Shown here: piece after piece, positions 1 through 64,000 of the stretch
How positions within the stretch are numbered: position 1 is the stretch's first letter
Layout: each line of letters opens with the position of its first letter
DNA from: a virus
Direction: 5' to 3' (one strand)
IMG/VR virus record: IMGVR_UViG_3300025875_000001
Location: 70,814-134,813 of that record
Length of the DNA: 64,000 bases
Position numbers and translations under genes: made by a program
Notes under the pieces: generated by a model
Told to the model about the DNA's origin: nothing
Databases searched by the model: none
What the model saw: the letters and a program-made list of their open reading frames with translations, nothing else

Positions 1-590
1 CCCTCCCGGCGGATCTCAAAGCTGGTAACGGTACCATTCTTCATGTAGTAGTCCATACTGTCAATTGCATCAAGCACGTCACCCCAACTTTCATGGGTGG
101 TAAGCTCGATGGCCTGATTGGGACGCTCAACAGAGAGCACGTAATACATTTCAGTCCTCCCACTGTCCACGCTGAGCCATGCTACGGTAGCTAGCTCGGC
201 TATATGCCTCATTGCGCGGGCGCCGGGGACCGTCATAAGCCTCACCCTTGATGACCTTAGGCTTGCGAGTCTTAACAGACTGCGGACGGGCTGCGATCTT
301 AGCCATTGTGATTTGATTTCCTATCAGGAGTTGGGACGGTAGTTGATGGGCATAATGTGAACGATATAGCGAGCCTCATCAATGGCCCACTTATATGCGT
401 CAAGCTCAGTGTCGAAAGGGCCAACCAATTCCGGTTCACCACTTCCCATAGGGTCGATGTCGGTATCGGCCACCAGTACTGCGAACATTTTAATTCCTTT
501 GTTTTGGAGAGACTGTCTGTCCCTCTCAGCTCTAGGGTAGTCTATGACGACCTACCAGCGCAATAGCCTGGCCCTAGATTTTCAAGATTT

Positions 591-1310
591 TTAACCGATT
601 GCCTTGCGACCACCGGTGATCTTGGTGCTACCGATGTCTGCCCGCTCACCAGCACTGACACCCGAGTGGTATCCGATGCCATCAGACAGACGCGCACCAG
701 CGGCCTTGTGAGTCTTGGGGTAGAGACCCCTAAAGTGCCGCTCAACCGCCTCAGATCGCTCCACAACGGCCAGGCCGGTACCGGGAGTGCTAACCTCTGC
801 CTCTGCGACCTTAGAGCGCCGCTGAGCACGTAGACGACTGCCAACCTCATTGGCAAAGCCAAGGATGAAAGCCTGCTTAAACGCCCGACCGTGAATCTCC
901 TTATTGCGCTTAGCCTCTCGGTCCATATCGGTAGCAACCTGCATTTGCAGAGAGGCATAGAGAACTTCGATGGAATCCAAATCAGACTCCCAACCAATGA
1001 AGGTACCGGAAATGGTAGACCATCCACCACGATCGTTACGGTTGATAATCATGTCGGCACCGAAAGCCTTGACGATGTTATACATAAGCTGAGCCTTAGC
1101 CTTTGCGTAACCCTCAACCTTAAACTGCCGGGCAATGACCTTATCCGTGCTGGCCTTGCCATCGTGCTGCAACATCGCCTCATCAATGGCGTACTGCATC
1201 ATAAGGTCGGTGGCCTTAGCAGTGAAGGCATCTGCCTCTGCCTGAAACTCACTGCTCTCAGCCTTTGCAAGCAGCGCGCGGACCCTGGCAAGCATCTTTT
1301 CGTCTGTCAC
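591..1310 (-). CDS. DUF2786-family protein
   Basis: N-terminus EKMLARVRALLAKAESSEFQAEADAFTAKATDLMMQYAID matches the DUF2786 pattern; 239 aa. Confidence 0.75.
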   Translation of the reverse strand: MTDEKMLARVRALLAKAESSEFQAEADAFTAKATDLMMQYAIDEAMLQHDGKASTDKVIARQFKVEGYAKAKAQLMYNIVKAFGADMIINRNDRGGWSTISGTFIGWESDLDSIEVLYASLQMQVATDMDREAKRNKEIHGRAFKQAFILGFANEVGSRLRAQRRSKVAEAEVSTPGTGLAVVERSEAVERHFRGLYPKTHKAAGARLSDGIGYHSGVSAGERADIGSTKITGGRKAIG

Positions 1311-2507
1311 GGTAGACCTTTCGGTTTGGGCGGGTTTTCGTTTCCCGCTCTGGAATTAAGGTATCAGGTGGTCAAGGGCCGGTCAATAGGTTAGACCAAG
1401 ATTTTTAGAGCTTATCTGCTAGCTCTCGCAAGCGATCGGCTAGCTCCCCATCCTTTGTGTTAGTGCCGTTGTCAAGGCTGGAAGCACCACAAAACAGTGC
1501 CCAACGCAGACCTTCGATTTCGTTATCGTCAATTTCAATTGTTGCCATTACGCTTGCTCCAATCCCTAGCAGTCTGAGAGATGCCCCATGAGATTTCGTG
1601 ATAGCGGGCAGTCCTAGTCTTACTGGTAACCACCTTGCCCCCGCGCCGGGTGATAGTGCCTGCCACAGCGACTCGCTTTGTCTCTGTCTCTGTCATGCCC
1701 ATAACGATACTCAGCAATTGGGGGCTGTCAATAGGTCTAGCAAAGGTTTGTGAGCCTGTCTGCCGACCTATCGGCCACCCGGCCATACCGGCATACGTCA
1801 GGGGTTACGTCACACCATCAATTGTCATGTGGTTGCTACATACAACTACTCTGAGTAATTGCCGGGTTGTCAATAAATGCCAAAAGCCCGACCACCTTAT
1901 GCAGCCGGAGGGGGCGGGCTAAATGGTACTGCAATGAAATGGCCTTGCCTTTGGTAATGCAATGTAAATGCCTTGCAATAGACCTGCAATAATAATGCAA
2001 AATTAAGGGCGCGTTTGTCTTTTATACACAGGCAAGAGGGCTTTAGGGACAAATCCCTTTCACCATTGCTCGCGGCCCAATAGGGAAGCTAGTCGCGCCT
2101 CTTATAGCATAGGCTAAACCTATAGCATATCCCTAAGTATTTAGTTAGTGATAATGGTCTTGTATAATCCATGCCTTCCCCATTATCTGTGTCGGGGTAA
2201 TACGTGGCAAGCCCCGACATTTGTTTATGCCCGCCCGGTTAATTCCGGTCCGCAAAGCTTATCGGCTTTGTATGCTTTATCCTCATCGGATACTTACATC
2301 AGCGGGAAGTTTATAGCAGATTTCCCTTTGCGTGCACACTCCGGGCATTAACACTAATGCGCCTGCTAGACATTAGCGGTGGGGTTTTGTGAGAAAATTG
2401 ACCGGCGCTCTCAGTCGACGTATCACTATCTCTTTTGTTGCCCACATTGACCGATAGTTACGGATAACACCGGCCAGTTTTGTTGCAACAGACATTTCTG
2501 TCAGTGC

Positions 2508-2579
2508 GCGACGCAGTGGGATTCGAACCCACATTCCGATCCATAAGCGGTCGGTCTTACCTATTAGATGATTGCGCCG
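2508..2579 (-). tRNA. tRNA-like gene with ambiguous anticodon arm (UUA by pairing register, UAU by canonical register)
   Basis: Acceptor CGGCGCA/TGCGTCG, T arm GTGGG-TTCGAAT-CCCAC, D loop AATAGGTA; anticodon arm CGACC-GCTTATG-GATCG is irregular. Confidence 0.55.
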
Positions 2580-2621
2580 ACCAGCACCCGACTAATGGCC
2601 TATCAGTCGTCACTGGCCCGG

Positions 2622-2756
2622 TGCCCCCGACAGGAGTCGAACCTGTCCGCTCAGGGGCAATAGGCGTTAACCGGTATACCTATTGTCACCCTTTGCGTTC
2701 CCAATAAATCCATCAGCAGCAGTTGTGATCATCAACTACCTAGGATCATCAGAGGC
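2622..2756 (-). ncRNA. 135-nt tRNA-like RNA with expanded anticodon/variable region
   Basis: Acceptor GCCTCTG/CGGGGGC-A, D stem GATC/GATC, T arm ACAGG-TTCGACT-CCTGT; ~70 nt internal region containing a long hairpin (GGGTGACAATAGG/CCTATTGCCCC). Confidence 0.5.
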
Positions 2757-2775
2757 TTGGATCATTTAGTTATGC

Positions 2776-2844
2776 GCGGGTCGCTAGGAATCGAACCTAG
2801 ATACATCGTGGCTTGATTAAGCTTTACCATTAAGCTACGACCCT
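2776..2844 (-). pseudogene. Degenerate short tRNA (possible Gly GCC remnant)
   Basis: Intact D arm GCTT-AATGGTA-AAGC and T arm CTAGG-TTCGATT-CCTAG; anticodon stem only 3 bp; ~69 nt. Confidence 0.55.
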
Positions 2845-3147
2845 GATTGCTTTAGATTAGAGCATTACTAACCACCCCATTAGTAGTAGTTAACTCTAGG
2901 GTCAGTACATGTATTCTCGACAATGATATGGTCAACCTACCATTGCCGCCGGGATTTTCTGGGAGGCGCGCCCGGTTGCCTAGCATAGACCGTACCGCTA
3001 TGCCTTAGTTTGTTGCTGTGATAATGGCTATCCGTGACGATCTTCACCATTATCAATGGGCGTCCGACTATGCTCCGGGGTATCAACCATTGCGCAATTA
3101 TTGCGGTAGTCGAAATTGCCAGGAGATTCAGGACCCATTTGGAGCTA

Positions 3148-3549
3148 TCAGGCAGAGACGGTCTCGCTAGCACCCGCCGCGCTAGCCTGCTGAGCAGCCG
3201 CCAGAGCGGGCAGGGTGTCCAGCACGTAAGCCTCCAGCACCGGAGCGGTCAGGCGGCCCTTGGTGGGCACAGAGACACCAGCAGCGCGAGCAGCCTGCCG
3301 AACCTCACTCACGATGACCTTGCGGGTGATCGGAGTCTTTCGACCGGAAGCGTTGGTACGCATAGCCTTGACCTCAACTCGCTTAGCGAGGACGGCAGCC
3401 TCCTTGTCGTACTTCTGACCCGGGTTGGCCTTCTCAAAAGCCTCGATGACGTCCGCGCTAAGCTTACCGCGCTGACCGGACTTGACGAGACCCTGCTCAA
3501 CAGCCCACTCGCGGACGGTGGCCAGGGAAACCTTCGTGTTCTTTGCCAT
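3148..3549 (-). CDS. lsr2: Lsr2-like nucleoid protein with tandem DNA-binding domains
   Basis: Two Lsr2 C-terminal-like repeats: VREWAVEQGLVKSGQRGKLSADVIEAF and VRQAARAAGVSVPTKGRLTAPVLEAY; start taken at MAKNTK. Confidence 0.8.
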   Translation of the reverse strand: MAKNTKVSLATVREWAVEQGLVKSGQRGKLSADVIEAFEKANPGQKYDKEAAVLAKRVEVKAMRTNASGRKTPITRKVIVSEVRQAARAAGVSVPTKGRLTAPVLEAYVLDTLPALAAAQQASAAGASETVSA

Positions 3550-3952
3550 GTTGATCACTCTCTTTCGGGTTGTGCGGAGAAACATTGTTGTCTCTCTCGC
3601 TCTGGTAACTACATTACATGCCTTGGTACTGCTTGGCAATACCCGGTATCAAGATTTTTTAGAACAGTTTTCGTTGTGCTGTGCAACCATACAGTCATTA
3701 CGCCGCTAGGATGACTCGACCTGTGCACCGGTTTCCGCCGGGAGGGAGATCCCATAAGTCAGTCTAACCTAATTCATTGCGTGACTAAGGCAATTAAGCC
3801 CGCCTAGCGACTGAATGACTGTACGGTTACGCTGTGTAGTTATGGCGGCAGACTATTTGTATCACGGTCTGCCAGCGCGCCTAGGTGATTATCCCCACGC
3901 CTAGGATGAGGTATTGCTTAGTTGACGAACGAAACTTCCGCGTCAGTTGCCC

Positions 3953-4075
3953 TTAACCCTCTAGCTCAGTAAGAAACTCATCCAGGCTACTGAACAATTC
4001 TTCTCGACCTTCTATGTCACCTTCGTCAACGTAAGGCGAAACGATATCCCAAAGCGCCAGCAGGTTCTTGTTCAT
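3953..4075 (-). CDS. Small acidic hypothetical protein (40 aa, below ORF-track cutoff)
   Basis: MNKNLLALWDIVSPYVDEGDIEGREELFSSLDEFLTELEG*, translated manually. Confidence 0.45.
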   Translation of the reverse strand: MNKNLLALWDIVSPYVDEGDIEGREELFSSLDEFLTELEG

Positions 4076-4244
4076 GTGTCCACCTTAGCAGTTGTGTGTG
4101 AGTCTGTCTAGCTAAACACCGGGCCCTTTTCCTATGCCGTGGTCGCTAGCGCCTTGGGGCTTTATGCGCTACCCGGTGTCTTTGCTGAGAACTACTTAAC
4201 CATAAGTTTGCAGTGAGCACAACCCCTACAATCAAGATCTTTTG

Positions 4245-4544
4245 TCACCAGTAATGTAGGGTACCGGGCGGGGCATAGCGCTTAACCATACCCTCTAGCC
4301 ATTCGCGTCCCACATTATTCATGCTATGAACACGCACCACAGGAGGCCAAGGAATGTCATTCTCGCAAATCCACAGAATCACCCGGCGGCTAGTGTCATC
4401 TCCACCAAGATCGTGGTCGAAAGACACCTCATCAAAAGTATTCTCAGCCAGCATCGAAATAGCCTGGTCGCTGGTGTAAGCCTGCACCCAACCCTCAGGA
4501 GCCGGGCGGATGTCATCAATCCAAAGCTTCATGGTGCTATCCAA
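4245..4544 (-). CDS. Cyclic-phosphate-processing receiver-like domain protein
   Basis: KLWIDDIRPAPEGW...EVSFDHDLG...VHSMNNVGR pattern, common in large phages. Confidence 0.7.
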   Translation of the reverse strand: MDSTMKLWIDDIRPAPEGWVQAYTSDQAISMLAENTFDEVSFDHDLGGDDTSRRVILWICENDIPWPPVVRVHSMNNVGREWLEGMVKRYAPPGTLHYW

Positions 4545-4737
4545 TCATGGATTTTCGATGGTGTCAATAGCTAGCCGATGCTATATCCTTCTGGATCAAC
4601 CTCAAACCCATACACGAATCCAAGCCATGATGCAAGATCAAGTGCAAGTTCGGCCGGAGTAATTTGAGGTCTGTAAAGCATACCAACTCGCTCAGCAATT
4701 AGTGTATTGATTGTCTCTAGTGCTTCAAAATTAACCA

Positions 4738-6474
4738 TTAAACTGCCCCCAAAATCTCAATAGGTCCGGCCATAAGGCGTCGAATAATCCGATAATCAGT
4801 ATGGGGAGGGTGATTGTCCTTCCAATATGCTACAGTTGCATTAGCATTATCTAGGCTCCCCCAGTCATCACCTTGCCAACCAAAAGGAATCCAACTGTCA
4901 GAGCCGTCGCTATACCACTGTGCGGCATACTCATACATTAAATCTCAACTCCTATTATCGAAATAGATTTGACTCAGTCCGCATGAGGCGATAGAGCCTT
5001 CGGAATCGAATACGATGCAGCAGATTCTTAATCATTAAATCTCAACTCCCGCGTTGGTAAGGGTGACATAAGCCATTTCACAAACACCTGCCAGATTAGA
5101 ATTCTTCGCATAACCGCTCGCATGCCACCCGGCCCAAGTGCGACCAAGTGCCAGCATAACATCTGCCATTCGCAACTGAATACCGCTGTCAACACCAAAG
5201 GTACCCTGACTGAATGCATAAGCAAAAGCATCCGGGTCAAAATCCATAGTGTTGAGTGCCTTTCCAATTGCCCGCGCCGCCTGTGCCTCAGTAGTCAGTG
5301 CCATAGATAACGCCTCCTAGATCGGTTGGTAATCCTGCTGTACCCGCCCCCTTAGAAGCTAAACCTAGTCAACACGCTTGCACTTTACAGAGCCCGACAG
5401 ATCGAACACGGCAGGCTCAGAGCAGCGGCAGTTATTCACGCTGTAGCCACAGTTGGCACACGGTGTCTTGCAGTAGACCATTCCGGCAGGCTCATCAAAG
5501 AGAATGTACTGCTGGTCAGTCCAATTGCGCCGGTGCGGGGCATGCTCGTTGGCCTTAGTCGTCTTAGGCTCCTTAGCAGTGTAAGCACCACCACTATCAG
5601 GATTGTCAAGATCACTAGAAGCCTCGGCCTCTGCCGCCATAGCCGTATTAATGCGCTTAGGCTTAGGGTCCGGCTTATTGTCGTCATCAAAAGTCATGCC
5701 AGTAGCCCTAGCAGCAGCCAAAGCATCCTTAGCAGCCTGACTAAACCTGCCTCGACTCGGCTTAGCAAGCGGCGGGTTGAGAGAACAAAGATACTCGCGC
5801 TGAGTAGTCATTAAATCATCCAATCTATTACGCTATTGATACCGTTATCGAAATTATTGCGATCATCCATATGCCCAGCACTAGAGCTGGAACCAAATGA
5901 TCCTATGATAATCAGTAAGAGTATTGCACCTCCCCAAATTAGGAATACTACCATGTACCAAGGCATTACTTAACCTTTGATACCTTAATAGTATATCCGT
6001 GAGGTAAAGTACCAATCTCATCAGTTAACTGCAACAGGCTAAGCTCCGCATCACTAATGAAATCTCCATCTTCATTGTAAATCTGAATGTAATACCACAT
6101 TAGTTCCCCCTATATGCATCAGCAGCCATTTCAAGCTGGGTGATCCACTCATCTTCCCGGTCAAGCTGGGCACGCATAGCAAGCTCAGCCTCATAGACAG
6201 GCATTTCAGCAGCCATGCTCACCCACTCATCCTGCACACAAGCCGCGCACGTCCAGACACCAGCCTCCGAGTGATAGTTGTGCCCATTGTCATACAGGGC
6301 AATCTCAGCGGCCTCATCATAGTCCGGCGCGGTGGCAAGCTCTCGCCCACAGTCTACAGACTCGCAAGTGATCGTGACCATATTCATACCCCTAAGATTA
6401 GGGAACCGGCCACATGAACCACACATGCCATATGGATTGTCTTTGTGCGCGTTGCACCATTGGCAGGTCATCAT
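4738..6474 (-). CDS. Cluster of small hypothetical early genes (4738-4938, 5035-5304, 5365-5823, 6100-6474)
   Basis: Co-oriented ORFs with AGGAG/GAGG-type RBS; 5365-5823 carries an RGRF AT-hook-like motif. Confidence 0.6.
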
Positions 6475-6577
6475 GTGCTCCCTTCGTCGTTGTGTGTCTC
6501 CAAGTTAAGGCATAGCGCCGGTGCTGTCAAGCGGAAAGTTTCTGGGATCTACGCCTTGACTCCCGGCGCGCACTATG

Positions 6578-7078
6578 CTATCTATGTAAACCAAGAGCGA
6601 AATCGTTAGTTACGTGGCAGCTCCTACACATGGGAGCGTAGTCCATAACGTCACGGCTAAAAAGCCTTCCTGCATGTGGTCCGGTCTCTTGAACTATGAT
6701 CCTGCCGGTAGATAATAAACACCAGTCATGGCCTTGACTACTACAATTAATGCATGTATGATCCCTAGCGTTGCCTCGAAGCTTTTTGATCTTATCATGC
6801 ATGACGGAATAACCAGGATTACCGACGTTATTAATTTTGCGCGGCATGGTCATATTTCTGCCCATGTTTCTACGTTTTAGATGTAGTCTACATAGACCGG
6901 AGGCTCCCCCAAGATCATCACAGTATTCACATTTTTTCTTGTGGGAGCGTCGAATCTCTTGCTTTTCAGCTTTGGTTGGGTTAGGCTTGCCCCAGAGCCT
7001 AAAGAGCTGGTAATGTCTATTGCAAAATCCTCGGCCAAAATGTTGGTTGGTGCAACCATCTATCTCACATAGTTTCAT
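6578..7078 (-). CDS. HNH-type endonuclease with N-terminal zinc-finger repeats
   Basis: CEIDGCTNQHFGRGFCNRHY repeats; C-terminal CINC...YAPMCRSCH. Confidence 0.75.
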   Translation of the reverse strand: MKLCEIDGCTNQHFGRGFCNRHYQLFRLWGKPNPTKAEKQEIRRSHKKKCEYCDDLGGASGLCRLHLKRRNMGRNMTMPRKINNVGNPGYSVMHDKIKKLRGNARDHTCINCSSQGHDWCLLSTGRIIVQETGPHAGRLFSRDVMDYAPMCRSCHVTNDFALGLHR

Positions 7079-7281
7079 AGCACAACTATATCATTTTTAT
7101 TTGATCTTGAACCCTGAAATTTTATAATATATTACGATCCGCCCCAAAAATCTACATGGCCTTTTTAAAAAGATTACGATGGAGTCTTATATTCACCACA
7201 ACTATTTTACGATCTGGCCCTGCATTTCGCATAGACTTTGATTACTCAGAGTAACTATATGGGGTGCAGGGCTATTTTTAT

Positions 7282-10200
7282 TTACGTTAATACAAGTTCG
7301 TTATCATATATGTCAAATAGTGTTAGCTGCTGCTCTTGCCAATACAGTTCATTAAGATACTTCAAATCACTAACCAGCATTTCAGCTAAATCTCCCGGGT
7401 CGTTTGAACTCATACTCCACTCTACACGAAAGTCGTCTCTTATATATATGAGTACTGATTTGTACCATGTATTTTCATCATCTATAACACTACTGGTGAT
7501 TTCATAATCAACGGCGTACATTATTGCACTCTCTTTCTAACATAATTAGAGACTCATACAGTACCGGCCATTTTGCTTTTAGCTGTCGCTTTTGTAGTTT
7601 ATGGTAAACCGGCTCTCTGCCTGCAATAGTCCAAGCATTGTATACGCGCTTGATTGCTGCGTCAACACCTGGATCATTATCAAATCGGCCGGTCATAGTG
7701 GCCTGTAATCTTCTGGTACACTATCCCAGCTAACATTCATAGGTGCTTGAAAACTCCGATCGTCGTTTTTAATTGTAAACAATGGCTGTACTGTATTAGA
7801 CCAATGCTCCGGCTCAAAAGTAATTTCAGGGTCAATACCTACAATGCAGCAACCTTGATCACATGCGGTTCTATGAGACTGTAATTCATATGCCATCTTA
7901 TACCTCCACTGGAATTGATTCAGCATTGCTCTTGACTTGCTGACATGCATCCATTACACGCTGGATCACAGCAAACTTAGGATCATCGATAAACGAAAGA
8001 TTACCTGTCTGGTAATCGAATATATCTAGTAGTGCTTCGTTCCATCCGGCTTCAAAAATCTTGTAACGCTGACTGTCTGTTATTTCACTGTAAGGATTCA
8101 TACCCATATTATACTCCCGCCCTAATCCTAACTAAAAATATACCAAAAATTCAATTTATACCAAAAATTGATTTCAAATTAGACTTCCCACCAAAATTGA
8201 ATTCTATTCAAGCTGCTTCCTAGAAACTGAATCTGAAATTTGCTTCATCAATTCTGACTCTTGTTTTTTACCAGCCTCTATGGCAGCTTCTCTAAAAGAC
8301 TTAGATGCACTAAAGAATTCTATGTCAACTATACTAGACAATTGTCTGTAAATTTTTTGCTGAGAACTTAATAGATTTTCTAACTCTTTAAATCTAGGCA
8401 TGCAATAATCATTACAACCATAACTATAGCCATACCGTTTGTCACAATCATGGTTATAAATTTGTATATAAAACAGTCGGCCATGATCTTTCCAGCCGTC
8501 TTTTAATTTAGAATAAATTTTGTAAGCATTTACATCTAATTCTTTTTCAGAGGTATTATTGACACCAATTGTAACGATTGTGATCAAAAAAGGTATCCAT
8601 AAATAACCAAACAAAGAATATAGACTAACCCCAATTAATGAAACTGGAAGCACAGCTAATATCAAAGCAACAATAACCATTAACCAAACATAAAAAGTAT
8701 ATTCAGCACCCCAATGATATTCACGTTCTTTTGATTTTGCTTTAAGTTTATTAAACTTATAAAAAGATGTGCATATCTGCACGACCTTACCCGCCCCCGG
8801 CTTTATTGCAATTGTATTCACAGTACTCCTTAAACGTGATAGTATGGGCCATAGCCATCATCAGACCAGCGAGTGCCTAAATGACTAGCGGCTACCAAAA
8901 ATGGAATTGCAAATAGACCCCACCAAGAAAACATAGCCAGCAGTATTATTAGCAACATAGCACAGATGCTTATTCTAATCCAAGCATCTGCCCATACGTG
9001 CTTCAAAAACTTCATTAAATCTCCTTGCCTTCCGCCACAGCTTTCGCCATGCCTACCATTACTTCAAATGTCCAGCCACTATGCTCGTCTTTAAACCCGG
9101 GCATCTTGGTCTGCTCAGCATAGGGCAAGGACTTCCAACTGTCAATAAAGTCTGACACATAGTACGTGACTTTTGACTCTGCGTAATTAAGTAAGGCATT
9201 AGCCTGCTCTAAACAGAATAGCTCATAAGATCCAGAATCCAACCAAAAATTCTCAAAACCTGATTCTTCCTCAAATCTATTCAAACGATCTTGGAAGGGC
9301 TGCCTCAGACTTAGCTTTGTTTCTATCCACTCATCAATGTGTGCGTTGTAATCAGCCTGTCGCTTAGCCTGCAAATCGTCTAGCCACTCTTGGCGGTCTG
9401 CATCTGCCTGCTCTTTAGTTTTGTAGGAGATATATTCTACGCCGTCTACGAACAATCCCATCACCCGGCCACCCCAACCATTAGAGGTAGAGTAGACTAC
9501 TGCAATATCGCCGGGTGAAATAGGAGGCTTATCTGTGTAGTCTACAAACAGACTCAAACTATCTTTCATATGGATACTATCCTCACCGACAGACTCTACC
9601 TCATACAGATTAACATACCAGCCGTCTTTGTTTTTAAACATATGATCGTCCATTCTTTGGCATCTTGTCTTCGTAATCATTAATCATCTGCTGATGATTA
9701 AAGTAAATCTTAGTATTTGGGTAATTCTGTTTGATCAGATTCACGCAATTATCAGGTAGTTCTTCATTACGGTAAGATTGCATAGAACCTTTCTTATGCT
9801 TAGCTGTAGAAATACCCCTAAGAGACTTAATATATCCCACCATTGCTACAATCATTACAATCCCGGCGATTAGCGCTCCTAGTACAACATTAGCAGACAA
9901 CAGGGTGGATAGCAGCATAAAATCCAGTGCTAGAATAGATCCGCTAACAACAGCGCCCCTCCTGTAGTAAGGAATATCTTTAGGCTTCTTTACTACAGGA
10001 ACTACATCATCTTCTTTAGCATACTTGGTCGGGAGATAGACTGCCTCGATTACGGCCTTCTCTGCCTTAAACCCAAATTCACCTCGGTCAACCATACCGT
10101 AACCACGAATAATAGCCATAGTGTTACCTTCTACATGCTGGTCATCAGGGTCGTAATAAGCATAGTATCCACAACTACAATTAGGTTGACGCTTACTATT

Positions 10201-12547
10201 CAATTGGTGACAATTAAAACTGCACTGAGAGGTATTAACCCCATCGAACCATTTATAGTCAGACATAATTGGTGAATACAACATACCATTACGCTTTAGA
10301 TTAAATGCACGGTGACCATAAATCTCACCAACCGCCCAATCTGTGCCGCCCGAAAATGTACTTTGCATGGTGGTCCCTCCATATAATGCTTGTAGTTGAA
10401 GTAGTAATCTTCTTTGCTGCTCTAGAATAGCGTCAAAGTGTTTCATATCGTCTTCTAGTGTATCTTTAGGCATAAGTTTAAGGGCAGACTATTTAAGCCC
10501 GGTCTGCCAGCGGTGTCAGGTCACGCTTCTACAAGCTCTTGCTCGTTGACTGTGACGGTCTCTTCTTCTACTGCATTTGTACGAACTAGATCAGCTTCCT
10601 TGATAGCCTCGCCATCAAAAGGCACTAGTTCCACATTCTGAATAACTTCACCAATGTAACCCATTTTGTGTGTTCACCTCCTTGCCGCTTTATTTTCTAT
10701 AACGTTTGTAATTATAGCCATGACTTCAAAAACTACCAAGCCAATTGTAACTATAGCCGAACCAATAAATGCTGCATTTAATATGGCCACAACCATAATC
10801 ACCGGCCAAAATATAAGCCAAAAGTCCAAGTTAGCTAATGTTGAAGATACGGTTTGTCGCAATTGTAGCCTTTCCCACATCAAAATATGCAGCGGTAAGT
10901 GTAGCCTTTACTGCCGACTTGCTAGGCATTGCAGCCTCAACATCGCGGGCGGTTCGATAGACAAAATTAGTTTGAAATTCATTAGGCTTATCTACACCTA
11001 GAACTTCTAGAATGATGTCATCAATCATAGCTCAATTACCGCCGTAATCTTTCGGGGGTCAATAAACGGAGCACCTACTGGATCAACAAACCTAACGTAT
11101 ATTGAATAAGGGTCAATATAATATTTAACCTCTACGCCAGCAGCCTCTACTCTAGCTACCGTACCATTAAGATGTACCTCATACATTGGCATTTAATCGC
11201 TCCCTTATTGGTTGGCTAGTTGTATGCCATCCTTTACAGATTCCACAATAATATGCCCGGCACTCTGTCTTAGGGCGCTTAACATTATCTTTACGTTGAA
11301 CGGTAGCAATAAATAGCTCTGCACCGATCTTATCTCTCCACCGGCGCTTGCTGCACTTGCCCATGATGACCTCCAATCGCTATGTCACTAGCTTAGTGTA
11401 CTTACAAGATCAAGTCAAGGGCTGCCATAAGCTGGTCTGCACATGCTGAGGCACCGTCTTCTCTGCCATTTCTATATGCACTGTCTTCGGGATATAGACC
11501 TATTCCTACATTTATATTATACCAATCATTGGCTAGCCCTAGTAACATTTTTCTTAGCTCCGTGTCAGCGGACGGCCGGGCGGCGAGAGCGTCAAACTCC
11601 TCTGCAGTTGGCTCGGCCCCTGCCTGTCGCAGACAGATGCAGGCACAGAGACGGCACCCGCCGTAGCGGCTCAGCTCGTGATTGCGAGCCGGGTGTCCAC
11701 AGTCGCACCGATCGAGTCGGGTCCTCCGCTCGTCGGCCTGCTGCGCTTCGGCCGGGGGCTCGGACGGCGCGGCGGGGCGGCGACAGCCCTCGGCGTAGTA
11801 GCACTGGCTCGGCTCGCCGCAGCACAGCACCTCCTCGTCTCCGGGCGGCGGGGAAGTTGAATTATTATCCATCTAATTCACCACGTCAACAGGTGAGTCA
11901 GTAAGCCACCATTGTCCATGCTCATCGTCAAACACCATCGAATCAGCATACTGTACCCTGGTCGCACCTTCGTGGCCGTGAATACTAATTAGTCGCTCAA
12001 CACTAGCATAAATTGCCGTGCTGGTCTTATCACTTAGCCAGCGCATCACGCAACTGCCGTCAGAAAATTCAACACCTTCTGCAACAACGCCGGTGCCAGA
12101 TACACCGCTTTTGTCTTCTGATCTTACCAGATTAAATAGTCTTACTGTTCTCATTTTTCTCCTTGTGCTTATAAACAACTCTAGTCCCACGATTATAAAT
12201 CATTTGCGCTACGCTCCATACAATAATAATCCAGCACAATGTGGCAGCAAGGGGATCAAGCGGAACGTATAGCAGTAGAGCAATGACAAAGCCAAGTATA
12301 AAGGCGTCGAACCCACCAAATGGAGTCAGCAAGTTCCTTGCAAATGTTTTTATCTTACTCATAATCTATCCTCATCAATTGTCAATCCATTACCGCCTTG
12401 AATACAAATCCTATCTTCATACTCACCATATACTGTTCCGCCCATATAATTGCACACTACTTCATAATCACTTGGTCCCGCATCTTTACCATCTTGATAT
12501 CCAAGAGCATAGTTTCCAATAAGAATGGCAAAAAATAATACAACCAC
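7282..12547 (-). CDS. Dense cluster of ~18 small hypothetical and membrane-protein genes
   Basis: Tightly packed, overlapping start/stop codons (e.g. 8204-8821, 9015-9680, 9634-10473, 11873-12190); no recognisable catalytic motifs. Confidence 0.6.
11402..11872 (-). CDS. Chimeric hypothetical protein with in-frame GC-rich Cys-rich insert
   Basis: AT-rich N- and C-terminal coding parts flank a ~290-bp very GC-rich segment. Confidence 0.55.
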   Translation of the reverse strand: MDNNSTSPPPGDEEVLCCGEPSQCYYAEGCRRPAAPSEPPAEAQQADERRTRLDRCDCGHPARNHELSRYGGCRLCACICLRQAGAEPTAEEFDALAARPSADTELRKMLLGLANDWYNINVGIGLYPEDSAYRNGREDGASACADQLMAALDLIL

Positions 12548-12622
12548 AACAATCCTATAGATTAACTCTTGGTTCTCTGAATTAATATCACGCCAACGCT
12601 TCGTAGTTACTCCTAGTAGTCA

Positions 12623-12652
12623 GGCCGGGAGCAATTAAGTTTGCTCCCGGCC
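12623..12652. terminator. Stem-loop GGCCGGGAGC...GCTCCCGGCC; near-copy at 34039-34064
   Basis: Perfect 10-bp inverted repeat between genes; second copy ggccgggaacaattaagctcccggcc. Confidence 0.6.
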
Positions 12653-12659
12653 CTTATGA

Positions 12660-13478
12660 TCAGTTAAATACTCGGGTAATAGATAGCACTTTTGCTCCAC
12701 CTGTTGTTTCTAAAACCTTTTGCAATACCTCATCAGTGTTAAGTTCTACGTCAGACTCTACAAACACTTGACTATCAAACTCGACAACATAACGGAATTC
12801 AGAAAGATCCTCTTCGTCATATTCGATATTACCAAAATCTAGAGTTCGATCTGAATCAATAGAATCTGCTCCAATGTAAGTAACATTGTTTTCGAAGTAT
12901 TCTTCTGCTGCTTCTGCTACTTCATCATCAATAAGCAAATCGTTATCGCCTTCGGTATATTCTACTGGTGCCTGAGCTACAAGATCAGTGTCATTGTAGA
13001 GGCCGATTTCTTCTAGCTCAGGCACAGGCGCAAGATTTACGTGATTGTGATCACCATGGCCTTCCTTTTGATAAAAACTGCTAGGACGCATATCAGTGCC
13101 ATTCCAATTCCATGCATCTGCTGTTCCAGACCATACACGCGGACCAAGGTCAACATCACTATTAGTCTTAACCGATGCATCTTCAACTACAAAATCACCG
13201 GCGCTATCTTCTACATGTTCGCCATCGCGTAGAACGAATTCAATATCAGTAGCGTCTACGCCATCAAACATGCCTAGAATGCTAGTGTTATAATAACGGC
13301 CAGCAGAAGGTGCGCCTACAAAAGTCTGATAAATGGTCGGCGGAACATTAGCATAACCCGCTCGGCTGCCATTGTGGAACTCAACATATAGCGTCCATTC
13401 AATTTCATCATACCAAGCGGTTTTTAGTGCTGAACTAGCAAGGTAAGTACGATCTGTATAAAATACCTGTCGTGCCAT
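12660..13478 (-). CDS. KTSC-domain protein with long acidic C-terminus
   Basis: SSALKTAWYD...LYVEFHNG...YANVPPTIYQTFVGAPSAGRYYN is a KTSC signature. Confidence 0.75.
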   Translation of the reverse strand: MARQVFYTDRTYLASSALKTAWYDEIEWTLYVEFHNGSRAGYANVPPTIYQTFVGAPSAGRYYNTSILGMFDGVDATDIEFVLRDGEHVEDSAGDFVVEDASVKTNSDVDLGPRVWSGTADAWNWNGTDMRPSSFYQKEGHGDHNHVNLAPVPELEEIGLYNDTDLVAQAPVEYTEGDNDLLIDDEVAEAAEEYFENNVTYIGADSIDSDRTLDFGNIEYDEEDLSEFRYVVEFDSQVFVESDVELNTDEVLQKVLETTGGAKVLSITRVFN

Positions 13479-13533
13479 TTTATCTCCTAAGTGTGTGTTG
13501 GTAGTGCCAGCTTACAGTACGTGCTAATTTAGG

Positions 13534-16067
13534 TCAAGAGTCTCTGTATCCTGAATAACCCCAAATTTCAGGATCGCGTAGTCCATCAATAATTGAATCT
13601 ACATATTGACGCTTTAGCTTTAGCATAGTCTCAAAAGGCAGACCGTCAAATGTCTTGGCCTGATGGTTCTCCCACCAATCCCCGGCCATATCTTCAATAA
13701 GACTGATCTGGGTATGTGTAAATGCATTAAGCATCGGTTCGTACCTTTCGGTTAGTATCGGCAACATAAAGCCAGGCGTCAATATACATTTGCTTTGCAG
13801 TACACGAGTCAGTACCACACCATACTACACCACTATCAGGCTCCCGGCGATCTGGACCTGTGCCCATAACAAGAGTGCCACAACCGCTACAAATACAAAC
13901 GTTCATTTTAGCCTCCGTTAGAGTGATCCTACGTGGACATACACATCGTAGTGCACGCCGTCTTTCTTGACAAGTAGTCTTCCCATGACATTTTCAGACA
14001 AGTGTGGCTCAGGCTCCAATTCTTTTTTAAGCCTATCTAGAGCATCTGCTATGTCAGCCTCAGATGGTACTTTGTATCTACCATCTATTTTCCAAACATA
14101 TCCTAAATTATCAAATATTTTCTTTACGTAACTAGTTTCTAACATTTACTTAAAATCTTTTCCGTAAGGGTCTTGCATGGGATCTATTTTACCACCAGAC
14201 TGTACGCCTCTAGCTGCTTCTACAAATCCTTGTGGTATACCCTTTTGGTCGGGCGCTCTCACTACCGGCTTTTTCGGTAACTCCCACCCGGCAGACTCTA
14301 CCTCATAGTCAGTCAGCAATGCTAGGACTGCTTGTAGATCCTTCTTATTTTCTGTATTGATTACAATGTGTAACTGCATATTAGACCACCTTAATTATAT
14401 ATTTTGCGCTGTATACAACCCTCACATGGCACCCACGCCATAATAAATGCGGGTTGACCAATGGTTACAGCATCAACGCTTTGTTCTTCAACCTGCTCAT
14501 TCATAAAATTTTCAATTTCAGCAACGCTACCAATAATCTTATCTTGAAAGAGCTTTTGAGTAATATCTAGAAAGAAATCAATACCTTCTTGCGGTTGATC
14601 AAAACTATGCTCTCTAAACACCGTGCCTGATGCACTACATGCTACTACATGATAATGCATCAGGCTTCACCTATTTCATGAATTATACTTTGAGCCTCTT
14701 CTGTTTGATCTTTCAGCTTTTGTAAAGCTTGATCTAAATCATTTTTGATGGCCGAGAAATCATCTCGTAGCTTATAATAATTTTCTCTCAATCTTTCCTT
14801 CTCTTTTTCGGCTTCATTAAGTTGCTCTCGTAAATATTTTACTTCATTATGTAATTCTGCACGAAGATCAAACGCAGCCTTATTGGATTCAGACTTACGA
14901 GTGAACATACCCTTAACAGTTTCAAGAACTACACCTCCCATAAGGGCTGATATAAGCGCTAGTATTGAAGGGTCCAAAGCCATTTACTCAATCACTAGCC
15001 TTGCTGCACCTAAGACTATACCCATTGCCAAAATAAATATCCATGTTAATGGCAAGAATCCAATAGTAAATAGTCTTAGCATTGCAGCAAAAATATAAAG
15101 TAGACAAAGAGCAAAAGCGCCTCTTTTGACCCAACTATCTTTATTCTTCCACATACCTATAAACGTAGCAGAAGGAATTCCTATGTATAACCACGATAAT
15201 ACCAACTGTTCAATACCACCTGTGAAACCAGAAGCTACTGGCGAGATGCTTGCTGGCATGCTAATAAATACAGGCATAATAAGGTAGATGCCAAAAACTA
15301 ATGCACAGACACCAAATAAACCTATAATCATATAGGCAAATGTTTTTAAATCTAACTTCTCTAATTTCATACTACTATTGTAGCAGCAATATTATAAAAT
15401 GCAGGCTAAAGGGCTTCTTCTAATTCAATCTTTCTACCAACATATCTATACTCTACAACATATGGTCTCACTTTCTCTAGACCACCCGGCTGCTGTGCAG
15501 TTAATACGATTATATATCGTGGTTCACGCTTAAAAGCTAGGCATTCATTACACATATTTATTGTCATAGATATTTGTAACTTTGATTTAATCCTCTTTAA
15601 TTCTTTTTTGGGTTTAGAGCATGAAGAACACTCTATTACTTGTGGCACTCAGTTATCCCCCTCCGTTTCATCATCAATATCAACAAGTATAACATAATCG
15701 TCAATGTCAAAATACTCAGTTACTGTATGATATCCTACCGGCTCAATATATTGGATTTTAGCGCCATGAGCCATTTGCTGCATGACGGCCCCCTCACAAT
15801 TAAGGCTAGGAATCCAGGCGATAGCAAACATTATACTCGCTCCAATACAATAGGTACGATTTCATTGATAGCACCAAGTGTTTCACTCAACCATTGAGTA
15901 ATAATGCCTTGTTGCGCGGGGTTAAAAGTATCCCAATTATCTGCATAAATCCTCATAATAAGATGAGTGCCTCGGTCTAATATATCTACAATAAAGTTTT
16001 CATAAGGTAGAGGGTGCATACTCATCACTGTTATGACAGACCAATCTAATGCGTTACTCATCGTCAC
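13534..16067 (-). CDS. Cluster of small hypothetical genes, including a 4-TM membrane protein (14984-15370) and a TM plus coiled-coil protein (14660-14983)
   Basis: Co-oriented packed ORFs; hydrophobic segments visible in the translations. Confidence 0.55.
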
Positions 16068-16389
16068 CCGCTGTTATTTTATTATAAAGTGCTCGCTTTA
16101 CTTCTTCTGTTTTGTGAGCGTTTTTATTCTTGTCGATCTTACCACGGTCTAGATAAAATCCACCCCATACACCAGTTTCTTTATTTTCGACTCCAAAATT
16201 AAAGCACTGTTTGGTGACTGGACAATGCAAACACATCTCATCTGTTGACCTAGCTATATGAAGTTTGGTCTCATACCCTTGGAAGAAAGGATCACTCTCA
16301 GCATTGGGTATATTGGTACCGTTACATAGAGCTAGCTTTTGCCATTCTATGTTCTCTTCATCTAATTGCCATTCATCAGTTATGCTCAA
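16054..16389 (-). CDS. whiB: WhiB-family Fe-S transcription factor
   Basis: WQKLALC...PFF...MCLHCPVTKQC...ETGVWGG motif. Confidence 0.9.
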   Translation of the reverse strand: MSITDEWQLDEENIEWQKLALCNGTNIPNAESDPFFQGYETKLHIARSTDEMCLHCPVTKQCFNFGVENKETGVWGGFYLDRGKIDKNKNAHKTEEVKRALYNKITAGDDE

Positions 16390-17347
16390 CGAATATTCCA
16401 GAGCCCCTTTTCATCCGGCGAGATTCGTGTGCTCATGCCCCACTTGCCATCCCTAAACATACCCTGCGGCTTACTGTATCCCACCTGAGTTGGCCGGAAG
16501 AGCATTAAATCCCATCCGTCCCAATAAGCAAAATGCTTGTTACGCTCTACATATGCATGAACTTGTTTGTAATTAAGAACCTTCATCTTTTGTTCCTTTC
16601 CAGCTTCCCGACCTCTACCGGCGGGACATGTTGGTGATCTTCACATACTACATAGCCAAATCTTGGCTCTAGTTGATTGTTATTACGCCTGCCACATACC
16701 GAACATGGCCGGGATGTTGGATATCCATTCATCTAGTGACTCCTAATGCAATATCCCACTGCCAGTCTTGCATATCAATAACGTCATCAAGATCTTCAAT
16801 ATTCCAATATGCCTGAACATACAGTATATCCTGCTCAAATTCTAAAGTCTGGCACCTACTTTCTACACAATATTCACACTTACGAAATCCCTTGTACCCG
16901 GCGCGATAGACAATTACTGCGACCCGGCCCTTACCAAAAGGAGCGACTACAGTGTGGTAACCGTACTCATCAGAGCCGGTGAAATTAATTCTGAACCATT
17001 CGCGTAAACTCTTACATTCTGCGCGGGGAGTAGGTTCCCAATCGTTATAAAACCAAAACCGCTTATTATTAAGTGGAGTAATCATAACTCTCCGTAACTG
17101 TAGTAGTAGTTATATTGAGCCGCAGGAGGCACATCGAAGCCTCATTTCTACTGTACCAAAGTAGCGTAATAACCTCTATACTACTGCGACATTTATATTA
17201 TCTAAACCAAACTTGACCGCAACGTTTGCACCAAAACATCTTACGTGCGCCCAAATCAATCAAAGCGCTTTTAATCCAACTATCCTTGGTGCTTAGGTCG
17301 TGATGCATACAATCATACTGTTTCTTACGCATGATCTTCATCTGTCT

Positions 17348-17377
17348 ATCTTAGCAGAGCGGGGGATAGCTTGTCAA
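17348..17377 (-). promoter_or_regulatory. SigA/sigma70-type promoter TTGACA-N18-TAAGAT (representative copy)
   Basis: Same motif at 22336-22365, 30939-30968, 35702-35731, 37832-37860, 41523-41551, 49040-49069 and 53385-53414; variants at 26214, 29694, 43398 and 47661. Confidence 0.8.
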
Positions 17378-18557
17378 TAGACTCACTACCCCCCGCCTTA
17401 AACTTAACTTAGTCTGCTGTTGGACTACCTTCTAGATTATCTGCATCATCATAAACCTGACCGTTGACTGCTGATACCAAAGTTTCTGGATCTGCGTACT
17501 CACGGCTGTTACGACCGTCAGGATCGTACTGTAGATCACCATTAGCGTCTAGGTAATGGTCACCACGTCTATGCTCCCAATCACGGTCTCTACGTGAACC
17601 AACTTCTTCTGATGCTACATAGTGCAATTGCTCATCGTCATATGGATCCCAATAAAGGTTACCATTGGCGTCTGTCTTTAATTCTGCCCTTGACCAGTCA
17701 CCTCTTTGTGCTTGTACGTCTCTTGCAAAACGCTCTGCTGGTGATTCTGGGGCCGGTACATTTAGCTCCCAAGCTGCGATTTTAACTCACCTCCATTGTG
17801 GTTATCTACTATAGCGTAGCATAATACAATTTATGGCGCAAAATCAAGTATTTGTGCCCTTAATTGTTACGACATAGCCTGTTTCATCAAAAGACTCTGC
17901 GTAAGCAAAAGCTCTATTTTTATCGCTAAATAGGCTATTACTCATCAATGGGTTGCCATTGCCAATCAAGATAACACCATAAAGCGGTGTGTCAATTTCT
18001 ACTTCATATGGGCCAAGATGGCTACGCTGCTCTATTGCGGTCAATCTACATCAGCCAAATCAATTTCAACCCGCTCAAACGGCTCACTAAAGTCAAAGTA
18101 GTCTGCGATTAGATTGCGTAGCTCGTCCTCTTGCTGATCTGTTAATGCCTCTGCTGCTGTCACACTAATTTCGTAGTAGTACTTCAATTTACTACCCCGC
18201 CACAGGTGCGAACGCTTGCGATCCAACTACCGCCATCTTCGGGGAACCAACTAAATACTACCTCTTCAATATAACCATCTTCTTCTAGACTATCGCCTAG
18301 TTCCTTAACACCATCTAGTGCCTCATTAAGAGTCTTACCAATAACCTGCCAGTGCTCATAAAAACCTTCGGCTAGCTCATAAACTACAGCGCTCATTTCA
18401 GTCCTGCCTTCTCATAGATTTCTTCAACGATACAATCTGGGCAGAGTACAGAGCCTGTTTTAGATGACCGGCCATTATGCTGTGCATTGCGACCACTGAG
18501 AACCTTATTCTCCCCGCATCGTCCACAGGCTCTGTACTTCTGCTGCATTGTTACTCC

Positions 18558-19481
18558 TTAGTATGTGAACCCATCATTAGGGAACGTGTAGTAGTCTGGG
18601 ACATCATCATACTCGTCGTCGTCATCGTCGTCAACATACTCTTCGTTGTAGATTTCCTCAGGCTCGGCATCTTCTGCCTCACCCCAACCCGGCGACTCTG
18701 GGGCGGTGTCTACATAGTAACCGCTGTAGGGCTGCTCAACAACCTCTAGAACGGTATAGCGGCAAACACGTAGCTTCTGTGCGTCACAATCGACAGGCAC
18801 GCTCACAACGTCTCTAGGGTTGATCTTGACAGTCAGTGTAGCACCCTGTGCAAAATCATTTGCATATTCCCACGTACCAGCATGTAAACCATATGAACAA
18901 CCTTGCTGCGGATCAAACGCTACTTCACTACGTGGCATAGTTACTACTGCACCTTCATAATTAGGAATACCACCAGTAAATACTTCACCATCTACAATAG
19001 CAGTACCATGACTAATAGACTCAAATTTATCATCCGATAGCTTACGAACACCCTTGTAAGCAACAAAGCAACCGTCTTCTGTAATCGCAAAATCACGATC
19101 ATTTAGCCAGCTAAATAGCTGCTCTTGGCTGAACTTACTTGGGTTGTTGGCAACATTCTCAAAGAATAGAACCAATGACTTGAACTTGTCATCATCTTCG
19201 TTAAGGAAGTTGAGGATTTGAGTAGCTAGTGAGTTATTGACTTCTTCATTGTCAAAGTACACCCGGCCATTTGCTACGCTAACACGCTCAGATAGAGACT
19301 CAAACTTCTGCGCTACCTTTGCTTCTAGGTCGAATAGCTCTACTACCGACTCATCATCGGCCAGAGCACCGGCTAGGATTCTTTCAAAATTTGGATGATC
19401 TTGACCGGCCTGTAGCATCTCACCATCGTGAAAAACTGTAAGGCTTGCCTTGCCATCGTTTGCAACTAAGCTATACTTAAT
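18558..19481 (-). CDS. rIIB: RIIB-like protein (probable AUU start at 19481; track start 19418)
   Basis: HPNFERI, NPSKFSQEQLFSWL, ITEDGCFVAYKGV, CSYGLHAGT, VKINPRDVVSVPVD..KLRVCRYTV motifs; adjacent to rIIA. Confidence 0.85.
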   Translation of the reverse strand: MKYSLVANDGKASLTVFHDGEMLQAGQDHPNFERILAGALADDESVVELFDLEAKVAQKFESLSERVSVANGRVYFDNEEVNNSLATQILNFLNEDDDKFKSLVLFFENVANNPSKFSQEQLFSWLNDRDFAITEDGCFVAYKGVRKLSDDKFESISHGTAIVDGEVFTGGIPNYEGAVVTMPRSEVAFDPQQGCSYGLHAGTWEYANDFAQGATLTVKINPRDVVSVPVDCDAQKLRVCRYTVLEVVEQPYSGYYVDTAPESPGWGEAEDAEPEEIYNEEYVDDDDDDEYDDVPDYYTFPNDGFTY

Positions 19482-19487
19482 TTTAGG

Positions 19488-21515
19488 TCACTTCCTCTTC
19501 TTGTATATTTCATTTAGGTAGAAAACTACGTCTTCCATGTATTCTTTATTGTTCTTTGCTCTCCACTCATCAAGGCTAGTGAACAGACGATACTTTTTCA
19601 AACAATCTAGATTAAAAACACCACGGCTTTCCTTAATGGAAGACAGTTCCAACTCATTAAGGTCTCTGATTGTTTGATTAAACTTACGCTTGGAATCTTT
19701 CGGCTCCAACGATAGCTCAATGATCTTTTTAAGCTCCGGATCATCTATCTTATCTTTGGGCAACCAATCAATACTAATACCCGCCTGATAGGCAGCAGTA
19801 TGATATTTATCGACATCGCTTACTTCGCTGTCGTATTTAGCTTGCAAAACCGGTACAATATCGCGTATATGCTTTGCTGTAGGGTGTGACTTGTCAAAGT
19901 CTTCCTTCCTACGAGCATACACCTTGACTGCCACTGCGTCAATCTGCTCAACAAGCCTAAACAAAGCATGCTCATTAAGCTTAGGATAGTCTCTTGGCTC
20001 AAAGTAATAAACTTGCTTACCCGCCGGAACTTCCTTAATTTCAAAGCCAATGCTGTCGGCTGTTGTTCCATTCGCGTATGTGTAGGTTGTCGCTCTAAGT
20101 ACATGGAATTCTTTATCCGTCTTAAACGCTGGTGCTGCCGCCTTAGGTTCTCTAGTTGCAGCCAATATATCTTTCCACGTCATGCTTTTAATATCTGCCA
20201 ACCAAGGATCTTCTGCAACCTTATTGTCAACAGTAATTATGAATCTGTATGACCCCTTTTTAGCCTTATAGGCATTGATTCTAGACCTGGCATATGATGT
20301 TACTTCCTTCATAGTGAAGTCTGTAACAATAACATACTCTGCCGGACTACCATAATAGTTATTGCTGCCCGGCGGCTTTAGGTTGTACCAGTCATATATA
20401 TTCATTGTCCGTGGCTTAAACTCAAAGTCATACTCCGAAGAATTTACATATTCATATGGACCTATCTTTGTTGGCAGGCTATTTCCTTTGTACTGCCAGT
20501 TTGCTGGAATATCAGAGTGCCCTAGCCTTGTAGCCCATTTTGATGCAGCCTCCAAGGCTTCCTTAATTGTATTAGCAGCTAGTAGATCATTGCTAACCTT
20601 GTTTGCCATTTCAGCATCATAGCGTGCATAGCAATCTTCTATTGTAGCCTTGGTCTGCTTTGTGTAATGAAGCTGCTCACGCGATGGAGTAAAGTTAACA
20701 GACCCAATAGGCACATCAAATATTAAATGGAACTGTGTGCGAAAGCCAGGAGTGTATTCTGATTCGATAGGGTATGCAATGCCACCCATAACAATAATAT
20801 CTGGTAAGTCTTCATAAGTAGCAGTGCCATAATAGCTTGTGTTTTTGACTTTATTGTCAACAATACGAATACCCGGCGCTAAGAAGTCAGACTTAACCTG
20901 CTCTGGGGCCTTACCATTGATAAGTACGCTACCCTCGGGCCAGTACTTGAAGAAATTATTTACCTTGTCTTCAAACCCATAAAGATTGTGTCCTAGTGGG
21001 ATTGAGATTAGTACACCGTTACTCTCTGTAGTTGCAACGGTGTCAATAATTTCCATTGTGGCCCCGCCGGTTTCGGTGCGGGTAACAGATACATAAGCCT
21101 TAATGCCGTCTTTGATAGCAGTGACCATGAATTGATCTGAAATGGTAAGGCCCGACTTAGACCCTAGACCTAGCATACCCGCTTGGGTATTGCTGTTGCG
21201 CTTTGTAGACGCACCATAGGCGCTGTAGATGGTCCTAATGTCATCAATGCTTAGACCTAGACCAAAATCCTGCACCTTAAAATGCGGGCTAAGTCTGGTA
21301 GGAGTTGTAATTTCAATAGGTCTTGTGACCCCGGCCTCTACGTGAGAATCGCGGGCGTTAACTGAATATTCTCTAATTACAGCAAGTTGTGGATCTGAGT
21401 AAAGATCCGACAAAATCTTCATAAGGAAATCTATGCTATTTTCGTCAATACGCATGGCAAGCTTCTCGCCGCCAAGATCACCTTTTGTTACGATATCTAA
21501 TACTGGTGCTTGAAT
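19488..21515 (-). CDS. rIIA: RIIA-like protein with N-terminal GHKL ATPase domain (probable AUU start at 21515; track start 21455)
   Basis: LYSDPQLAVIREYSVNARDSH, VQDFGLGLS, YGASTKRNSN..GMLGLGSKS. Confidence 0.9.
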   Translation of the reverse strand: MQAPVLDIVTKGDLGGEKLAMRIDENSIDFLMKILSDLYSDPQLAVIREYSVNARDSHVEAGVTRPIEITTPTRLSPHFKVQDFGLGLSIDDIRTIYSAYGASTKRNSNTQAGMLGLGSKSGLTISDQFMVTAIKDGIKAYVSVTRTETGGATMEIIDTVATTESNGVLISIPLGHNLYGFEDKVNNFFKYWPEGSVLINGKAPEQVKSDFLAPGIRIVDNKVKNTSYYGTATYEDLPDIIVMGGIAYPIESEYTPGFRTQFHLIFDVPIGSVNFTPSREQLHYTKQTKATIEDCYARYDAEMANKVSNDLLAANTIKEALEAASKWATRLGHSDIPANWQYKGNSLPTKIGPYEYVNSSEYDFEFKPRTMNIYDWYNLKPPGSNNYYGSPAEYVIVTDFTMKEVTSYARSRINAYKAKKGSYRFIITVDNKVAEDPWLADIKSMTWKDILAATREPKAAAPAFKTDKEFHVLRATTYTYANGTTADSIGFEIKEVPAGKQVYYFEPRDYPKLNEHALFRLVEQIDAVAVKVYARRKEDFDKSHPTAKHIRDIVPVLQAKYDSEVSDVDKYHTAAYQAGISIDWLPKDKIDDPELKKIIELSLEPKDSKRKFNQTIRDLNELELSSIKESRGVFNLDCLKKYRLFTSLDEWRAKNNKEYMEDVVFYLNEIYKKRK

Positions 21516-21539
21516 GATTAGCTCCTTTGATAGTAGGGG

Positions 21540-21950
21540 TTAGTTGATGTATTTGTCGTGTTCGTCACGTAGCCTAGCTCTGCGCCTTTGCTGCTTGGCT
21601 GTATTTGCCTTGGTGCATAGCTCGCACCGACAACCGTTAAAGCACATGCTGATAGTACCGTGCTGTCTGATTTCGCGGCCTAAATAGGCTACTAACTCAA
21701 CACGCTCTGTCTTTATCTGATGATGATAACGACACAATACCTGACACTTAGCTACTTCTTCCTCTATACGCTCCCATGACCAAGACCATATATTGTGAGA
21801 AATCTTTTGGGAAGCATCTATGTGATCAAGTTCCAGCTTATCAGTTGAGCCGCATACTATGCAAGACTTATCGGAAAACCATTCTGCACGTCTATTAGCA
21901 ACCCATTTTCTTTGATACTCGCGTTGAGCATCCCTATCTTTATAGGGCAT
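21540..21950 (-). CDS. HNH endonuclease
   Basis: CIVCGSTDKLELDHID...KCQVLCRYHH; C-terminal HGT..CRC..C shared with 37370-37825. Confidence 0.85.
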   Translation of the reverse strand: MPYKDRDAQREYQRKWVANRRAEWFSDKSCIVCGSTDKLELDHIDASQKISHNIWSWSWERIEEEVAKCQVLCRYHHQIKTERVELVAYLGREIRQHGTISMCFNGCRCELCTKANTAKQQRRRARLRDEHDKYIN

Positions 21951-21970
21951 ATTAGTAACTTTCTATGAGG

Positions 21971-22055
21971 TGCCAGCGACGAGATTCGAACTCGCATGCG
22001 TCCCCTCTCGGGCGGGGTTTTTAAGACCCCCGGCTCACCTCTGGCCTACGCTGGC
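21971..22055 (-). tRNA. tRNA-Leu(TAA)
   Basis: Anticodon arm GGGGT-CTTAAAA-ACCCC, long variable arm. Confidence 0.92.
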
Positions 22056-22097
22056 ATTCACTAGCTACACATCCGCAATATGCGGTGTTGCTAGCAG

Positions 22098-22183
22098 TGC
22101 GTATAACAGGAGTCGAACCTGCAATGGACTAATCCTCGACCCAGATCCTAATTCTGGCGGCTCACCAAATGGCCTATATACGC
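22098..22183 (-). tRNA. tRNA-Leu(TAG)
   Basis: CCAGA-ATTAGGA-TCTGG, acceptor GCGTATA/TATACGC. Confidence 0.92.
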
Positions 22184-22200
22184 ATTGTATTGCTATGGCG

Positions 22201-22288
22201 TAGGGTAGGTGGGAGTCGAACCCACAATGCTTTTTAAAGCTGACGCGGATTTTGAATCCGCCGATTCTGCCAATTTATCCACTACCCC
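22201..22288 (-). tRNA. tRNA-Leu(CAA)
   Basis: GCGGA-TTCAAAA-TCCGC. Confidence 0.92.
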
Positions 22289-22507
22289 AGACTGAGCAAA
22301 CTCGTGAAATTGCCTGCTCAGGTTGTTACATTACTATCTTAACTTACCGGCTCTCATCTTGTCAAGTACCGCCCGCGACAAATCTTCATCTTTAAAAACT
22401 TTATCGCCTACAGCAATTAGAGCATATAATTTATTTTTATAGTCAGCACTTGCTAATGTTAAAACAAGATTGGCTGCCTTTACTACAATAACATCAGTCT
22501 TTCTCAT

Positions 22508-22987
22508 TTAATCCTCCGGTACATAAATTACAACATCAGTTCCATAATTAATACCGTCAAATCCAGTTAGCCAACGCATATTAGAATGATAGTCTACATA
22601 CTTAACATGTGCATCATCATTAGTCTCAACGATTTCTACATCATCAGCATCATAAACAACAATATTGTCCATATCGCCTTCATACCAGTAATATGAATCT
22701 TCACTATTCCCATCATCTTGTACTTTTGCTTCTCCATAGAAGGCACTCTCTCCACCTACAGAGAATTCAGAGATTGGGATAGCGTCAGAATAAGTAGCGG
22801 TTTCACCAACCGGGCCTGAAAATGAGCCGGAAATAAGAGTAGCAAGTAAGACACCTACAAATAAAGTCATAAATACTGTAAACACAATATCAAGAGCGGG
22901 CCTCCCGTAAGTTTTATCTTTTTCCTTGTAATAAACGTAAGTTGGCAGCATAATAAGAGCTGCAATCCAAAGGCCATACCAAATCAT
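22508..22987 (-). CDS. Membrane protein (2 TM plus acidic extracellular domain)
   Basis: Hydrophobic N-terminal segments; similar architecture at 29720-30148 and 27729-28136. Confidence 0.55.
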   Translation of the reverse strand: MIWYGLWIAALIMLPTYVYYKEKDKTYGRPALDIVFTVFMTLFVGVLLATLISGSFSGPVGETATYSDAIPISEFSVGGESAFYGEAKVQDDGNSEDSYYWYEGDMDNIVVYDADDVEIVETNDDAHVKYVDYHSNMRWLTGFDGINYGTDVVIYVPED

Positions 22988-23011
22988 AATAAATCCTTAG
23001 GTTAAATGTGT

Positions 23012-23578
23012 CTAGGTTTTATGAGAAACAATTCTATATATAGACGACTTAGATACTGGAAAAAATAGCGCGATATCTTGTACGCTTGTTCCTGCTTGGT
23101 TTAATTTTAATATTTCTAATACATCATTTTCGGTTAGTTTTGCTTTAGGATTTTTAGAGCCTTTAGGATTTATTCTTCTTTCTTTTGAGAACATATCAAC
23201 CATATTATCTTTATGAGTTCCCAAAAATAGATGATGAGGGTTTACACAGCACGGATTATCACAATGGTGACAGATTTCTAGTTCTTTTGGAATTATTCCA
23301 ATATAAATACTGTAAGACAGCCTATGTGCTTTTCATTGCTCACCGGCAACATAAGCAAGCCCATACCCGTCTTTATTTTTACTTTTATTCCACTCCCAGC
23401 AACCGGAAGGAACAACAGTTTTGTTACCTTCAATAAACTTTTCATTTGCTTCATTAAGCGCAGGTTTACCAATTTTCAAGGGATCTTTATGTTTATACCA
23501 TCGCATATAATGCTTGCGACAGTACCCTCTGGCCAAAACTAAACCTACACAGTCTTCTATCGTACATTTACTATCCAT
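23012..23578 (-). pseudogene. HNH endonuclease interrupted by one in-frame TGA (23333-23335)
   Basis: Continuous frame: GCWEW...GYG...EQ*KAHRLSY...ICHHCDNPCCVNPHHLFLGTHKDNMVDM...KLTE. Confidence 0.85.
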
Positions 23579-23582
23579 GCTG

Positions 23583-23936
23583 CTAAGTGTAGCATATACT
23601 CTTCACACCAGCACGCATTAATGAGATTACACAATTGTCACAGGGACGCGAAAAAGCCGAAGCACCATTGCTAACCCTAGCTATATAAATTGTACAACCC
23701 CTAGGGTTAGCAACTCTACTAAGGGCAGATACCTCTGCATGGACACTAAAGATCGTACCACGTCGATTGCCAGTGTCGCTAGGCACAAAGGCCGGGTCGT
23801 TGCGAAACTTATTAACTCCAACAGCCATCACCCGGCCACCCTTGACAACTACAGCTCCATGCTGCTGCTTACAGTCACTGGACTCAGCAACACGCAGAGC
23901 AAGATCAAGAAAGCTCTTATCGCGCCGGGAAGGCAC
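23583..23936 (-). CDS. CMP/dCMP-type zinc deaminase
   Basis: HGAVVV, HAEVSAL, SRPCDNC. Confidence 0.85.
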   Translation of the reverse strand: MPSRRDKSFLDLALRVAESSDCKQQHGAVVVKGGRVMAVGVNKFRNDPAFVPSDTGNRRGTIFSVHAEVSALSRVANPRGCTIYIARVSNGASAFSRPCDNCVISLMRAGVKSICYT

Positions 23937-24216
23937 TAGAATCTCCTTTAAACATATTAAGCCTCCCTATGAATTTCATCAATTACGTCACGGACCATCT
24001 TAGCTGAGCTTGTCATAGCGCTGCCATTAAAAACCTTTGCAAGCTCTTCGAAATATTCTAGAATACGTAGCCGCTCTGACCAAACGGGAGCCATCCTTGC
24101 AACATAGTCAGCTTCACCCTGAGCGGCTTGCTGAGCAAGATATTGACTAAGCATCATGTTAGTAGCCCTTCGTCGTTGTTACAAGTAGCTTACATGGCTA
24201 GATGGGCGGTGTCAAG

Positions 24217-24238
24217 GGTGGAGATGGCGGGAGTCGAA
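24217..24238 (-). repeat. Orphan tmRNA-type 3' end (TTCGACTCCCGCCATCTCCACC)
   Basis: Half T arm plus 3' acceptor strand typical of bacterial ssrA; no matching 5' strand nearby. Confidence 0.6.
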
Positions 24239-24268
24239 TCATGCCTCCACATGTGCTATAATAATATT

Positions 24269-24760
24269 ATGGATATCAAAAAATGCTTTACGTGTAAAGA
24301 AGAATATAAACCAACAAGTAGACATAAAAGCTGCCCTAAATGTAGAGAAATAGCGAGAAGACATAAATGCTTAGATTGTGATTTAATTGTAGGTTCACAG
24401 TCTAAAAGATGCGTTAGTTGCAACAACAAAATACTTACAGATACACAAAGATCTAAACCTCTAGAAGCAAGATCTAGAAGATTAGATAATAGAGGGTATA
24501 TAGTTATTTCAATGCCAGGTAGATCTAATGTTTCAGAACACAGAATTATTATGGAACATCATTTAGGCAGAGAACTGCTTAAAAACGAAAACGTGCATCA
24601 CATAAACGGCGTTAAACACGATAATCGAATAGAAAACTTAGAACTATGGGTTGTGAATCAGCCTTGCGGCCAGCGCCCCGACGATTTGGTTGCCTGGGCT
24701 ATTGATATACTAACTAAGTATGGACCTGAACACCTACAACAAACATCAATACAAGCTTGA
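24269..24760 (+). CDS. HNH endonuclease on the opposite strand, probably leaderless
   Basis: [38 protein letters not shown]; TGCTATAAT ends 6 nt before the ATG. Confidence 0.85.
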
Positions 24761-24767
24761 TATCTCT

Positions 24768-25082
24768 TGTAGGTGGGGAGAATCGAACTCCCGTCTTGAT
24801 ATCTTCTACAATAAAAATTAATTACAGCCATTCCGTATCCCCGGCGGGTCTTACTGGCAGTGCGGGTGTTACCAACTAGCTTACGCTAGGACTTGCAAGT
24901 ATTCTGTTCCAAGGTCCTCGCTACCCGGTAACTTAAAGAGTTACAAATGAATATTCGGCACAAAGTGCTTCATATTCTGCATCAATGTTGTCTGCATTTA
25001 TATTTTTGATCTGTTTTAAGTCTCTTATCAAAGACTGGCTGCGTTCTATAGTTTCATATACCAATCGATACCGGTCACCCAC
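24768..25082 (-). ncRNA. ssrA: tmRNA; tag ADNIDAEYEALCAEYSFVTL* (24995-24933)
   Basis: Acceptor GTGGGTG/CACCTAC-A with G3:U70; 5' GACCGGTATCGA D-like loop; T arm GGGAG-TTCGATT-CTCCC; P2 pairings TTGGTAT/ATATCAA and GCAGCC/GGCTGT; resume context ATAAAT-GCA. Confidence 0.88.
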
Positions 25083-25352
25083 TTGGCAGTCCGTTAACGT
25101 TTTATGAGATTGGAGCCTCATACGGTCTTTTTATATGGTAGCACGGACCAACACTACCGACCAATTCTATTTACCAGTCATTAATTTCAAACTGGGCCTT
25201 AACTGTCATCCCTAAATATGTTGTGCTAGGAGAATCTCCTTTAGCGGCAACCATATATTGGTTATTACCATCACTATTAATATACTTTACAATTAACAAT
25301 GCAGCTTCTGGAATCGATCCTTCTGGCAACTCTGTATTAGGCAGCCAATCGA

Positions 25353-25646
25353 TCACTCATCACGACCAAAGGATTGATCGCGGGCTTTTCGCAAAGTTCT
25401 AATCAAATGATTAATTCCATTACGATCCAAGGCAACAAACCAACCTGGATCAATAACATTTAAAATATCGTGCCCTTCTACCCCACCTTTATTGACGGGA
25501 ATAGCAAGCTTTCCGTCAGGATTAACGGTTGCTATTTTTACTTCTCCACCCTCTTTACCCCAAGTTACTGCAATATTAAAATCTGCTGATGTTGGAGTGT
25601 GACCTGATCTATTAGCTATGTCAGGACTTATTGTTTCTTTTGGCAT
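25353..25646 (-). CDS. Hypothetical protein, paralog of 40565-40861
   Basis: IATVNPDGKL...PGWFVALDRNGINHLIRTLRKARDQ vs IATVFPGGKL...PGWFVELDEDRLDELIDALKRARKQ. Confidence 0.7.
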   Translation of the reverse strand: MPKETISPDIANRSGHTPTSADFNIAVTWGKEGGEVKIATVNPDGKLAIPVNKGGVEGHDILNVIDPGWFVALDRNGINHLIRTLRKARDQSFGRDE

Positions 25647-25695
25647 CTCGCCTTCTTTCTGGGCATCCCGCCCTATAGTACAGCATCTCGCTGCG

Positions 25696-25767
25696 TGCCC
25701 CTAGCAGGAATCGAACCTGCAACTAATTCTTAGGAGGAACCTATGATATCCTTTTCACCATAGGGGC
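25696..25767 (-). tRNA. tRNA-Arg(CCT)
   Basis: GGTTC-CTCCTAA-GAATT, acceptor GCCCCTA/TAGGGGC. Confidence 0.9.
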
Positions 25768-26001
25768 ATTGACGCGGTGTCGGAGCTTTTAACCAAATCT
25801 TGTCCCCGGGAACACATATCTGGACTCAACCAGACCGCGCCTATTCAATTATATCTAAATTTTCAATATCCCAACAACAAATTTCACCATCATCGTGCTT
25901 AACTGTAACCCGATTATCCATAATGCCGATCACGTAAGCATCATCGAAACCTTGAACATGTACACGATCACCAACTTTGATCATTGTTATCCTTCTATAC
26001 G

Positions 26002-26088
26002 CGATAGAGACAGGATTTGAACCTGCGGCGGTGTTACCCGCATATCATTAGCAGTGATACGCCTTAAACCAGACTCAGCCACTCTACC
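26002..26088 (-). tRNA. tRNA-Ser(GCT)
   Basis: TATCA-CTGCTAA-TGATA, long variable arm. Confidence 0.92.
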
Positions 26089-26228
26089 AGACCCGGTGCT
26101 CGACTACGAGCTATTCCAACAGTTCAGCCAATGCTTTCTTCGCTAAGCGTACACTTTGCATTAACATATACCTGTTGGGTAACGGAATAGGCACCGTTCC
26201 TCCAGTAAGTACTATCTTAGCATGCTAA

Positions 26229-28136
26229 CTATTCGTCGTCAACACCAATCATACCAACATCCGCCTCAAAATCATAATCTATAAGATTGCCGTCGTATTC
26301 TGTAGACACTAGCGTGCGGAGCTTAACATTGCGATTTGTTCCGGTGCCAGGGTCAATAACCTGTGCCCTAACCCAAACAAGTTCTGCAACTCTAGGTCGT
26401 TGGTCTCCATTTGTATAAATATCGTAATGAATCATGCACAGAACCATCCTTTACACTTCCGGCAAATTACGCCGCCGCCTTCATGCATCTCTTTTGAGCG
26501 CACACTATGTTTACAGTCTAGCAATGCATTGTACAAATAATACTTTTTGTCGCCTATACGCTTATAAACAGATGTACCACGCTCAGTCATATAATATGCC
26601 CTCCGTCAATGCCCAATCTAGTGGGTGTCGTATATGCCTAGATCAACATCAGATAGAAAGGACCAGAATTGTTCCCATCTCCCGGCCTCACCCTCTTTGT
26701 TCCGGCGATTATAACAAATATTCCAGAATACAGAATAAATAGAGAAACATTCTAATGGAACTGGTGTGCCTTTGCCATCTCGTAAATCATCGATATTGTC
26801 GTAGCTTGTGCCCATTTCATAAATACCATCCGGCTTAATATGTGGAATCCAGCCGGATGGATTTAGCTGAAATTTATCAGTTATTTTATCGAATATCTTC
26901 TCTAACTTAGTCATTATTGCGGTCCACGCTTGATCCAGACCTTTGCAGTCTGCTCAGCAAACAACTTGCGCTCATGCTCAAACTCACTCCTAAGGCCGCT
27001 GATAGTTTTCCAACTACCGTCTTTTAGCTTGACCTCAAATTGCCACAGATCATCCTGACCTTCTACAAGTTGTAGGTTTCGATATTCTGGCTCTACTTTT
27101 GGTGGGCGTGGCTTAGCTACGAAAGGAGGATTAATACTCTTTTTATTGATCATACAAAACTACCCCACGTATTCTGTTCGTAAGTGTCCCATGCGTCTTT
27201 ATGTACTTGATCTGATGTTGGTAACTCTGTGTAATATAAATTAATACGATAGAGGTTACCGGGAATAATCAATTGAGCGCTGATCTTAACACCTTCTGAA
27301 TCCTGTGACACCCAAATACCTTCAAATCCACCAGTAGCAATCATATCAAGCCTTAGATTCTTAAGGTCAGCGTCAGTCATCTAAATCAGCTCCCGGCAAA
27401 ATGCAGTCTCCACGACTACCATCCCATGAACCACCGGCAGATACGCAAGCAGTTAGTTTTTCTGTATTATTAGCTCCTGCCCAATTACTTCCAACTACCA
27501 TTAGAGTAATAAACATTATAAAACCAACAACAAACACTACTACACTACGAAAAATAAGCTCATCGTTTTTCATTGAGCAAACAGCCTCCATCTTTATAGG
27601 TACCGGTTGCTTCTATGCAAGCCAGTTCAACGCGTGCGTCCTGATATCTATCATACGACACACCTGCTACTGCTATTAGTACTATTGCTACCGCGCATAA
27701 TGCTAAAGCAACATATACTTTAGCATTATCACCCAACTTCTTCCACTCCGTAAATGTTCGGGAACATGCTGAACGGACCAAACCTGGGACCCGCGACTGT
27801 GAATTCGTATGTCTTGCCAATTTGGATTTCCCCTTGAATGTCGCCGGAATCGAACTTACCGCGCCAGATGCTATCTTCGTTAACAAACGTACCGCAATCT
27901 GTGTATACGCGATAATTGCTGCCGCCATTCTTATTCACACCCCGGTCCTTATCTGTTACACTGCATTCAATTGTGCGCTCATTATAATGATTAATGGAAT
28001 ATGATGTAAATAGCGATCCAAAAACTAGTGCGAAACCAACAACTGCAATTCCTACACCTTCCCGGCGATTCATAAAGAACACAAAACCAACAAGCACCAG
28101 GATAACAGTCAATGTAATAGCAAGCACAACGCTCAT
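26229..28136 (-). CDS. Cluster of small hypothetical and membrane genes
   Basis: Packed co-oriented ORFs; 27729-28136 has an N-terminal TM and a CSVTDKDR..YRVYTDCG motif seen in actinophage proteins. Confidence 0.55.
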
Positions 28137-28669
28137 TTGATATAGCCTCTCTTAACGGAATAGTCATAACTTACTAGGCCAGAAGTGACCCCTACATTGA
28201 GGCTACGAACACTTCCACCACCAGGAACATACACGATGTCATCGGCTAGGTCAAGTACTTCCTTACTCAGACCGTCACCTTCCTCACCAAACAGAGCAAA
28301 TGTCTTATCCGGCCAGTCATAGGTATGCATTGGCACGGCTCTGTCATCTTGCTCAATTGCAACGATTCGATAACCTTCATTGCGCAGGTCATAACATAAA
28401 GTATAAAAATTCTCTGTGTGATTGACCTTTAGATAGTGGTGTGCACCTACTGCACCGCGAGGATCCCATTTCTTCCGGCCAATAATCCAAACTTCGCGGC
28501 CATTGAAGAAGTTAAGACTTCTAATACCTGTAGCCTTGTTAAAGTCTCCGTTAACATTAATAAAACCAAAGACCAATGGAGAGCGTGTCTTATCTAGCTC
28601 TTCAACAATTGCCTCAACGTCCCACCACTTATAACGCTCGTTTACGTTCCTACTGTCAGATGACTCCAT
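28133..28669 (-). CDS. SpoU/TrmH-family (SPOUT) RNA methyltransferase
   Basis: NFNKATGIRS, IVAIEQ, LFGEEGDGLS, YVPGGGSVRSLNVG. Confidence 0.88.
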   Translation of the reverse strand: MESSDSRNVNERYKWWDVEAIVEELDKTRSPLVFGFINVNGDFNKATGIRSLNFFNGREVWIIGRKKWDPRGAVGAHHYLKVNHTENFYTLCYDLRNEGYRIVAIEQDDRAVPMHTYDWPDKTFALFGEEGDGLSKEVLDLADDIVYVPGGGSVRSLNVGVTSGLVSYDYSVKRGYIK

Positions 28670-29199
28670 GTGTCCCCTCGCTTTATCTTCCGAATTCCAG
28701 CAGCAGATATCGGGTAATCGATTGCTATTACAGATGACTTTTCGCCGGTCGCCAGCCTAGCTTTAATTTCTTTCGCTTGCAACTCAGTAATTCGTGACGC
28801 AGCACAGCGCTCACCTCTGTTAGAGGTACCTGCCTCAACTTTATCCATCATGTTTTGTGAATTAGTTCCATAATATAAATTGCTTACCGAATTATTATCT
28901 TTATCGCTGTCTCTATGGCACTCTAATAGAGAGTGCGGCCTGGCCCCCAAAAACACTTCTGCCACAACGTTGTGTAGCAAAAAAGTATCTGACCATACCT
29001 TACCGCCCGAATGACGAGTAAACCCAAAAACATGATACCCGTTAGTGCCCACTGTTGGCTTTATATATCTATAAAAGTCATAGTAGCCAGTACCATTTAA
29101 GTTTCTCTTGGTTCTAATACCACCAACCGAAGATATTTCATACTCTGGATACCTGTGCCACACCCGCCATTCCGGCACATTGCGGGTGTCAGTTTCCAT
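28642..29199 (-). CDS. NUMOD4/HNH homing endonuclease
   Basis: YEISSVGGIR, LLHNVVAEVFLG, CHRDSDKDNNSVSNLYYGTNSQNMMDK. Confidence 0.85.
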   Translation of the reverse strand: METDTRNVPEWRVWHRYPEYEISSVGGIRTKRNLNGTGYYDFYRYIKPTVGTNGYHVFGFTRHSGGKVWSDTFLLHNVVAEVFLGARPHSLLECHRDSDKDNNSVSNLYYGTNSQNMMDKVEAGTSNRGERCAASRITELQAKEIKARLATGEKSSVIAIDYPISAAGIRKIKRGDTWSHLTVGT

Positions 29200-29609
29200 T
29201 TTTGACAGACCTTCCTAGGCGAGCAACAAGATGAACAACTAAAAATGCTTCCGAAGTAATCAGGATACCAAAAGGAACGGTGATCCATGCGGGAGCACCA
29301 AAAACAATCAATATCATACCGAAAAATAGGCATGCCGCACCAGCCACTACGGCCCAAGCCATCTCAAATCTATTAAGAATCTTCACAGTAATGACCTAAT
29401 GTCGTTTAGACCTACTTCTACAATCCCGGGGTATCCAAAGAAGATAGCGCGGAACATAGTATATGTATACCTAAGATCTTTAGCCTCAAAAAAGCTTAAA
29501 GCCTCTCCTACAGCACCGGCCGGAATTGTGCCGGTGTGCCAATCTAGATTTTCAATCAACTCAATTTTCATCGTTACTCTCCGTAACTAGAAGGGGGGTA
29601 TAAAATACG

Positions 29610-29680
29610 CTCTCCTACATGGTTTCGATCCACGTCTAACAAAGTCAGAGTTTGTTGTGCTGCCATCACACTCTAGGAGA
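29610..29680 (-). tRNA. tRNA-Gln(CTG)
   Basis: ACAAA-CTCTGAC-TTTGT; T loop ATCGAAA. Confidence 0.88.
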
Positions 29681-30260
29681 TTATTGTGCCATTATCATAG
29701 CACGCGCCAAACTCATGTGTCAAGGGGTGAAGACTAGATCTTCATCCTCAACAGTTACAATAAATTCAGTGTAGTTTTGATCCATCTCTACTGACAACCA
29801 CCATAGTGCATCGTGCTCATAGATGTCAACCCTGTTCTCATCACCATAGGCAATATCCCAATTAATGTCACCCTCTGGCCTCCGGCCACTTTCGCGGTCT
29901 ACATCGTATTCAGCAATAAAAGGGTAAGTATTAATCAAATAATACTCAGTGCCTTCAATTTGCTCTAATGGTGCAGAGTATGCAAGATGAGCCTCATCAA
30001 ACCAAGCACCTAGACAGAGGTTAGCAATCATCCAAAGAATTCCGTCCAAAATAATCATAATCATAACTACGGCGATCTCGGCGCCCTCTTCAAATCCAGC
30101 ATAAATGCTAAATAGAAACCAAGCAACGCCAATAACGATCATAATCATAGGTTTTACCTTTGTTTGTAGGGATGTTGTGACAAGCCTAGTTCATGCTTGT
30201 ATTAGTGTCAAGAGTGGACTTTGCACAATAATGTGTAGCATAGTAGAATCGAACTATGGG

Positions 30261-30332
30261 TGGAAAATATGAGAATCGAACTCATCAGGCTGAAATCGTG
30301 CAAGGATTTCCCGGTTACCCAGACCATTCCCC
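30261..30332 (-). tRNA. tRNA-Ala(TGC)
   Basis: AAATC-CTTGCAC-GATTT; G3:U70. Confidence 0.88.
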
Positions 30333-30350
30333 AAGAAAGGATACAACGTA

Positions 30351-30786
30351 ATGATCATATCACGGCCATGCGACTACTGTCAACAAATATACAATGCTGA
30401 CACAAGATACTTAAACAGGAACCAAGGACAATATTGCTCTAGATCATGTTCTGGTAAAAATAAATCTAAAAATACTCCAAAGCCCTCTCCAAATGTAGAA
30501 TGTGCTCTGTGCGGCAAATCATTCTATCTAAAACAATCTAGAAGAAATAGCTCTAAAAGCGGGTTGTTCTTTTGCTCTAAGGCTCATCAAGACGAAGGAT
30601 ACAAACAGTCTATAATAAAGCCCGGTCCTAAAACAGATATAGCAGTACGAACTTGCGATCATTGTGGAAAAAGATGGCAGAGCAGATACAACACTATTAC
30701 TTTGCCCTAATTGCCACGCCATGACTGAAACATATGGTAGCCTAAACAAAGGATCAGGACGTGCACACCGTAGAAAATTTGGTTGA
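30351..30786 (+). pseudogene. Frameshifted HNH endonuclease on the opposite strand
   Basis: Zinc-finger repeats (QYCSRSC, CALCGK, FFCSKAH); HNH tail LCPNCHAMTETYGSLNKGSGR lies in another frame, ending at TGA 30784-30786. Confidence 0.75.
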
Positions 30787-30857
30787 TCCCCGCGAGAGAA
30801 TTGAACTCTCATGACATCTTTACAAGAGATGCATAATGGCCTTTATATGAGCAGGGA
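30786..30857 (-). tRNA. tRNA-Thr(TGT)
   Basis: CATCT-CTTGTAA-AGATG. Confidence 0.88.
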
Positions 30858-30861
30858 ATGG

Positions 30862-30932
30862 GGCTGCGGACCGAAATTGCATCGGCATCCTTCCAGTACG
30901 AATGGAAAATTCTACTATTGAACTACCACAGC
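30862..30932 (-). tRNA. tRNA-Thr(CGT)
   Basis: TTCCA-TTCGTAC-TGGAA; atypical T loop TGCAATT. Confidence 0.82.
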
Positions 30933-31180
30933 ACCACTATCTTAACTTACTGACTCAATGCTTGTCAAGTCCCTGATTTTAATGTCTCTCCAAAGGATAC
31001 CGACCTTGCTAGGATCTGGGTGATCAACATATTCGCCCATCACCCACCCCTTTGATTCATTATCATAATCATTTTTACAAATCCAACGCTTACCTATTGT
31101 CGTTCCTGTAGGCAGGCTTGAAGAGTATTCTGGCAAACTATCAAATTCATCAGTTGTAAGCAAAATAGTATCGCGTAACA

Positions 31181-31570
31181 TCATGACTTAATTACTGCTG
31201 CAATCTCTTCAAAACTCATACCGGCATCATTAAGACCAACTAGAGTGTTTTCTGGACGACCCTTGTAAGTCGGCATTACGCCTTCTTCTGTTACAATCCC
31301 GGCCCATTCCATAACTTCCAGCGGGAGTACAGTAGTATCAGAGCCATAAGCACCATATGAGTAATAAGTATTACCCTTACCCTGATACGCCACTTCCCTA
31401 GGTGGAATAACACCTTCCTGTACGGCAAGCTCAGACAATACGCCTAAACAACAATGACCTACAACGCCGTTTTCCTCTATGGTTAGCGCTTTCCGCACCT
31501 GCTTATATTTGCCAGACTCTAGGGCATCTACCCACATCTTACGTACATTTTCATTCATTTCAATATTCAT
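31181..31570 (-). CDS. Hypothetical protein, paralog of 41540-42019 and 42029-42547
   Basis: WVDALESG..Q...CCLGVL.E...LNDAGMSFEEIAAVI. Confidence 0.7.
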   Translation of the reverse strand: MNIEMNENVRKMWVDALESGKYKQVRKALTIEENGVVGHCCLGVLSELAVQEGVIPPREVAYQGKGNTYYSYGAYGSDTTVLPLEVMEWAGIVTEEGVMPTYKGRPENTLVGLNDAGMSFEEIAAVIKS

Positions 31571-32503
31571 ATGTCATCCTTAATCCACGGTTCGGATGAT
31601 GCATTAAGACCTTGTCTTACCGCTTGTAATGCATCAATTTTACTTTGTAATACACTAATTCTTGCTTGTTTATCCAGCAAATTTGATTCATAATAGTCTA
31701 TCTGCAATAAAGACAAATCATTAATAGCCTCTTGGATATCATTAGCTGCTTTACCAAATTTAATCTCTACCCGCCTCATATATTATCTACTAACAAGGGA
31801 GACAATGCCCATTCGGGCCTCCATACAGCTCCATTGAATTCAGGCGTAATATCTCCGTCTGGATCACGGTCAAAATTAAAATCAACCAAATGCATTACCA
31901 ACTCATAACCCTTGCTACCCTCAAATTCCTCAGTACGAACTAACTGAAATCCGCCGGAACCAATAGCGCTACCAGGAGATTTATCCTTTAGGTCATTAAT
32001 CCAGCTTGATAAAGTTGACTTAGCGTAATCTACAGTATAGATGTCTGGCCTAAGTCTATGCATAATTTCTGCGGCTGCCACAAGCGTGTCGTCAAAGTTA
32101 TCTTGAAATGCAATCATAGTTTTACTTTACTGCTTGGGCAACTGTGCCGATTATAAGAATTGTAAAAACAATCCAGCCAAGTGCAGCTAGCCCGCCTGTT
32201 GCAGCGGCGGCGAGAAATCCAACCACTACATCGCAAAAAATATTAAGCGTTGCTCCCGTCACCTTTACACCTGTTGACTCATTTGTTTTCATCCAAATTC
32301 TCGCTCTCTCTTAGAATAACGCTCTGGCTTGTCTTCCTTTACTTCCTTAGCTACTTTCTTTTTCGCTCTAGGTAGTGCAAATACTACCAAACGATCTTCA
32401 TAAAGCTTATAATCTCGGCCAATATAGACCCTGCACTCATCAGCTAGACGTTTAAGCAACTCTTGATCATTACTATAATAAGTATAGTTCTTACTCTTCA
32501 TAT

Positions 32504-32935
32504 TTACTCCATATATTCTGGATAACCACGGTCATCAATTTTAACGAACTGCTTGCTCTTTTTAAAAAAGCCGCCGCTTCTATTGTCGTGCGGAATAACA
32601 TAAGGGTGACGGTCGATCGTCTGTACTGCTGCCATGAGCTTACTGCCTAATCCCTTGTTGCGCAAGGAGGCGCGGGTATAAAATTGTGCGTTATAACCTT
32701 TACTTTTTCTTGGTGTAATTAGTGCCCAAGCCAATAATTTAGCACCATCTTCTAAGTCACCGTCTGTAATCATATACACTCTAGAAAATCTGCGTCTTGG
32801 ATGATAGCTCTGTTCCTTTTCCATTGCTTTGGCTATGTCCCAAAACATAAACCCATCTGATCTAAAGCAAAGTCGGCGGCAGGCTTTATATTCTTGTTCG
32901 GTCATATCAATAACTCTTTTTGTGCTTATTGTCAT
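32504..32935 (-). CDS. Probable GNAT-family acetyltransferase
   Basis: FYTRASLRNKGLGSKLM resembles GNAT motif A. Confidence 0.55.
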   Translation of the reverse strand: MTISTKRVIDMTEQEYKACRRLCFRSDGFMFWDIAKAMEKEQSYHPRRRFSRVYMITDGDLEDGAKLLAWALITPRKSKGYNAQFYTRASLRNKGLGSKLMAAVQTIDRHPYVIPHDNRSGGFFKKSKQFVKIDDRGYPEYME

Positions 32936-32965
32936 ATAGCATCCTTGCTGTTAAACTATATATCG

Positions 32966-33037
32966 ACCGCCTAACCGGATTTGAACCGGCATAATTTCGA
33001 TTTGCAATCGAATCGCTAACCTTTCACGCATAGGCGG
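32966..33037 (-). tRNA. tRNA-Cys(GCA)
   Basis: TTCGA-TTGCAAA-TCGAA; U discriminator. Confidence 0.9.
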
Positions 33038-34478
33038 TATGACTAGCTTAGCAGGCCAAGCTAGCGCCTGTCAACCACCCCAAGATAGTTGATCGGTTGT
33101 CTCAATATTTGTGCTGAAAGTCCAAAGTTGATTTAAGTCTTCAATTTCAAGCTCATTGAACCGAGCTTCTGGCCTAGCGTCTTTATCTAAAAGAGCTTGT
33201 ATCCATACTTCATTAGCGTCAAACCTATTTGAAGTTACGTAAATGATTTCCCAGCGGTTAAAATTGTATACATCTATTGTATAAAGCTTGGTCAAATTGG
33301 AATCCTCCTTGTACACTCCAACCTATCTCCTAGGTCGTTTATTTCTCCTACGTCATCTGAGAGGGTTACAGCTAGCAACGTGTCACACTGTCCACCCGGC
33401 ATCTCGGGCGTAGCATTGTCTGCAAACAAACATCCATGTACGCAATTGTATTGTTCTATGTGAGCTATGGCATCTGCTGCATATTCAAACCGGCCATCAC
33501 GTCTAGCTTTATACATCTTCTAAGCTCCTCACTATCTTATTATCAATTAACCTGCACACTACGGGCAATAAAGTCATAGCGGCTACCACCAAAAGCCCGG
33601 CCCAAAACGGCCAGCCGCTAACTACCGCAGCAGCAGTCCACATAACAAATAGAATAAATGACAGTAATGCAACATTTTTCCACGCTATTGGTGTGAATTC
33701 AGCCATGTTATTGCATCCTCTACTATGTCTTCTGCTATATATAAAATCGTAAATGCTGTATCTAGTGCTACTTGTTTAATTGCTGCTAGCATTACTCCGA
33801 CACCTTTCCTATGGCATAAGATTGCCACGTATTGCCATGATTGACGTAGTGATCGATTAGGTCACCGTTCCATATAGTCATAGCTGGCTTATCTCCTGGT
33901 AGGCCACAATTGTCACAATTTGAATAAGCTTTGCTATTACCACCATCTGAGTCCGGCCAAACCACATATAAATATCCATTCCAGCAACCACTACATCTTC
34001 TACGCTCTACTCTACCCATTGACCTCTCCTATGGATAAGGCCGGGAACAATTAAGCTCCCGGCCTCCCCCGTTTATCTCGTCTTACGCCTCATCTTATTT
34101 ACGTACCTAGTCTTTTTTAAATTCAAAACATTGCACTCGGCGCATCTTATATACATGTAAGTAGGGTCCCAAAAATAATCTGACTCTACCTGAATCCATT
34201 CGTGCTTGTGGTCAACACGCTTACGAACTTTCTTAGCTCGCTTTTTGTATGGTAGTTCTTCTGGGCCAGCGCCGTGATCCTGTCTGAAATTTTTACGGAT
34301 AAGTGGGTGTTCGTCCCATGTTTGCCTGCGTCCTCGCATGTTTAGGTTCCTTTCTTTGGCTCGTTAGAGCTTTTTATTTACCTAAACATGACCACTCCTA
34401 TTCATAGTTGCTCTCCGTAGTTAAGTCCGTGAGGGGAAGCCTAAGCCCGCAAGTCTCACGGCGCAGTGTTTAATTGGG

Positions 34479-34553
34479 AGCGGGATACCGGAATCAAACC
34501 GGCTTCTTTCCTGGCTTATGAGACCTGGCAAGATTATCAACCTTCCACCCGCA
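34479..34553 (-). tRNA. tRNA-Met(CAT), fMet-like, irregular acceptor and T loop
   Basis: CAGGT-CTCATAA-GCCAG; GCGGG/CCCGC acceptor core; T loop TTTGATT. Confidence 0.65.
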
Positions 34554-34555
34554 AG

Positions 34556-34625
34556 TAGCCCCACGGAGTTATGCTCTCACGCTAGATCGGGATATGAATC
34601 CGAGCCGGTCACTAGACCTGGGGCC
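34556..34625 (-). tRNA. tRNA-Met/Ile2(CAT) with non-canonical T loop
   Basis: Acceptor GGCCCCA/TGGGGCT-A; TCGGA-TTCATAT-CCCGA; T loop AGCATAA. Confidence 0.6.
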
Positions 34626-34629
34626 TTAA

Positions 34630-35380
34630 TTTTGGAAAGGGCCTAGAATTAACCCCCTCCGTGACAGGCTTTAGTTGGAGTATTATTTCCCAACCTTTCC
34701 GCGTAGTCCCCCACGCACCTGCCGCGCCTAGTAAGTATAGCCTACTACTCTTTATGTCACAAGCTTACTCCACTTCGTTCGATTCAGATAAGAGCCGCTA
34801 AACCCCTACCCTGCACTACTTGAACATGAACACCCTTGGCCTTGCGAGCTTCCAGGTGGCCGGATTCCAAATTGGTCCGGCATTAAGGCGCTTTTGCTTT
34901 GTGACAGGAGAAGTCTTTTGCTTTTATGTATTTGCATTCATAGGCAATGGGACTCAGTCCCGGAGGGTTTGGTAAGAGATGTGCTTCTCCGCGAAGTTCC
35001 GTATCCTTTTGGGATATAGAATGCTTCACACCTCAATATCTTTCGGCTTGCGGGCCTACTCAAATCGTAATCCATTTCACGAACCCGCCGATCCGTTACT
35101 TTGTAGTACATGGATAACGCCCTTGATTGCGGTCTCGGACTATTTACCCTTACTAATCGAACATGATGCTTATGGTGGCGAACCACTACCCCTTTTACCC
35201 TGCCGGGTGACTACAGTCATTCGACCATTCGCCGGGCACTCACATCGCTACAACGCTCATCACATTGCTTAACGACTAGCTTTGTATGGTTGTACCTATT
35301 GCTAGGCGACAAGCAACCAGCCTGCCTTTCTATACGTTACCGTATATTATCGTGCCATACCACGTTCACGTTTTTAATTA
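34630..35380 (-). ncRNA. Large (~750 nt) structured ncRNA, GOLLD-like
   Basis: No credible ORF; many hairpins with UUCG/GNRA-type loops; long-range GAGGTGTG/CACATCTC stem; flanked by tRNAs. Confidence 0.7.
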
Positions 35381-35385
35381 TAAAG

Positions 35386-35457
35386 TAGGTCCCCGGAGAA
35401 TCGAACTCCGAATTTACGGGTAAGAACCGCAAGTTATAACCGTTTAACTAGAGACCC
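35386..35457 (-). tRNA. tRNA-Lys(CTT)
   Basis: TGCGG-TTCTTAC-CCGTA. Confidence 0.88.
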
Positions 35458-35562
35458 ATTGTTCGATAACCTATATGCGGTGTTCGGGCGGATAGCCAAC
35501 CGCCGTTCTTTCGAGAGCACGCTGACCATATAGATTATCTGACTGAGTTGCAACTCAGTTTG

Positions 35563-35635
35563 TGCGCCCGGAGGGATTCGAACCCCCGACCTAACGGGTA
35601 GAAACCGTTTGCTCTATCCACTGAGCTACGAACGC
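35563..35635 (-). tRNA. tRNA-Arg(TCT)
   Basis: AACGG-TTTCTAC-CCGTT. Confidence 0.93.
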
Positions 35636-36220
35636 ATGTGTGAGTTAGCTCTATTTCAACTGCGAGCACTAACTCCCTTGCAGTGGGTCTTTGTTGTATC
35701 TATCTTAGCATCACGCTGTCGTGCTTGTCAAGCATCAGACACTAATTCCTTTCAACCGGCGCAACTCGTTTTCTAGCTCATCAATACGATCTTGCCTATC
35801 TTTTTCTTCTGCGAGTGCAACGTATAAATCTGCTTCTTTTTTAGGTGCATAACCACTCTGAGACCAGTCAAACTCTCCAATAAATTCAGGCTCATCAAAC
35901 CCTAGCCATTCAAATACTCTTGACCAATCAACAGAATGACCTTCCCAATGCAGATCACCATTTTTATAAACAGCAATCCAGTCGTCTGCATAAGCATAAG
36001 ACCATTTGTCAGCCACAGCTATACCACCCCGAATTAGTAATTGTTTCTTGGTTAAAGACTACTTCAAAAATATCTCTGCCGCCGTCTCCCAACCATTCAC
36101 TAACAAACGAATCTGCATCACTTTTACTAAGAAAGTGGTCTCTGACTAACTCATCATTCTCTATGTTTCTAACGCCATAAAAAGTGATAACAGACGTAGG
36201 CTGTCTAACGCTGGCTAACT

Positions 36221-36529
36221 TCATACTACATCTGCGCTAATAGCTAGAAGATCCTTCTTAGACTTCAAACCTGTCTCCCGGCGAACCTCGGTACCATTTA
36301 CATACCATAGTAGCGTCGGTACAGATCGTACACCCATAGCTGTAATTTGTTCCATATTTTCATCAGCATCTAGCTTCACCACATCAATATCATATTCTTC
36401 ATTAATTGCATCTAAGATGGGTGCCTGTGCCTTACAAGGATGACACCACGTTGCCCATACATCTACTAAAACCGGCGTTTCGTATGAACGCTCTAAAACT
36501 TGCTCTTGAAAATCTGTTACTTCAATCAA
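36221..36529 (-). CDS. trxA: Thioredoxin
   Basis: VLVDVWATWCHPCK...VRSVPTLL. Confidence 0.92.
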   Translation of the reverse strand: MIEVTDFQEQVLERSYETPVLVDVWATWCHPCKAQAPILDAINEEYDIDVVKLDADENMEQITAMGVRSVPTLLWYVNGTEVRRETGLKSKKDLLAISADVV

Positions 36530-36915
36530 AACTTATCAACTCCATTAATTTGTACAATAGGTAATACTGTCCTAATGTCTTCCATATAACCACAAAGGTT
36601 ATGCATACTCTTCCCACTTGCGCTATTTTTATCAGGATTTTTATCGTACCACGGATACTCACTACAAACCGGCGGTCTGCTGTCATGCGCTGTACAGCTT
36701 CTAGTAAGTCTATCATAGGCTAGACACTCATAAGTAGCTTCATCTTTACGTACTTTGGTGACAGTCCAATTATCATAAACAAAGTTGGCTGTTTTTATAT
36801 TGACCGCATATTTTTCAAGATCATCGCCGGTCATATCAATGTATTCTTCAAATCTAGAAGGATGCGCCGAAACGATGTTTATACAACATGCTCCACAGTC
36901 AGCCACACAGGGCAT
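36526..36915 (-). CDS. YkgJ-family cysteine-cluster protein
   Basis: CVADCGACC...CLAYD..TRSCTAHDSRPPVCSEYP. Confidence 0.8.
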   Translation of the reverse strand: MPCVADCGACCINIVSAHPSRFEEYIDMTGDDLEKYAVNIKTANFVYDNWTVTKVRKDEATYECLAYDRLTRSCTAHDSRPPVCSEYPWYDKNPDKNSASGKSMHNLCGYMEDIRTVLPIVQINGVDKF

Positions 36916-36942
36916 AATTATCCTTTGTTAGTAGTTATATTG

Positions 36943-37026
36943 CACATGCGGCTGGATTCGAACCAGCGGTAGCAAAAGCAACAGATTAACAGTCTGTCCC
37001 GACTCGCCAACGGTCGGCCCGCATGT
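36943..37026 (-). tRNA. tRNA-Asn(GTT) with long variable arm
   Basis: ACAGA-CTGTTAA-TCTGT; 13-nt variable region TGCTTTTGCTACC; G discriminator. Confidence 0.8.
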
Positions 37027-37042
37027 ATATTAAATTGTGTTG

Positions 37043-37123
37043 TACGTAAGAAGGGAATCGAACCCCCAATGCCGAAGCTACAGAGTTACAATCTGCTAAG
37101 CACACCGCCTGCTTAACTTACGC
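37043..37123 (-). tRNA. tRNA-Tyr(GTA)
   Basis: GCAGA-TTGTAAC-TCTGT; variable arm AGCTTCGGCATT. Confidence 0.9.
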
Positions 37124-37313
37124 ATTGTCCCGATATTATTTACCCTCGGGAGCGGGGAATATGTGCCAATCAGTTTCCGTGCGCTTTGTTCAATTGGCAT
37201 GTGTGTCATCTGCTGTCGCTGTGAACTACCGACAATCGCCGGTAACGGGACTTGCACCCGCCTACATTTGTCCTTATCTCTGGATCAACCCTTATTCGAA
37301 TTCGGATTGCACG

Positions 37314-37384
37314 CTCCCCCACCTGGAATCGAACCAAGGTCATGCGATTAACAGTCGCAGGTTTTGCCGTTAAACTACAGGGGA
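37314..37384 (-). tRNA. tRNA-Asn(GTT), canonical
   Basis: TGCGA-CTGTTAA-TCGCA. Confidence 0.92.
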
Positions 37385-37825
37385 ATGCTGGGTTTGTGCT
37401 ACATCATTATAGCCGATAATCTTATTTCTATACAATCTCTTAGCTTGTCTGCACCACTCACACTTGCACTTTCTCTCACTATACATTCTAGCAGTACCAT
37501 GCTCCCACGTCAACTCTAGCCTGGTAGTTTGACTTCGACCCTTATTCCATGGAATAATTTCTCCGTTGTCATATTGAGATTTTGTATACCTAGCATGGCA
37601 TTCAGAACATAATAATTCACACTTTGCTAGCTCTGCCAATATTTTATCCCAAGCTTTATCTAAACCTGCACCAGACAGACTAAAAGCTTTTTCGACTCTG
37701 TCTCTATGATTAAACTCTAAGGTATTGGTGGAACCGCATTGTTGGCACTTACCGCCAGCCAAGTCGATCAACTTTGATCTTCTTGCTTCCCTCCGCGTGG
37801 CCATGTATGCAGCCATATCTTTCAT
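37370..37825 (-). CDS. HNH endonuclease; 3' end overlaps the 5' end of tRNA-Asn
   Basis: GGKCQQCGSTNTLEFNHRD...KCELLCSECH; HGT..CKCEWC. Confidence 0.85.
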   Translation of the reverse strand: MKDMAAYMATRREARRSKLIDLAGGKCQQCGSTNTLEFNHRDRVEKAFSLSGAGLDKAWDKILAELAKCELLCSECHARYTKSQYDNGEIIPWNKGRSQTTRLELTWEHGTARMYSERKCKCEWCRQAKRLYRNKIIGYNDVAQTQHSPVV

Positions 37826-39037
37826 GCTTCTATCTTAACACTACCTGCTCTGCCTGTCAACTACCAACTTCCCGGCGTGTGTACGTGATCGCATAATTTA
37901 CCAAACAGCCAGCGCCAAACAAAAATCCGGCGCAGACCTGGCCTTGTCTCTAGCCACTCCCAACCACAATCAGTACCCACCCAAACATAATACCCGTACC
38001 TGTCTTTACCATACTTAGATGAGTCCGGATAATAATGCTCTTTAGCAATGTAGAGCTTTTGCCTAGCACGCTTCAAAGGTGTGATACCGGCTTGATACCG
38101 ACTATATGACCTAGGTCCGTACCAGTGCAGCCGACTCATTAGATCACAACCTCATCAATATACTTACTTAGCTGATCAAATTTACGCATCGCCACACTTA
38201 ATGAATCTTGTGAATATTCTCTATTTGTAAATACAGTGTGTTGACGCCTATCCCAAAAATTATAAGCTTCTTCCGCCAGATCTAAATCCTCACCCTCATA
38301 CACACACACCGCGATACCATTAAACTTGCTGGTTACATAGTACTTAGATGGCTCGATATATTCAAATGGTTTCATTAATCAACGTAGTCCTCACAGTGAA
38401 TTGCTTCTTTATGTGTACACATCCTACACTGTCTCCCGGCGTTATGGCAAGCACATGGACACATCAAGCTTGACCGCCATCTTCGCCCCATGTTTCAAAG
38501 AAAGCCCAACAGTCAGGACCAATTTCGTCACTAAAATGACCGATCACTCTATGACTATCTTTCTCACGCAGCTCAATATACAAATACGACCCTTCGCTAT
38601 AAGACTTTTCGGCCTGCTCATTTAGCAAGTTAACGGTGTCCGTCACTAACTTCAAGTCTTCTGCATACCAACTAAATCCCGCCATTTTATTCCTCCACAG
38701 GGGGCCAGCCGACATTATAGTCGTATTCGGGTAGATATGTTACTAGGTCACTCATAGAATTACTTAGAGCCGTAAAAGCATTTGCAAACTGCCCAAAACT
38801 CTTAGCGTTTTCTAGCGCATCAAAATCATAGCCTACCGTCCTTACGGCATCAAGTAGCCAGTCTGTATTTACAACGTCACCTTTAGCCATTATTATCGCC
38901 TTTCTCTTTGTTAGTTCCTAAGCAAAGAACATCTGGGTATGGCCCCTCATTAAAAACTATAGTATGTAAATGAGGATCATGATTTTCTCTATTTAAACAA
39001 TGACTCCAAGTGCCCAACTCACCCTCTACTTTAGCCA

Positions 39038-39535
39038 TTATACTCCAATCAACTCCCGCGCCTTTGCATACTTTTCAAGCAAGCGCTCTTGTGTCTCTGG
39101 CTCTAGATATGACAGTCTCCAGGGCAAAGTATTGTCTGCAATGTCAGCAAGTTTAATCATCTTAGCGCTGGGATTGTTCTTAATGCCGTCGTAGTAAAAT
39201 TCATCAACTGACATTATCTTATAAATTTGAGCCTGCTGCCAAAGGTCGCTTTGATACCTATCTTTACTATCGTGACGATCTAAAAGTCTAATAAGCCTAA
39301 CGCTAGCTTCTGGGACGCCCAGCTCTACTAGCGCTCCATACGTAAAGGCGGTGTCCTCTGTAACGTCATGTAGGATCGCTGCAATTTGTACATAGGGAAG
39401 TGCGCCCATAGCTTGCACACCGGCCAAAACCCTCTTAGGGTGGTCGATATACGGCAGCCCGGCCTTGTCAAACTGATTACGATGTGCAAACTCAGCGAGC
39501 GCAATAGCATCACTTAGCGTCGAATATCTTTGCAT
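39038..39535 (-). CDS. HD-domain hydrolase, SpoT/Mesh1 (small alarmone hydrolase)-like
   Basis: AHRNQFDKAGLPYIDHP, AAILHDVTEDT, IKLADIADN. Confidence 0.8.
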   Translation of the reverse strand: MQRYSTLSDAIALAEFAHRNQFDKAGLPYIDHPKRVLAGVQAMGALPYVQIAAILHDVTEDTAFTYGALVELGVPEASVRLIRLLDRHDSKDRYQSDLWQQAQIYKIMSVDEFYYDGIKNNPSAKMIKLADIADNTLPWRLSYLEPETQERLLEKYAKARELIGV

Positions 39536-40070
39536 CGCGTATCTCCCTATAATTATGAATCAAAGCTTTGATAACTGTTAGCAACTCACCCTGCATTATA
39601 GAAATTTCTCCACGGACAAATCTGCCCTGCTTAATAGTTAGCCATGTACGATTACCGTCAGTGGTTACACTAATTGTTGCTTTTTGCATTTTGATACCTT
39701 TCTATTGCAAGGATCGCTAAACCACTAACTACAGCAAGCGCATATATTGCTATAAGCAATCCGTTACCAGCAATAATCCAACATACTAGTGTAAAAGCAT
39801 TTACACATGTTACAAACGGTATTATAGACATTAGCTGATTCATAACATACCAATCTACTTAAGTTTGATGCCCATTTTATTATTCGCCGGGCCAGCGAAA
39901 GGGGCGATTGCCCTCCACCACTTACCTGTGGGTAAGATTATCCGCGCACTGCCTCCTGGGCAATGCCGTAGCCGTCCCAATTGTCAACACCGGCGTTGAG
40001 CAGTGCATCAAGGAACTTTTCTGCCTCAATAAGCTCGTTGTACTCGTCCTTGGAAATTGTAACCATATTG

Positions 40071-40568
40071 TTATCTGCCATTGATGATCCTTTCAAACGC
40101 TTCAACATTGCCCATTGCATCGTTTACAGGATTGTGGTCGTGCTTTGTTACACGATACTGCTTCCACTTCTGAATGTTAGACCAATTATTCTGTAAACCG
40201 GCCCAAAAGTCTGAAATACGTCGGCCAGAGTGACCGAAAGGATTTTCACCTAGAGTCCTGTCGAACTCAAAGTTTATCCACTGGAAGTCGTAAGCTGGGT
40301 TGTCCGATACAAATACCGGCCTGCCAGCAACAGTTACTTTGAGCCAAGAAGCGAAGCCTGCCATAACCTTTGTCGCATCGAAACCCGGGCCGGTGATGGT
40401 TGAGACGGCAGGATTCTCCTCACTTGGCACAGAAGGAAAGAGCACTCCATGATATGCTTTTCGTGATCCATAGTGGACTGCTCCAAACTCTGTCATCCGA
40501 CCCGTTGCTGGGCTAATGCCTTCTGCTGCCTCAACGTCTACGAATATTAGGTTATCATATTTAGTCAT
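40071..40568 (-). CDS. DEDDh 3'-5' exonuclease (Rv2179c/RNase AS-like)
   Basis: IFVDVEA, FVSDNPAYDFQWI, HNPVNDA. Confidence 0.75.
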   Translation of the reverse strand: MTKYDNLIFVDVEAAEGISPATGRMTEFGAVHYGSRKAYHGVLFPSVPSEENPAVSTITGPGFDATKVMAGFASWLKVTVAGRPVFVSDNPAYDFQWINFEFDRTLGENPFGHSGRRISDFWAGLQNNWSNIQKWKQYRVTKHDHNPVNDAMGNVEAFERIINGR

Positions 40569-41109
40569 GTGAATAACTGCTTCCTTGCACGCTTTAGGGC
40601 ATCAATAAGTTCGTCCAATCGATCTTCATCAAGTTCTACAAACCAACCGGGGATTTGTGTGTCAACATCTTTCCATCCGCCGGTCATTCCATCATCTGAT
40701 GTGTATCTAGTTCTCAACTTTCCGCCAGGAAAGACAGTAGCAATATTAATCTTCTTAAATTCTTTATCCCATCCAACCCTAACGTAGCTAGTATCAAGCC
40801 AGCCGGTCGCCTGGAGTGGAAAATCTCTACCTGCTTCTACAATTATTTGCTTTGGCATCACGCCACTTCCAATCTGAGCATCACACTCTATAATTATTCA
40901 TTTTCCATACGCTTCAAATTTACATCTTGTCCGCGCATTCTATCTGCCTTGCCTTGTCTAATCCTGACCTGGCCGGGCAAAGAATTAATCCACTTCATCA
41001 TCTCTTGACGAATCAGTAAATCCATTTCGGGAGTGTAAGTTCCGGTATTGATATAATCTACTGGCAAACCATCTTCATAAACAAACATAGTCACTCCTAA
41101 TAATAATTG

Positions 41110-41194
41110 TAGGTGCGGAGGGATTCGAACCCCCGATGGGATATTCTCCGTTGGCTTAAAAGGCCACTCCACTCGGCCACTGTGGGACGCACCC
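41110..41194 (-). tRNA. tRNA-Lys(TTT) with long variable arm
   Basis: GTGGC-CTTTTAA-GCCAA; 16-nt variable region CGGAGAATATCCCATC. Confidence 0.8.
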
Positions 41195-41211
41195 ATGTGT
41201 TTAATTATAAT

Positions 41212-41280
41212 GCCTAGGTTACGGAGTCGAACCGCTCTGAGGATTATGTCCCCGTGCTCCCGTTACACTATATACCTAGG
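41212..41280 (-). pseudogene. tRNA-like gene with 5-nt anticodon loop
   Basis: Acceptor CCTAGGT/ACCTAGG, T loop TTCGACT, arm GGGGA-CATAA-TCCTC. Confidence 0.55.
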
Positions 41281-41539
41281 ACTATCAGATTTGCCCACCA
41301 GCCGCCTGATTACCGACATCAGCGGGACTTGACCAAATAGTGATCTGCTATTTGGAAACTTTGTAATTGTAAGGGGAAAGTCTTTAGGCATTCGGGACTT
41401 AGACCATACCCGCATTGGTAATCTCTACCTGTTGTAGTGACGATTGCCACTAGGAGTCATGAACTCCCTCTCTCCCGGCGTCCGACGTTGAGTCCCCCAG
41501 ACCCTCAACCGAACGTAGTACTATCTTACTACCTCTATC

Positions 41540-42547
41540 TCAGTCTGTCAACCCTGCATACTCAATAAGATCAGCAAGCTGTGAAAAAGTAAAGCCTGCG
41601 TCGTTTAAACTCGCTAGCGTGTCTTTGATTAGATAGATAGGATTAGTATCTTGCTTAAACTCTTCACCATCTACTATCCCATACACCGTATGATTAGGTA
41701 AACCATAGTCATATTTAAGATTTTTAATTGCAATTCTAGGATCTGAATTAAAGACATCCAATGCTTCTTGTGCTCTAGGGGGAAGATCTGACCAATTTTG
41801 ATCAAAACTTACATTGAGGTAACCCAATACATCAAACCCGAATGTGACATCAAGATTCGTACCGCGCTCCATTGCCATCTCGCACCAAACACCTAGGCAA
41901 CAATATCCAATTGTATTACCTGCTTTGTCTACCTTTTTGAGCACTCCATCAATTTGAGGCTTATCTGTAGTACGTAGTTCATTAACCCAAGCTTGTTGGG
42001 CCTCAGTCAGTTCCGCCATTTTGACTCCTTAGTAGCTTTCTAAACCGCCAGCATATTCAATAAGCTGGCCAATCTGTGCAAATGTAAGGCCAACATCATT
42101 TAGACTTGACACCCCAACGCTAACAAGATAACGCGGATTGTTCTTACGATACACATTAATTTTATTAATATCTACATAATAAGTATCTGCTGGCTTATTC
42201 TCATCAAAATTAACATTTTCAATAACAATAGCAGGGTCACTCTCTACATCACCTAGTGCCTTTGCAACTTCTTCCGGCAAAAAACAGTATTCTTTCTCTT
42301 CACCAAAATATTCACAACCTGGAATCCTATCCAAAGAAGTATCAGGAGCTAAGGAGTCATCAACAATCACGGACTCAATAATGCCACGCTCCACTGCCAT
42401 CTTAGCCGCAACACCTAGGCAACAGTAACCTACGGGATTGTCTTCTTTAGGAACTGTTCGATGAAGCATACCCTTTGTCTGTGGCAGGTCTGTAGTCTTT
42501 AGAACCTCTACCCACTCACGCTCAAATTCATTCATGTTAGCCTCCAT
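41540..42547 (-). CDS. Tandem paralogs 41540-42019 and 42029-42547 (hypothetical)
   Basis: WV..L.TTD.PQ..G.L...GYCCLGV...LND.G.TF.Q...LIEYAG shared by both. Confidence 0.75.
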
Positions 42548-42827
42548 AATTAGCTAGTGTAAGTCCAAGCCGCTTCATCTTACCCCGCCGGTCCCGGGCT
42601 TGTCCACCCTCATTCTTAGTAATCAGCTCATTAAGCACCCATGCAGTAGCACCAGAATTAGCCTTAACCCTAAAAACCCCTTGACCAATAGCAACATCTG
42701 TCACTACTCCCCGGCCCCACCAGCCGTACACAACATCTCGCTTACGAGGTTCCATAGCGTTTCCTTCCGTCGTCGTTGTAAACAACCTTAGCTGGTCATG
42801 AAACGGTTGTCAAGAACTTTCTTCAAG

Positions 42828-42853
42828 CAAAAACCCCGCCAAAACGGCGGGGC
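42828..42853 (-). terminator. Intrinsic terminator downstream of tRNA-Asp
   Basis: GCCCCGCCG-TTTT-GGCGGGGT followed by TTTT. Confidence 0.75.
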
Positions 42854-42860
42854 TATTATG

Positions 42861-42934
42861 CGATTCCGACGGGGATTGAACCCGCACCTTTACCGTGACA
42901 GGGTAACATGCACAAACCAGTACACCACGGAACC
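42861..42934 (-). tRNA. tRNA-Asp(GTC)
   Basis: TTACC-CTGTCAC-GGTAA. Confidence 0.92.
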
Positions 42935-43153
42935 TTATTTATTTATGCTAATTGTGCGTAGTCTAATATTTCCATATTGACCACTTCTGCTCCAGCGCAA
43001 CTACCTTCTCCAAACGAATCACCTATCATTTCTTCGGCATCCGACTCATTTGGAGCTGTAACTTCGGCCTGAATCATTACATTAAATATATATGTGTGCA
43101 TTGTACTTTCCTTTCGGTCAGTACAATTATATCATGTATATATATAATGCAAG

Positions 43154-43225
43154 TGCCCTAGGAGGGAATTGAACCCCCATCTCAACGTCCGTAGCGTTGC
43201 GTCGTGTCCTTTGGACCACCAAGGC
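43154..43225 (-). tRNA. tRNA-Arg(ACG)
   Basis: CAACG-CTACGGA-CGTTG. Confidence 0.92.
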
Positions 43226-43940
43226 ATAACCTGAGCGGGTAACGATTCTACTTAGCTGGACCACCAGAACCGCTCATTGTGACTCTCGACACACTTGCAG
43301 TGCCTTCATAGGTTCTTCAAACCCACGCTTTACTATATAAGCTAGAGAGCCATGCTAGCAAGAGTCCCAACCGTATGATTGCTCTCGCCGCACTTACATC
43401 TTAACACACCTGACTGCTACAAGTCAAGGTAGCTGTCGTCTAAAATTAAGACCCTTGGCATTGACACATAACCACGATTCGATTGCCATTTTCTGCTGCT
43501 TAAATTAACTGAATGCTTGCTATTATCTACAATGCTTTTAACACCCATGCTTATTTGTGCTTTACTGTAATCTGGCAACCTATATACATAACCTACAACC
43601 AATTCTCTTACACCCGCTGCTGCCACTAATGTACCCTCTTTAACCTCCCGGCCAAATACATCTTGTGTCTTATAAACCGGTGGATTAACGTAAGGCTGCA
43701 TCAATTTGGTCCTGACTTAGCTTAATCAACTTATTTTTATTGTAATCTACATTAGAAGTTGAATATTCATTAGTGTAAGTATTAAGTTTAACGCCTCTAA
43801 CACGCATTTTCCTCCCCGGCTCGGCCGGGATTTTATCAATGTAGACTATCTCAATGGCACCAGTTCTATAACCTGTATAACATCTAGCTACCATATCATC
43901 AACAAATAACTCTTCACCAAACATATCAAAAATTTGCATT

Positions 43941-44936
43941 TTACTCCTTTATAGCAGCAGACCAAACACTCAATGCAAGATTATCTGCATCTAAGTGGTA
44001 ATTTATACCCTTTCCAACATTTCCGTTACTGCACCACCAATTAGCCCACAGACAGTCATTACCTTTCAAATAATCTATCCAACTTTTCATAGCAATGGCT
44101 CTCATAGAGCCATCAATATCATTGGATAGCTTAATCGATCCCAATTCTGGAATACACCAAGGTATACCAGTCTCTTTACTCATAGTAATAGGCCCATCAA
44201 ATAATTCTTGTGCTGTAGCATATCTATTTTTCCAAATACCAAAGGTTGGATTATAACAATCCCAACCTAACGCGTCAACGAACATTTGTCCACCATGAAA
44301 CTCGCGCCACGTACAACCTTCTGTTCTTGCCATCACTTGTTGATAATGCATCATTATTTTTACAAGTTTTACCTTCTTACCATTAGGATGAGCTTTTCGA
44401 GCTTTATCCATTTCTGCATATACTGATAAATAATTTTTTATAAACCCGGCGATATTACCTGATCTTTTCGCATCATCTTCTGGTTCATGATAATAACAAA
44501 CCCATACTTCTGGGTAGTTTTTCGGTATTCCGTCCATAAATTTATTAAATGCGGCTAAATCCCATTGCTTAAATGAAAAGCATGGTTTATCCTCTGGTAC
44601 TAAAACTGATACCTCTGGTATCGTCCATAATGAAGGCTTACCAGAAGAAAATATTCTAACGTGTGGCAAAGGTCCATTAAACGCTAACTTATGATCAGTT
44701 ATCACCTGTGATAAAGTTTTTGTTTCACCTAAACTAGAAGGATCTACTCCAAATTCAGTATTAGATTTTTTTAGTTCTTTAATACGATCCAAAGCTATAT
44801 CTAATTTAGTCTTTAGGTCAGCATTTTCTGTTATTTTTGCCATATAAGCATTGTGCAAATCTAACATTTGCTTTTCTACATCTTTAAGACCGGCTTTTAC
44901 CTGGTCTAGCAACATATTTATATCAATAATATTCAT
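43941..44936 (-). CDS. Coiled coil plus GH26/clan GH-A-like glycoside hydrolase domain
   Basis: YYHEPE, LGWDCYN, PWCIPELG, WANWW motifs. Confidence 0.6.
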   Translation of the reverse strand: MNIIDINMLLDQVKAGLKDVEKQMLDLHNAYMAKITENADLKTKLDIALDRIKELKKSNTEFGVDPSSLGETKTLSQVITDHKLAFNGPLPHVRIFSSGKPSLWTIPEVSVLVPEDKPCFSFKQWDLAAFNKFMDGIPKNYPEVWVCYYHEPEDDAKRSGNIAGFIKNYLSVYAEMDKARKAHPNGKKVKLVKIMMHYQQVMARTEGCTWREFHGGQMFVDALGWDCYNPTFGIWKNRYATAQELFDGPITMSKETGIPWCIPELGSIKLSNDIDGSMRAIAMKSWIDYLKGNDCLWANWWCSNGNVGKGINYHLDADNLALSVWSAAIKE

Positions 44937-44990
44937 ACTACATATAGTATAGAGCTTTTATCTTTTGTCAAGATCACTCTGTGTAATTGG

Positions 44991-45061
44991 GGTGACCGAA
45001 GGGTAACGCTCCCTCTTAGGTGGCTTCACAAACCACTGCATTACTTTTATGCTACGGTCAC
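44991..45061 (-). tRNA. tRNA-His(GTG)
   Basis: GTGGT-TTGTGAA-GCCAC; C73; no genomic G-1; T loop AGCGTTA. Confidence 0.82.
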
Positions 45062-45063
45062 AG

Positions 45064-45139
45064 TGCGGTAGACGAGATTCGAACTCGCAAATCTCCACTT
45101 TGGCAAAGTGGTGCCTTAAACCAGTTTAGCTACTACCAC
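45064..45139 (-). tRNA. tRNA-Gly(GCC)
   Basis: CCACT-TTGCCAA-AGTGG. Confidence 0.9.
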
Positions 45140-45179
45140 ATGGAACTTCAATACCGATACACTCCAATATCAAAGTACG

Positions 45180-45251
45180 TGATCCTGCGGGGAATTGAAC
45201 CCCGATTTGAAGGCTGAGAACCTACTGTAATAACCACTATACTACAGGACC
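45180..45251 (-). tRNA. tRNA-Glu(CTC)
   Basis: GTAGG-TTCTCAG-CCTTC. Confidence 0.88.
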
Positions 45252-46833
45252 GCAGTGCTACATTTTTGTGGGAAAGTAGCCAAAACCCCTGTGCGAGCGC
45301 AGTATCCAACAACCATCTACGGAGATTTGATCCTGTTAACTCGTCTCTTACATTGTATTAGACAACTGGCCTGTTGTCAACCCTTGTAGCACTACTAGCT
45401 GCTAGACGATTATGCGCTTCGGTACCAGTAACTACTACCACAAGTCCTGCGAAAGCCAAAAGCAAGGCCGTACCAAAACTAATAGCTAGTGCTAAATCTA
45501 CAAGCAATGCTGTCAGCAATAGCCCTAATACAAACACTACTGCTGCTCTTACGTTGTTATTCTTCATTCTTCTCCATCTGTTAAAGGTAAGTAACTACCA
45601 TCTTTTTGCAAAACTGCCGGGCGATTGGTTGAGCTAGGTACAAAGTAACCTTTTTTATGACCATGCCTACGCATAGCCCTATTACTCCCGGCGGTCTCAT
45701 AAATAACCTCACGGTTAATATGAAGTCCAGATTCTATATCTTCTGCTAGTTCGTTTTCAGACCAACGACTCACTTATCTAAACCGTATGCCCTGTAACCA
45801 ATACCTGCTGCTGATAAAGCACAAGCCGTTTCGCCGTTACCCCAATTGTAAGCCTGAATAGTTACTCTAGCCCCTGCACGCATAAGGTCTGCCAAAGTAG
45901 TATTAGCTACTACATCTAGCTCAATTTCACCAAGCTCAGCTCGCATAAGCTCACTTAGCTCTTCTGCCTTCTCATCAAATCTAGTTGTTGTCATTTTCTT
46001 CTCCAATTAGTAGTTTCATTAGTTCGTCGCTTGTTTCTTTAAGATCCATATCTACCGAAATGGACGTTGGTTTAATAAGGCTATCAAATTTATACTCAGG
46101 AATCGAATCCTTATAGCCAATAGACCAATCTTCAAGAGTTACTGGATATGACTTTCCCTTACCATCAAGGGAGTTATAACCGCTGTAGGTTTACTTTTAA
46201 CAGTATAAGCATCTACTCCCGGTATTTCACTACAAGGATTGCCTTGTTCTTCTACATTATCGTCTTATAGTTTTATCCGCAAGTCAATATCTAGTGTATC
46301 TAGCCAGTCTGCAATTTGATTAACTGTCCACTTTTCATAGTCATTTAAAGCGATAATAACTCTCTCTAGTGTATCTATACAGCCATTGACAGGGTGCTTA
46401 ACCATCTCTTGCAGGCCCGGCAATTTGTTAATTACTGGATGTCGATAAGATACATTGCTATTGCTAGCTTTTTTGTTCTTTTCGGGGATGTCAAATTCAG
46501 TCATATTTTGAACATAACCGATAATATTATTTCGGACAAATTCATCTTCATCAGCCATATTTTTCAATAACATATCTACAATAAAAGCCTTTTGATCACC
46601 ATTATAGTGTTTTTGAAGACCTGCATCAGTCAGCCCAAATTTATAAACACGATAGATTTTGTTTATAAATTTGGGCTGAATTGCATCAAAAATATCAAAA
46701 CTTATTATCGGCGGCTTTATATAAGCAAAGTCGACAACCACAGTAAACCAAAAAGTATGAACGTATATGTCATAATCACGATAAACCTTTACTAAATCTC
46801 CCATAAGTTATCCTTTGGTTAGGTTGGTCGGAG

Positions 46834-46916
46834 CGGAAGCGACAGGATTTGAACCTGCATCGGGATTAACCTTAGCCGCTTTCAAGGCGGTTTGCTACAC
46901 CAATGGCCGCACTTCC
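46834..46916 (-). tRNA. tRNA-Ser(TGA)
   Basis: ACCGC-CTTGAAA-GCGGC; long variable arm. Confidence 0.9.
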
Positions 46917-46918
46917 AT

Positions 46919-46992
46919 ACGCCCGGCGTCCTAGCAATAGACGACCCGCCCCTTCCGGTGCGGGTGGAGAATCCAACTCCATTACCTTGCGT
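46919..46992 (-). ncRNA. Circularly permuted tRNA-like RNA (YrlA-like topology)
   Basis: Order: anticodon-stem strand, T arm, acceptor stem closed by GGAA, D-like arm, anticodon-stem strand; 74 nt. Confidence 0.6.
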
Positions 46993-46994
46993 TG

Positions 46995-47068
46995 TAGGAG
47001 AGGCGGGAATCGAACCCAGCTATCGGAAGCTTATAAGACTTCTGCACCTACCAGCGTGCTGCTCTCCC
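46995..47068 (-). tRNA. tRNA-Ile(TAT)
   Basis: GAAGT-CTTATAA-GCTTC. Confidence 0.85.
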
Positions 47069-47073
47069 ATGTG

Positions 47074-47517
47074 TTACTGAACTTGCTTGCAACACCAATC
47101 ATCATAGTCTTCGGGAGGTTGTATGTCAAGCCATATCATTGGATCTACTGGCTTACCTCCTGTCAATCTACCTCCCGGCCAAACCTCAAAGTGCAGGTGT
47201 GGACCAATTGATTGGCCGTTATTGCCAACTCTTGCTATAAGCTGGCCTTTTACTACTTTATCACCCTTTTTAACCAACAAGTCTTCTAAGTACATGTGAC
47301 CATATACAGTAGAAACCTTTTCGCCATCTATTGTGCTATCTGCTACAATCCAACAGCCAAATCCGCCGACTCCATCCCTAGAATCAACTATAACTGCATC
47401 TTCTGCGGCATATATTTCTGTTTTAAGTGCTGCTGCGAAGTCAACGCCATTGTGCATTGCTGTACCTCGCATGCCAAAGCCACTACTGATTCTATAATCA
47501 TCTAGTGGATATCGCAT
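47074..47517 (-). CDS. M23-family metallopeptidase
   Basis: HNGVDF, YGHM, GPHLHFEV; start moved to MRYPLD to avoid overlap with tRNA-Val. Confidence 0.88.
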   Translation of the reverse strand: MRYPLDDYRISSGFGMRGTAMHNGVDFAAALKTEIYAAEDAVIVDSRDGVGGFGCWIVADSTIDGEKVSTVYGHMYLEDLLVKKGDKVVKGQLIARVGNNGQSIGPHLHFEVWPGGRLTGGKPVDPMIWLDIQPPEDYDDWCCKQVQ

Positions 47518-47521
47518 AGCG

Positions 47522-47594
47522 TAGATGTGACAGGATTCGAACCTGCGACAGACTCCGTGTAAAGGAGGCACCTCACCATTCGGTACTCACATCC
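47522..47594 (-). tRNA. tRNA-Val(TAC)
   Basis: CCTCC-TTTACAC-GGAGT. Confidence 0.9.
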
Positions 47595-47669
47595 ATAGAA
47601 GGTTCCAATACATACAGTCACCTACAACCTCTGACCTGTGCCGTGTCCCGCGCTGTTACTATCTTAACA

Positions 47670-48329
47670 TCATCGACTGAGTTGCGCAAGCTGTGCAGCA
47701 AGATCTTTCTTGGTCTGTTCTGCTGCTGCAATTTTCTCTTGAATCTTACGTTTGCGTTCATACTCGTCATAATCAAACTTATTATCTTCGTACACGTTCT
47801 TATCTATCCAAGGCAGCCTAAGGCTCAATGCTCCCCGGCGATTCCAGCCATTCTTAATACCGTTTTGCAGTAAACCAACCTCATTAAGTACGTTGACCAG
47901 CTTGTCAAGATCTTCTTTTGACATCTCTTTGTCGATATAAAGGTGGTTGTGGCCGGGTGTTGACGATGGCAATACAGACACTTCAAAGTCTAGATCTAGT
48001 AACGGCCTATGCATTTCATTGGTCTTGCCTTTAGTAGACTTAACAACACTGGTTACTAGATTGGCTTTCTTTACGCCAACTTCATCCCAAGGTCCCAGCT
48101 TTTTAGGCTCATCATCTAAACCTTCATCATCATCTAGATAATGATCTAATGCTAGATCTGCTCTTACAAACTCATGCTTTTTAACAAAGTCTGGTAGACC
48201 TACTCCCAACCGGCGTGTTGACGGTTTGTCTTCTCGGTTATCTACTACCCGCTCAATGCCAATAAGCTCTTCTACCGATGTAACTTCAAATGGATCAGTT
48301 TGCGATACTACTTGAAAACTTGGGTTCAT
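47670..48329 (-). CDS. Hypothetical protein
   Basis: 219 aa with HRPLLDLD..PSSTPGHNHLYID motif. Confidence 0.6.
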   Translation of the reverse strand: MNPSFQVVSQTDPFEVTSVEELIGIERVVDNREDKPSTRRLGVGLPDFVKKHEFVRADLALDHYLDDDEGLDDEPKKLGPWDEVGVKKANLVTSVVKSTKGKTNEMHRPLLDLDFEVSVLPSSTPGHNHLYIDKEMSKEDLDKLVNVLNEVGLLQNGIKNGWNRRGALSLRLPWIDKNVYEDNKFDYDEYERKRKIQEKIAAAEQTKKDLAAQLAQLSR

Positions 48330-48438
48330 GTATATCCTTTGATTGTAGTTATAAGCTGTAGCAGGCGTGTTTTCCCTATATCACTACTCAGCGCGTAATC
48401 GCAATAAGACTGGTCTTGAACCAGCGTTTCCTGCATTG

Positions 48439-48510
48439 TAGGCCGACACAGAGTCGAACTGCGGTCTATTCCGTATCAGAGAATTGTTCTCACCATTGAA
48501 CTACCGGCCC
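48439..48510 (-). tRNA. tRNA-Ile(GAT)
   Basis: ATTCT-CTGATAC-GGAAT. Confidence 0.88.
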
Positions 48511-48578
48511 AGGCTGCACCTTATTTAGCCTCATGTGCATTTAGAGGGATCTTACCGACCCGGCCGGAATCGGTATTG

Positions 48579-48652
48579 TCTGGATGGCAGGATTTGAACC
48601 TGCGGCCTCTTGAATCCAAATCAAGCACGCTACCAAGCTGCGCTACACCCAG
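48579..48652 (-). tRNA. tRNA-Pro(TGG)
   Basis: CTTGA-TTTGGAT-TCAAG. Confidence 0.92.
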
Positions 48653-48664
48653 ATATTACTTACG

Positions 48665-48735
48665 TCCGGATAGGAGGAATCGAACCTCCGACATAGGTAC
48701 CCAAAACCCACGTTATACCACTTCACTATATCCAG
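48665..48735 (-). tRNA. tRNA-Pro(TGG), second divergent copy
   Basis: TGGGT-TTTGGGT-ACCTA. Confidence 0.85.
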
Positions 48736-48893
48736 ATTATCAATCTCTGCCTGCCTCATCGGTAATTAACCGAGCTAATACCAGGCTGTCACATTTGAGT
48801 CATTTGAGAGAGATTGATTCGCCTTTAGCAGTCCCCCGGTGTCTCCGAGTTGTATGTTACTAAAGACTCTGATCCGTGTACTTTGGATCATTG

Positions 48894-48964
48894 CACCCGA
48901 TGTAGGAGTTGAACCCACGCTTGAAAGGTTGGAGCTTTCCGTGCTACCGTAACACTTATCGGAT
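48894..48964 (-). tRNA. tRNA-Trp(CCA)
   Basis: GAAAG-CTCCAAC-CTTTC. Confidence 0.9.
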
Positions 48965-49667
48965 ATGGTGGACCTTATCGCCGCCCACGCGCTCCGGCTG
49001 CTACGGAGAGGTACGCTTTCGCCCCCTGCTTTCTCATCTATCTTAACACACCCTACTCGCCGGTGTCAACAGTCAAGTTAGCTAGCTCTATAGCCTGATA
49101 TATACTGTCTGATGCATTCTTAACATTGTCCAAATTATGAACACCCGGCAAAAATAGCGAATCAATCAAATCGATTGCCATAACATGTAGTAGATCCTTT
49201 AGCTTTTCTTCATCTAGCATTAGCTATCGTCTCCATCCAATACAGCATTACTGATTCTACGAACAATAGTCATTTTTGCCGCCTCCATCTCTTCCCAACC
49301 ACCATACTCTAAAACATTAAATACCTCACCAAAGCATTCAATTAACAAACGCTTTAGCTCATTATGATTGATGGGTTCTGGCTGTGTAAAATGCGACTCA
49401 ACATAGGTCCTGTCTACGTCTTTCATTATTACTCCAATGCTTTTAGTCGTTTGGTCTCTTGTCGCTTCCATTTATTACTAGGACCAGACACACGATGCCA
49501 GTATCTTTGATTATACGGGTGATCGCGCTTAAAACCCCATGTAGTCTTGCACTCAGGGCATGACCAATAAGCTACCATTCTAGTGCGAGCCCTATCGGGA
49601 TCTGGTATATGGCTTGTAGAAGGCTTAATACAATCATGAATTAGATTGATATACTCCATTGTACTCC

Positions 49668-50561
49668 TTAAAAGTTACCTGGCGCTACCTGGAAGCATAC
49701 TAGACCAATGCTACGCCATGCGTCAACTACCTGCTGCCTGTCATCTAGCACAAACTGCACATCGTAATTGTCCCTGACGTATTCATTGAATAGTTCTAGC
49801 TTGACGATACTATCTTTCCTTTGGTCCCCGGTCTTTCGCATATACACCTTATCCCAGGGAACATCATTATCATTAAGCCAGTTTTGGGAATCAATACTAC
49901 TTATATCGTCCCGGCCGCTCATGATTATAATCATATACCCGGCTTCGTCTGCCCAACGAACAACCTCGGCAACATGATCAATTAGCTCATCGTCATATAC
50001 CTTAGTAAAATCATAGAACGAACGATGACCATTATTACGTGCCAGGGTACCATCAAGATCTACCAGAATAGCCTTCTTTGTACCCGGCTTTGCTACATAA
50101 GGTGCATGCGTTGGGTCGGGCTCAGGATATAGGTCAATCTCATTCAATGGATTCCGAACAAGATCTTGATGCTGCTTCTTGATTACTTCTTCTGGAACGA
50201 GCCTACCACCCATAGAGTGCCTTGTCCATACCCGGCCAATTGCCTTATTGACATCTATATCTACCTGCTTAACATCAAAAGTAGCATTGTGCTCTAGAGC
50301 AATAGCTGCAAAGTGACGCAAATACTTAGGACGGATGTTAGTGTTGTCAACAACCACATTGCACCCGGCCTTTAGCAGAGCATGGACACTAGCGTCTTCA
50401 ATAACACTAACTACTGTCTCATCAACACTAGCATAGTCCTTGAATACGGCTTCACGAATGTTGTCACGGCTTACCACCGCCCAACCTTCACGCTTTAGCT
50501 GCTCGACATATGTGCTCTTTCCACTACCACTAATACCACGCATACATAATAGCTTACTCAT
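49668..50561 (-). CDS. pseT: Polynucleotide 5'-kinase/3'-phosphatase (T4 PseT-like Pnkp)
   Basis: GISGSGKST P-loop, SRDNIR, VVDNTN; HAD motif ILVDLDGT; VLDDRQQVVDAWRSIGLVCFQVA. Confidence 0.92.
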   Translation of the reverse strand: MSKLLCMRGISGSGKSTYVEQLKREGWAVVSRDNIREAVFKDYASVDETVVSVIEDASVHALLKAGCNVVVDNTNIRPKYLRHFAAIALEHNATFDVKQVDIDVNKAIGRVWTRHSMGGRLVPEEVIKKQHQDLVRNPLNEIDLYPEPDPTHAPYVAKPGTKKAILVDLDGTLARNNGHRSFYDFTKVYDDELIDHVAEVVRWADEAGYMIIIMSGRDDISSIDSQNWLNDNDVPWDKVYMRKTGDQRKDSIVKLELFNEYVRDNYDVQFVLDDRQQVVDAWRSIGLVCFQVAPGNF

Positions 50562-51122
50562 CGTCTTTTGCTACCTCAATCGTTACTATTAGATATCCCG
50601 GCTTTTTCAGATAATTAAACCTGTCCCTATCTATAGAGACCTTTACATATTGATGTATCGGATCTTGCTCTCCATGATTTCTATAGCTCGCAGTGTTACC
50701 GTCAAAAGAACTTAGTGCTACCTTATACTTCATACACCCGGCTCTCCCTTTGTCTTGACTTCAAATCCTGCCGCCCTAGCAATAGTATCAAGAGCGTTAC
50801 CTATTACTTCCATTCCAGACCAGCCGTGCTCATCATGATTCATGTTAATAATAAATAGATCATCAAAGTAAATGTCACAGTCTTCATCATTTTTCCAGTC
50901 ATATTCTAATACATGGTCACTCATTACTAGGGCACCTTTCTGGTGAATGTGAATTACGAATAGTCTTGTTTAAGTTATGCTGCTTACAACCATCTTCTGT
51001 CCAGTCTCCTAGAAAGGTGCCGCCGCATGGTGTACGGCGGCAACCACAATCCCTTAGGTGGCCTAGCTCTGGAAACCCCCATGATCTAGACACATGTGAT
51101 GATTCCCAATTCTCTATATCCA

Positions 51123-51758
51123 TCAGAAATCCCTTGTCTTTAGCTTAAACATTAGTCGCTTACCAGCATTGTTTGTTAGCTCTACTGGTGACTTAGCAAT
51201 AATGCCCTCAGCCTGTACCGGCCGAATTGCGAATGTGCTACCAAAGCCATCTCGGCATGCAGCTATAATGGCATCAAGATCATACATACCTAAATTTGGC
51301 GCTGTATCAATTTGAAGTTCAGCCACACATGCATAAAAGTCAGCAGGTGACAGCCACAAATCATTTGCACGCACATCGAACGCCCTGAACTCTACATCAT
51401 TGGAGTAGTTTCCACCACCATTGATCTTAGGACCATATGACTCACCGTAAACTGTTAGCGAATCCAGACCAAACCTGTCCATAAGATCATTAGCTGCCGG
51501 ATGGATTGCATGAACTGTATCGATAAGGCTATTTTCTACCGGCGATGGGAGGTTAGCATTAGCTGTGCGCCCACCAAATGACCATACAACATCACCATCT
51601 TCATAGCCAAAACGAATCCACGTAGAAGTGCCGTCAATTTTTTCTGTAACGCTCCATCTATCTAGTAGTGCAAACTCCGGTCGTGTAAATTCGCCGGGTA
51701 TAATCTTAAAATTACTATCACGCTTAAACAGGGTATCTATTTTATTATAGTAGTCCAT
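51123..51758 (-). CDS. Rnl2-family RNA ligase (adenylyltransferase domain)
   Basis: TEKIDGT (motif I), YGESYG, FRAFDV, EGIIAK, MFKLKT. Confidence 0.82.
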
Positions 51759-52000
51759 CTTTACCTCTCTTGTTTTGGGCCTGCTCACTGGCTGTAGCCC
51801 ATCTACAATTATCTGGAGTATAGTCGCCATTTACATCTATTCTATCTAACGTCCTATCCTCCGGCCTTACGCCCATATCCTCTAAGAAATTAACGAACTC
51901 AGACCAACGGTCGCATACCCTAATGCCTCTGCCACCGTAATGTTTATAGTTTTTATTTAGCTGATTAGAGCACCTAGCTCGCATCGCAATCCAAGACCAC
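51745..52000 (-). pseudogene. 3' half of an HNH-type endonuclease
   Basis: SWIAMRARC...[17 protein letters not shown]...[20 protein letters not shown]; no N-terminus. Confidence 0.75.
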
Positions 52001-52510
52001 CAGCCCGGCAAAATCGCCGTAATCAAGTACAATTCTGTTACTAGGGTAAATTATCTCTGCTAGAAAAGTGTAACCAGCATATAGCTTAAATAACTCTAAA
52101 GAGTCATTGTGGTTCTCTCTAATGTGCTGGGTAGCCCATTCGGCTTGACTGGAATGAAATGATCCTCTAGTAGATACATGCACTTGATCATCGTACACGA
52201 AGATAATACCAAGTGACCCATCGGCTTTATCTGTTACCTCAACAAGATCGTCAAAACCAATGTAAGGCGTTTGCGCTTCACCTAGATTCCAAAATTTACT
52301 TAGCGGCCTAGCAATAACATTACCTGTCAGTTGCTCATAGATAAGCCCACGACATTGAGTCGTCACATCATTCCAACACTTTTTGAATGCGGCCAAATCT
52401 GAATAATTTGCAATAGTCAGCGGATGACCCTCATGGCTACGCAGAGTAACCATCTTGTCTGTTTGCATTTGACGGAATAGATCACCATCAAACAGATCAC
52501 TAATTTTCAT
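51974..52510 (-). pseudogene. 5' half of a T4 Rnl1-family RNA ligase
   Basis: [50 protein letters not shown]; ends at ~178 aa without the later motifs. Confidence 0.8.
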
Positions 52511-52633
52511 TGCGGCTCCCGCCAATAGTATGGATAAGTGTAAGGGCGGACGTATACGCTGAGACGACTAATTTTATCCTACGCAACGCAATGTTACATG
52601 ACAGGACGCCTACCCCTGCACTACCCTTACCTG

Positions 52634-52719
52634 TGACGCAGACGGGGATCGAACCCGCGACTCCTTTCGGAGTACTAGATTGAAAGTCTAGCTACCAGTG
52701 CCAACACAGTCACTGCGCC
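52634..52719 (-). tRNA. tRNA-Glu(TTC) with long variable arm
   Basis: CTAGA-CTTTCAA-TCTAG; variable arm ACTCC-GAAA-GGAGT. Confidence 0.82.
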
Positions 52720-53061
52720 ATTTGGTACCATTAACGCAGGTTCACGCCGGACTTGAACCGGAAGGTAAATATCATACCTCTCCATCACCTATTTATCTTA
52801 TGTAGCTATTCATAAGGCTTGCAAGGCAGGTGATCCACCAGCTTTATGCTACTTGGACTTCCATTTCCATCCAAGAGGCGTACAGTGTCCGGTAATAGGA
52901 GATACATAATAACCAGGACCACAATATACTGGATTATCTGCTACCGGCCTTGCCTGTGCAGCAGCTGGTGCAGTCAAAACAACCGCACCAGCAAATAACA
53001 GCGCACCTAGACCTGCAACAATCTTGTTCTTCATTATTCCCCCTAGTTATACTGATTGACG

Positions 53062-53132
53062 TGCGGATGACCGGGCTCGAACCGGCAAACTTAGTTTGGA
53101 AGACTAATATGTTACCATTACATCACATCCAC
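53062..53132 (-). tRNA. tRNA-Gly(TCC)
   Basis: TTAGT-CTTCCAA-ACTAA. Confidence 0.92.
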
Positions 53133-53165
53133 AGTGCTAGCCAGTTTGACCCGACTAGCTAAAAC

Positions 53166-53273
53166 TTACTTTGCGAACTTTTGGCCGATTGGCTTTGCAG
53201 ACGTGTTGCCACGCTTGCGCCATCCAGCTCTTACAAGGTTGAGAGCACCTTGTGCTGCCTTTACTCCTGCCAC
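53166..53273 (-). CDS. 35-aa basic protein (below ORF-track cutoff)
   Basis: AGGAG RBS, GTG start; MAGVKAAQGALNLVRAGWRKRGNTSAKPIGQKFAK*. Confidence 0.5.
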   Translation of the reverse strand: MAGVKAAQGALNLVRAGWRKRGNTSAKPIGQKFAK

Positions 53274-53301
53274 TCAAATCACTCCTAAATTATGACTTAC
53301 G

Positions 53302-53372
53302 CTCTCCCGCCTCGTTTCGATCGAAGTCCCAGACCTTCAAAGAGTCTCATGCTACCATCACACCCCGGGAGA
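53302..53372 (-). tRNA. tRNA-Gln(TTG)
   Basis: AGACT-CTTTGAA-GGTCT; T loop ATCGAAA. Confidence 0.85.
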
Positions 53373-53540
53373 TTAACTACACCAATCTTAACAGGCGTAG
53401 CTTTATGTGTCAAGCCTTCGGGAAGATCATCTTGACAACATCTTGTTTTGCATTTGAATAGTTCTGAATAAGCTCTAGCTGTTCAAATGCATTAACAAAC
53501 ACATGGGTCACCCTATACCAGTGATAGTGTTTATACACTG

Positions 53541-55284
53541 TCATTCTGGCACATCAGCAATCGACTCTAACATCTTGATCGCATGTTCCCGGCGCTCAAC
53601 CAAACGATCATGCTCTTCTTGCATCTGCGCCTCATAACGCTCAACATCTCTAATAACCCGGGCCAATTCGTGATCATACCATTCTTCCGGCGTTTCGTAA
53701 GGCTCAGCAATCCAAGGGCCATAAGGCCAGCTAATCTCAATTTGATTTAGAGCATAATCTTTGATCGGCTTTGCCTGCTCATTAGGTTGCCAAGACTCAA
53801 CCTTATCCTTAACGGTTTGATATTTGGCAAGCATTTCTTTATGGCGTAAAAGACTATCTACATTACTCTGAGTAACCGCATCAAAATACTTACGCCAGTC
53901 TGCTTCAATTTCATCATCTGTTAGAGATTCTAGCTTACTTAAACGAGTTTGTGCTTCTATCAAAGCTTTGACCGAATAACTATTGACATCAACTTCAACC
54001 GGCTTTGGTGGTACATCAATACCATCCTCACGCTGATGAACAAATGCACCAAAGGCGCGGGTGCAATGACTTACAAAATCGCGGGCATTTAGATTGCCCT
54101 CTTCAATAGGTGCTGTATAACTAGTTGGCATTGCTAACTCCCTTTAACGTAGATGTATAAATGTATATCCTAGCTTCTTCTGCGGTCTGTGCTACAGATA
54201 GTGGTACACAAAGAGCACCCATACGCTTGTTATCTTTAACTCTCACCACCGGCCAAGTCTCATAATTTTGAGGCGTTGGCTTACCAGCTACAAAACAAAC
54301 GTGCCAACCATCCGGCCCGACCAAATCATATTCACAATCGTTACACCAAAGACTCACTCAGAAGTGTCCCGAATCTCTCATAGAGCTTTCAATAAATATA
54401 AATTGGTTATCTTGCAGATTAAGTGCCTTAGCCCCGGCCTTAATAATTTCGTCAAGGCTGAATGCTACCTCAGGACTAGCATAATAATAAACGACGAATT
54501 CATATGGTCGCTGGCCGTCTTCATCTAGTTCTTCGTCATCTTCAACAAAGCCTTCCCACTCATTATCAGTAGTCATCTGGATTAAATCCTATCTGTGGTT
54601 CTAGTGGTTCCTGCGCATTGGCTTTAGCCACCCGGCGAATTTGGTCTACGCTGAGCTTACCAGATAGCAACAGTCTGTCAAGGTCTTTTTGACGATGGAC
54701 AACCTGCTCTTGATAAATTCCGTCAATTGCATCAATAGGAATAATTTCTGACTGATACCATTCAAGAATCAGCTCATGTAATTCATCGACCTTTACAGAC
54801 AAAAGATTGTTAATAAACTTTAATTCTTCGTTTTCATTTACCAACGCTTCTATTTCGTGCGCAAAAGGTTCAATAGCTTTGTCTGCTATACGCTTTTCTT
54901 GACGCTCTCGCGCCTCTGCGATTTCTTGCGGTGTTGGATCATATCTACATGGCATAATCTACTCCTTTAATTATACTAACTGGTTCGACCATATGGCCAT
55001 CCCCAACCACCCGGCGAATTTCGACCCGGCTTAAAAACTTCATTTATCCATTTAGTAGTGAGACCATTCGCTTTAATATAAGCAACCTCTTCGCTCTCTA
55101 AAGCAAATAAAAATCTAGATTTACCCTTTGTAAGTTCAGCTTCTATAAACCAAACTACATCACCATAATCAGCCTGACCTTGTAATCTTTGAGCAGCATC
55201 ATACTCTTCTTGATTATGTATTTCTTTTTGATACAGTTCAAAATCAACAAGTCTCTTCTCTATGAATACGCCATTCCAGTTCAT
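53541..55284 (-). CDS. Cluster of hypothetical genes (53541-54131, 54121-54357, 54358-54576, 54566-54955, 54976-55284)
   Basis: Packed co-oriented ORFs with RBSs. Confidence 0.6.
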
Positions 55285-55285
55285 G

Positions 55286-55357
55286 TGTGCCCACTCGGAT
55301 TCGAACCGAGATGTTAGATTTTAGAGGTCCATCAGTTACCTTTACTGACATAGGCGC
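55286..55357 (-). tRNA. tRNA with CUA anticodon (amber suppressor; Pyl-like loop)
   Basis: TGGAC-CTCTAAA-ATCTA; D stem TCAGT/ACTGA; T arm CTCGG-TTCGAAT-CCGAG. Confidence 0.75.
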
Positions 55358-55444
55358 GGGTGAGCAGTTTATACGTCATACTCAGGACTCCGACCTTACA
55401 TCACTACGTCTACACTGTCAAGAGTCACCTCCTGACGTATCAGC

Positions 55445-55960
55445 CTAGGGACCAGTAATTAGGCGCATAGTTGCACTCACACGTAGCTCAGGCTGGTCGA
55501 TAACACATACCCAGCAGTGATGTGTAGAGTGATCACATTCCTTCGGCTTACGCTGTAAACTACCCGGCCATCTCGCAGGCTGTGGACCGATACCACACGT
55601 CGGACAAGTCTCACCCGGCAGTAGCAGCCTACCAGAGATACATAGCTCACACAACTCCGGCCTTGCTACCTTAATTACCTTAGCTTCCTTAGGTGCCAAT
55701 GGTAGGTTACCAAACTCATCATAAGGAACGTGACCCTTACGTGCGTTACAGGTTCTGTGAAGTATTTGCTTGTTATCCAACGATTCAATTTCATCATTGG
55801 TCCAACCAGACTGACGCGCTAAAAACTTCGGAAATACGTGATCGACAGTACGAATATCCTTATTATCAAAGGGCTTGGTGCATCCGGGGAACCTACAGTA
55901 GTCACCGTCCCTTTCAATAAGAAACGCTATCGTTTCCTGCCTGCTCATCAAAGCTGACAT
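55445..55960 (-). CDS. HNH endonuclease-domain protein
   Basis: RDGDYCRFPGC...TVDHVFPK...NKQILHRTCNARKG. Confidence 0.8.
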   Translation of the reverse strand: MSALMSRQETIAFLIERDGDYCRFPGCTKPFDNKDIRTVDHVFPKFLARQSGWTNDEIESLDNKQILHRTCNARKGHVPYDEFGNLPLAPKEAKVIKVARPELCELCISGRLLLPGETCPTCGIGPQPARWPGSLQRKPKECDHSTHHCWVCVIDQPELRVSATMRLITGP

Positions 55961-56612
55961 TAGTCCTCATCCTTTCCGGCAATTTCATATTTATAAACAT
56001 TATAGCACAAGACTCTATGGTCCTGGCAAGTTTCTTATTGTTACAGGCCCAATGCGTAAGGGCCACATTATCAACAGAGTCCGTACCACCGAGAGATAAA
56101 GCCAGCACATGATCAATAGATGGCTTATCGTCTAGCTGCTCAGAGCAAAGATAGCAGTCAGTTCCGTCAATGGCAAGTAGCATTTGAATATCATAATATT
56201 CCCCATCACCTGACCTAGACCTTCTCCTATTGTTTGCTCGTATGCGAGCTAGTCTTACGCTTTTCTTTCTGCAAGGCTCACAGTAGGCTTTGAGCAAAGC
56301 ATCAGTGCCAGTAGGTTCCTTGCAAACCTTACACAGAGGAACCGTGGGCGTCAACCCACCCGACCTATGGAACCGCATGTAGTGCTTACGACAATACCCC
56401 TTTTGAAAGAATGTATCTAGACATCCATCGTACTTACAAACCTTACACTCTTTATGGAACTTAAATCTTGTCCCTAGCGCAAGAGGATTTCGACAGACAT
56501 TACAGTATAAATCCGCCATATCTTTGGTTTTGCGAAACTTCTGTGCGTGTGACTTACACAGGTGATAGGTCGGACCTTCTTCTGCCCGACCGCAACCCTC
56601 TATAATACACAT
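55914..56612 (-). CDS. HNH endonuclease with multiple zinc-finger repeats
   Basis: CYLC...SIDHVLALSLGGTDSVDNVALTHWACNNKK. Confidence 0.85.
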   Translation of the reverse strand: MCIIEGCGRAEEGPTYHLCKSHAQKFRKTKDMADLYCNVCRNPLALGTRFKFHKECKVCKYDGCLDTFFQKGYCRKHYMRFHRSGGLTPTVPLCKVCKEPTGTDALLKAYCEPCRKKSVRLARIRANNRRRSRSGDGEYYDIQMLLAIDGTDCYLCSEQLDDKPSIDHVLALSLGGTDSVDNVALTHWACNNKKLARTIESCAIMFINMKLPERMRTNVSFDEQAGNDSVSY

Positions 56613-56639
56613 TACCTTGATTATATCATCTACCTCTGT

Positions 56640-59198
56640 CTAAATCATAGTTATTCTACTAAAATAGTCTGAAAGATCATCCGGCATCTCCATCGTTGGA
56701 GGCTTAATAATTACATTACCCGGCCTTTCATCTAGACTATTTCTATTCTCCTTTTTTATATCTTGTATCGTTCTTACTTCTACTATATTTGACTGTTCCG
56801 GCCTTGCCGTTGACAACGCATTGAATATAGCACCACATGTAGCATCTGCCAAGTCTTTAGTGCCTGATCTTGGATGGTCAACTTTATCGTCATTCGTGAT
56901 TCTGAGCTGTAGCAACTCTTTTTTTAACAGCTCTATATCTGGCATAATGACTCTATGCTCACCGACAGCACCGGCCATATCTTGATAATGTTTCTTGGCC
57001 ACTGAAAGCTTTTCGGTAGGAATGCCGAATTTCTCTAAATAATTACGCATATCATCAGATTCCCACTGATCGAAAGTTACTTTCTTGATATTAAATCCCC
57101 GGCGATACAAAGAAACAATATACTCCCTTACCTCAGTGAAGTCAACAGACTTTTCCTTGGTGGGCGTCCACCATCTTACAGCATCAACATACACTACAGG
57201 TGCGGCATCTGTAAAGGTGTTGACAATCTTCATAGACTGCCAGCTCTCTACGTGAGCCAAGCTCACAGCACAGTTATCATGCTTACGAGCCAAATCAACA
57301 TGGATATAATATTCTTTAGTGTCATCTGGTCTAAAGAAATACTGAAAAGTCCCGTCTTCACTTACTCCATTACGCCCGATCATGGCATCATCAATCTTTT
57401 GCCTATCCTTAAAGAAGGCGTCAATTGCCTCGGCTGGCTGACAGGCAAAACGTCCTGTAGCATCTGGCTTATTACGATAAAAAGCGGTTACATATTCTTG
57501 ATTGGTTATCTTTTTGGTTGGATTTACTTCCCATGTTGGCCTCCGCAAAGCAAATACGTATGGAATCTTATAAGAAAGAATATCATCTTCTTCCCACTCA
57601 ATGATTACTCTATTACTTTCGCTATCAGGCAAATCTGGATTCAGAGGGACAGCCACTCTTTTAGGAGTAGTAACCTTTTCTTCGATTACAGAAGCATAGT
57701 GAGTACTAATGAAATCACCCTTGTAACGGGGGAATGACAACAATACAACTTTCCCATAAATACCAAAACGAGAGTCAACAGACGCTCTATACATATTGTA
57801 AACTGCGTCGGCGGTCTTCTTTGATTCTGACGTAGACTCGGTGGCAAATCCTGAAATCTCATCAAGTACCACCATTATAGTGTTATAACCCTCCCAAGCT
57901 TCACGCTCTGAATGACCAGAATATAAATTAATATTTTTATCAAACTTAACCTCTCCAGACTGAGCTGGTTCACCATTATCTTTAGCATCATATTTGCCCT
58001 TGAAATAATTACTTTTCTTCAAAAGCCTAACGACACCTTTAAAAAATACATTCTTAGCTTGATCTGAGTTAATAGCAATATTAATAATATCGAAAGAGTC
58101 ACCACTTGGTTTATCAAAGTACTTGGCTGGGTTTTTTAGACACATAAGTAAATAAACCAAATAAGCACAACTAAAGGTTGAAAGCATATCTTTACCAGAT
58201 TGATGACTTATTCTTAGATTACCTATATAGTTATGTGTTTCTGGTTGTGTAAGAGTCCAATAATCTCCTTCACCCTTCCGGCGAATCCAGGTGATTTTAT
58301 CCCAAAATAGACCATCTTTTACTTTACCTTTTCTCTTAGTTAATATCCAAGTATACTTGTTTGGGTAAGTAATTTTATATGGCTGGCCAACTCTTGCCCA
58401 TGCATGCTGAATATCTTGCCCCAATTGATATGAATTAGTTACAAACCGTTCACCCTCAATACAAACTTTACGCAAGAACATTTCAAGCACTCTATTATCA
58501 GACTTCCACAAGTCTGCTGGTATTGCTGCATTAGGATCCGTTGAATCAAGAGTATCTACTATTTCTTTTAGACGCATGCTTGAAATGTTAATTGGATTAA
58601 CAACATCGAATCCAATAGCAGTAGCTATTAAGTCACCCTCTTTTAGCTCCACCGCTGGAACCCATCTACCCCAATTTACTTTATTTTCAAACTTCTTCCA
58701 AGGCATTGCATAATATTGATGACCAACATATACAGTCTCTCTAGTACCTGAAATAGTCTCTACCTCTATCATTTGCCCTCGGCCTTCGTGGAAAGCTTCT
58801 GTGGCATATTGTGGAGTAAGGCTTAAGTCTTCATTCATGCCGACAACTAATGTATCAGACTTAATTGAATCTAGACGTTGCCAAGCCCCGGTATTTGCAT
58901 TAAACACCGGGGTCTCGGGAGCATGACAACCTTTACCAAACTGCAAAATTACTTCTGTCTCAGTTTGATCCCAACGCTTTTCCGCCTCCATAGGAGAGAG
59001 ATATTCGTATAGAGTTTCTTTTCTATAAATTTGTGTAGAACGCAACACGGCTTCACGTTGATATGGACTTAACCTTACATCTGGCTCATTAAGATACCTT
59101 TCGTCAGCAATAAAGGTATCAATATCAACCGGCTTTTCTGCAAGATCGCCGTCATCTAATGAATTTAGGATACCGTCAAAATCAAACAGGGACGACAA
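56640..59198 (-). CDS. terL: Terminase large subunit (intein-containing)
   Basis: Walker A GKG|SGKD, Walker B VVLDEISGF, nuclease motif YIHVDLA, C-terminal DHPRSGTKDLADA. Confidence 0.92.
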   Translation of the reverse strand: MSSLFDFDGILNSLDDGDLAEKPVDIDTFIADERYLNEPDVRLSPYQREAVLRSTQIYRKETLYEYLSPMEAEKRWDQTETEVILQFGKGCHAPETPVFNANTGAWQRLDSIKSDTLVVGMNEDLSLTPQYATEAFHEGRGQMIEVETISGTRETVYVGHQYYAMPWKKFENKVNWGRWVPAVELKEGDLIATAIGFDVVNPINISSMRLKEIVDTLDSTDPNAAIPADLWKSDNRVLEMFLRKVCIEGERFVTNSYQLGQDIQHAWARVGQPYKITYPNKYTWILTKRKGKVKDGLFWDKITWIRRKGEGDYWTLTQPETHNYIGNLRISHQSGKDMLSTFSCAYLVYLLMCLKNPAKYFDKPSGDSFDIINIAINSDQAKNVFFKGVVRLLKKSNYFKGKYDAKDNGEPAQSGEVKFDKNINLYSGHSEREAWEGYNTIMVVLDEISGFATESTSESKKTADAVYNMYRASVDSRFGIYGKVVLLSFPRYKGDFISTHYASVIEEKVTTPKRVAVPLNPDLPDSESNRVIIEWEEDDILSYKIPYVFALRRPTWEVNPTKKITNQEYVTAFYRNKPDATGRFACQPAEAIDAFFKDRQKIDDAMIGRNGVSEDGTFQYFFRPDDTKEYYIHVDLARKHDNCAVSLAHVESWQSMKIVNTFTDAAPVVYVDAVRWWTPTKEKSVDFTEVREYIVSLYRRGFNIKKVTFDQWESDDMRNYLEKFGIPTEKLSVAKKHYQDMAGAVGEHRVIMPDIELLKKELLQLRITNDDKVDHPRSGTKDLADATCGAIFNALSTARPEQSNIVEVRTIQDIKKENRNSLDERPGNVIIKPPTMEMPDDLSDYFSRITMI
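58200..58928 (-). mobile_element. 243-aa intein (Cys1...His-Gln) with degenerate endonuclease region
   Basis: CHAPETPV start, ELKEGDLIA, THNYIGNLRISHQ end followed by Ser; inserted in the P-loop. Confidence 0.85.
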
Positions 59199-59715
59199 TT
59201 ACTTCACTCTTTTCGTCCCGCATTATATCCTTCATACGGCTAGCTAATATTGGCTTACATCTATCACACTTAGCCACTACATCAGCAATAGCCTGTGCCA
59301 ATAGTTCTTGTCTTTCTTGGGTTTTAGCAAGCTCATCACCAAGCTCGGCGTCTTGCATGAGCCCGGCCTTTTGATACATCTCTTGTAATTTAAATTCTAC
59401 GTCGGTGATATTCTTCAAGAGCGTAGCCTTAGTCTTAAGGTCACCCTTATCATCAGCTTGTTCTACTGTAGCCCAATTCTCTTTTTGAACCATGCGCACA
59501 ATTTGATCAGCATTCTGTATAGTCTCACGCATACGCTCTTGTATAACCGGATCGTTTTTTGCGAACTCATTATACTGATCTACATACGCCAAAACCTCGG
59601 TACGCTTAATATTGAGTTCCCGAGCAATTTGGGTGGGATTTGTTCCCTTTAAATACAATTCAACAGCTTGATTCATCTCGTTGTATTTAGGTGCTACTAC
59701 TGCTAATTCATTCAT
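59182..59715 (-). CDS. Probable terminase small subunit (HTH)
   Basis: AVELYLKGTNPTQIARELNIKRTEV HTH; overlaps the terL start. Confidence 0.6.
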   Translation of the reverse strand: MNELAVVAPKYNEMNQAVELYLKGTNPTQIARELNIKRTEVLAYVDQYNEFAKNDPVIQERMRETIQNADQIVRMVQKENWATVEQADDKGDLKTKATLLKNITDVEFKLQEMYQKAGLMQDAELGDELAKTQERQELLAQAIADVVAKCDRCKPILASRMKDIMRDEKSEVIVVPV

Positions 59716-60018
59716 TCTTCTTTTTGCGTCTAGAACGCTTTATAGTTACAACTCCTTTTAATTTTGCCAAATGGAACGCCCTGAGGCTTCGGGTATCTGC
59801 ATCCCAGCAGTCTATCCACGTAGTGTCTAATGATGAATTGTGTGCTAGACATTTAAATAAAAAAACTCCTTGTATGTTTTTAAACTTCAATTGCGTACCC
59901 GGCTCTATGAGGTGTCCCTTATAGTCCAATGTGTATTCTACGTAGATATTATCATTACTGGCATAAGGCTTAGTATCAATTTCTACAGTATCTCTTTTGT
60001 TCATTTATCTACTTTCTA

Positions 60019-60624
60019 TTATACTAGTGTTGTCAAGCGCTTAGATTCTCTTTCTACATGTAGCGCAAAATGCTCTATGCTTGGTATTCTATTTCTACCA
60101 TCTGCCCGGCCATATTGAAGATCATTATTCCAAGGACGGTTTATCAAATAAGCTTTAGTACCGGCTAATACAAGATCATCATAATTTTGCAATTTATCTT
60201 CTACAAACATATCTGTTGGGACTATAGTCTTATCCGCACTAAAAGTTAGTGTGTCATATGGAATGCTATACTTCTTTAGCCATTTTCGAGTAAGCTCTCG
60301 ACTCACCTCCGGGGTTGATCCAAAGTTACGGTCAGTAATTATATGTATCTCTGATCCGGTATTCTTGATTCGACGCATAGCATTAACAAACCCGCGCTTT
60401 ACACCACCGGTAAACAATAGCCCCTTATCGGCAGCGTCATTGCAATAGATTACAAATTCACCATCTGTAATCCCCCATTTTCTATAAAAATGCCAATCGC
60501 CACAATAACCACGATTCAAATAAGGTCCATTCGAAATACTATCTAAGTATCTTAAAAATGAACTATGAAAGTTAAAGCCGACTCCATCTAAGTCTACACC
60601 TACACGTAATATCATTCGCTCCAT
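60019..60624 (-). CDS. HAD-family 5'(3')-deoxyribonucleotidase
   Basis: VGVDLDGV, IHIITDR, FVEDKLQN, LINRPWN. Confidence 0.82.
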   Translation of the reverse strand: MERMILRVGVDLDGVGFNFHSSFLRYLDSISNGPYLNRGYCGDWHFYRKWGITDGEFVIYCNDAADKGLLFTGGVKRGFVNAMRRIKNTGSEIHIITDRNFGSTPEVSRELTRKWLKKYSIPYDTLTFSADKTIVPTDMFVEDKLQNYDDLVLAGTKAYLINRPWNNDLQYGRADGRNRIPSIEHFALHVERESKRLTTLV

Positions 60625-61655
60625 CCATTCAAATAAGATAAAACTCTAGCAAGGTTGTCGTGCGTATCTCCTAAAGCACCAATAGCTTTATTACATTTTG
60701 TACATAACAGACCGCGCACCTGACCAGACTCATGATCATGGTCAACAGCTAACATAAATGCCTTACCTGTAATGTGATGCGTCCTGGACTCTGGCTTTTG
60801 ACAAATAGCGCACAGGCCGTTTTGCGCTAAAAACAGTGCGGCATAGTCTTCTTCGTCAATTCCATAATTTTTCTTTAATCGAATTTTCCTGCTCTGTGAG
60901 AGCAGTTCCACCTTGTCTAACCTTATATACTGCTGATGCCTAATCTCAGACGACCTACTAGGTTTAACTTTAGACTTATCATTGACGCACTCTCTACATC
61001 TCCCGCCAACACCTATCTTGACTTTACTGTCTGGTGGAAAATTAGATAACGGTTGCCAATTTTTACAGCCTATGCACTGCAACTCACCATTAAAGACATA
61101 TTTCCGCGCTCTCTTCCTGTCGGCAAGTATTTCGGTACGTATGTCATATACCTTCGACCGCAAATTTTCCAAAGACCCATCGTTTATAATAACATAGGGT
61201 GTATCTACCTCATACTGCTCACTCACATGGGTTGATGGGATGGCGTCTGGATTATTTGGCCTAATAATTTTAATTACTACACCACCTAAAGATCGGATCA
61301 TCTCACCCTCATTAGGGAACCTAAAGTCACTTATCGTGTAATCACCAGGCTTGGCAATAATCTGTTTTTTAACTAGATTAACCCATACATTAGTATCTAC
61401 TAAATTTCTAGCCTCTACCCCCACATTTTGAAGCAAAGCCCGAGCCTCAGGATAAACCCTCTTAACATAGTCCCATCCCCAACGATCAACGGCCTGCTGG
61501 ACAGTAAGGTCGGCATCTATAATTGGATTTAATGTATAGGCGAACTGTTTTAGTTTGTCTGCAAAAGCTAACCGTGCATATCCGTACTCAGACTCTAATA
61601 TATTTGCTACAGTATCTTTACCCGCCCCAGCCTTTCCATTCAGCCCTATAATCAT
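60612..61655 (-). CDS. dNMP kinase fused to an endonuclease VII-type domain
   Basis: IIGLNGKAGAGKDT, ISDFRFPNE; C-terminal YGI..DY..L..AQNGLCAIC...LAVDHDH..G.VRGLLC..CN. Confidence 0.85.
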   Translation of the reverse strand: MIIGLNGKAGAGKDTVANILESEYGYARLAFADKLKQFAYTLNPIIDADLTVQQAVDRWGWDYVKRVYPEARALLQNVGVEARNLVDTNVWVNLVKKQIIAKPGDYTISDFRFPNEGEMIRSLGGVVIKIIRPNNPDAIPSTHVSEQYEVDTPYVIINDGSLENLRSKVYDIRTEILADRKRARKYVFNGELQCIGCKNWQPLSNFPPDSKVKIGVGGRCRECVNDKSKVKPSRSSEIRHQQYIRLDKVELLSQSRKIRLKKNYGIDEEDYAALFLAQNGLCAICQKPESRTHHITGKAFMLAVDHDHESGQVRGLLCTKCNKAIGALGDTHDNLARVLSYLNGWSE

Positions 61656-62464
61656 ATTTTATTCCTTAGCACTAGCATAATCCAGTCTTCCATAGAACTT
61701 TCCATTACACCTTCTGGTCTTTCAATCGGTACTTCATTCCCGGCGAAATCCACATACCATAGGTTGAACTTTTCAAACAATCTCTCAGCCGCCGCTACCG
61801 GCTCAGTCATCCTACCGGACGACCACTCAACTAAATACGTGCAGCCTGGATTAGTAGCAATAAACTGATCTGCGTCATCGAACAATGTTTCTTCTGCACC
61901 TTCGATATCAACTTTAACAAAGTTATAGCGATTCTCGCCATCAACATAATCATTAAGCGTCCGGCAGTAAACCTCTATTGTTTCTCCCTCAACACCATAG
62001 TCAAGGTCTGTTAAATAAGCATTCATGCCATGATTGGGCGGAACTAGCATGGTGACCATACCGCTTTCATTGCCTACTGCTACTTGGTCAACGCTGTCAT
62101 CAATTAACCTAAACCTATTATAAGCTACTGACTTTTCAATCAAATCCGCCAACCTTGGCTGTGGCTCTACTGCTCTTACCTGACATCTATGCTCTAGCAA
62201 AAACATTGTGTAATAACCAATATTAGCGCCAATATCCAAACATCTTGAACCCGGCGCAACATTTTGGCTCATCCATGCAGTAATCCACGCTTCCCAAAAA
62301 CCTTCACCTAAGGTTGTAGCATGTGGATAAAAACCTTCATCTTCATCATCTAAAACTAACCAAAAACTACTTAACATCCTGGCTACAGTATATCCGTCTA
62401 CATCTTCGTAATAACTTCCAGCAGAGCCTATTTGCTCTACCTCTTCCCTGCTGTTATATCTCAT
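61652..62464 (-). CDS. FkbM-family SAM methyltransferase
   Basis: CLDIGANIGYY, AVEPQP, VKVDIEGAE. Confidence 0.85.
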   Translation of the reverse strand: MRYNSREEVEQIGSAGSYYEDVDGYTVARMLSSFWLVLDDEDEGFYPHATTLGEGFWEAWITAWMSQNVAPGSRCLDIGANIGYYTMFLLEHRCQVRAVEPQPRLADLIEKSVAYNRFRLIDDSVDQVAVGNESGMVTMLVPPNHGMNAYLTDLDYGVEGETIEVYCRTLNDYVDGENRYNFVKVDIEGAEETLFDDADQFIATNPGCTYLVEWSSGRMTEPVAAAERLFEKFNLWYVDFAGNEVPIERPEGVMESSMEDWIMLVLRNKI

Positions 62465-63012
62465 ATCTCCCTAACCGCCACCGCTCCTAGCGCTATGGCA
62501 TCGCTTATGTTGTCTGAGCTTACTACAACGTTGAAGTTCTTGGCAACCCAATCCATAGTTCTCTGTTTGCGTATCTCTCTGGCCTGATCCTTATACCATG
62601 ACTCAGATTTGTCTGGATTGTCTCTCTTCAACTGTGCTTTTTCTACCTTGTTAAGCGCCTTATTGCCTATAGCATTTTGCCATGTGATGGGAGGTACCTC
62701 TTTTACATCTGCTCCCGGCCTTTTGACCGCAGAAATGATGGCTCCAAAGCAGTAGGCCAACAAGATGACTGTTCGTTTGTTCTGGACGTATGTAGCGCCC
62801 TCTATAACTACCTGATCGGCTGATAGCTGATTTCGCATGGAGTAAAGCTTTGGCTGTGCATCGGCTAGCCTATCAAATACGGTCTTACCTACAAAATCTA
62901 TCTCACCATATCTTACTAATTTTTTACCCTCAAACAAAGCAAAAGCAAAACTATTGGTGCTAGCATCTATTGCCAATGTAGTAGTTGGCTTCTTAGCCAA
63001 GTCTTTAAGCAC
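62461..63012 (-). CDS. ruvC: RuvC-like Holliday junction resolvase
   Basis: LAIDASTN, VVIEGA, PPITWQ, ISDAIALG. Confidence 0.8.
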   Translation of the reverse strand: MLKDLAKKPTTTLAIDASTNSFAFALFEGKKLVRYGEIDFVGKTVFDRLADAQPKLYSMRNQLSADQVVIEGATYVQNKRTVILLAYCFGAIISAVKRPGADVKEVPPITWQNAIGNKALNKVEKAQLKRDNPDKSESWYKDQAREIRKQRTMDWVAKNFNVVVSSDNISDAIALGAVAVREI

Positions 63013-63309
63013 CTCTAATCATATCCAATAATTCTTTTTTAGCGATAGTCTTTTCTTTTGCAATACACAGGTTGCATATAGTACTATCATTATATCTTGA
63101 TAACCTTGTTTCACGACATTTAGAGCAATATCTTTCCTCCCCAGCCAATCTGGCTCGATTTTCATGATACTTGACTTTAAGCTTTTTATTCGTGACGATC
63201 TGACAGCAATGATCGCTACAATAAATTTGATTTGACTTTTTTTTCACAAACAAAACTTCACACTCATTATTTTTACATATAGCCTCCATTCTATTAACCC
63301 CCTTCACTA

Positions 63310-63996
63310 TCAAATCTTCGGCACTTCCATTTTAGCGATTTTTATATCGCCTTCTGGACCGGACCAGCATGATTCTTGTAGAGGGCAACCAGCGCAAACC
63401 TTGTTGTCCTTCTTTCTAAATGGTCTTTTGGGCAGCTTATTATCTTCCCAAGCCTTCCTTACTTTGCGTAACCATTCAAATACCTCTTCAATTATCTCTT
63501 CGTTTCTTTCATTCATCTCAACTGGAATGACACATATTGACAAATCATTACGATTCAGATATAAAAAGAAACCCTTCTGCAACCCTGTAGCCTTCAAATA
63601 TATCAGGATTTGCAGAAGGTGTTGTGCTGATGGTTTACCAGATAGCTCTCTAAACATAAAAGCTTCTGACCTAGTTGTCTTAATCTCACATACTACGTGT
63701 TCGCCATGCCAATCTACAATAGCATCTAAATATCCGCGAATTGGGGGATCGGCAATAGTAATTTCTTGCTCTTCTGAGACCAAGATACCTTGTTCCTTAA
63801 ACATGCCTTGTATCTGGTCATGGGCATAATTACCGAAAGCCATCGTATTGACGCTCATAGCATCTGACTTCTCATCAAAATAACCACCATCAAACGCGAG
63901 AGTCCAGTACCTCGGGCATACTCCATGGTAGCCTCCAATACTGGACGGTGAAAATGTCTGCTTTTGAGTATCCTTACTCTCGCGTCGTTGAGCCAA
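63310..63996 (-). CDS. Cas4-family (PD-(D/E)xK) exonuclease; may extend past the window edge
   Basis: CPR, GNYAH, GYLD, EIKT, QILIY, C-terminal CAGCPLQESC. Confidence 0.85.
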   Translation of the reverse strand: MAQRRESKDTQKQTFSPSSIGGYHGVCPRYWTLAFDGGYFDEKSDAMSVNTMAFGNYAHDQIQGMFKEQGILVSEEQEITIADPPIRGYLDAIVDWHGEHVVCEIKTTRSEAFMFRELSGKPSAQHLLQILIYLKATGLQKGFFLYLNRNDLSICVIPVEMNERNEEIIEEVFEWLRKVRKAWEDNKLPKRPFRKKDNKVCAGCPLQESCWSGPEGDIKIAKMEVPKI

Positions 63997-64000
63997 AAAG

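Follow-up and report, generated by a model that had tools for sequence, protein, structure and literature searches.

The locus and its gene neighbourhood

The window analysed here is a stretch of 64,000 nucleotides, bases 70814-134813 of the IMG/VR virus IMGVR_UViG_3300025875_000001, whose genome of 134,813 bp has terminal repeats, is rated complete and has a GC content of 42%. On the minus strand of the window, from about 35365 to 34638, lies what is very probably a full-length gene for a GOLLD RNA. GOLLD RNAs are among the largest non-coding RNAs of bacteria and phages and form cages that consist of RNA only. The gene is preceded by a tRNA-Lys(CUU) gene (35385..35457, minus strand), found by ARAGORN and scored with 54.3 bits by the Rfam tRNA model. 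An AU-rich spacer of 19 nt (35366..35384, minus strand), read directly from the sequence, separates this tRNA from the first GOLLD helix, and two tRNA-like elements with a CAU anticodon follow the gene.

We scanned the whole window against Rfam 15 with cmscan. The GOLLD model (Rfam: RF02032) matched 34638-35036 on the minus strand over its positions 1-416 of 416 and without truncation, with 179.8 bits compared to a gathering score of 150 and an E-value of 6.4e-49, and the same match was returned by a search of the whole genome. It is the single large-RNA match in the whole window. That the match is an artefact of the covariance model is not plausible at an E-value of 6e-49. ROOL, OLE and HEARO gave no match at their gathering scores in the whole window, nor at E <= 1 in the region 34250-35480, where a permissive Rfam scan found, beyond GOLLD, only the tRNA-Lys and one match at chance level. 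An earlier note on this DNA, made from the letters of the sequence, had named GOLLD as the family and had proposed a check with the models of GOLLD, ROOL, OLE and HEARO; the full-length match above the curated cut-off bears the assignment out and the other three models stay without a match. The locus combines this score above the cut-off with a complete 3' domain, a structured 5' domain and a phage location beside tRNAs. The strand, for which the earlier note gave none, is minus. The RNA measures 728 nt (35365-34638), or up to 747 nt when the spacer is counted, and about 730-750 nt overall, close to the ~750 nt proposed earlier. This agrees with the ~700-830 nt of GOLLDs in total, in which a variable but structured 5' domain of ~300-450 nt sits ahead of the 3' domain.

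The surroundings of the gene are rich in functions of RNA metabolism, as the earlier note had described them. ARAGORN finds 33 tRNA genes in the virus, all on the same strand as GOLLD. Also on this strand are a tmRNA (24767-25082, Rfam scan), a polynucleotide kinase-phosphatase (49668-50561, protein family match) and two adjacent RNA-ligase-like ORFs (51123-51830 and 51974-52525) that match PHROG 548 and PHROG 562 (T4 Rnl1-like). Judged from their sequences, the two ORFs may represent one ligase in two parts or a pair of separate ligases. One tRNA of the array (55285-55357, minus strand) has a CUA anticodon, is labelled 'Pyl' by ARAGORN and is of the amber-suppressor type. Another tRNA (2776-2844, minus strand) has 41 bits with Rfam and is missed by ARAGORN; its anticodon loop AAGCCAC is without the usual U33.

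The best protein matches of the virus are found in large Streptomyces phages of the Stanwilliamsviridae, with 55% identity for the terminase, 33% for an rIIA-like protein and 46-47% for the polynucleotide kinase. On the basis of these three best matches, the label of actinophage given in the earlier note appears reasonable, with an actinobacterial host as a presumption. The terminase large subunit (56640-59198, minus strand, 852 aa) matches the Streptomyces phage terminases in two pieces that cover 72% of its length, and its residues 142-332 have a weak match to an intein splicing domain. Together, the two-piece match and the splicing-domain match suggest the insertion of an intein.

Domains and helices of the RNA

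RF02032 models only the conserved 3' domain of GOLLD. In the window this domain (34638..35036, minus strand) corresponds to model positions 1-416 and is preceded by a 5' domain of 329 nt (35037..35365, minus strand), which we delimited with a profile HMM, a multiple alignment, RNAalifold and counts of base pairs.

The 3' domain starts with a hairpin with a CAAAA loop (35034-34976), located by the Rfam match and by string look-up, in which GAGGTGTG (35034-35027) stands opposite CACATCTC (34983-34976) and TATCC-CAAAA-GGATA occupies 35016-35002. The variable linker that follows (~34975-34925) is short, with only the small hairpin GGGAC-UGA-GUCCC (34961-34949), and unlike the linkers of several relatives (Rey, Estes and the IMG/VR locus L017) it has no embedded tRNA. 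The segment AAAGCAAAAG occurs twice, at 34924-34915 and 34900-34891. A nested long-range helix, UGUCACAA (34906-34899) paired with UUGUGACA (34762-34755), is the closing stem of the central multi-helix junction. Further elements are GCCGGA with TCCGGC (34881-34876 with 34864-34859), CTCGCAAGG (34848-34840), GCGTGG-GGGA-CTACGC (34716-34701) and GTTGG with TCCAAC (34694-34690 with 34679-34674).

An exact-string look-up placed all helices and motifs listed in the earlier note on the minus strand inside 34630-35380. Five of its helices belong to the consensus structure of the Rfam GOLLD model: GAGGUGUG with CACAUCUC, UAUCC-CAAAA-GGAUA, GCCGGA with UCCGGC, GCGUGG-GGGA-CUACGC and GUUGG with UCCAAC. 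The segments it had listed as typical of GOLLD, namely AAAGCAAAAG, CUCGCAAGG and AAUACUCCA..UAAAG, turned out to be conserved single-stranded or loop segments of the model. The GOLLD signature motifs present in the window are the CAAAA loop, AAAGCAAAAG, CUCGCAAGG, GAGUA and GGGAAAUAAUACUCC.

The match has weaker parts, as its 179.8 bits are the second lowest score among the eleven GOLLDs compared (range 162-226, with relatives reaching 203-226) and model positions ~216-280 align poorly. Both points, and the degenerate look of the neighbouring CAU elements, would suit a decayed and non-functional GOLLD remnant carried in the tRNA array. We consider such a remnant very unlikely, since the match spans the entire model and exceeds the curated cut-off, the named helices are all intact, the 5' domain retains every covarying helix of its subgroup and the virus record is rated complete, with terminal repeats.

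For the study of the 5' domain, GOLLD loci were taken from IMG/VR by means of two DNA patterns and from GenBank phages. A profile of the upstream region matches end to end only in a subgroup of GOLLDs, to which the window belongs. The other members are the cluster M mycobacteriophages and Mycobacterium abscessus prophages Bongo, Reindeer, Rey, Estes, Nanosmite and prophiGD54-2, the IMG/VR loci L008, L012 and L017, and a low-GC lineage with the loci L007, L009, L010 and L011. With a profile HMM made from ten 5' domains, that of the window scores 164 bits with an E-value of 2e-48, which is a figure of self-consistency because it is one of the ten.

In an alignment of 13 sequences, the window and 12 other GOLLD 5' domains, RNAalifold predicts 30 pairs in six helices. 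The predicted partners are paired in 92.1% of the cells, compared to 37-49% after shifting the partners by 1-3 columns, and 21 pairs have double-sided changes, compared to 4-7 in the shifted controls. None of 500 column shuffles reaches any of the observed measures. In single-sequence folding, the 5' part is more stable than 99 of 100 shuffles (z = -2.45). These comparisons establish by covariation that the 5' half is a structured domain common to a subgroup of GOLLDs. Covariation specific to the lineage of the virus is absent because no close relative of the virus was found.

The domain begins with the hairpin CGUG-GUAUGG-CACG (35364-35351). The loop of this hairpin, GUAUGG (35360-35355), is the complement of CCAUAC at 35289-35284, and the pairing of the two covaries as GCAUGG/CCAUGC, GCAUAG/CUAUGC and GCAUGA/UCAUGC. 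Next come the GNRA hairpin UAUACG-GUAA-CGUAUA (35346-35331), with covariation at each of its six pairs, and GAAAGG (35330-35325), which is conserved in the alignment. Two more hairpins with GNRA or UGAC caps are among the best-supported elements of the domain. At its end, the hairpin GGC-CCGCAA-GCC (35056-35045) covaries when judged by eye, with GCC/GGC, GGU/GCC, CCU/GGG and GUC/GAC. In the middle of the domain the sequences vary too much for a reliable alignment, so that GUGG-UUCG-CCAC (GTGG-TTCG-CCAC in the DNA, 35186-35175) and UACU-ACAA-AGUA (TACT-ACAA-AGTA, 35108-35097) are putative hairpins read from the window sequence itself.

Searches with blastn and nhmmer gave no additional match of the 5' domain in 116-130 other GOLLD loci. 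A covariance model of its first 90 nt detected the module among 100 other GOLLD loci in only L137 (56 bits), L016 (23 bits) and, with weak matches, L092. As the covariance model finds the module in three of 100 loci and nhmmer in none, we regard it as one subtype among the less conserved 5' regions of GOLLD (PMC12286853).

With Rfam covering only the 3' domain, and 5' similarity lacking by blastn and nhmmer in more than 100 other GOLLD loci, one might take the GOLLD to be 34638-35036 only and the upstream 330 nt to be a separate RNA or plain spacer. This is highly improbable, as 12 further GOLLD loci have the 5' module immediately in front of the 3' domain and none of them shows a promoter, a terminator or a tRNA that separates the two, and the variable 5' domain is counted as part of GOLLD in the literature (PMC12286853). 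Stand-alone relatives also have a promoter and a terminator that bracket both domains. These low-GC relatives have no tRNAs at their flanks. A terminator upstream of the RNA in L011 and L009 precedes a promoter with an extended -10 element, TTGAAT-17-TATTAT (TATCAT in L009), which stops ~4 nt short of the 5' module, and a hairpin with a T run, again a terminator, begins ~30 nt past the Rfam 3' end. The bracketing shows that both domains form one unit of ~790 nt in these two loci.

That the stretch encodes small proteins is hardly credible. It has only short ORFs, the longest with 97 aa (34979-35272, plus strand) and another with 82 aa (34938-35186, minus strand), and none matches a PHROG family. 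Although the records of Rey, Estes and other cluster M phages show 'hypothetical proteins' across the homologous 5' domain, the observed variation consists of compensatory base-pair changes and the conservation is explained by the covariance-model match.

Relatives and spread of the subtype

When the locus was compared by megablast with 50,697 phage records, only a tRNA-Arg was matched, and blastn in its distant mode returned only cluster M mycobacteriophages, with the similarity confined to the surroundings of the first hairpin in the 3' domain. The nearest GOLLD sequence is found in IMGVR_UViG_3300045988_187329, with 68.7% identity over the 3' domain, followed by the mycobacteriophages with ~62%. 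This provirus (loci L012/L136 and L137) is similar to the window in its 5' module, its dense tRNA array and its GC content of ~44%, and differs from it by two GOLLD copies and a 5' spacer of ~70 nt. The window terminase has no match in the provirus record, which is 73% complete, so the two viruses are apparently unrelated. The two GOLLD copies of the 189-kb provirus (84978-85364 and 165928-166292) are ~81 kb apart and have the same 5'-domain subtype.

RF02032 is also found in the cluster M mycobacteriophages Bongo (216 bits), PegLeg, Reindeer, Rey and Estes and in tRNA arrays of Mycobacterium. The cluster M GOLLDs share with the window RNA the 5'-domain subtype, a tRNA array near a tmRNA, a tRNA on both sides and a length of ~750 nt, whereas the identity drops to the mentioned ~62% in the 3' domain and the 5' domain has no similarity at the level of blastn. 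Downstream of the RNA there is a normal tRNA in the cluster M phages instead of the degenerate CAU elements of the window. The viruses that host the RNA are unrelated, with a Stanwilliamsviridae-like virus of 42% GC on one side and Vilmaviridae of ~60% GC on the other.

GenBank records of cluster M phages are without a GOLLD annotation, for example that of Bongo (L005 1193-1939). In several of them a 'hypothetical protein' CDS lies over the GOLLD 5' domain, for example gene 107 of Rey (L131 467-610) and gene 105 of Estes (L132 483-599).

Cases of GOLLD in mycobacteria were reportedly described by Morgado et al. in 2020. Mycobacterial cases are described (PMC6582537), the cluster M GOLLDs are listed among the sequences of the published family alignment (supplement of PMC12286853), and GOLLDs have already been reported from phages, from mycobacteriophages and from the tRNA arrays of actinobacteria (PMC12286853 and its supplement, PMC6582537, PMC12990946). 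The RNA of the window is a new copy of a described family and leaves the knowledge of the family as a whole unchanged. What it adds is a 5'-domain subtype documented with clear covariation, whose relatives show the limits of the whole RNA from promoter to terminator, and the occurrence of GOLLD in a phage lineage whose eight tested cultured members are without it.

These eight Stanwilliamsviridae Streptomyces phages were searched whole and GOLLD was absent from all of them, while Bongo, used as positive control, was found. A search for close relatives of the virus by way of the neighbouring thioredoxin-like gene gave one non-syntenic locus, which has no GOLLD. The absence of GOLLD from the eight cultured relatives suggests that a module of tRNA array plus GOLLD moves between groups of actinophages. 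From the sequence comparisons, the virus probably acquired its GOLLD by transfer of such a tRNA-array module.

Probable cage, proposed function and RNA ends

Cryo-EM has shown that GOLLDs assemble without protein into dihedral cages, a behaviour known only for the RNAs of env-38 and Streptococcus agalactiae (PMC12286853, PMC12990946). The env-38 GOLLD has 833 nt and forms a 14-mer, and the S. agalactiae GOLLD has 700 nt and forms a 12-mer; the 3' domain by itself gives mostly a 10-mer (PMC12286853; PMC12990946). The 5' domains are the caps and fix the number of chains, and the linker faces inward (PMC12286853, PMC12990946). Both env-38 (PDB: 9MEE) and the S. agalactiae GOLLD (PDB: 9L0R) have the two-domain layout with a variable linker that is also seen in the window (PMC12286853, PMC12990946). 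As members of the same family they possess the same conserved 3' domain, which forms the ring of the cage. The 5' domain of the window, with ~330 nt, is ~90 nt shorter than that of env-38 (420 nt) and near that of S. agalactiae (~325 nt); it has no detectable sequence similarity to most other GOLLD 5' domains, and the comparison with env-38 is one of length. ROOL, likewise a large RNA carried by phages, occurs near tRNA islands and also builds a cage without protein (PMC12286853); it is distinguished by an unrelated sequence and fold and by having no Rfam match in the window.

Family membership leads us to infer a similar cage for the 728-nt RNA. By analogy with the other GOLLD structures, its two domains would fold separately and the RNA would self-assemble into a closed dihedral cage of ~12-14 chains. 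In such a cage the 3' domains would form the ring and the 5' domains the caps, and the short variable linker would face inward.

According to work cited in PMC12286853, the expression of GOLLD rises during phage lysis and binding to ribosomes has been reported. For the window, support of translation or of the tRNA supply in infection appears the most likely role because GOLLD is surrounded by tRNAs, a tmRNA, a polynucleotide kinase gene and RNA ligase genes, though to assign this role to GOLLD is speculation. The earlier note suggested a role in protecting or organising translation, which exists in print as a hypothesis. A role in the upkeep of tRNAs and translation is the leading published idea, and the compact island of GOLLD, tRNAs, tmRNA, polynucleotide kinase and RNA ligase genes agrees with it.

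The 150 nt past GOLLD can be drawn as two cloverleaves in the minimum free energy (MFE) fold, yet this fold is no better than that of shuffled sequences (z 0.02). The first element (34556..34625, minus strand) has a cloverleaf in the MFE fold with an acceptor stem of 7 bp, the anticodon loop UUCAUAU (CAU), a D loop of 4 nt and the non-canonical T loop AGCAUAA. Its acceptor stem and anticodon arm are good. It is missed by ARAGORN even at a threshold of 60% and by the Rfam tRNA model, and a search for homologues came back empty. The second element (34477..34552, minus strand) is a divergent tRNA-Met(CAU) that ARAGORN reports at a relaxed threshold only. Its acceptor stem contains two mismatches and its anticodon stem an A-A mismatch, the anticodon loop reads CUCAUAA and the T loop UUUGAUU, and its best Rfam match, within the tRNA clan, has 15 bits. 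The 3' two-thirds of this element (56 nt) are 85.7% identical to an annotated tRNA-Met of Enterobacter phage KKP_3711, and an exact pattern made from the element has 0 matches in IMG/VR. In 34477-34625 no canonical tRNA was found by ARAGORN at default settings or with Rfam RF00005, neither at the gathering score nor with the tRNA model at E <= 10. The RNA had been placed in the earlier note between tRNA-Lys(CTT) and two CAT tRNAs, of which the tRNA-Lys stands and the CAT pair is missed by the default finders. Elsewhere in the 134.8-kb genome, with its 33 tRNAs, the search brought up no further CAU tRNA.

It is conceivable, if rather unlikely, that the CAU elements do not decode and are part of the GOLLD unit, either as handles for RNase P and RNase Z or as cargo that is tethered to or recruited by the cage. 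If so, GOLLD and the adjoining tRNA mimics would be one functional module.

The flanks suggest how the full-length GOLLD RNA may be made. The tRNA-Lys(CUU) lies 20 nt before the first helix, a distance made up of the 19-nt spacer and 1 nt, and the first tRNA-like fold begins 12 nt past the Rfam 3' end. The GOLLD RNA would be transcribed together with the phage tRNA array on the same strand, and its ends would be set by the enzymes that process the tRNA-Lys and the downstream tRNA-like element, with cuts of the RNase P and RNase Z type. Alternatively, the 5' end may come from a weak promoter within the spacer, which contains a perfect TATAAT (35382-35377). This box is without a good -35 box and is not among the calls of the promoter scan, and a separate promoter at this place is a possibility only.

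Similar arrangements are found in relatives. The order in Bongo is tRNA-Asn, 0 nt, GOLLD, 10 nt and tRNA-Arg, in L012 it is tRNA-Leu, ~70 nt, GOLLD, 7 nt and tRNA-Glu, and in L017 GOLLD is followed after 11 nt by tRNA-Phe. In L137 a tRNA-Leu directly abuts the 5' module. In a Reindeer-like locus, the tRNA after GOLLD is the tRNA-Arg of Bongo minus 11 nt (L091 3792-3872 compared to L013 7203-7276). The deletion removes the anticodon arm, and the acceptor, D and T arms are kept, which agrees with the flanking tRNA acting as a processing handle. A detectable tRNA immediately downstream is present in only 6 of 118 other IMG/VR GOLLD loci, so ends defined by tRNAs are a feature of a subset and not of the whole GOLLD family.

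The stretch just upstream of GOLLD in the Reindeer-like locus is occupied by tRNA fragments, a piece of a T arm and the 5' half of a tRNA-Asn.

What the first reader, a model, noticed from the sequence alone, without database searches (positions are those of the whole stretch)
41110..41194. tRNA-Lys(UUU) with a 16-nt long variable arm
It is the only UUU decoder in the window, yet it has a class II-type arm (GGAG-AATA-TCC). tRNA-Lys(UUU) is the classic target of anticodon nucleases (e.g. PrrC; PARIS cleaves tRNA-Lys). With the Asn and Glu cases, this suggests a strategy of grafting variable arms to escape tRNA-cleaving defences, or deliberate mischarging, since SerRS and LeuRS recognise long arms.
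Basis: partly seen in the sequence, partly recalled or inferred. Interest (0 to 1): 0.72.

Follow-up and report, generated by a model that had tools for sequence, protein, structure and literature searches.

The report
Phage lysine tRNA with extra arm
This phage gene is a real lysine tRNA built with an extra hairpin arm that textbooks reserve for serine, leucine and tyrosine tRNAs; the same design recurs in many phages and in a few bacterial chromosomes, almost certainly still carries lysine, and I found no paper describing it.

Summary
Window 41110-41194 (- strand) is an 85-nt tRNA with anticodon UUU, discriminator A73 and a 16-nt variable region (3-bp hairpin plus CAUC tail). It is the only UUU tRNA in the complete 134.8-kb phage genome.

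It is not a one-off. A pattern scan recovered 80 distinct long-arm tRNA-Lys(UUU) sequences from phage contigs, and their extra helix covaries strongly. Cultured phages carry such genes, annotated simply as tRNA-Lys. Pseudomonas phage phiKZ's tRNA-Asn has the same arm design. Three Actinomycetota genomes carry the long-arm form in the chromosome as their only detected UUU tRNA. This scan had already noted the class on other DNA.

Mischarging is not supported. The discriminator is A73, not G73; the arm is short; and AAA codons in the phage DnaE sit at Lys/Arg positions. The tRNA most likely supplies lysine for AAA, which makes up 46% of this low-GC phage's Lys codons. The host is probably a high-GC actinobacterium, though this is inferred rather than shown.

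Escape from tRNA-cutting defences is plausible. The phage also encodes polynucleotide kinase-phosphatase (Pnkp) and an RNA ligase, and a third of the long-arm arrays also keep a normal copy. This idea remains untested.

The parts
41110..41194 (-). tRNA-Lys(UUU), 85 nt, class-II-like body; discriminator A at 41110; no CCA encoded
   Evidence: ARAGORN; Rfam RF00005 at 49.4 bits; MFE cloverleaf
41158..41160 (-). Anticodon UUU, inside the loop CUUUUAA (41156-41162)
   Evidence: ARAGORN places the anticodon at position 35; Rfam alignment
41135..41150 (-). 16-nt variable region C-GGA-GAAUA-UCC-CAUC: 1-nt spacer, 3-bp stem, 5-nt loop, 4-nt 3' tail
   Evidence: Same layout as the family (1-nt spacer, 3-5 bp stem, mostly GNRA loop, CAUC tail). 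Helix covariation
41169..41185 (-). D arm CCAC-AGUGGCCGA-GUGG. It is class-II-like and unlike the TAGCTCAGTTGGTAGAGC D arm of class I tRNA-Lys(UUU) in related phages
35385..35457 (-). Ordinary class I tRNA-Lys(CUU), 73 nt, in the same phage
36942..37026 (-). Long-variable-region tRNA-Asn(GUU), 85 nt, discriminator G. A normal 72-nt copy lies at 37313-37384
52634..52719 (-). Long-arm tRNA-Glu(UUC), 5-bp stem capped by GAAA
49668..50561 (-). Polynucleotide kinase-phosphatase (Pnkp), an RNA-end healing enzyme
   Evidence: Pfam PF25109 at 3.2e-48 and AAA_33 at 5e-17
51123..51830 (-). RNA ligase, the sealing partner of Pnkp
   Evidence: Pfam PF09414 at 2.2e-14

Best explanation
The gene encodes a working elongator tRNA-Lys(UUU) on a class-II-like body. 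It belongs to a large, sequence-diverse lineage of long-variable-arm lysine tRNAs that live mainly in phage tRNA arrays. Inferred: the host LysRS charges it with lysine, since LysRS reads chiefly the anticodon and A73. Inferred: it then reads AAA, which makes up 46% of this 42%-GC phage's lysine codons. The host is probably a high-GC actinobacterium with little AAA-decoding capacity, but that is also inferred. Shown: the extra arm is kept by selection. Not shown: what the arm does. The leading idea is that the changed shape makes the tRNA a poor substrate for host enzymes that cut or disable the normal tRNA-Lys, alongside the phage's own Pnkp and RNA-ligase repair pair.
For: - Three methods agree on the cloverleaf.
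- It is the sole UUU tRNA of a complete genome with direct terminal repeats.
- AAA is 46% of Lys codons, 25.8 per 1000 codons.
- In DnaE aligned to 119 homologues, 32 AAA codons sit over K (46%) and R (16%), as AAG codons do, with no Ser, Leu or Tyr signal.
- The phage is related to Streptomyces phages (DnaE 56-61% identical; same gene layout as phage Tomas), and its endolysin carries LGFP repeats.
- The family has 80 distinct long-arm Lys(UUU) sequences. 18 of 20 cloverleaf pairs show compensatory changes. The arm helix is 92-96% paired, against 45-51% in shuffles. The discriminator is A in 61 of 80 and G in 1. With the anticodon loop and arm masked, nearest neighbours are enriched for class I Lys.
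- One Actinomycetota genome with a full set of 46 tRNAs has the long-arm form as its only UUU tRNA, in the chromosomal neighbourhood where relatives keep the class I gene.
- Cultured phages carry such genes, annotated as tRNA-Lys.
- Pnkp and RNA ligase are present in the phage.
- 27 of 83 long-arm arrays also hold a class I copy.
- Phage tRNA-Lys rescues infection from PrrC170 and PARIS in published work (PMC11555353, PMC11464382).
Against: - There are no expression, charging or cleavage data.
- The host is inferred, not known.
- The anticodon loop is fully canonical, so a nuclease that reads only the anticodon stem-loop should still cut it. From memory, PrrC accepts stem-loop substrates.
- The published escapes (T5 against PARIS) work through anticodon-stem changes, not through an arm (PMC11464382).
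- 18 of 19 related phages with a Lys(UUU) gene manage with a class I form.
- The codon test shows only that AAA evolved as Lys. It does not show what this tRNA carries.
- This copy's arm has a weak 3-bp stem and a non-GNRA loop.
Confidence: 0.72

Rival explanations
1. The arm is primarily armour. It blocks binding or cleavage by host tRNA-Lys-directed nucleases or other tRNA-disabling defence enzymes, and that is why phages keep this lineage.
For: The helix, the GNRA loop and the CAUC tail are conserved across very diverse sequences. Class I and long-arm copies coexist in 27 of 83 arrays, which suggests the two are not equivalent. True hits made up 77% of rows in the phage scan and 10% in the cellular scan. 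Pnkp and RNA ligase sit in this phage. PARIS AriB cuts between positions 40 and 41, next to the variable region (PMC11464382). The same arm design occurs on tRNA-Asn in phiKZ.
Against: No nuclease has been tested. The anticodon loop is unchanged. Known escapes use stem or loop substitutions. Schlafen-type and Septu nucleases actually act on long-arm tRNAs (abstracts). Three bacterial genomes use the design as an ordinary chromosomal gene.
Confidence: 0.3
2. The arm is a neutral hitch-hiker. A class II body acquired a UUU anticodon and A73, or recombined with a tRNA-Lys, and it persists because LysRS ignores the rest of the molecule.
For: The D arm is class-II-like, and nearest neighbours include Tyr and Ser tRNAs. 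The bacterial copy in G026 shares its D arm and T arm with that genome's tRNA-Ser(UGA). Lys UUU and Asn GUU differ by one anticodon base, and long-arm Lys and phiKZ Asn bodies are about 80% identical. Related phages do without the arm. Phage Tomas carries annotated tRNA-Leu and tRNA-Tyr genes of class I length, so arm gain and loss may be easy in this group.
Against: Purifying selection on the helix and its flanks persists across 80 diverged sequences. A neutral arm would not be expected to sit beside a class I copy in a third of arrays.
Confidence: 0.22
3. The tRNA is deliberately mischarged. SerRS, LeuRS or TyrRS charges it, so AAA is partly read as Ser, Leu or Tyr, like the nematode nev-tRNAs.
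For: A long arm is the main SerRS determinant. A73 and U35 are also Tyr and Leu elements. nev-tRNAs are a precedent (PMC3333845).
Against: The discriminator is A73, not G73, and G occurs in 1 of 80 family members. The stem is only 3 bp. G34 is absent. AAA codons lie over K/R, with no Ser, Leu or Tyr enrichment. AAA occurs at 26 per 1000 codons, so mistranslation would damage every protein. In G026 the design is the only UUU tRNA.
Confidence: 0.04
4. The gene is a decaying or non-functional tRNA.
For: G1.U72 and G27.A43 are non-Watson-Crick. The stability z-score is only -0.44. A decayed tRNA relic lies 10 nt upstream.
Against: All four canonical arms plus the extra arm, the T loop and the anticodon loop are intact, and the Rfam score is 49 bits. 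It is the only AAA reader in a phage that uses AAA heavily. It fits a conserved family.
Confidence: 0.03

Closest known systems
Canonical bacterial and phage class I tRNA-Lys(UUU), for example E. coli lysT or the 74-76-nt genes of related Streptomyces-type phages
   Same: Anticodon loop CUUUUAA, A73, a 7/5 acceptor/T geometry, a standard T loop, and the expected lysine identity and AAA decoding.
   Different: The variable region is 16 nt and forms a hairpin, instead of 4-6 nt. The D arm is class-II-like rather than TAGCTCAGTTGGTAGAGC.
Bacterial class II tRNAs (Ser, Leu, Tyr)
   Same: A long variable arm with a stem-loop, and the D-arm style. The arm length is closest to tRNA-Tyr (13 nt, 3 bp).
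   Different: The anticodon is UUU. The discriminator is not the G73 of Ser. There is no G34 as in Tyr. The family has a characteristic 4-nt CAUC tail and GNRA loops.
Nuclease-resistant phage tRNA-Lys: T5 against PARIS AriB (PMC11464382) and SP15 against PrrC170 (PMC11555353)
   Same: A phage-encoded tRNA-Lys(UUU) that could replace a host tRNA destroyed by defence systems.
   Different: Those tRNAs are class I and escape through anticodon stem-loop substitutions. Here the loop is canonical and the difference lies in the body. Resistance is untested.
Nematode nev-tRNAs (PMC3333845) and bacterial allo-tRNAs (PMC5389517)
   Same: Long-arm tRNAs carrying anticodons outside Ser, Leu and Tyr.
   Different: nev-tRNAs are eukaryotic and charged with leucine. 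allo-tRNAs have an 8/4 or 9/3 acceptor/T geometry and serine identity. This tRNA is 7/5, has A73, and shows no sign of recoding.
Long-arm tRNA-Asn(GUU) of Pseudomonas phage phiKZ, and long-arm tRNA-Lys of phages RcXuper, XacN1 and Caulobacter phages
   Same: The same arm design (1-nt spacer, 3-bp stem, GAAA loop, 4-nt tail), a class-II-like D arm, and a location in phage tRNA clusters.
   Different: Only about 70-78% identical to this copy. phiKZ's gene reads Asn and has G73. Public records annotate them without any comment on the arm.

Membership tests
tRNA (Rfam RF00005) | Full-length match to the covariance model above the gathering score | tested here: met
   49.4 bits against 29, model positions 1-71
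tRNA (Rfam RF00005) | 7-bp acceptor stem, 5-bp T stem and GTTCGAATC T loop | tested here: met
Class II (long-variable-arm) tRNA architecture | Variable region longer than 10 nt that forms a stem-loop | tested here: met
   16 nt with a 3-bp stem. The helix covaries in relatives
Class II (long-variable-arm) tRNA architecture | Isotype is Ser, Leu or (in bacteria) Tyr | tested here: not met
   The anticodon is UUU
Bacterial tRNA-Lys identity set | Anticodon U34 U35 U36 and discriminator A73 (established identity elements) | tested here: met
   Read directly from the sequence
Bacterial tRNA-Lys identity set | Aminoacylation by LysRS | not testable with these tools
   Indirect support only: AAA codons lie over K/R, and the design is the sole UUU tRNA in G026
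tRNA-Ser identity (SerRS substrate) | G73 together with a long, stable variable-arm helix | tested here: not met
   The discriminator is A73 and the stem has 3 bp. G73 occurs in 1 of 80 family members
Bacterial tRNA-Tyr identity | G34, U35, A73 and a long arm | tested here: not met
   U35, A73 and the arm are present, but position 34 is U and position 36 is U
allo-tRNA | 8/4 or 9/3 acceptor/T-stem geometry | tested here: not met
   The geometry is 7/5
Phage long-arm tRNA-Lys lineage (defined here) | 1-nt spacer, 3-5-bp stem, short loop, 4-nt CAYC tail, class-II-like D arm, UUU or CUU anticodon | tested here: met
   C-GGA-GAAUA-UCC-CAUC. The loop has 5 nt rather than the usual GNRA tetraloop
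Defence-resistant phage tRNA | Shown resistance to a host tRNA nuclease, and rescue of infection | not testable with these tools

The most novel reading that the evidence does not exclude
The long arm is a general phage counter-defence device. Under this reading, a whole lineage of 'armoured' Lys (and sister Asn) tRNAs has a reshaped body that lets it escape host nucleases or other enzymes that disable the normal tRNAs, while LysRS and AsnRS still charge it. The lineage would also have been captured by some Actinomycetota as their only AAA decoder.
Probability: 0.3. Interest if true: 0.8.

Novelty: new variant of a known kind. Interest (0 to 1): 0.62.

Why it matters
Textbooks restrict the long variable arm in bacteria and phages to Ser, Leu and Tyr tRNAs (plus Sec). 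Here a lysine tRNA carries it, within a conserved and widespread lineage. That lineage includes model phages and at least one bacterium that appears to rely on it for AAA. This shows that class IIb synthetase substrates tolerate the arm.

It also gives a concrete, testable candidate for a body-shape route of escape from tRNA-targeting immunity. That would be distinct from the anticodon-loop and anticodon-stem substitutions described so far.

It matters for annotation too. These genes are filed as plain tRNA-Lys or 'tRNA-OTHER' in public records.

Tried and rejected
- BLAST of the tRNA and of a 10-kb region against cultured phages found no close relative. The only hits were to tRNA-Tyr of Streptomyces phages.
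- The 331-aa neighbouring protein has no relatives in viral contigs.
- MAFFT plus RNAalifold on all 79 family members missed the arm helix because arm lengths differ. I replaced this with gap-free subsets of equal arm length.
- Stop-codon reassignment was considered because of the CUA-anticodon tRNA. I rejected it because reading through TAG, TGA or TAA raises ORF coverage about equally.
- Recent origin from another tRNA of the same phage was rejected, since no paralogue stands out.
- Testing AAA = Lys in the bacterium G026 failed. The 1432 codons I could align held no AAA at all.
- The tRNA-like stretch 10 nt upstream is a relic, not a second gene.
- ARAGORN did not find the tmRNA that Rfam finds.

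Full report
**Observation.** ARAGORN finds 33 tRNAs in the window, all on the minus strand, including tRNA-Lys(ttt) at 41109-41194. The Rfam tRNA model matches 41110-41194 end to end at 49.4 bits (gathering score 29). Its alignment places a 12-nt insertion exactly in the variable region. The minimum-free-energy fold is the same cloverleaf, and no rival fold moves the anticodon.

The RNA has these parts:
- a 7-bp acceptor stem (G1.U72)
- U8 C9
- a 4-bp D stem with the loop AGUGGCCGA
- an anticodon stem of four pairs plus G27.A43
- the loop CUUUUAA
- a 16-nt variable region, C-GGA-GAAUA-UCC-CAUC
- a standard T arm
- discriminator A, with no encoded CCA

It is the only UUU tRNA in the whole genome.

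**The genome.** The window is the last 64 kb of a complete 134,813-bp IMG/VR virus record with direct terminal repeats. Several features tie the virus to large Streptomyces phages:
- The DnaE-type polymerase is 56-61% identical to those of Streptomyces phages Wakanda, Gilson, NootNoot, Annadreamy and others.
- Phage Tomas has the same layout: tRNAs scattered among small ORFs, a tmRNA, an RNA ligase and a polynucleotide kinase.
- The endolysin carries LGFP repeats.

An actinobacterial host is therefore likely, but it is not shown. The genome is 42% GC, with GC3 of 0.34. AAA makes up 46% of lysine codons, or 25.8 per 1000 codons. A polynucleotide kinase-phosphatase (49668-50561) and an RNA ligase (51123-51830) lie nearby.

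**A family, not a singleton.** I scanned viral contigs for CTTTTAA followed 19-36 nt later by GGTTCGAATCC. Together with this window's gene and one from a related phage, they give 80 distinct sequences.
- *Cloverleaf:* 18 of 20 predicted pairs show compensatory changes.
- *Arm hairpin:* 78% of the variable regions form a hairpin of at least 3 bp, against 33% of shuffles. Mean energy is -2.70 against -0.64 kcal/mol.
- *Arm layout:* one unpaired base, a 3-5-bp stem, a GNRA loop (GAAA in 28 cases) and a 4-nt tail, most often CAUC.
- *Covariation, 15-nt arms:* on a gap-free subset of 22 sequences the helix is 95.5% paired, against 45% in shuffles and 23-44% when the partner is slid. All three pairs covary.
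- *Covariation, 17-nt arms:* in 16 sequences the helix is 92% paired against 51%, and four of four pairs covary.

The window's tRNA fits this layout except for its 5-nt loop. Its best full-length matches are other long-arm Lys(UUU) genes, at about 70-78% identity.

**Replacement, not insertion.** Among 25 related phage genomes, 19 have a Lys(UUU) gene by pattern. Eighteen of those are class I, with the canonical D arm. One (G014) has a long-arm gene in the slot after Lys(CUU) where relatives keep the class I gene. The long-arm genes also have a class-II-like D arm. So the arm was not simply inserted into the local gene. Instead, a member of a separate lineage took over the role.

With the anticodon loop and the arm masked, the nearest neighbours of the family are:
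- long-arm Lys(CUU): 27.5%, against a background of 0.6%
- class I Lys: 22.5% against 9.6%
- Tyr: 11% against 3.2%
- Ser: 11% against 4.5%

**Identity.** The discriminator is A in 61 family members, U in 18 and G in 1. That speaks against SerRS. In DnaE aligned with 119 homologues, the 32 AAA codons lie over K (46%) and R (16%), like the 58 AAG codons (55% and 14%). Among strongly conserved columns they lie over K five times and R once. GAA lies over E, and AAT and AAC over N. No recoding is visible, and read-through of each stop codon raises ORF coverage about equally.

**Cellular copies.** A closely similar scan (gap 20-32) of 596 Gb of prokaryote genomes gave only 12 long Lys(UUU) calls among 120 rows. 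Four of them sit in dense, phage-like tRNA arrays, and some others are intron-bearing archaeal genes.

Three Actinomycetota genomes (G026-G028) carry a long-arm gene, and in the two I examined (G026, G028) it lies among housekeeping genes. In all three it is the only pattern match for a Lys(UUU) tRNA. I fetched all 46 tRNAs of G026. The set is complete, with a 74-nt Lys(CUU) and an 85-nt long-arm tRNA as the sole UUU tRNA. That gene lies between a DsbA-like gene and a PrsW/aminotransferase cluster, the same neighbourhood that holds the class I gene in relatives G035, G039 and G068. Its D and T arms resemble that genome's tRNA-Ser(UGA).

In G026's order, 27 of 39 genomes match the pattern, and only G026 is confirmed as long. 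Two of those genomes, G042 and G067, are unpublished; no claim here depends on them. I could not test AAA = Lys in G026, because 1432 aligned codons held no AAA.

**Cultured phages.** Long-arm genes are annotated simply as tRNA-Lys in Rhodobacter phage RcXuper (88 nt, UUU) and Xanthomonas phage XacN1 (89 nt, CUU). BLAST also matches genes annotated as tRNA-Lys in Ruegeria and Caulobacter phages, and as 'tRNA-OTHER' in Cellulophaga phage phi4:1. Pseudomonas phage phiKZ's tRNA-Asn(GUU) is 87 nt long, has the same arm design and has G73.

**Function.** The most economical reading is a lysine-charged AAA reader that supplies a codon the phage uses heavily. Selection maintains the arm, but its purpose is not shown.

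Points in favour of a defence-escape role:
- 27 of 83 long-arm arrays also hold a class I Lys(UUU).
- The phage carries the Pnkp and RNA ligase pair.
- Phage tRNA-Lys is known to rescue infection from PrrC170 (PMC11555353) and from PARIS, whose AriB cuts between positions 40 and 41 (PMC11464382).

Points against:
- The anticodon loop is canonical.
- The known escapes use stem or loop changes.
- Most related phages lack the arm.

**Literature and earlier notes.** Five full-text searches found no description of long-arm tRNA-Lys in phages or Actinomycetota. Earlier notes of this scan report the same class on other genomes, so this window adds a member rather than a first sighting.

Noticed in passing
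window 41205-41273 (-): A tRNA relic lies 10 nt upstream of the tRNA-Lys. It keeps a perfect 7-bp acceptor stem and a T arm, but its D and anticodon arms are degenerate. Rfam finds nothing there, and ARAGORN calls it only at a relaxed threshold.
   Followed up: partly
window 36942-37026 (-) and 52634-52719 (-): Two more tRNAs outside Ser, Leu and Tyr have long variable regions. Asn(GUU) has G73, a poorly paired variable region and a normal copy at 37313-37384. Glu(UUC) has a perfect 5-bp stem capped by GAAA. Among class-II-type tRNAs of this genome, the long-arm Asn is the Lys tRNA's closest relative.
   Followed up: partly
L388 (G026:C15:31200-43200), tRNA at 5980-6064; also L304, L305: Three Actinomycetota genomes carry a chromosomal long-arm tRNA-Lys(UUU) as their only detected UUU tRNA. 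In G026 it lies in the neighbourhood where relatives keep the class I gene.
   Followed up: yes
L379 (Pseudomonas phage phiKZ, NC_004629.1 269557-269645): phiKZ's annotated tRNA-Asn is 87 nt long, with the same arm design as the lysine family (GGC-GAAA-GCC plus a CACC tail). Its body is about 80% identical to one long-arm tRNA-Lys.
   Followed up: partly
window 55285-55357 (-): A tRNA has anticodon CUA, so it would act as an amber suppressor (ARAGORN labels it 'Pyl'). TAG does not look reassigned, because read-through of any of the three stop codons lengthens ORFs about equally.
   Followed up: partly
whole genome; window 2776-2844 (-): No tRNA-Met or tRNA-Gln(UUG) was found, although CAA is 55% of Gln codons. 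Rfam finds a 34th tRNA at 41 bits that ARAGORN calls only at a relaxed threshold, as Gly(GCC) with a 4-bp T stem.
   Followed up: no
window 34638-35036 (-) and 24767-25082 (-): A GOLLD RNA (179.8 bits) and a tmRNA (68.9 bits) sit inside the tRNA region. ARAGORN does not detect the tmRNA.
   Followed up: no
L122 (Streptomyces phage Tomas, NC_070781.1): The related phage Tomas has annotated tRNA-Leu genes of 75-76 nt and a 72-nt tRNA-Tyr beside an 82-nt one. These are class I lengths for normally long-arm isotypes, so arm gain and loss may run both ways in this phage group.
   Followed up: no
L118:3223-6510 (-) (DnaE): AAA is used less often than AAG at strongly conserved lysine columns (5 of 32 against 23 of 58).
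   Followed up: no
L120:4472-7447 (-) and window 56640-59198 (-): The ribonucleotide reductase carries an intein with a LAGLIDADG domain. The 852-aa protein gives a weak match to the intein splicing domain.
   Followed up: no

What the first reader, a model, noticed from the sequence alone, without database searches (positions are those of the whole stretch)
46919..46992. 74-nt circularly permuted tRNA mimic between tRNA-Ile(TAT) and tRNA-Ser(TGA)
Minus-strand sequence: ACGC-AAGG-TAA-[TGGAG-TTGGATT-CTCCA]-[CCCGC-ACC-GGAA-GGG-GCGGG]-T-[CGTCT-ATTGCTA-GGACG]-CCGG-GCGT. T arm, acceptor and D arm are all present, but the acceptor is sealed by a GNRA loop and the free ends lie where the anticodon loop should be. 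With only 2-nt spacers to the flanking tRNAs, their processing would release it. This topology matches the tRNA-like module of bacterial YrlA RNAs, but no Ro60/Rsr gene or Ro-binding stem is visible here. It also resembles an anticodon-cleaved tRNA, so it could be a decoy or a substrate for the phage Pnkp/ligases.
Basis: partly seen in the sequence, partly recalled or inferred. Interest (0 to 1): 0.8.

Follow-up and report, generated by a model that had tools for sequence, protein, structure and literature searches.

The report
Stand-alone tRNA-shaped RNA in phage
Between two tRNA genes this uncultured Streptomyces-phage-like virus encodes a real 74-base RNA shaped like a tRNA body with a sealed acceptor end: it is the tRNA-like half of the Y RNAs that related phages pair with a Ro60 protein, kept here without the Ro60 docking stem and without any Ro60 gene.

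Summary
Window 46919-46992 (minus strand) folds as closing stem, T arm, GNRA-sealed 8-bp acceptor hairpin and D arm. It lies 1-2 nt after tRNA-Ile(UAU) and 2 nt before tRNA-Ser(UGA).

The structure is not chance. Three metagenomic relatives carry copies between tRNA genes. Window versus L091 is 45% identical, yet 14 of 23 pairs changed on both sides and still pair. In an 11-member alignment, 94% of cells pair against 63% in shuffles. The window copy alone has swapped the tertiary 19:56 pair (G-C to C-G).

The layout is that of the tRNA-like module of YrlA (Rfam RF02553). Ro60-encoding relatives such as Streptomyces phage Gilson carry the same module on a long conserved "handle" stem upstream of Ro60. 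The window copy has no handle and no YrlA hit, and its complete 134.8-kb genome has no Ro60. All four handle-less copies lie in records without Ro60.

I read it as a stand-alone tRNA-body mimic released by tRNA processing; its target is unknown. It is a new variant of a known kind.

This scan has often noted YrlA-type mimics in other phages, nearly always beside Ro60-like genes.

The parts
46919..46992 (-). 74-nt handle-less YrlA-type tRNA-like RNA (whole element)
   Evidence: Sequence; fold; homologues and covariation
46985..46992 (-). 5' strand of the closing stem (ACGC-AA-GG). It occupies the place of the 3' strand of a tRNA anticodon stem.
   Evidence: Pairs with 46919-46926 as 4 bp, a 2x2 A/G internal loop, then 2 bp. 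The helix is kept in relatives, with 5 of 6 pairs showing double changes.
46965..46981 (-). T arm: TGGAG-TTGGATT-CTCCA, with G53-C61, T54, T55 and A58. Position 56 is G (coordinate 46974) instead of C.
   Evidence: 100% of cells paired in 11 sequences; recovered independently by RNAalifold
46945..46964 (-). Sealed acceptor hairpin CCCGCACC-GGAA-GGGGCGGG. It has 8 layers including one G.A mismatch and a GNRA tetraloop.
   Evidence: all 8 pairs show double changes across the family; its length varies from 5 to 9 bp among handle-less copies
46928..46942 (-). D arm GTCT-ATTGCTA-GGAC, preceded by U8 and C9 at 46944-46943. It has G10-C25, U13.G22, A14, G18 and A21. Position 19 is C (coordinate 46934), which compensates for G56.
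   Evidence: the other 10 family members have G19 with C56; only this copy has C19 with G56
46919..46926 (-). 3' strand of the closing stem (CC-GG-GCGT)
46994..47068 (-). tRNA-Ile(UAU). Its 3' processing would set the 5' end of the element.
   Evidence: Rfam tRNA 37.6 bits; no encoded CCA
46833..46916 (-). tRNA-Ser(UGA). RNase P cleavage at its 5' end would set the 3' end of the element.
   Evidence: The position immediately 5' of tRNA-Ser(UGA) is shared by L091 and by the Y-like RNA cluster of phage Gilson.
47101..47129 (-). Promoter-like site TTGACA-17-TATGAT, 33 nt upstream of tRNA-Ile(UAU). It is a possible start of an Ile/element/Ser/ORF179 transcription unit.
   Evidence: Consensus scan only, 11 of 12 matches; no terminator-like site on the minus strand downstream. 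Weak evidence.
46265..46804 (-). ORF179, starting 29 nt after tRNA-Ser. Its C-terminal ~60-75 aa are 52-66% identical to the C-terminus of the gene that follows Ro60 in Gilson-type phages (gp107). It is a neighbour and synteny marker; a functional link is unproven.
   Evidence: no Pfam or PHROG family; weak MerR-like HTH resemblance from a poor model

Best explanation
The element is a genuine small RNA gene: a handle-less version of the tRNA-like module of phage and bacterial Y RNAs (YrlA type).

Shown here:
- It has a T arm, a loop-sealed acceptor-like hairpin and a D arm on a short closing stem.
- The four helices and the T-loop/D-loop contact are conserved with compensatory changes in distant relatives.
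- Ro60-encoding relatives carry the same module mounted on a long conserved stem next to Ro60.
- This copy and three others lack that stem, abut tRNA genes directly, and sit in records without Ro60.

Inferred:
- It is co-transcribed with the tRNA array.
- It is cut out as a roughly 74-78-nt RNA when RNase P trims tRNA-Ser and RNase Z or exonucleases trim tRNA-Ile.
- It folds into an L-shaped tRNA body with no anticodon and no free CCA end.
- It acts on its own as a tRNA-body (elbow) mimic. It would occupy or recruit a protein that recognises the tRNA elbow, from the host or the phage, independently of phage Ro60.
- The elbow, not the acceptor, is the likely working part, because the acceptor hairpin varies from absent to 9 bp among copies.

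With its 8-bp acceptor, this particular copy may additionally be nicked by RNase P and receive CCA, as M. smegmatis YrlA does.
For: Anatomy and fold.

Handle-less homologues, all abutting tRNA genes with 0-4 nt spacers:
- L091:12380-12452, between tRNA-Val and tRNA-Ser(UGA).
- L105:4317-4391, 34.8 bits, in a complete 133-kb genome, filling the gap from tRNA-Val to tRNA-Ile(UAU).
- L158:978-1042, 32.7 bits, 1 nt before tRNA-Ile(UAU).

Covariation:
- Window versus L091 is 45% identical, with 14 of 23 pairs changed on both sides and still paired. Window versus L105 has 8 such pairs.
- In the 11-sequence family alignment, 94.4% of cells pair against 63.4% in shuffles; 20 of 23 pairs show double changes; 0 of 500 shuffles reach this; slid controls give 34-49%.
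- An independent MAFFT plus RNAalifold run recovers the T, acceptor and D arms, with 16 of 17 pairs compensatory.
- The tertiary 19:56 pair is swapped only in the window copy.

Kinship with YrlA and Ro60 systems:
- The model hits two unannotated sites in Streptomyces phage Gilson. One lies between tRNA-Ile and tRNA-Ser(UGA); the other lies upstream of gp106, which is Ro60 (TROVE 1.5e-36, vWA_Ro60 3.4e-56).
- Rfam YrlA hits these two sites at 30.8 and 27.4 bits.
- The Gilson units carry a repeated handle, GGGUCGGAU...AUAUCC.

No Ro60 in the window genome or in G020.

[quoted passage not shown] 2014, PMC4201824).
Against: - No RNA data exist for this uncultured phage, so transcription, processing and stability are all inferred.
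- The element scores nothing against Rfam YrlA or tRNA, even at E<=10.
- ARAGORN does not accept the de-permuted sequence as a tRNA.
- Only four handle-less copies are known, and two of them lie on short contigs whose Ro60 status is open.
- One complete Ro60-less relative (G001) has no module at all, and L087/L088 carry only a partial T-arm/D-arm version. The RNA is therefore dispensable in some lineages.
- No binding partner is identified.
- The host is unknown and may encode its own Ro60.
Confidence: 0.6

Rival explanations
1. Evolutionary relic. The element is what is left of a Y RNA after the lineage lost Ro60 and the docking stem. It survives only as a harmless structured spacer between two tRNAs, or helps their processing, and has no function of its own.
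For: Other spacers of this tRNA array also fold into hairpins. A complete Ro60-less relative lacks the module. L087/L088 show an eroded or partial form at the same place. ORF179 looks like a shortened homologue of the gene that follows Ro60 in relatives, which fits a deletion around Ro60.
Against: Handle-less copies in three lineages, whose terminases are only about 51-53% identical to the window's, keep all four helices through many double substitutions. The window copy has even repaired the tertiary 19:56 pair. Neutral decay would have broken these pairs. Two flanking tRNAs already supply processing sites, so a spacer would not need a tRNA elbow.
Confidence: 0.2
2. Permuted or split tRNA. 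RNase P and RNase Z open the sealed acceptor, CCA is added, and the phage RNA ligases may join the free ends. The product would be a two-piece or circular tRNA-like molecule that is charged, or that serves as a substrate or decoy for the Pnkp/ligase repair system.
For: The acceptor plus T stack is 13 bp, enough for RNase P measuring. M. smegmatis YrlA with a 7-bp acceptor is cleaved and receives CCA in vivo (PMC4201824). The excised RNA would carry a 5'-phosphate and a 3'-OH across a stem. Pnkp and two RNA ligases are encoded 3-5 kb away.
Against: There is no anticodon loop and no bulge-helix-bulge motif. The de-permuted sequence is not called a tRNA. Acceptor length is not conserved: 5 bp in L158, 8 in the window and L105, 9 in L091, and none in the first module of L105 and L158. 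Opening of the acceptor therefore cannot be the shared function. The G-1:C73 feature that suggested histidine identity is absent from L091 and L158. The overhangs at the free ends differ (3-6 nt), so ligation would not create a common loop.
Confidence: 0.08
3. It still works with a Ro60 protein, namely the host's Rsr. The short closing stem would be a minimal docking site, so the element would be a true but minimal Y RNA.
For: Many actinobacteria encode Rsr (for example M. smegmatis, PMC4201824). The phage family appears to infect actinomycetes: its relatives are Streptomyces and Rhodococcus phages.
Against: The closing stem has 6 Watson-Crick pairs. It has neither the GNCGAAN0-1G motif of bacterial Y RNAs nor the GGGUCGGAU handle of related phages. 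There is no room for more stem, because tRNA genes start 1-2 nt away. The host is unidentified.
Confidence: 0.07
4. Chance resemblance, or the junction of two decayed tRNA genes.
For: The energy z-score is modest. The covariance model also picks up junctions of adjacent tRNA genes, such as L086:6151-6224 and window 45029-45098.
Against: The two acceptor strands pair with each other and are capped by a GNRA loop, which a junction of two unrelated tRNAs would not give. The ends pair with each other. Homologues with compensatory changes exist.
Confidence: 0.02

Closest known systems
YrlA (Y RNA-like A; Rfam RF02553) of Salmonella, M. smegmatis and mycobacteriophages (Chen et al. 2014, PMC4201824)
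   Same: The same order of elements: stem, variable region, T arm, loop-closed acceptor stem, D arm, stem. The tRNA-type T-loop and D-loop nucleotides allow the elbow contacts. It is found in phages with large tRNA arrays. An acceptor of 7 bp or more is compatible with RNase P cleavage.
   Different: It has no Ro60-binding helix, no GNCGAAN0-1G motif and no adjacent or genomic Ro60 gene. It gives no Rfam hit even at E<=10 and is 74 nt against about 114 nt. It is bounded directly by tRNA genes rather than by its own long stem. The 19:56 pair is inverted.
Unannotated Y-like RNAs beside Ro60 in Stanwilliamsviridae and related actinophages. Examples: Streptomyces phage Gilson, 5 units at NC_048742 about 66842-68165; Rhodococcus phage Trina 'tRNA-OTHER'; Streptomyces phage BRock.
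   Same: Homologous tRNA-like module (22-35 bits with the model built from the handle-less copies). The same genomic neighbourhood: downstream of tRNA-Ile, just upstream of tRNA-Ser(UGA), near a gp107-like gene.
   Different: Those units carry a conserved handle (GGGUCGGAU...AUAUCC, or GAUGAGUCGAAUG...) and lie next to Ro60. The window element has neither.
Circularly permuted tRNA genes of Cyanidioschyzon merolae and other algae (from my own knowledge; not re-read here)
   Same: The 3' half (T arm and acceptor 3' strand) precedes the 5' half (acceptor 5' strand and D arm), with a short linker sealing the acceptor.
   Different: Those genes encode complete tRNAs with an anticodon loop. They are circularised at a bulge-helix-bulge motif by the splicing machinery. 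Here there is no anticodon loop and no such motif, and bacteria lack that pathway.
tRNA-like processing signals (plant mitochondrial t-elements, mascRNA-type tRNA-like 3' ends; from my own knowledge)
   Same: tRNA-shaped RNAs without decoding function that are recognised by RNase P or RNase Z.
   Different: Those have an open acceptor end, which is the cleavage site, and they mark mRNA ends. Here the acceptor is sealed and real tRNAs already flank the element on both sides.

Membership tests
YrlA / bacterial and phage Y RNA (RF02553) | tRNA-like module: T arm, then loop-closed acceptor-like stem, then D arm, on a closing stem | tested here: met
   The order is the same as in the Rfam YrlA consensus printed.
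YrlA / bacterial and phage Y RNA (RF02553) | Conserved T-loop and D-loop nucleotides that allow tRNA tertiary contacts | tested here: met
   T54, T55, A58, G53-C61, U8, A14, G18 and A21 are present. The 19:56 pair is present as C-G instead of G-C.
YrlA / bacterial and phage Y RNA (RF02553) | Ro60-binding helix formed by the 5' and 3' ends, with the conserved GNCGAAN0-1G motif or the phage handle | tested here: not met
   The closing stem is only ACGC-AA-GG/CC-GG-GCGT, and tRNA genes start 1-2 nt away. The handle 8-mer occurs at chance frequency in the genome: 4 copies, none near the element.
YrlA / bacterial and phage Y RNA (RF02553) | Encoded next to, or in the same genome as, a Ro60/Rsr (TROVE) gene | tested here: not met
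   There is no TROVE, vWA_Ro60 or DUF2828 match in the complete 134.8-kb genome. The DUF2828 search had no positive control. tblastn with Gilson Ro60 finds nothing.
YrlA / bacterial and phage Y RNA (RF02553) | Score at or above Rfam's gathering threshold (69 bits) | tested here: not met
   No YrlA match at E<=10 on 46500-47400. Even the handle-bearing Gilson units reach only 27-31 bits.
YrlA / bacterial and phage Y RNA (RF02553) | Bound by Ro60; modified by TruB and DusA | not testable with these tools
   Needs biochemistry.
Permuted tRNA gene | Re-joining the halves gives a sequence recognised as a complete tRNA with an anticodon loop | tested here: not met
   ARAGORN finds no tRNA in 12 de-permuted constructs. 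The element has no anticodon loop.
Canonical tRNA | Detected by ARAGORN or the Rfam tRNA model | tested here: not met

The most novel reading that the evidence does not exclude
The tRNA-like half of Y RNAs is an autonomous functional unit. In several Ro60-less phage lineages it has been kept for a long time as a free-standing, tRNA-flanked RNA. If so, its target is not Ro60 but some tRNA-elbow-binding factor, and the Ro60-bearing Y RNAs of related phages would merely tether Ro60 to that same factor. A bolder extension is that the neighbouring gp107-like protein (ORF179) is that factor. The weak MerR-like HTH resemblance, and the presence of this domain in small phages that lack the RNA, speak against that extension.
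Probability: 0.35. Interest if true: 0.7.

Novelty: new variant of a known kind. Interest (0 to 1): 0.55.

Why it matters
What the tRNA-like domain of bacterial and phage Y RNAs does has been open since it was described in 2014. It is modified like a tRNA and sometimes cut by RNase P, but its partner is unknown. A natural version that has shed both the Ro60 docking stem and the Ro60 gene, yet keeps its fold under selection, acts as a separation-of-function variant. It suggests that the domain works by itself. It also offers a minimal 74-nt bait for finding the partner. Finally, it shows that phage tRNA arrays hide non-tRNA genes that standard annotation skips, and that covariance models built on Ro60-linked examples do not detect.

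Tried and rejected
- Rfam at E<=10 gave no YrlA or tRNA hit on the element.
- ARAGORN rejected 12 de-permuted constructs. The 3-nt variable region, the tandem G.A in the stem and G56 probably all contribute.
- megablast and blastn of the region against 50,697 phage records found nothing.
- An exact 22-mer scan of IMG/VR found nothing.
- A degenerate pattern (AAGGTAA..GTTNGANTC..GTCTA) found only G020 plus tRNA-tRNA junctions and random hits.
- The M23 peptidase neighbour retrieved only unrelated prophage lysins.
- ORF179 used alone as a pattern query found nothing.
- The covariance model gives false positives where two tRNA genes abut, such as L086:6151-6224 and window 45029-45098. These were checked against ARAGORN and discarded.
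- A flank-to-flank duplex energy test did not separate handle-bearing from handle-less copies, because tRNA flanks also pair by chance.
- Histidine identity (G-1:C73 on an 8-bp acceptor) was considered and dropped, because it is not conserved in L091 or L158.
- The AlphaFold model of ORF179 was too poor to search (pLDDT 48). The Atlas gave only a weak MerR-like HTH resemblance.
- I found no paper describing handle-less modules in Ro60-less phages among the few that hold the search terms. That is a limited search, not proof of absence.
- A terminase tree was not built, because only five taxa have a known Ro60 status.

Full report
**The observation**

ARAGORN finds 33 tRNA genes in the window, all on the minus strand. 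tRNA-Ile(tat) ends at 46994 by ARAGORN, or 46995 by Rfam, and tRNA-Ser(tga) starts at 46916. The spacers are therefore 1-2 nt and 2 nt. RNAfold returns the four-way junction as the minimum-energy and centroid fold (-30.4 kcal/mol). The z-score against shuffles is only -1.74, so the thermodynamics alone would not make the case.

**Anatomy in tRNA numbering (read directly from the sequence)**

- The first arm has G53-C61, T54, T55 and A58 of a T arm.
- It is followed without a gap by eight layers of acceptor-like helix: 66-73 pairing with -1 to 7, with one G2.A71 mismatch, closed by a GGAA tetraloop.
- Next come U8, C9 and a 4-bp D stem with G10-C25 and U13.G22.
- The D loop has A14, G18 and A21, and is followed by G26.
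- The two ends pair as 2 bp, a 2x2 A/G internal loop and 4 bp, where the anticodon stem would be.
- The T loop has G at position 56 and the D loop has C at position 19. This is the universal G19-C56 Watson-Crick pair inverted.

**Where the window comes from**

The window is the right-hand 64 kb of a 134,813-bp IMG/VR virus record. The record has terminal repeats, is judged complete, and has 42% G+C. Its terminase is 51-58% identical to those of Streptomyces phages of the family Stanwilliamsviridae and of metagenomic relatives. No close DNA relative exists in the collections searched.

**Homologues**

A covariance model of the single sequence aligned end to end with a 73-nt stretch of contig L091. 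That stretch sits in the 78-nt gap between tRNA-Val(tac) and tRNA-Ser(tga), which is the same place relative to tRNA-Ser. A model built from both sequences (R2) then found further copies.

*Copies without a long outer stem, directly abutting tRNA genes:*
- L105:4317-4391 scores 34.8 bits. It has the same GUCU/GGAC D stem and the same AAGGUAA junction as the window. It lies in a complete 133-kb genome. Together with an acceptor-less T-arm/D-arm module in front of it, it fills the 130-nt gap from tRNA-Val to tRNA-Ile(tat) exactly.
- L158:978-1042 scores 32.7 bits and has the same two-module layout. It ends 1 nt before tRNA-Ile(tat).

*Copies mounted on a long stem:*
- Streptomyces phage Gilson has two (27.0 and 27.2 bits).
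- Rhodococcus phage Trina has two.
- Several IMG/VR and metagenome contigs have them: L100, L101/L104, L102/L103, L108 and L142.

Hits at junctions of adjacent tRNA genes were recognised as false positives and discarded.

**Covariation**

- Window versus L091 is 45% identical. Of 23 pairs, 14 changed on both sides and still pair, 2 changed on one side, 6 are unchanged and 1 is not paired in both.
- Window versus L105 has 8 double changes.
- In the 11-sequence alignment fitted to the model, 94.4% of cells form standard pairs against 63.4% in shuffles. Twenty of 23 pairs show double changes, no shuffle of 500 reaches any measure, and sliding the partners drops pairing to 34-49%.
- That alignment leans towards the model, so I repeated the test with a plain MAFFT alignment and RNAalifold. 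It recovered the T, acceptor and D helices, with 16 of 17 pairs showing compensatory changes.
- Single-sequence folds of the window, L091, L105 and Gilson copies each give the same junction.
- In both alignments the window copy alone has G56 with C19; the other ten have C56 with G19.

A double change that restores a tertiary pair is good evidence that the elbow forms and matters in this copy.

**Relation to Ro60 and YrlA**

Rfam's YrlA consensus has exactly this order of elements inside a long stem. It hits the two Gilson sites at 30.8 and 27.4 bits, below its 69-bit threshold. Gilson gp106, about 700 nt downstream of the second site, is a Ro60 (TROVE 1.5e-36, vWA_Ro60 3.4e-56). The gaps between tRNA-Ile and tRNA-Ser(tga) and upstream of Ro60 in Gilson hold five unannotated units. 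Each begins GGGUCGGAU and ends AUAUCC. The same handle clusters in the other Ro60-encoding relatives. L142 and L108 use a different handle that contains the GNCGAANG motif described for bacterial Y RNAs.

The window element has no such stem and no room for one, and it gives no YrlA hit at E<=10. The window genome has no TROVE, vWA_Ro60 or DUF2828 match and no tblastn match to Gilson Ro60. The handle 8-mer occurs in it only at chance frequency.

*Tally.* Four handle-less, tRNA-abutting copies lie in records without detectable Ro60; two of those records are complete genomes and two are short contigs. All eleven handle-bearing R2 hits listed above (twelve with the BRock copy found by blastn) lie in records with Ro60. 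One complete Ro60-less relative (G001) has no module. L087/L088 carry only a closing stem, a T arm and a D-like arm at the same place.

**Synteny**

ORF179 starts 29 nt after tRNA-Ser. It shares a highly conserved C-terminal domain with Gilson gp107, the gene right after Ro60, and with a Trina gene 3 kb from its Ro60. In the Ro60-less L105 and L158 the same domain is encoded 1-1.6 kb downstream of the module. The window therefore looks like the Gilson neighbourhood with Ro60 and the handles missing.

The direction of change, loss or gain, is not resolved. Terminase identities to the window are 58% (G019, Ro60+), 57% (G001, Ro60-), 54% (G017, Ro60+), 53% (G010) and 51% (G020, Ro60-). The Ro60-less genomes are therefore not obviously each other's closest kin.

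**How it most likely works**

*Shown:* the conserved tRNA-like fold, the absence of the Ro60 part, and the direct flanking by tRNA genes.

*Inferred:*
- The RNA is made as part of the tRNA transcript. A consensus promoter-like site lies 33 nt upstream of tRNA-Ile, with no terminator-like site downstream; this is weak evidence.
- It is freed by the enzymes that mature its neighbours. The phage tRNAs lack encoded CCA, so endonucleolytic 3' processing and CCA addition are expected in the host.
- It then acts alone as a mimic of the tRNA body.
- The elbow is probably the working surface, because the T-loop/D-loop core is the invariant part while the acceptor hairpin ranges from none (first module of L105 and L158) through 5 bp to 9 bp.
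- What it binds is unknown. Candidates are tRNA-elbow readers such as processing and modification enzymes, or whatever partner the tRNA-like domain of Ro60-bound Y RNAs engages.
- The 8-bp acceptor of this copy could additionally be opened by RNase P and CCA-tailed, as reported for M. smegmatis YrlA with a 7-bp stem (PMC4201824). That cannot be the shared function.

**Rivals**

- A neutral relic or spacer is the main rival. The amount of compensated change among handle-less copies, and the repaired tertiary pair, argue against it.
- A permuted or split tRNA, or a ligase substrate, is unlikely. There is no anticodon loop, ARAGORN rejects the de-permuted form, and acceptor length and end overhangs are not conserved.
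- Use of a host Ro60 is not excluded, but the stem has none of the known docking features.

**Comparison with what is known, and novelty**

The module works like, and is homologous to, the tRNA-like domain of YrlA. It fails three defining features of the YrlA family that I could test: the Ro60-binding helix, linkage to a Ro60 gene, and the Rfam score. I therefore file it as a handle-less variant and not as a member.

Earlier notes of this scan describe many YrlA-type mimics in phage tRNA arrays, almost all beside Ro60-like genes. One describes a Ro-independent double mimic with another protein neighbour. So the general kind is not new to the scan or to the literature. What is new is a monomeric, tRNA-bounded, handle-less form in Ro60-less genomes, with evidence of continued selection. 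I found no description of it in the papers I could search.

**Limits**

- There are no expression data and the host is unknown.
- There are only four handle-less copies.
- The loci were fetched through the ORF179 domain, so its co-occurrence with the RNA is biased by ascertainment.
- That domain also occurs in small phages without the RNA.

Noticed in passing
window 34638-35036 (-): GOLLD RNA (Rfam RF02032, 179.8 bits, above threshold) lies inside the tRNA array.
   Followed up: partly
window 24767-25082 (-): Phage-encoded tmRNA (RF00023, 68.9 bits).
   Followed up: no
window 2776-2844 (-): A tRNA found by Rfam (41 bits) but not by ARAGORN. No tRNA-Met was called anywhere in the genome by ARAGORN, and I did not check the anticodon of this extra gene.
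   Followed up: no
window 36942-37026, 41109-41194, 52633-52719 (-): The tRNA-Asn, tRNA-Lys(UUU) and tRNA-Glu(UUC) genes are 85-87 nt long, presumably because of long extra arms. There is also a tRNA with anticodon CUA (amber suppressor type) at 55285-55357.
   Followed up: no
window 35458-35561, 37124-37312, 48736-48892, 25930-26000 (-): Other gaps between tRNA genes fold into long stems or multi-branch structures. For example, a 13-bp stem GATAATCTATATG/CATATAGGTTATC encloses a GGCGG-TTGGCTA-TCCGCC hairpin. None matched model R2 or an Rfam family.
   Followed up: partly
window 56640-59198 (-): The large terminase is 852 aa, against about 603-618 aa in relatives. Residues 92-333 are an insertion with a weak, sub-threshold intein-splicing match, so it is a probable intein.
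   Followed up: partly
window 49668-50561, 51123-51830, 51974-52525 (-): An RNA repair gene set: Pnkp (kinase plus HAD phosphatase), an RNA ligase (PF09414), and a short Rnl1-like ligase of 183 aa that covers only the first two thirds of the Pfam model.
   Followed up: partly
L096 (Streptomyces phage Gilson NC_048742) 2842-3236 and 3950-4165: Five tandem Y-like RNA units are unannotated in the GenBank record. Each starts GGGUCGGAU and ends AUAUCC. At least three carry a tRNA-like module, and they lie upstream of Ro60 gp106. Rhodococcus phage Trina annotates the equivalent region as a pseudo 'tRNA-OTHER'.
   Followed up: partly
L105:4262-4316 and L158:~925-977: An acceptor-less module (T arm, 3-6 nt linker, D arm) sits directly in front of the full module, so that the two form one tRNA-bounded RNA of about 130 nt. 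L087:19985-20059 may be a single module of this reduced kind.
   Followed up: partly
window 46265-46804 (-) and homologues: The C-terminal motif LPGLxEMVKHPV...LNDxxKWT...IADWLDTLDIDL is almost invariant across phages whose terminases are about 50% identical. It matches no Pfam or PHROG family. It follows Ro60 in Gilson-type phages, but also occurs in 46-kb phages that lack Ro60 and the RNA.
   Followed up: partly
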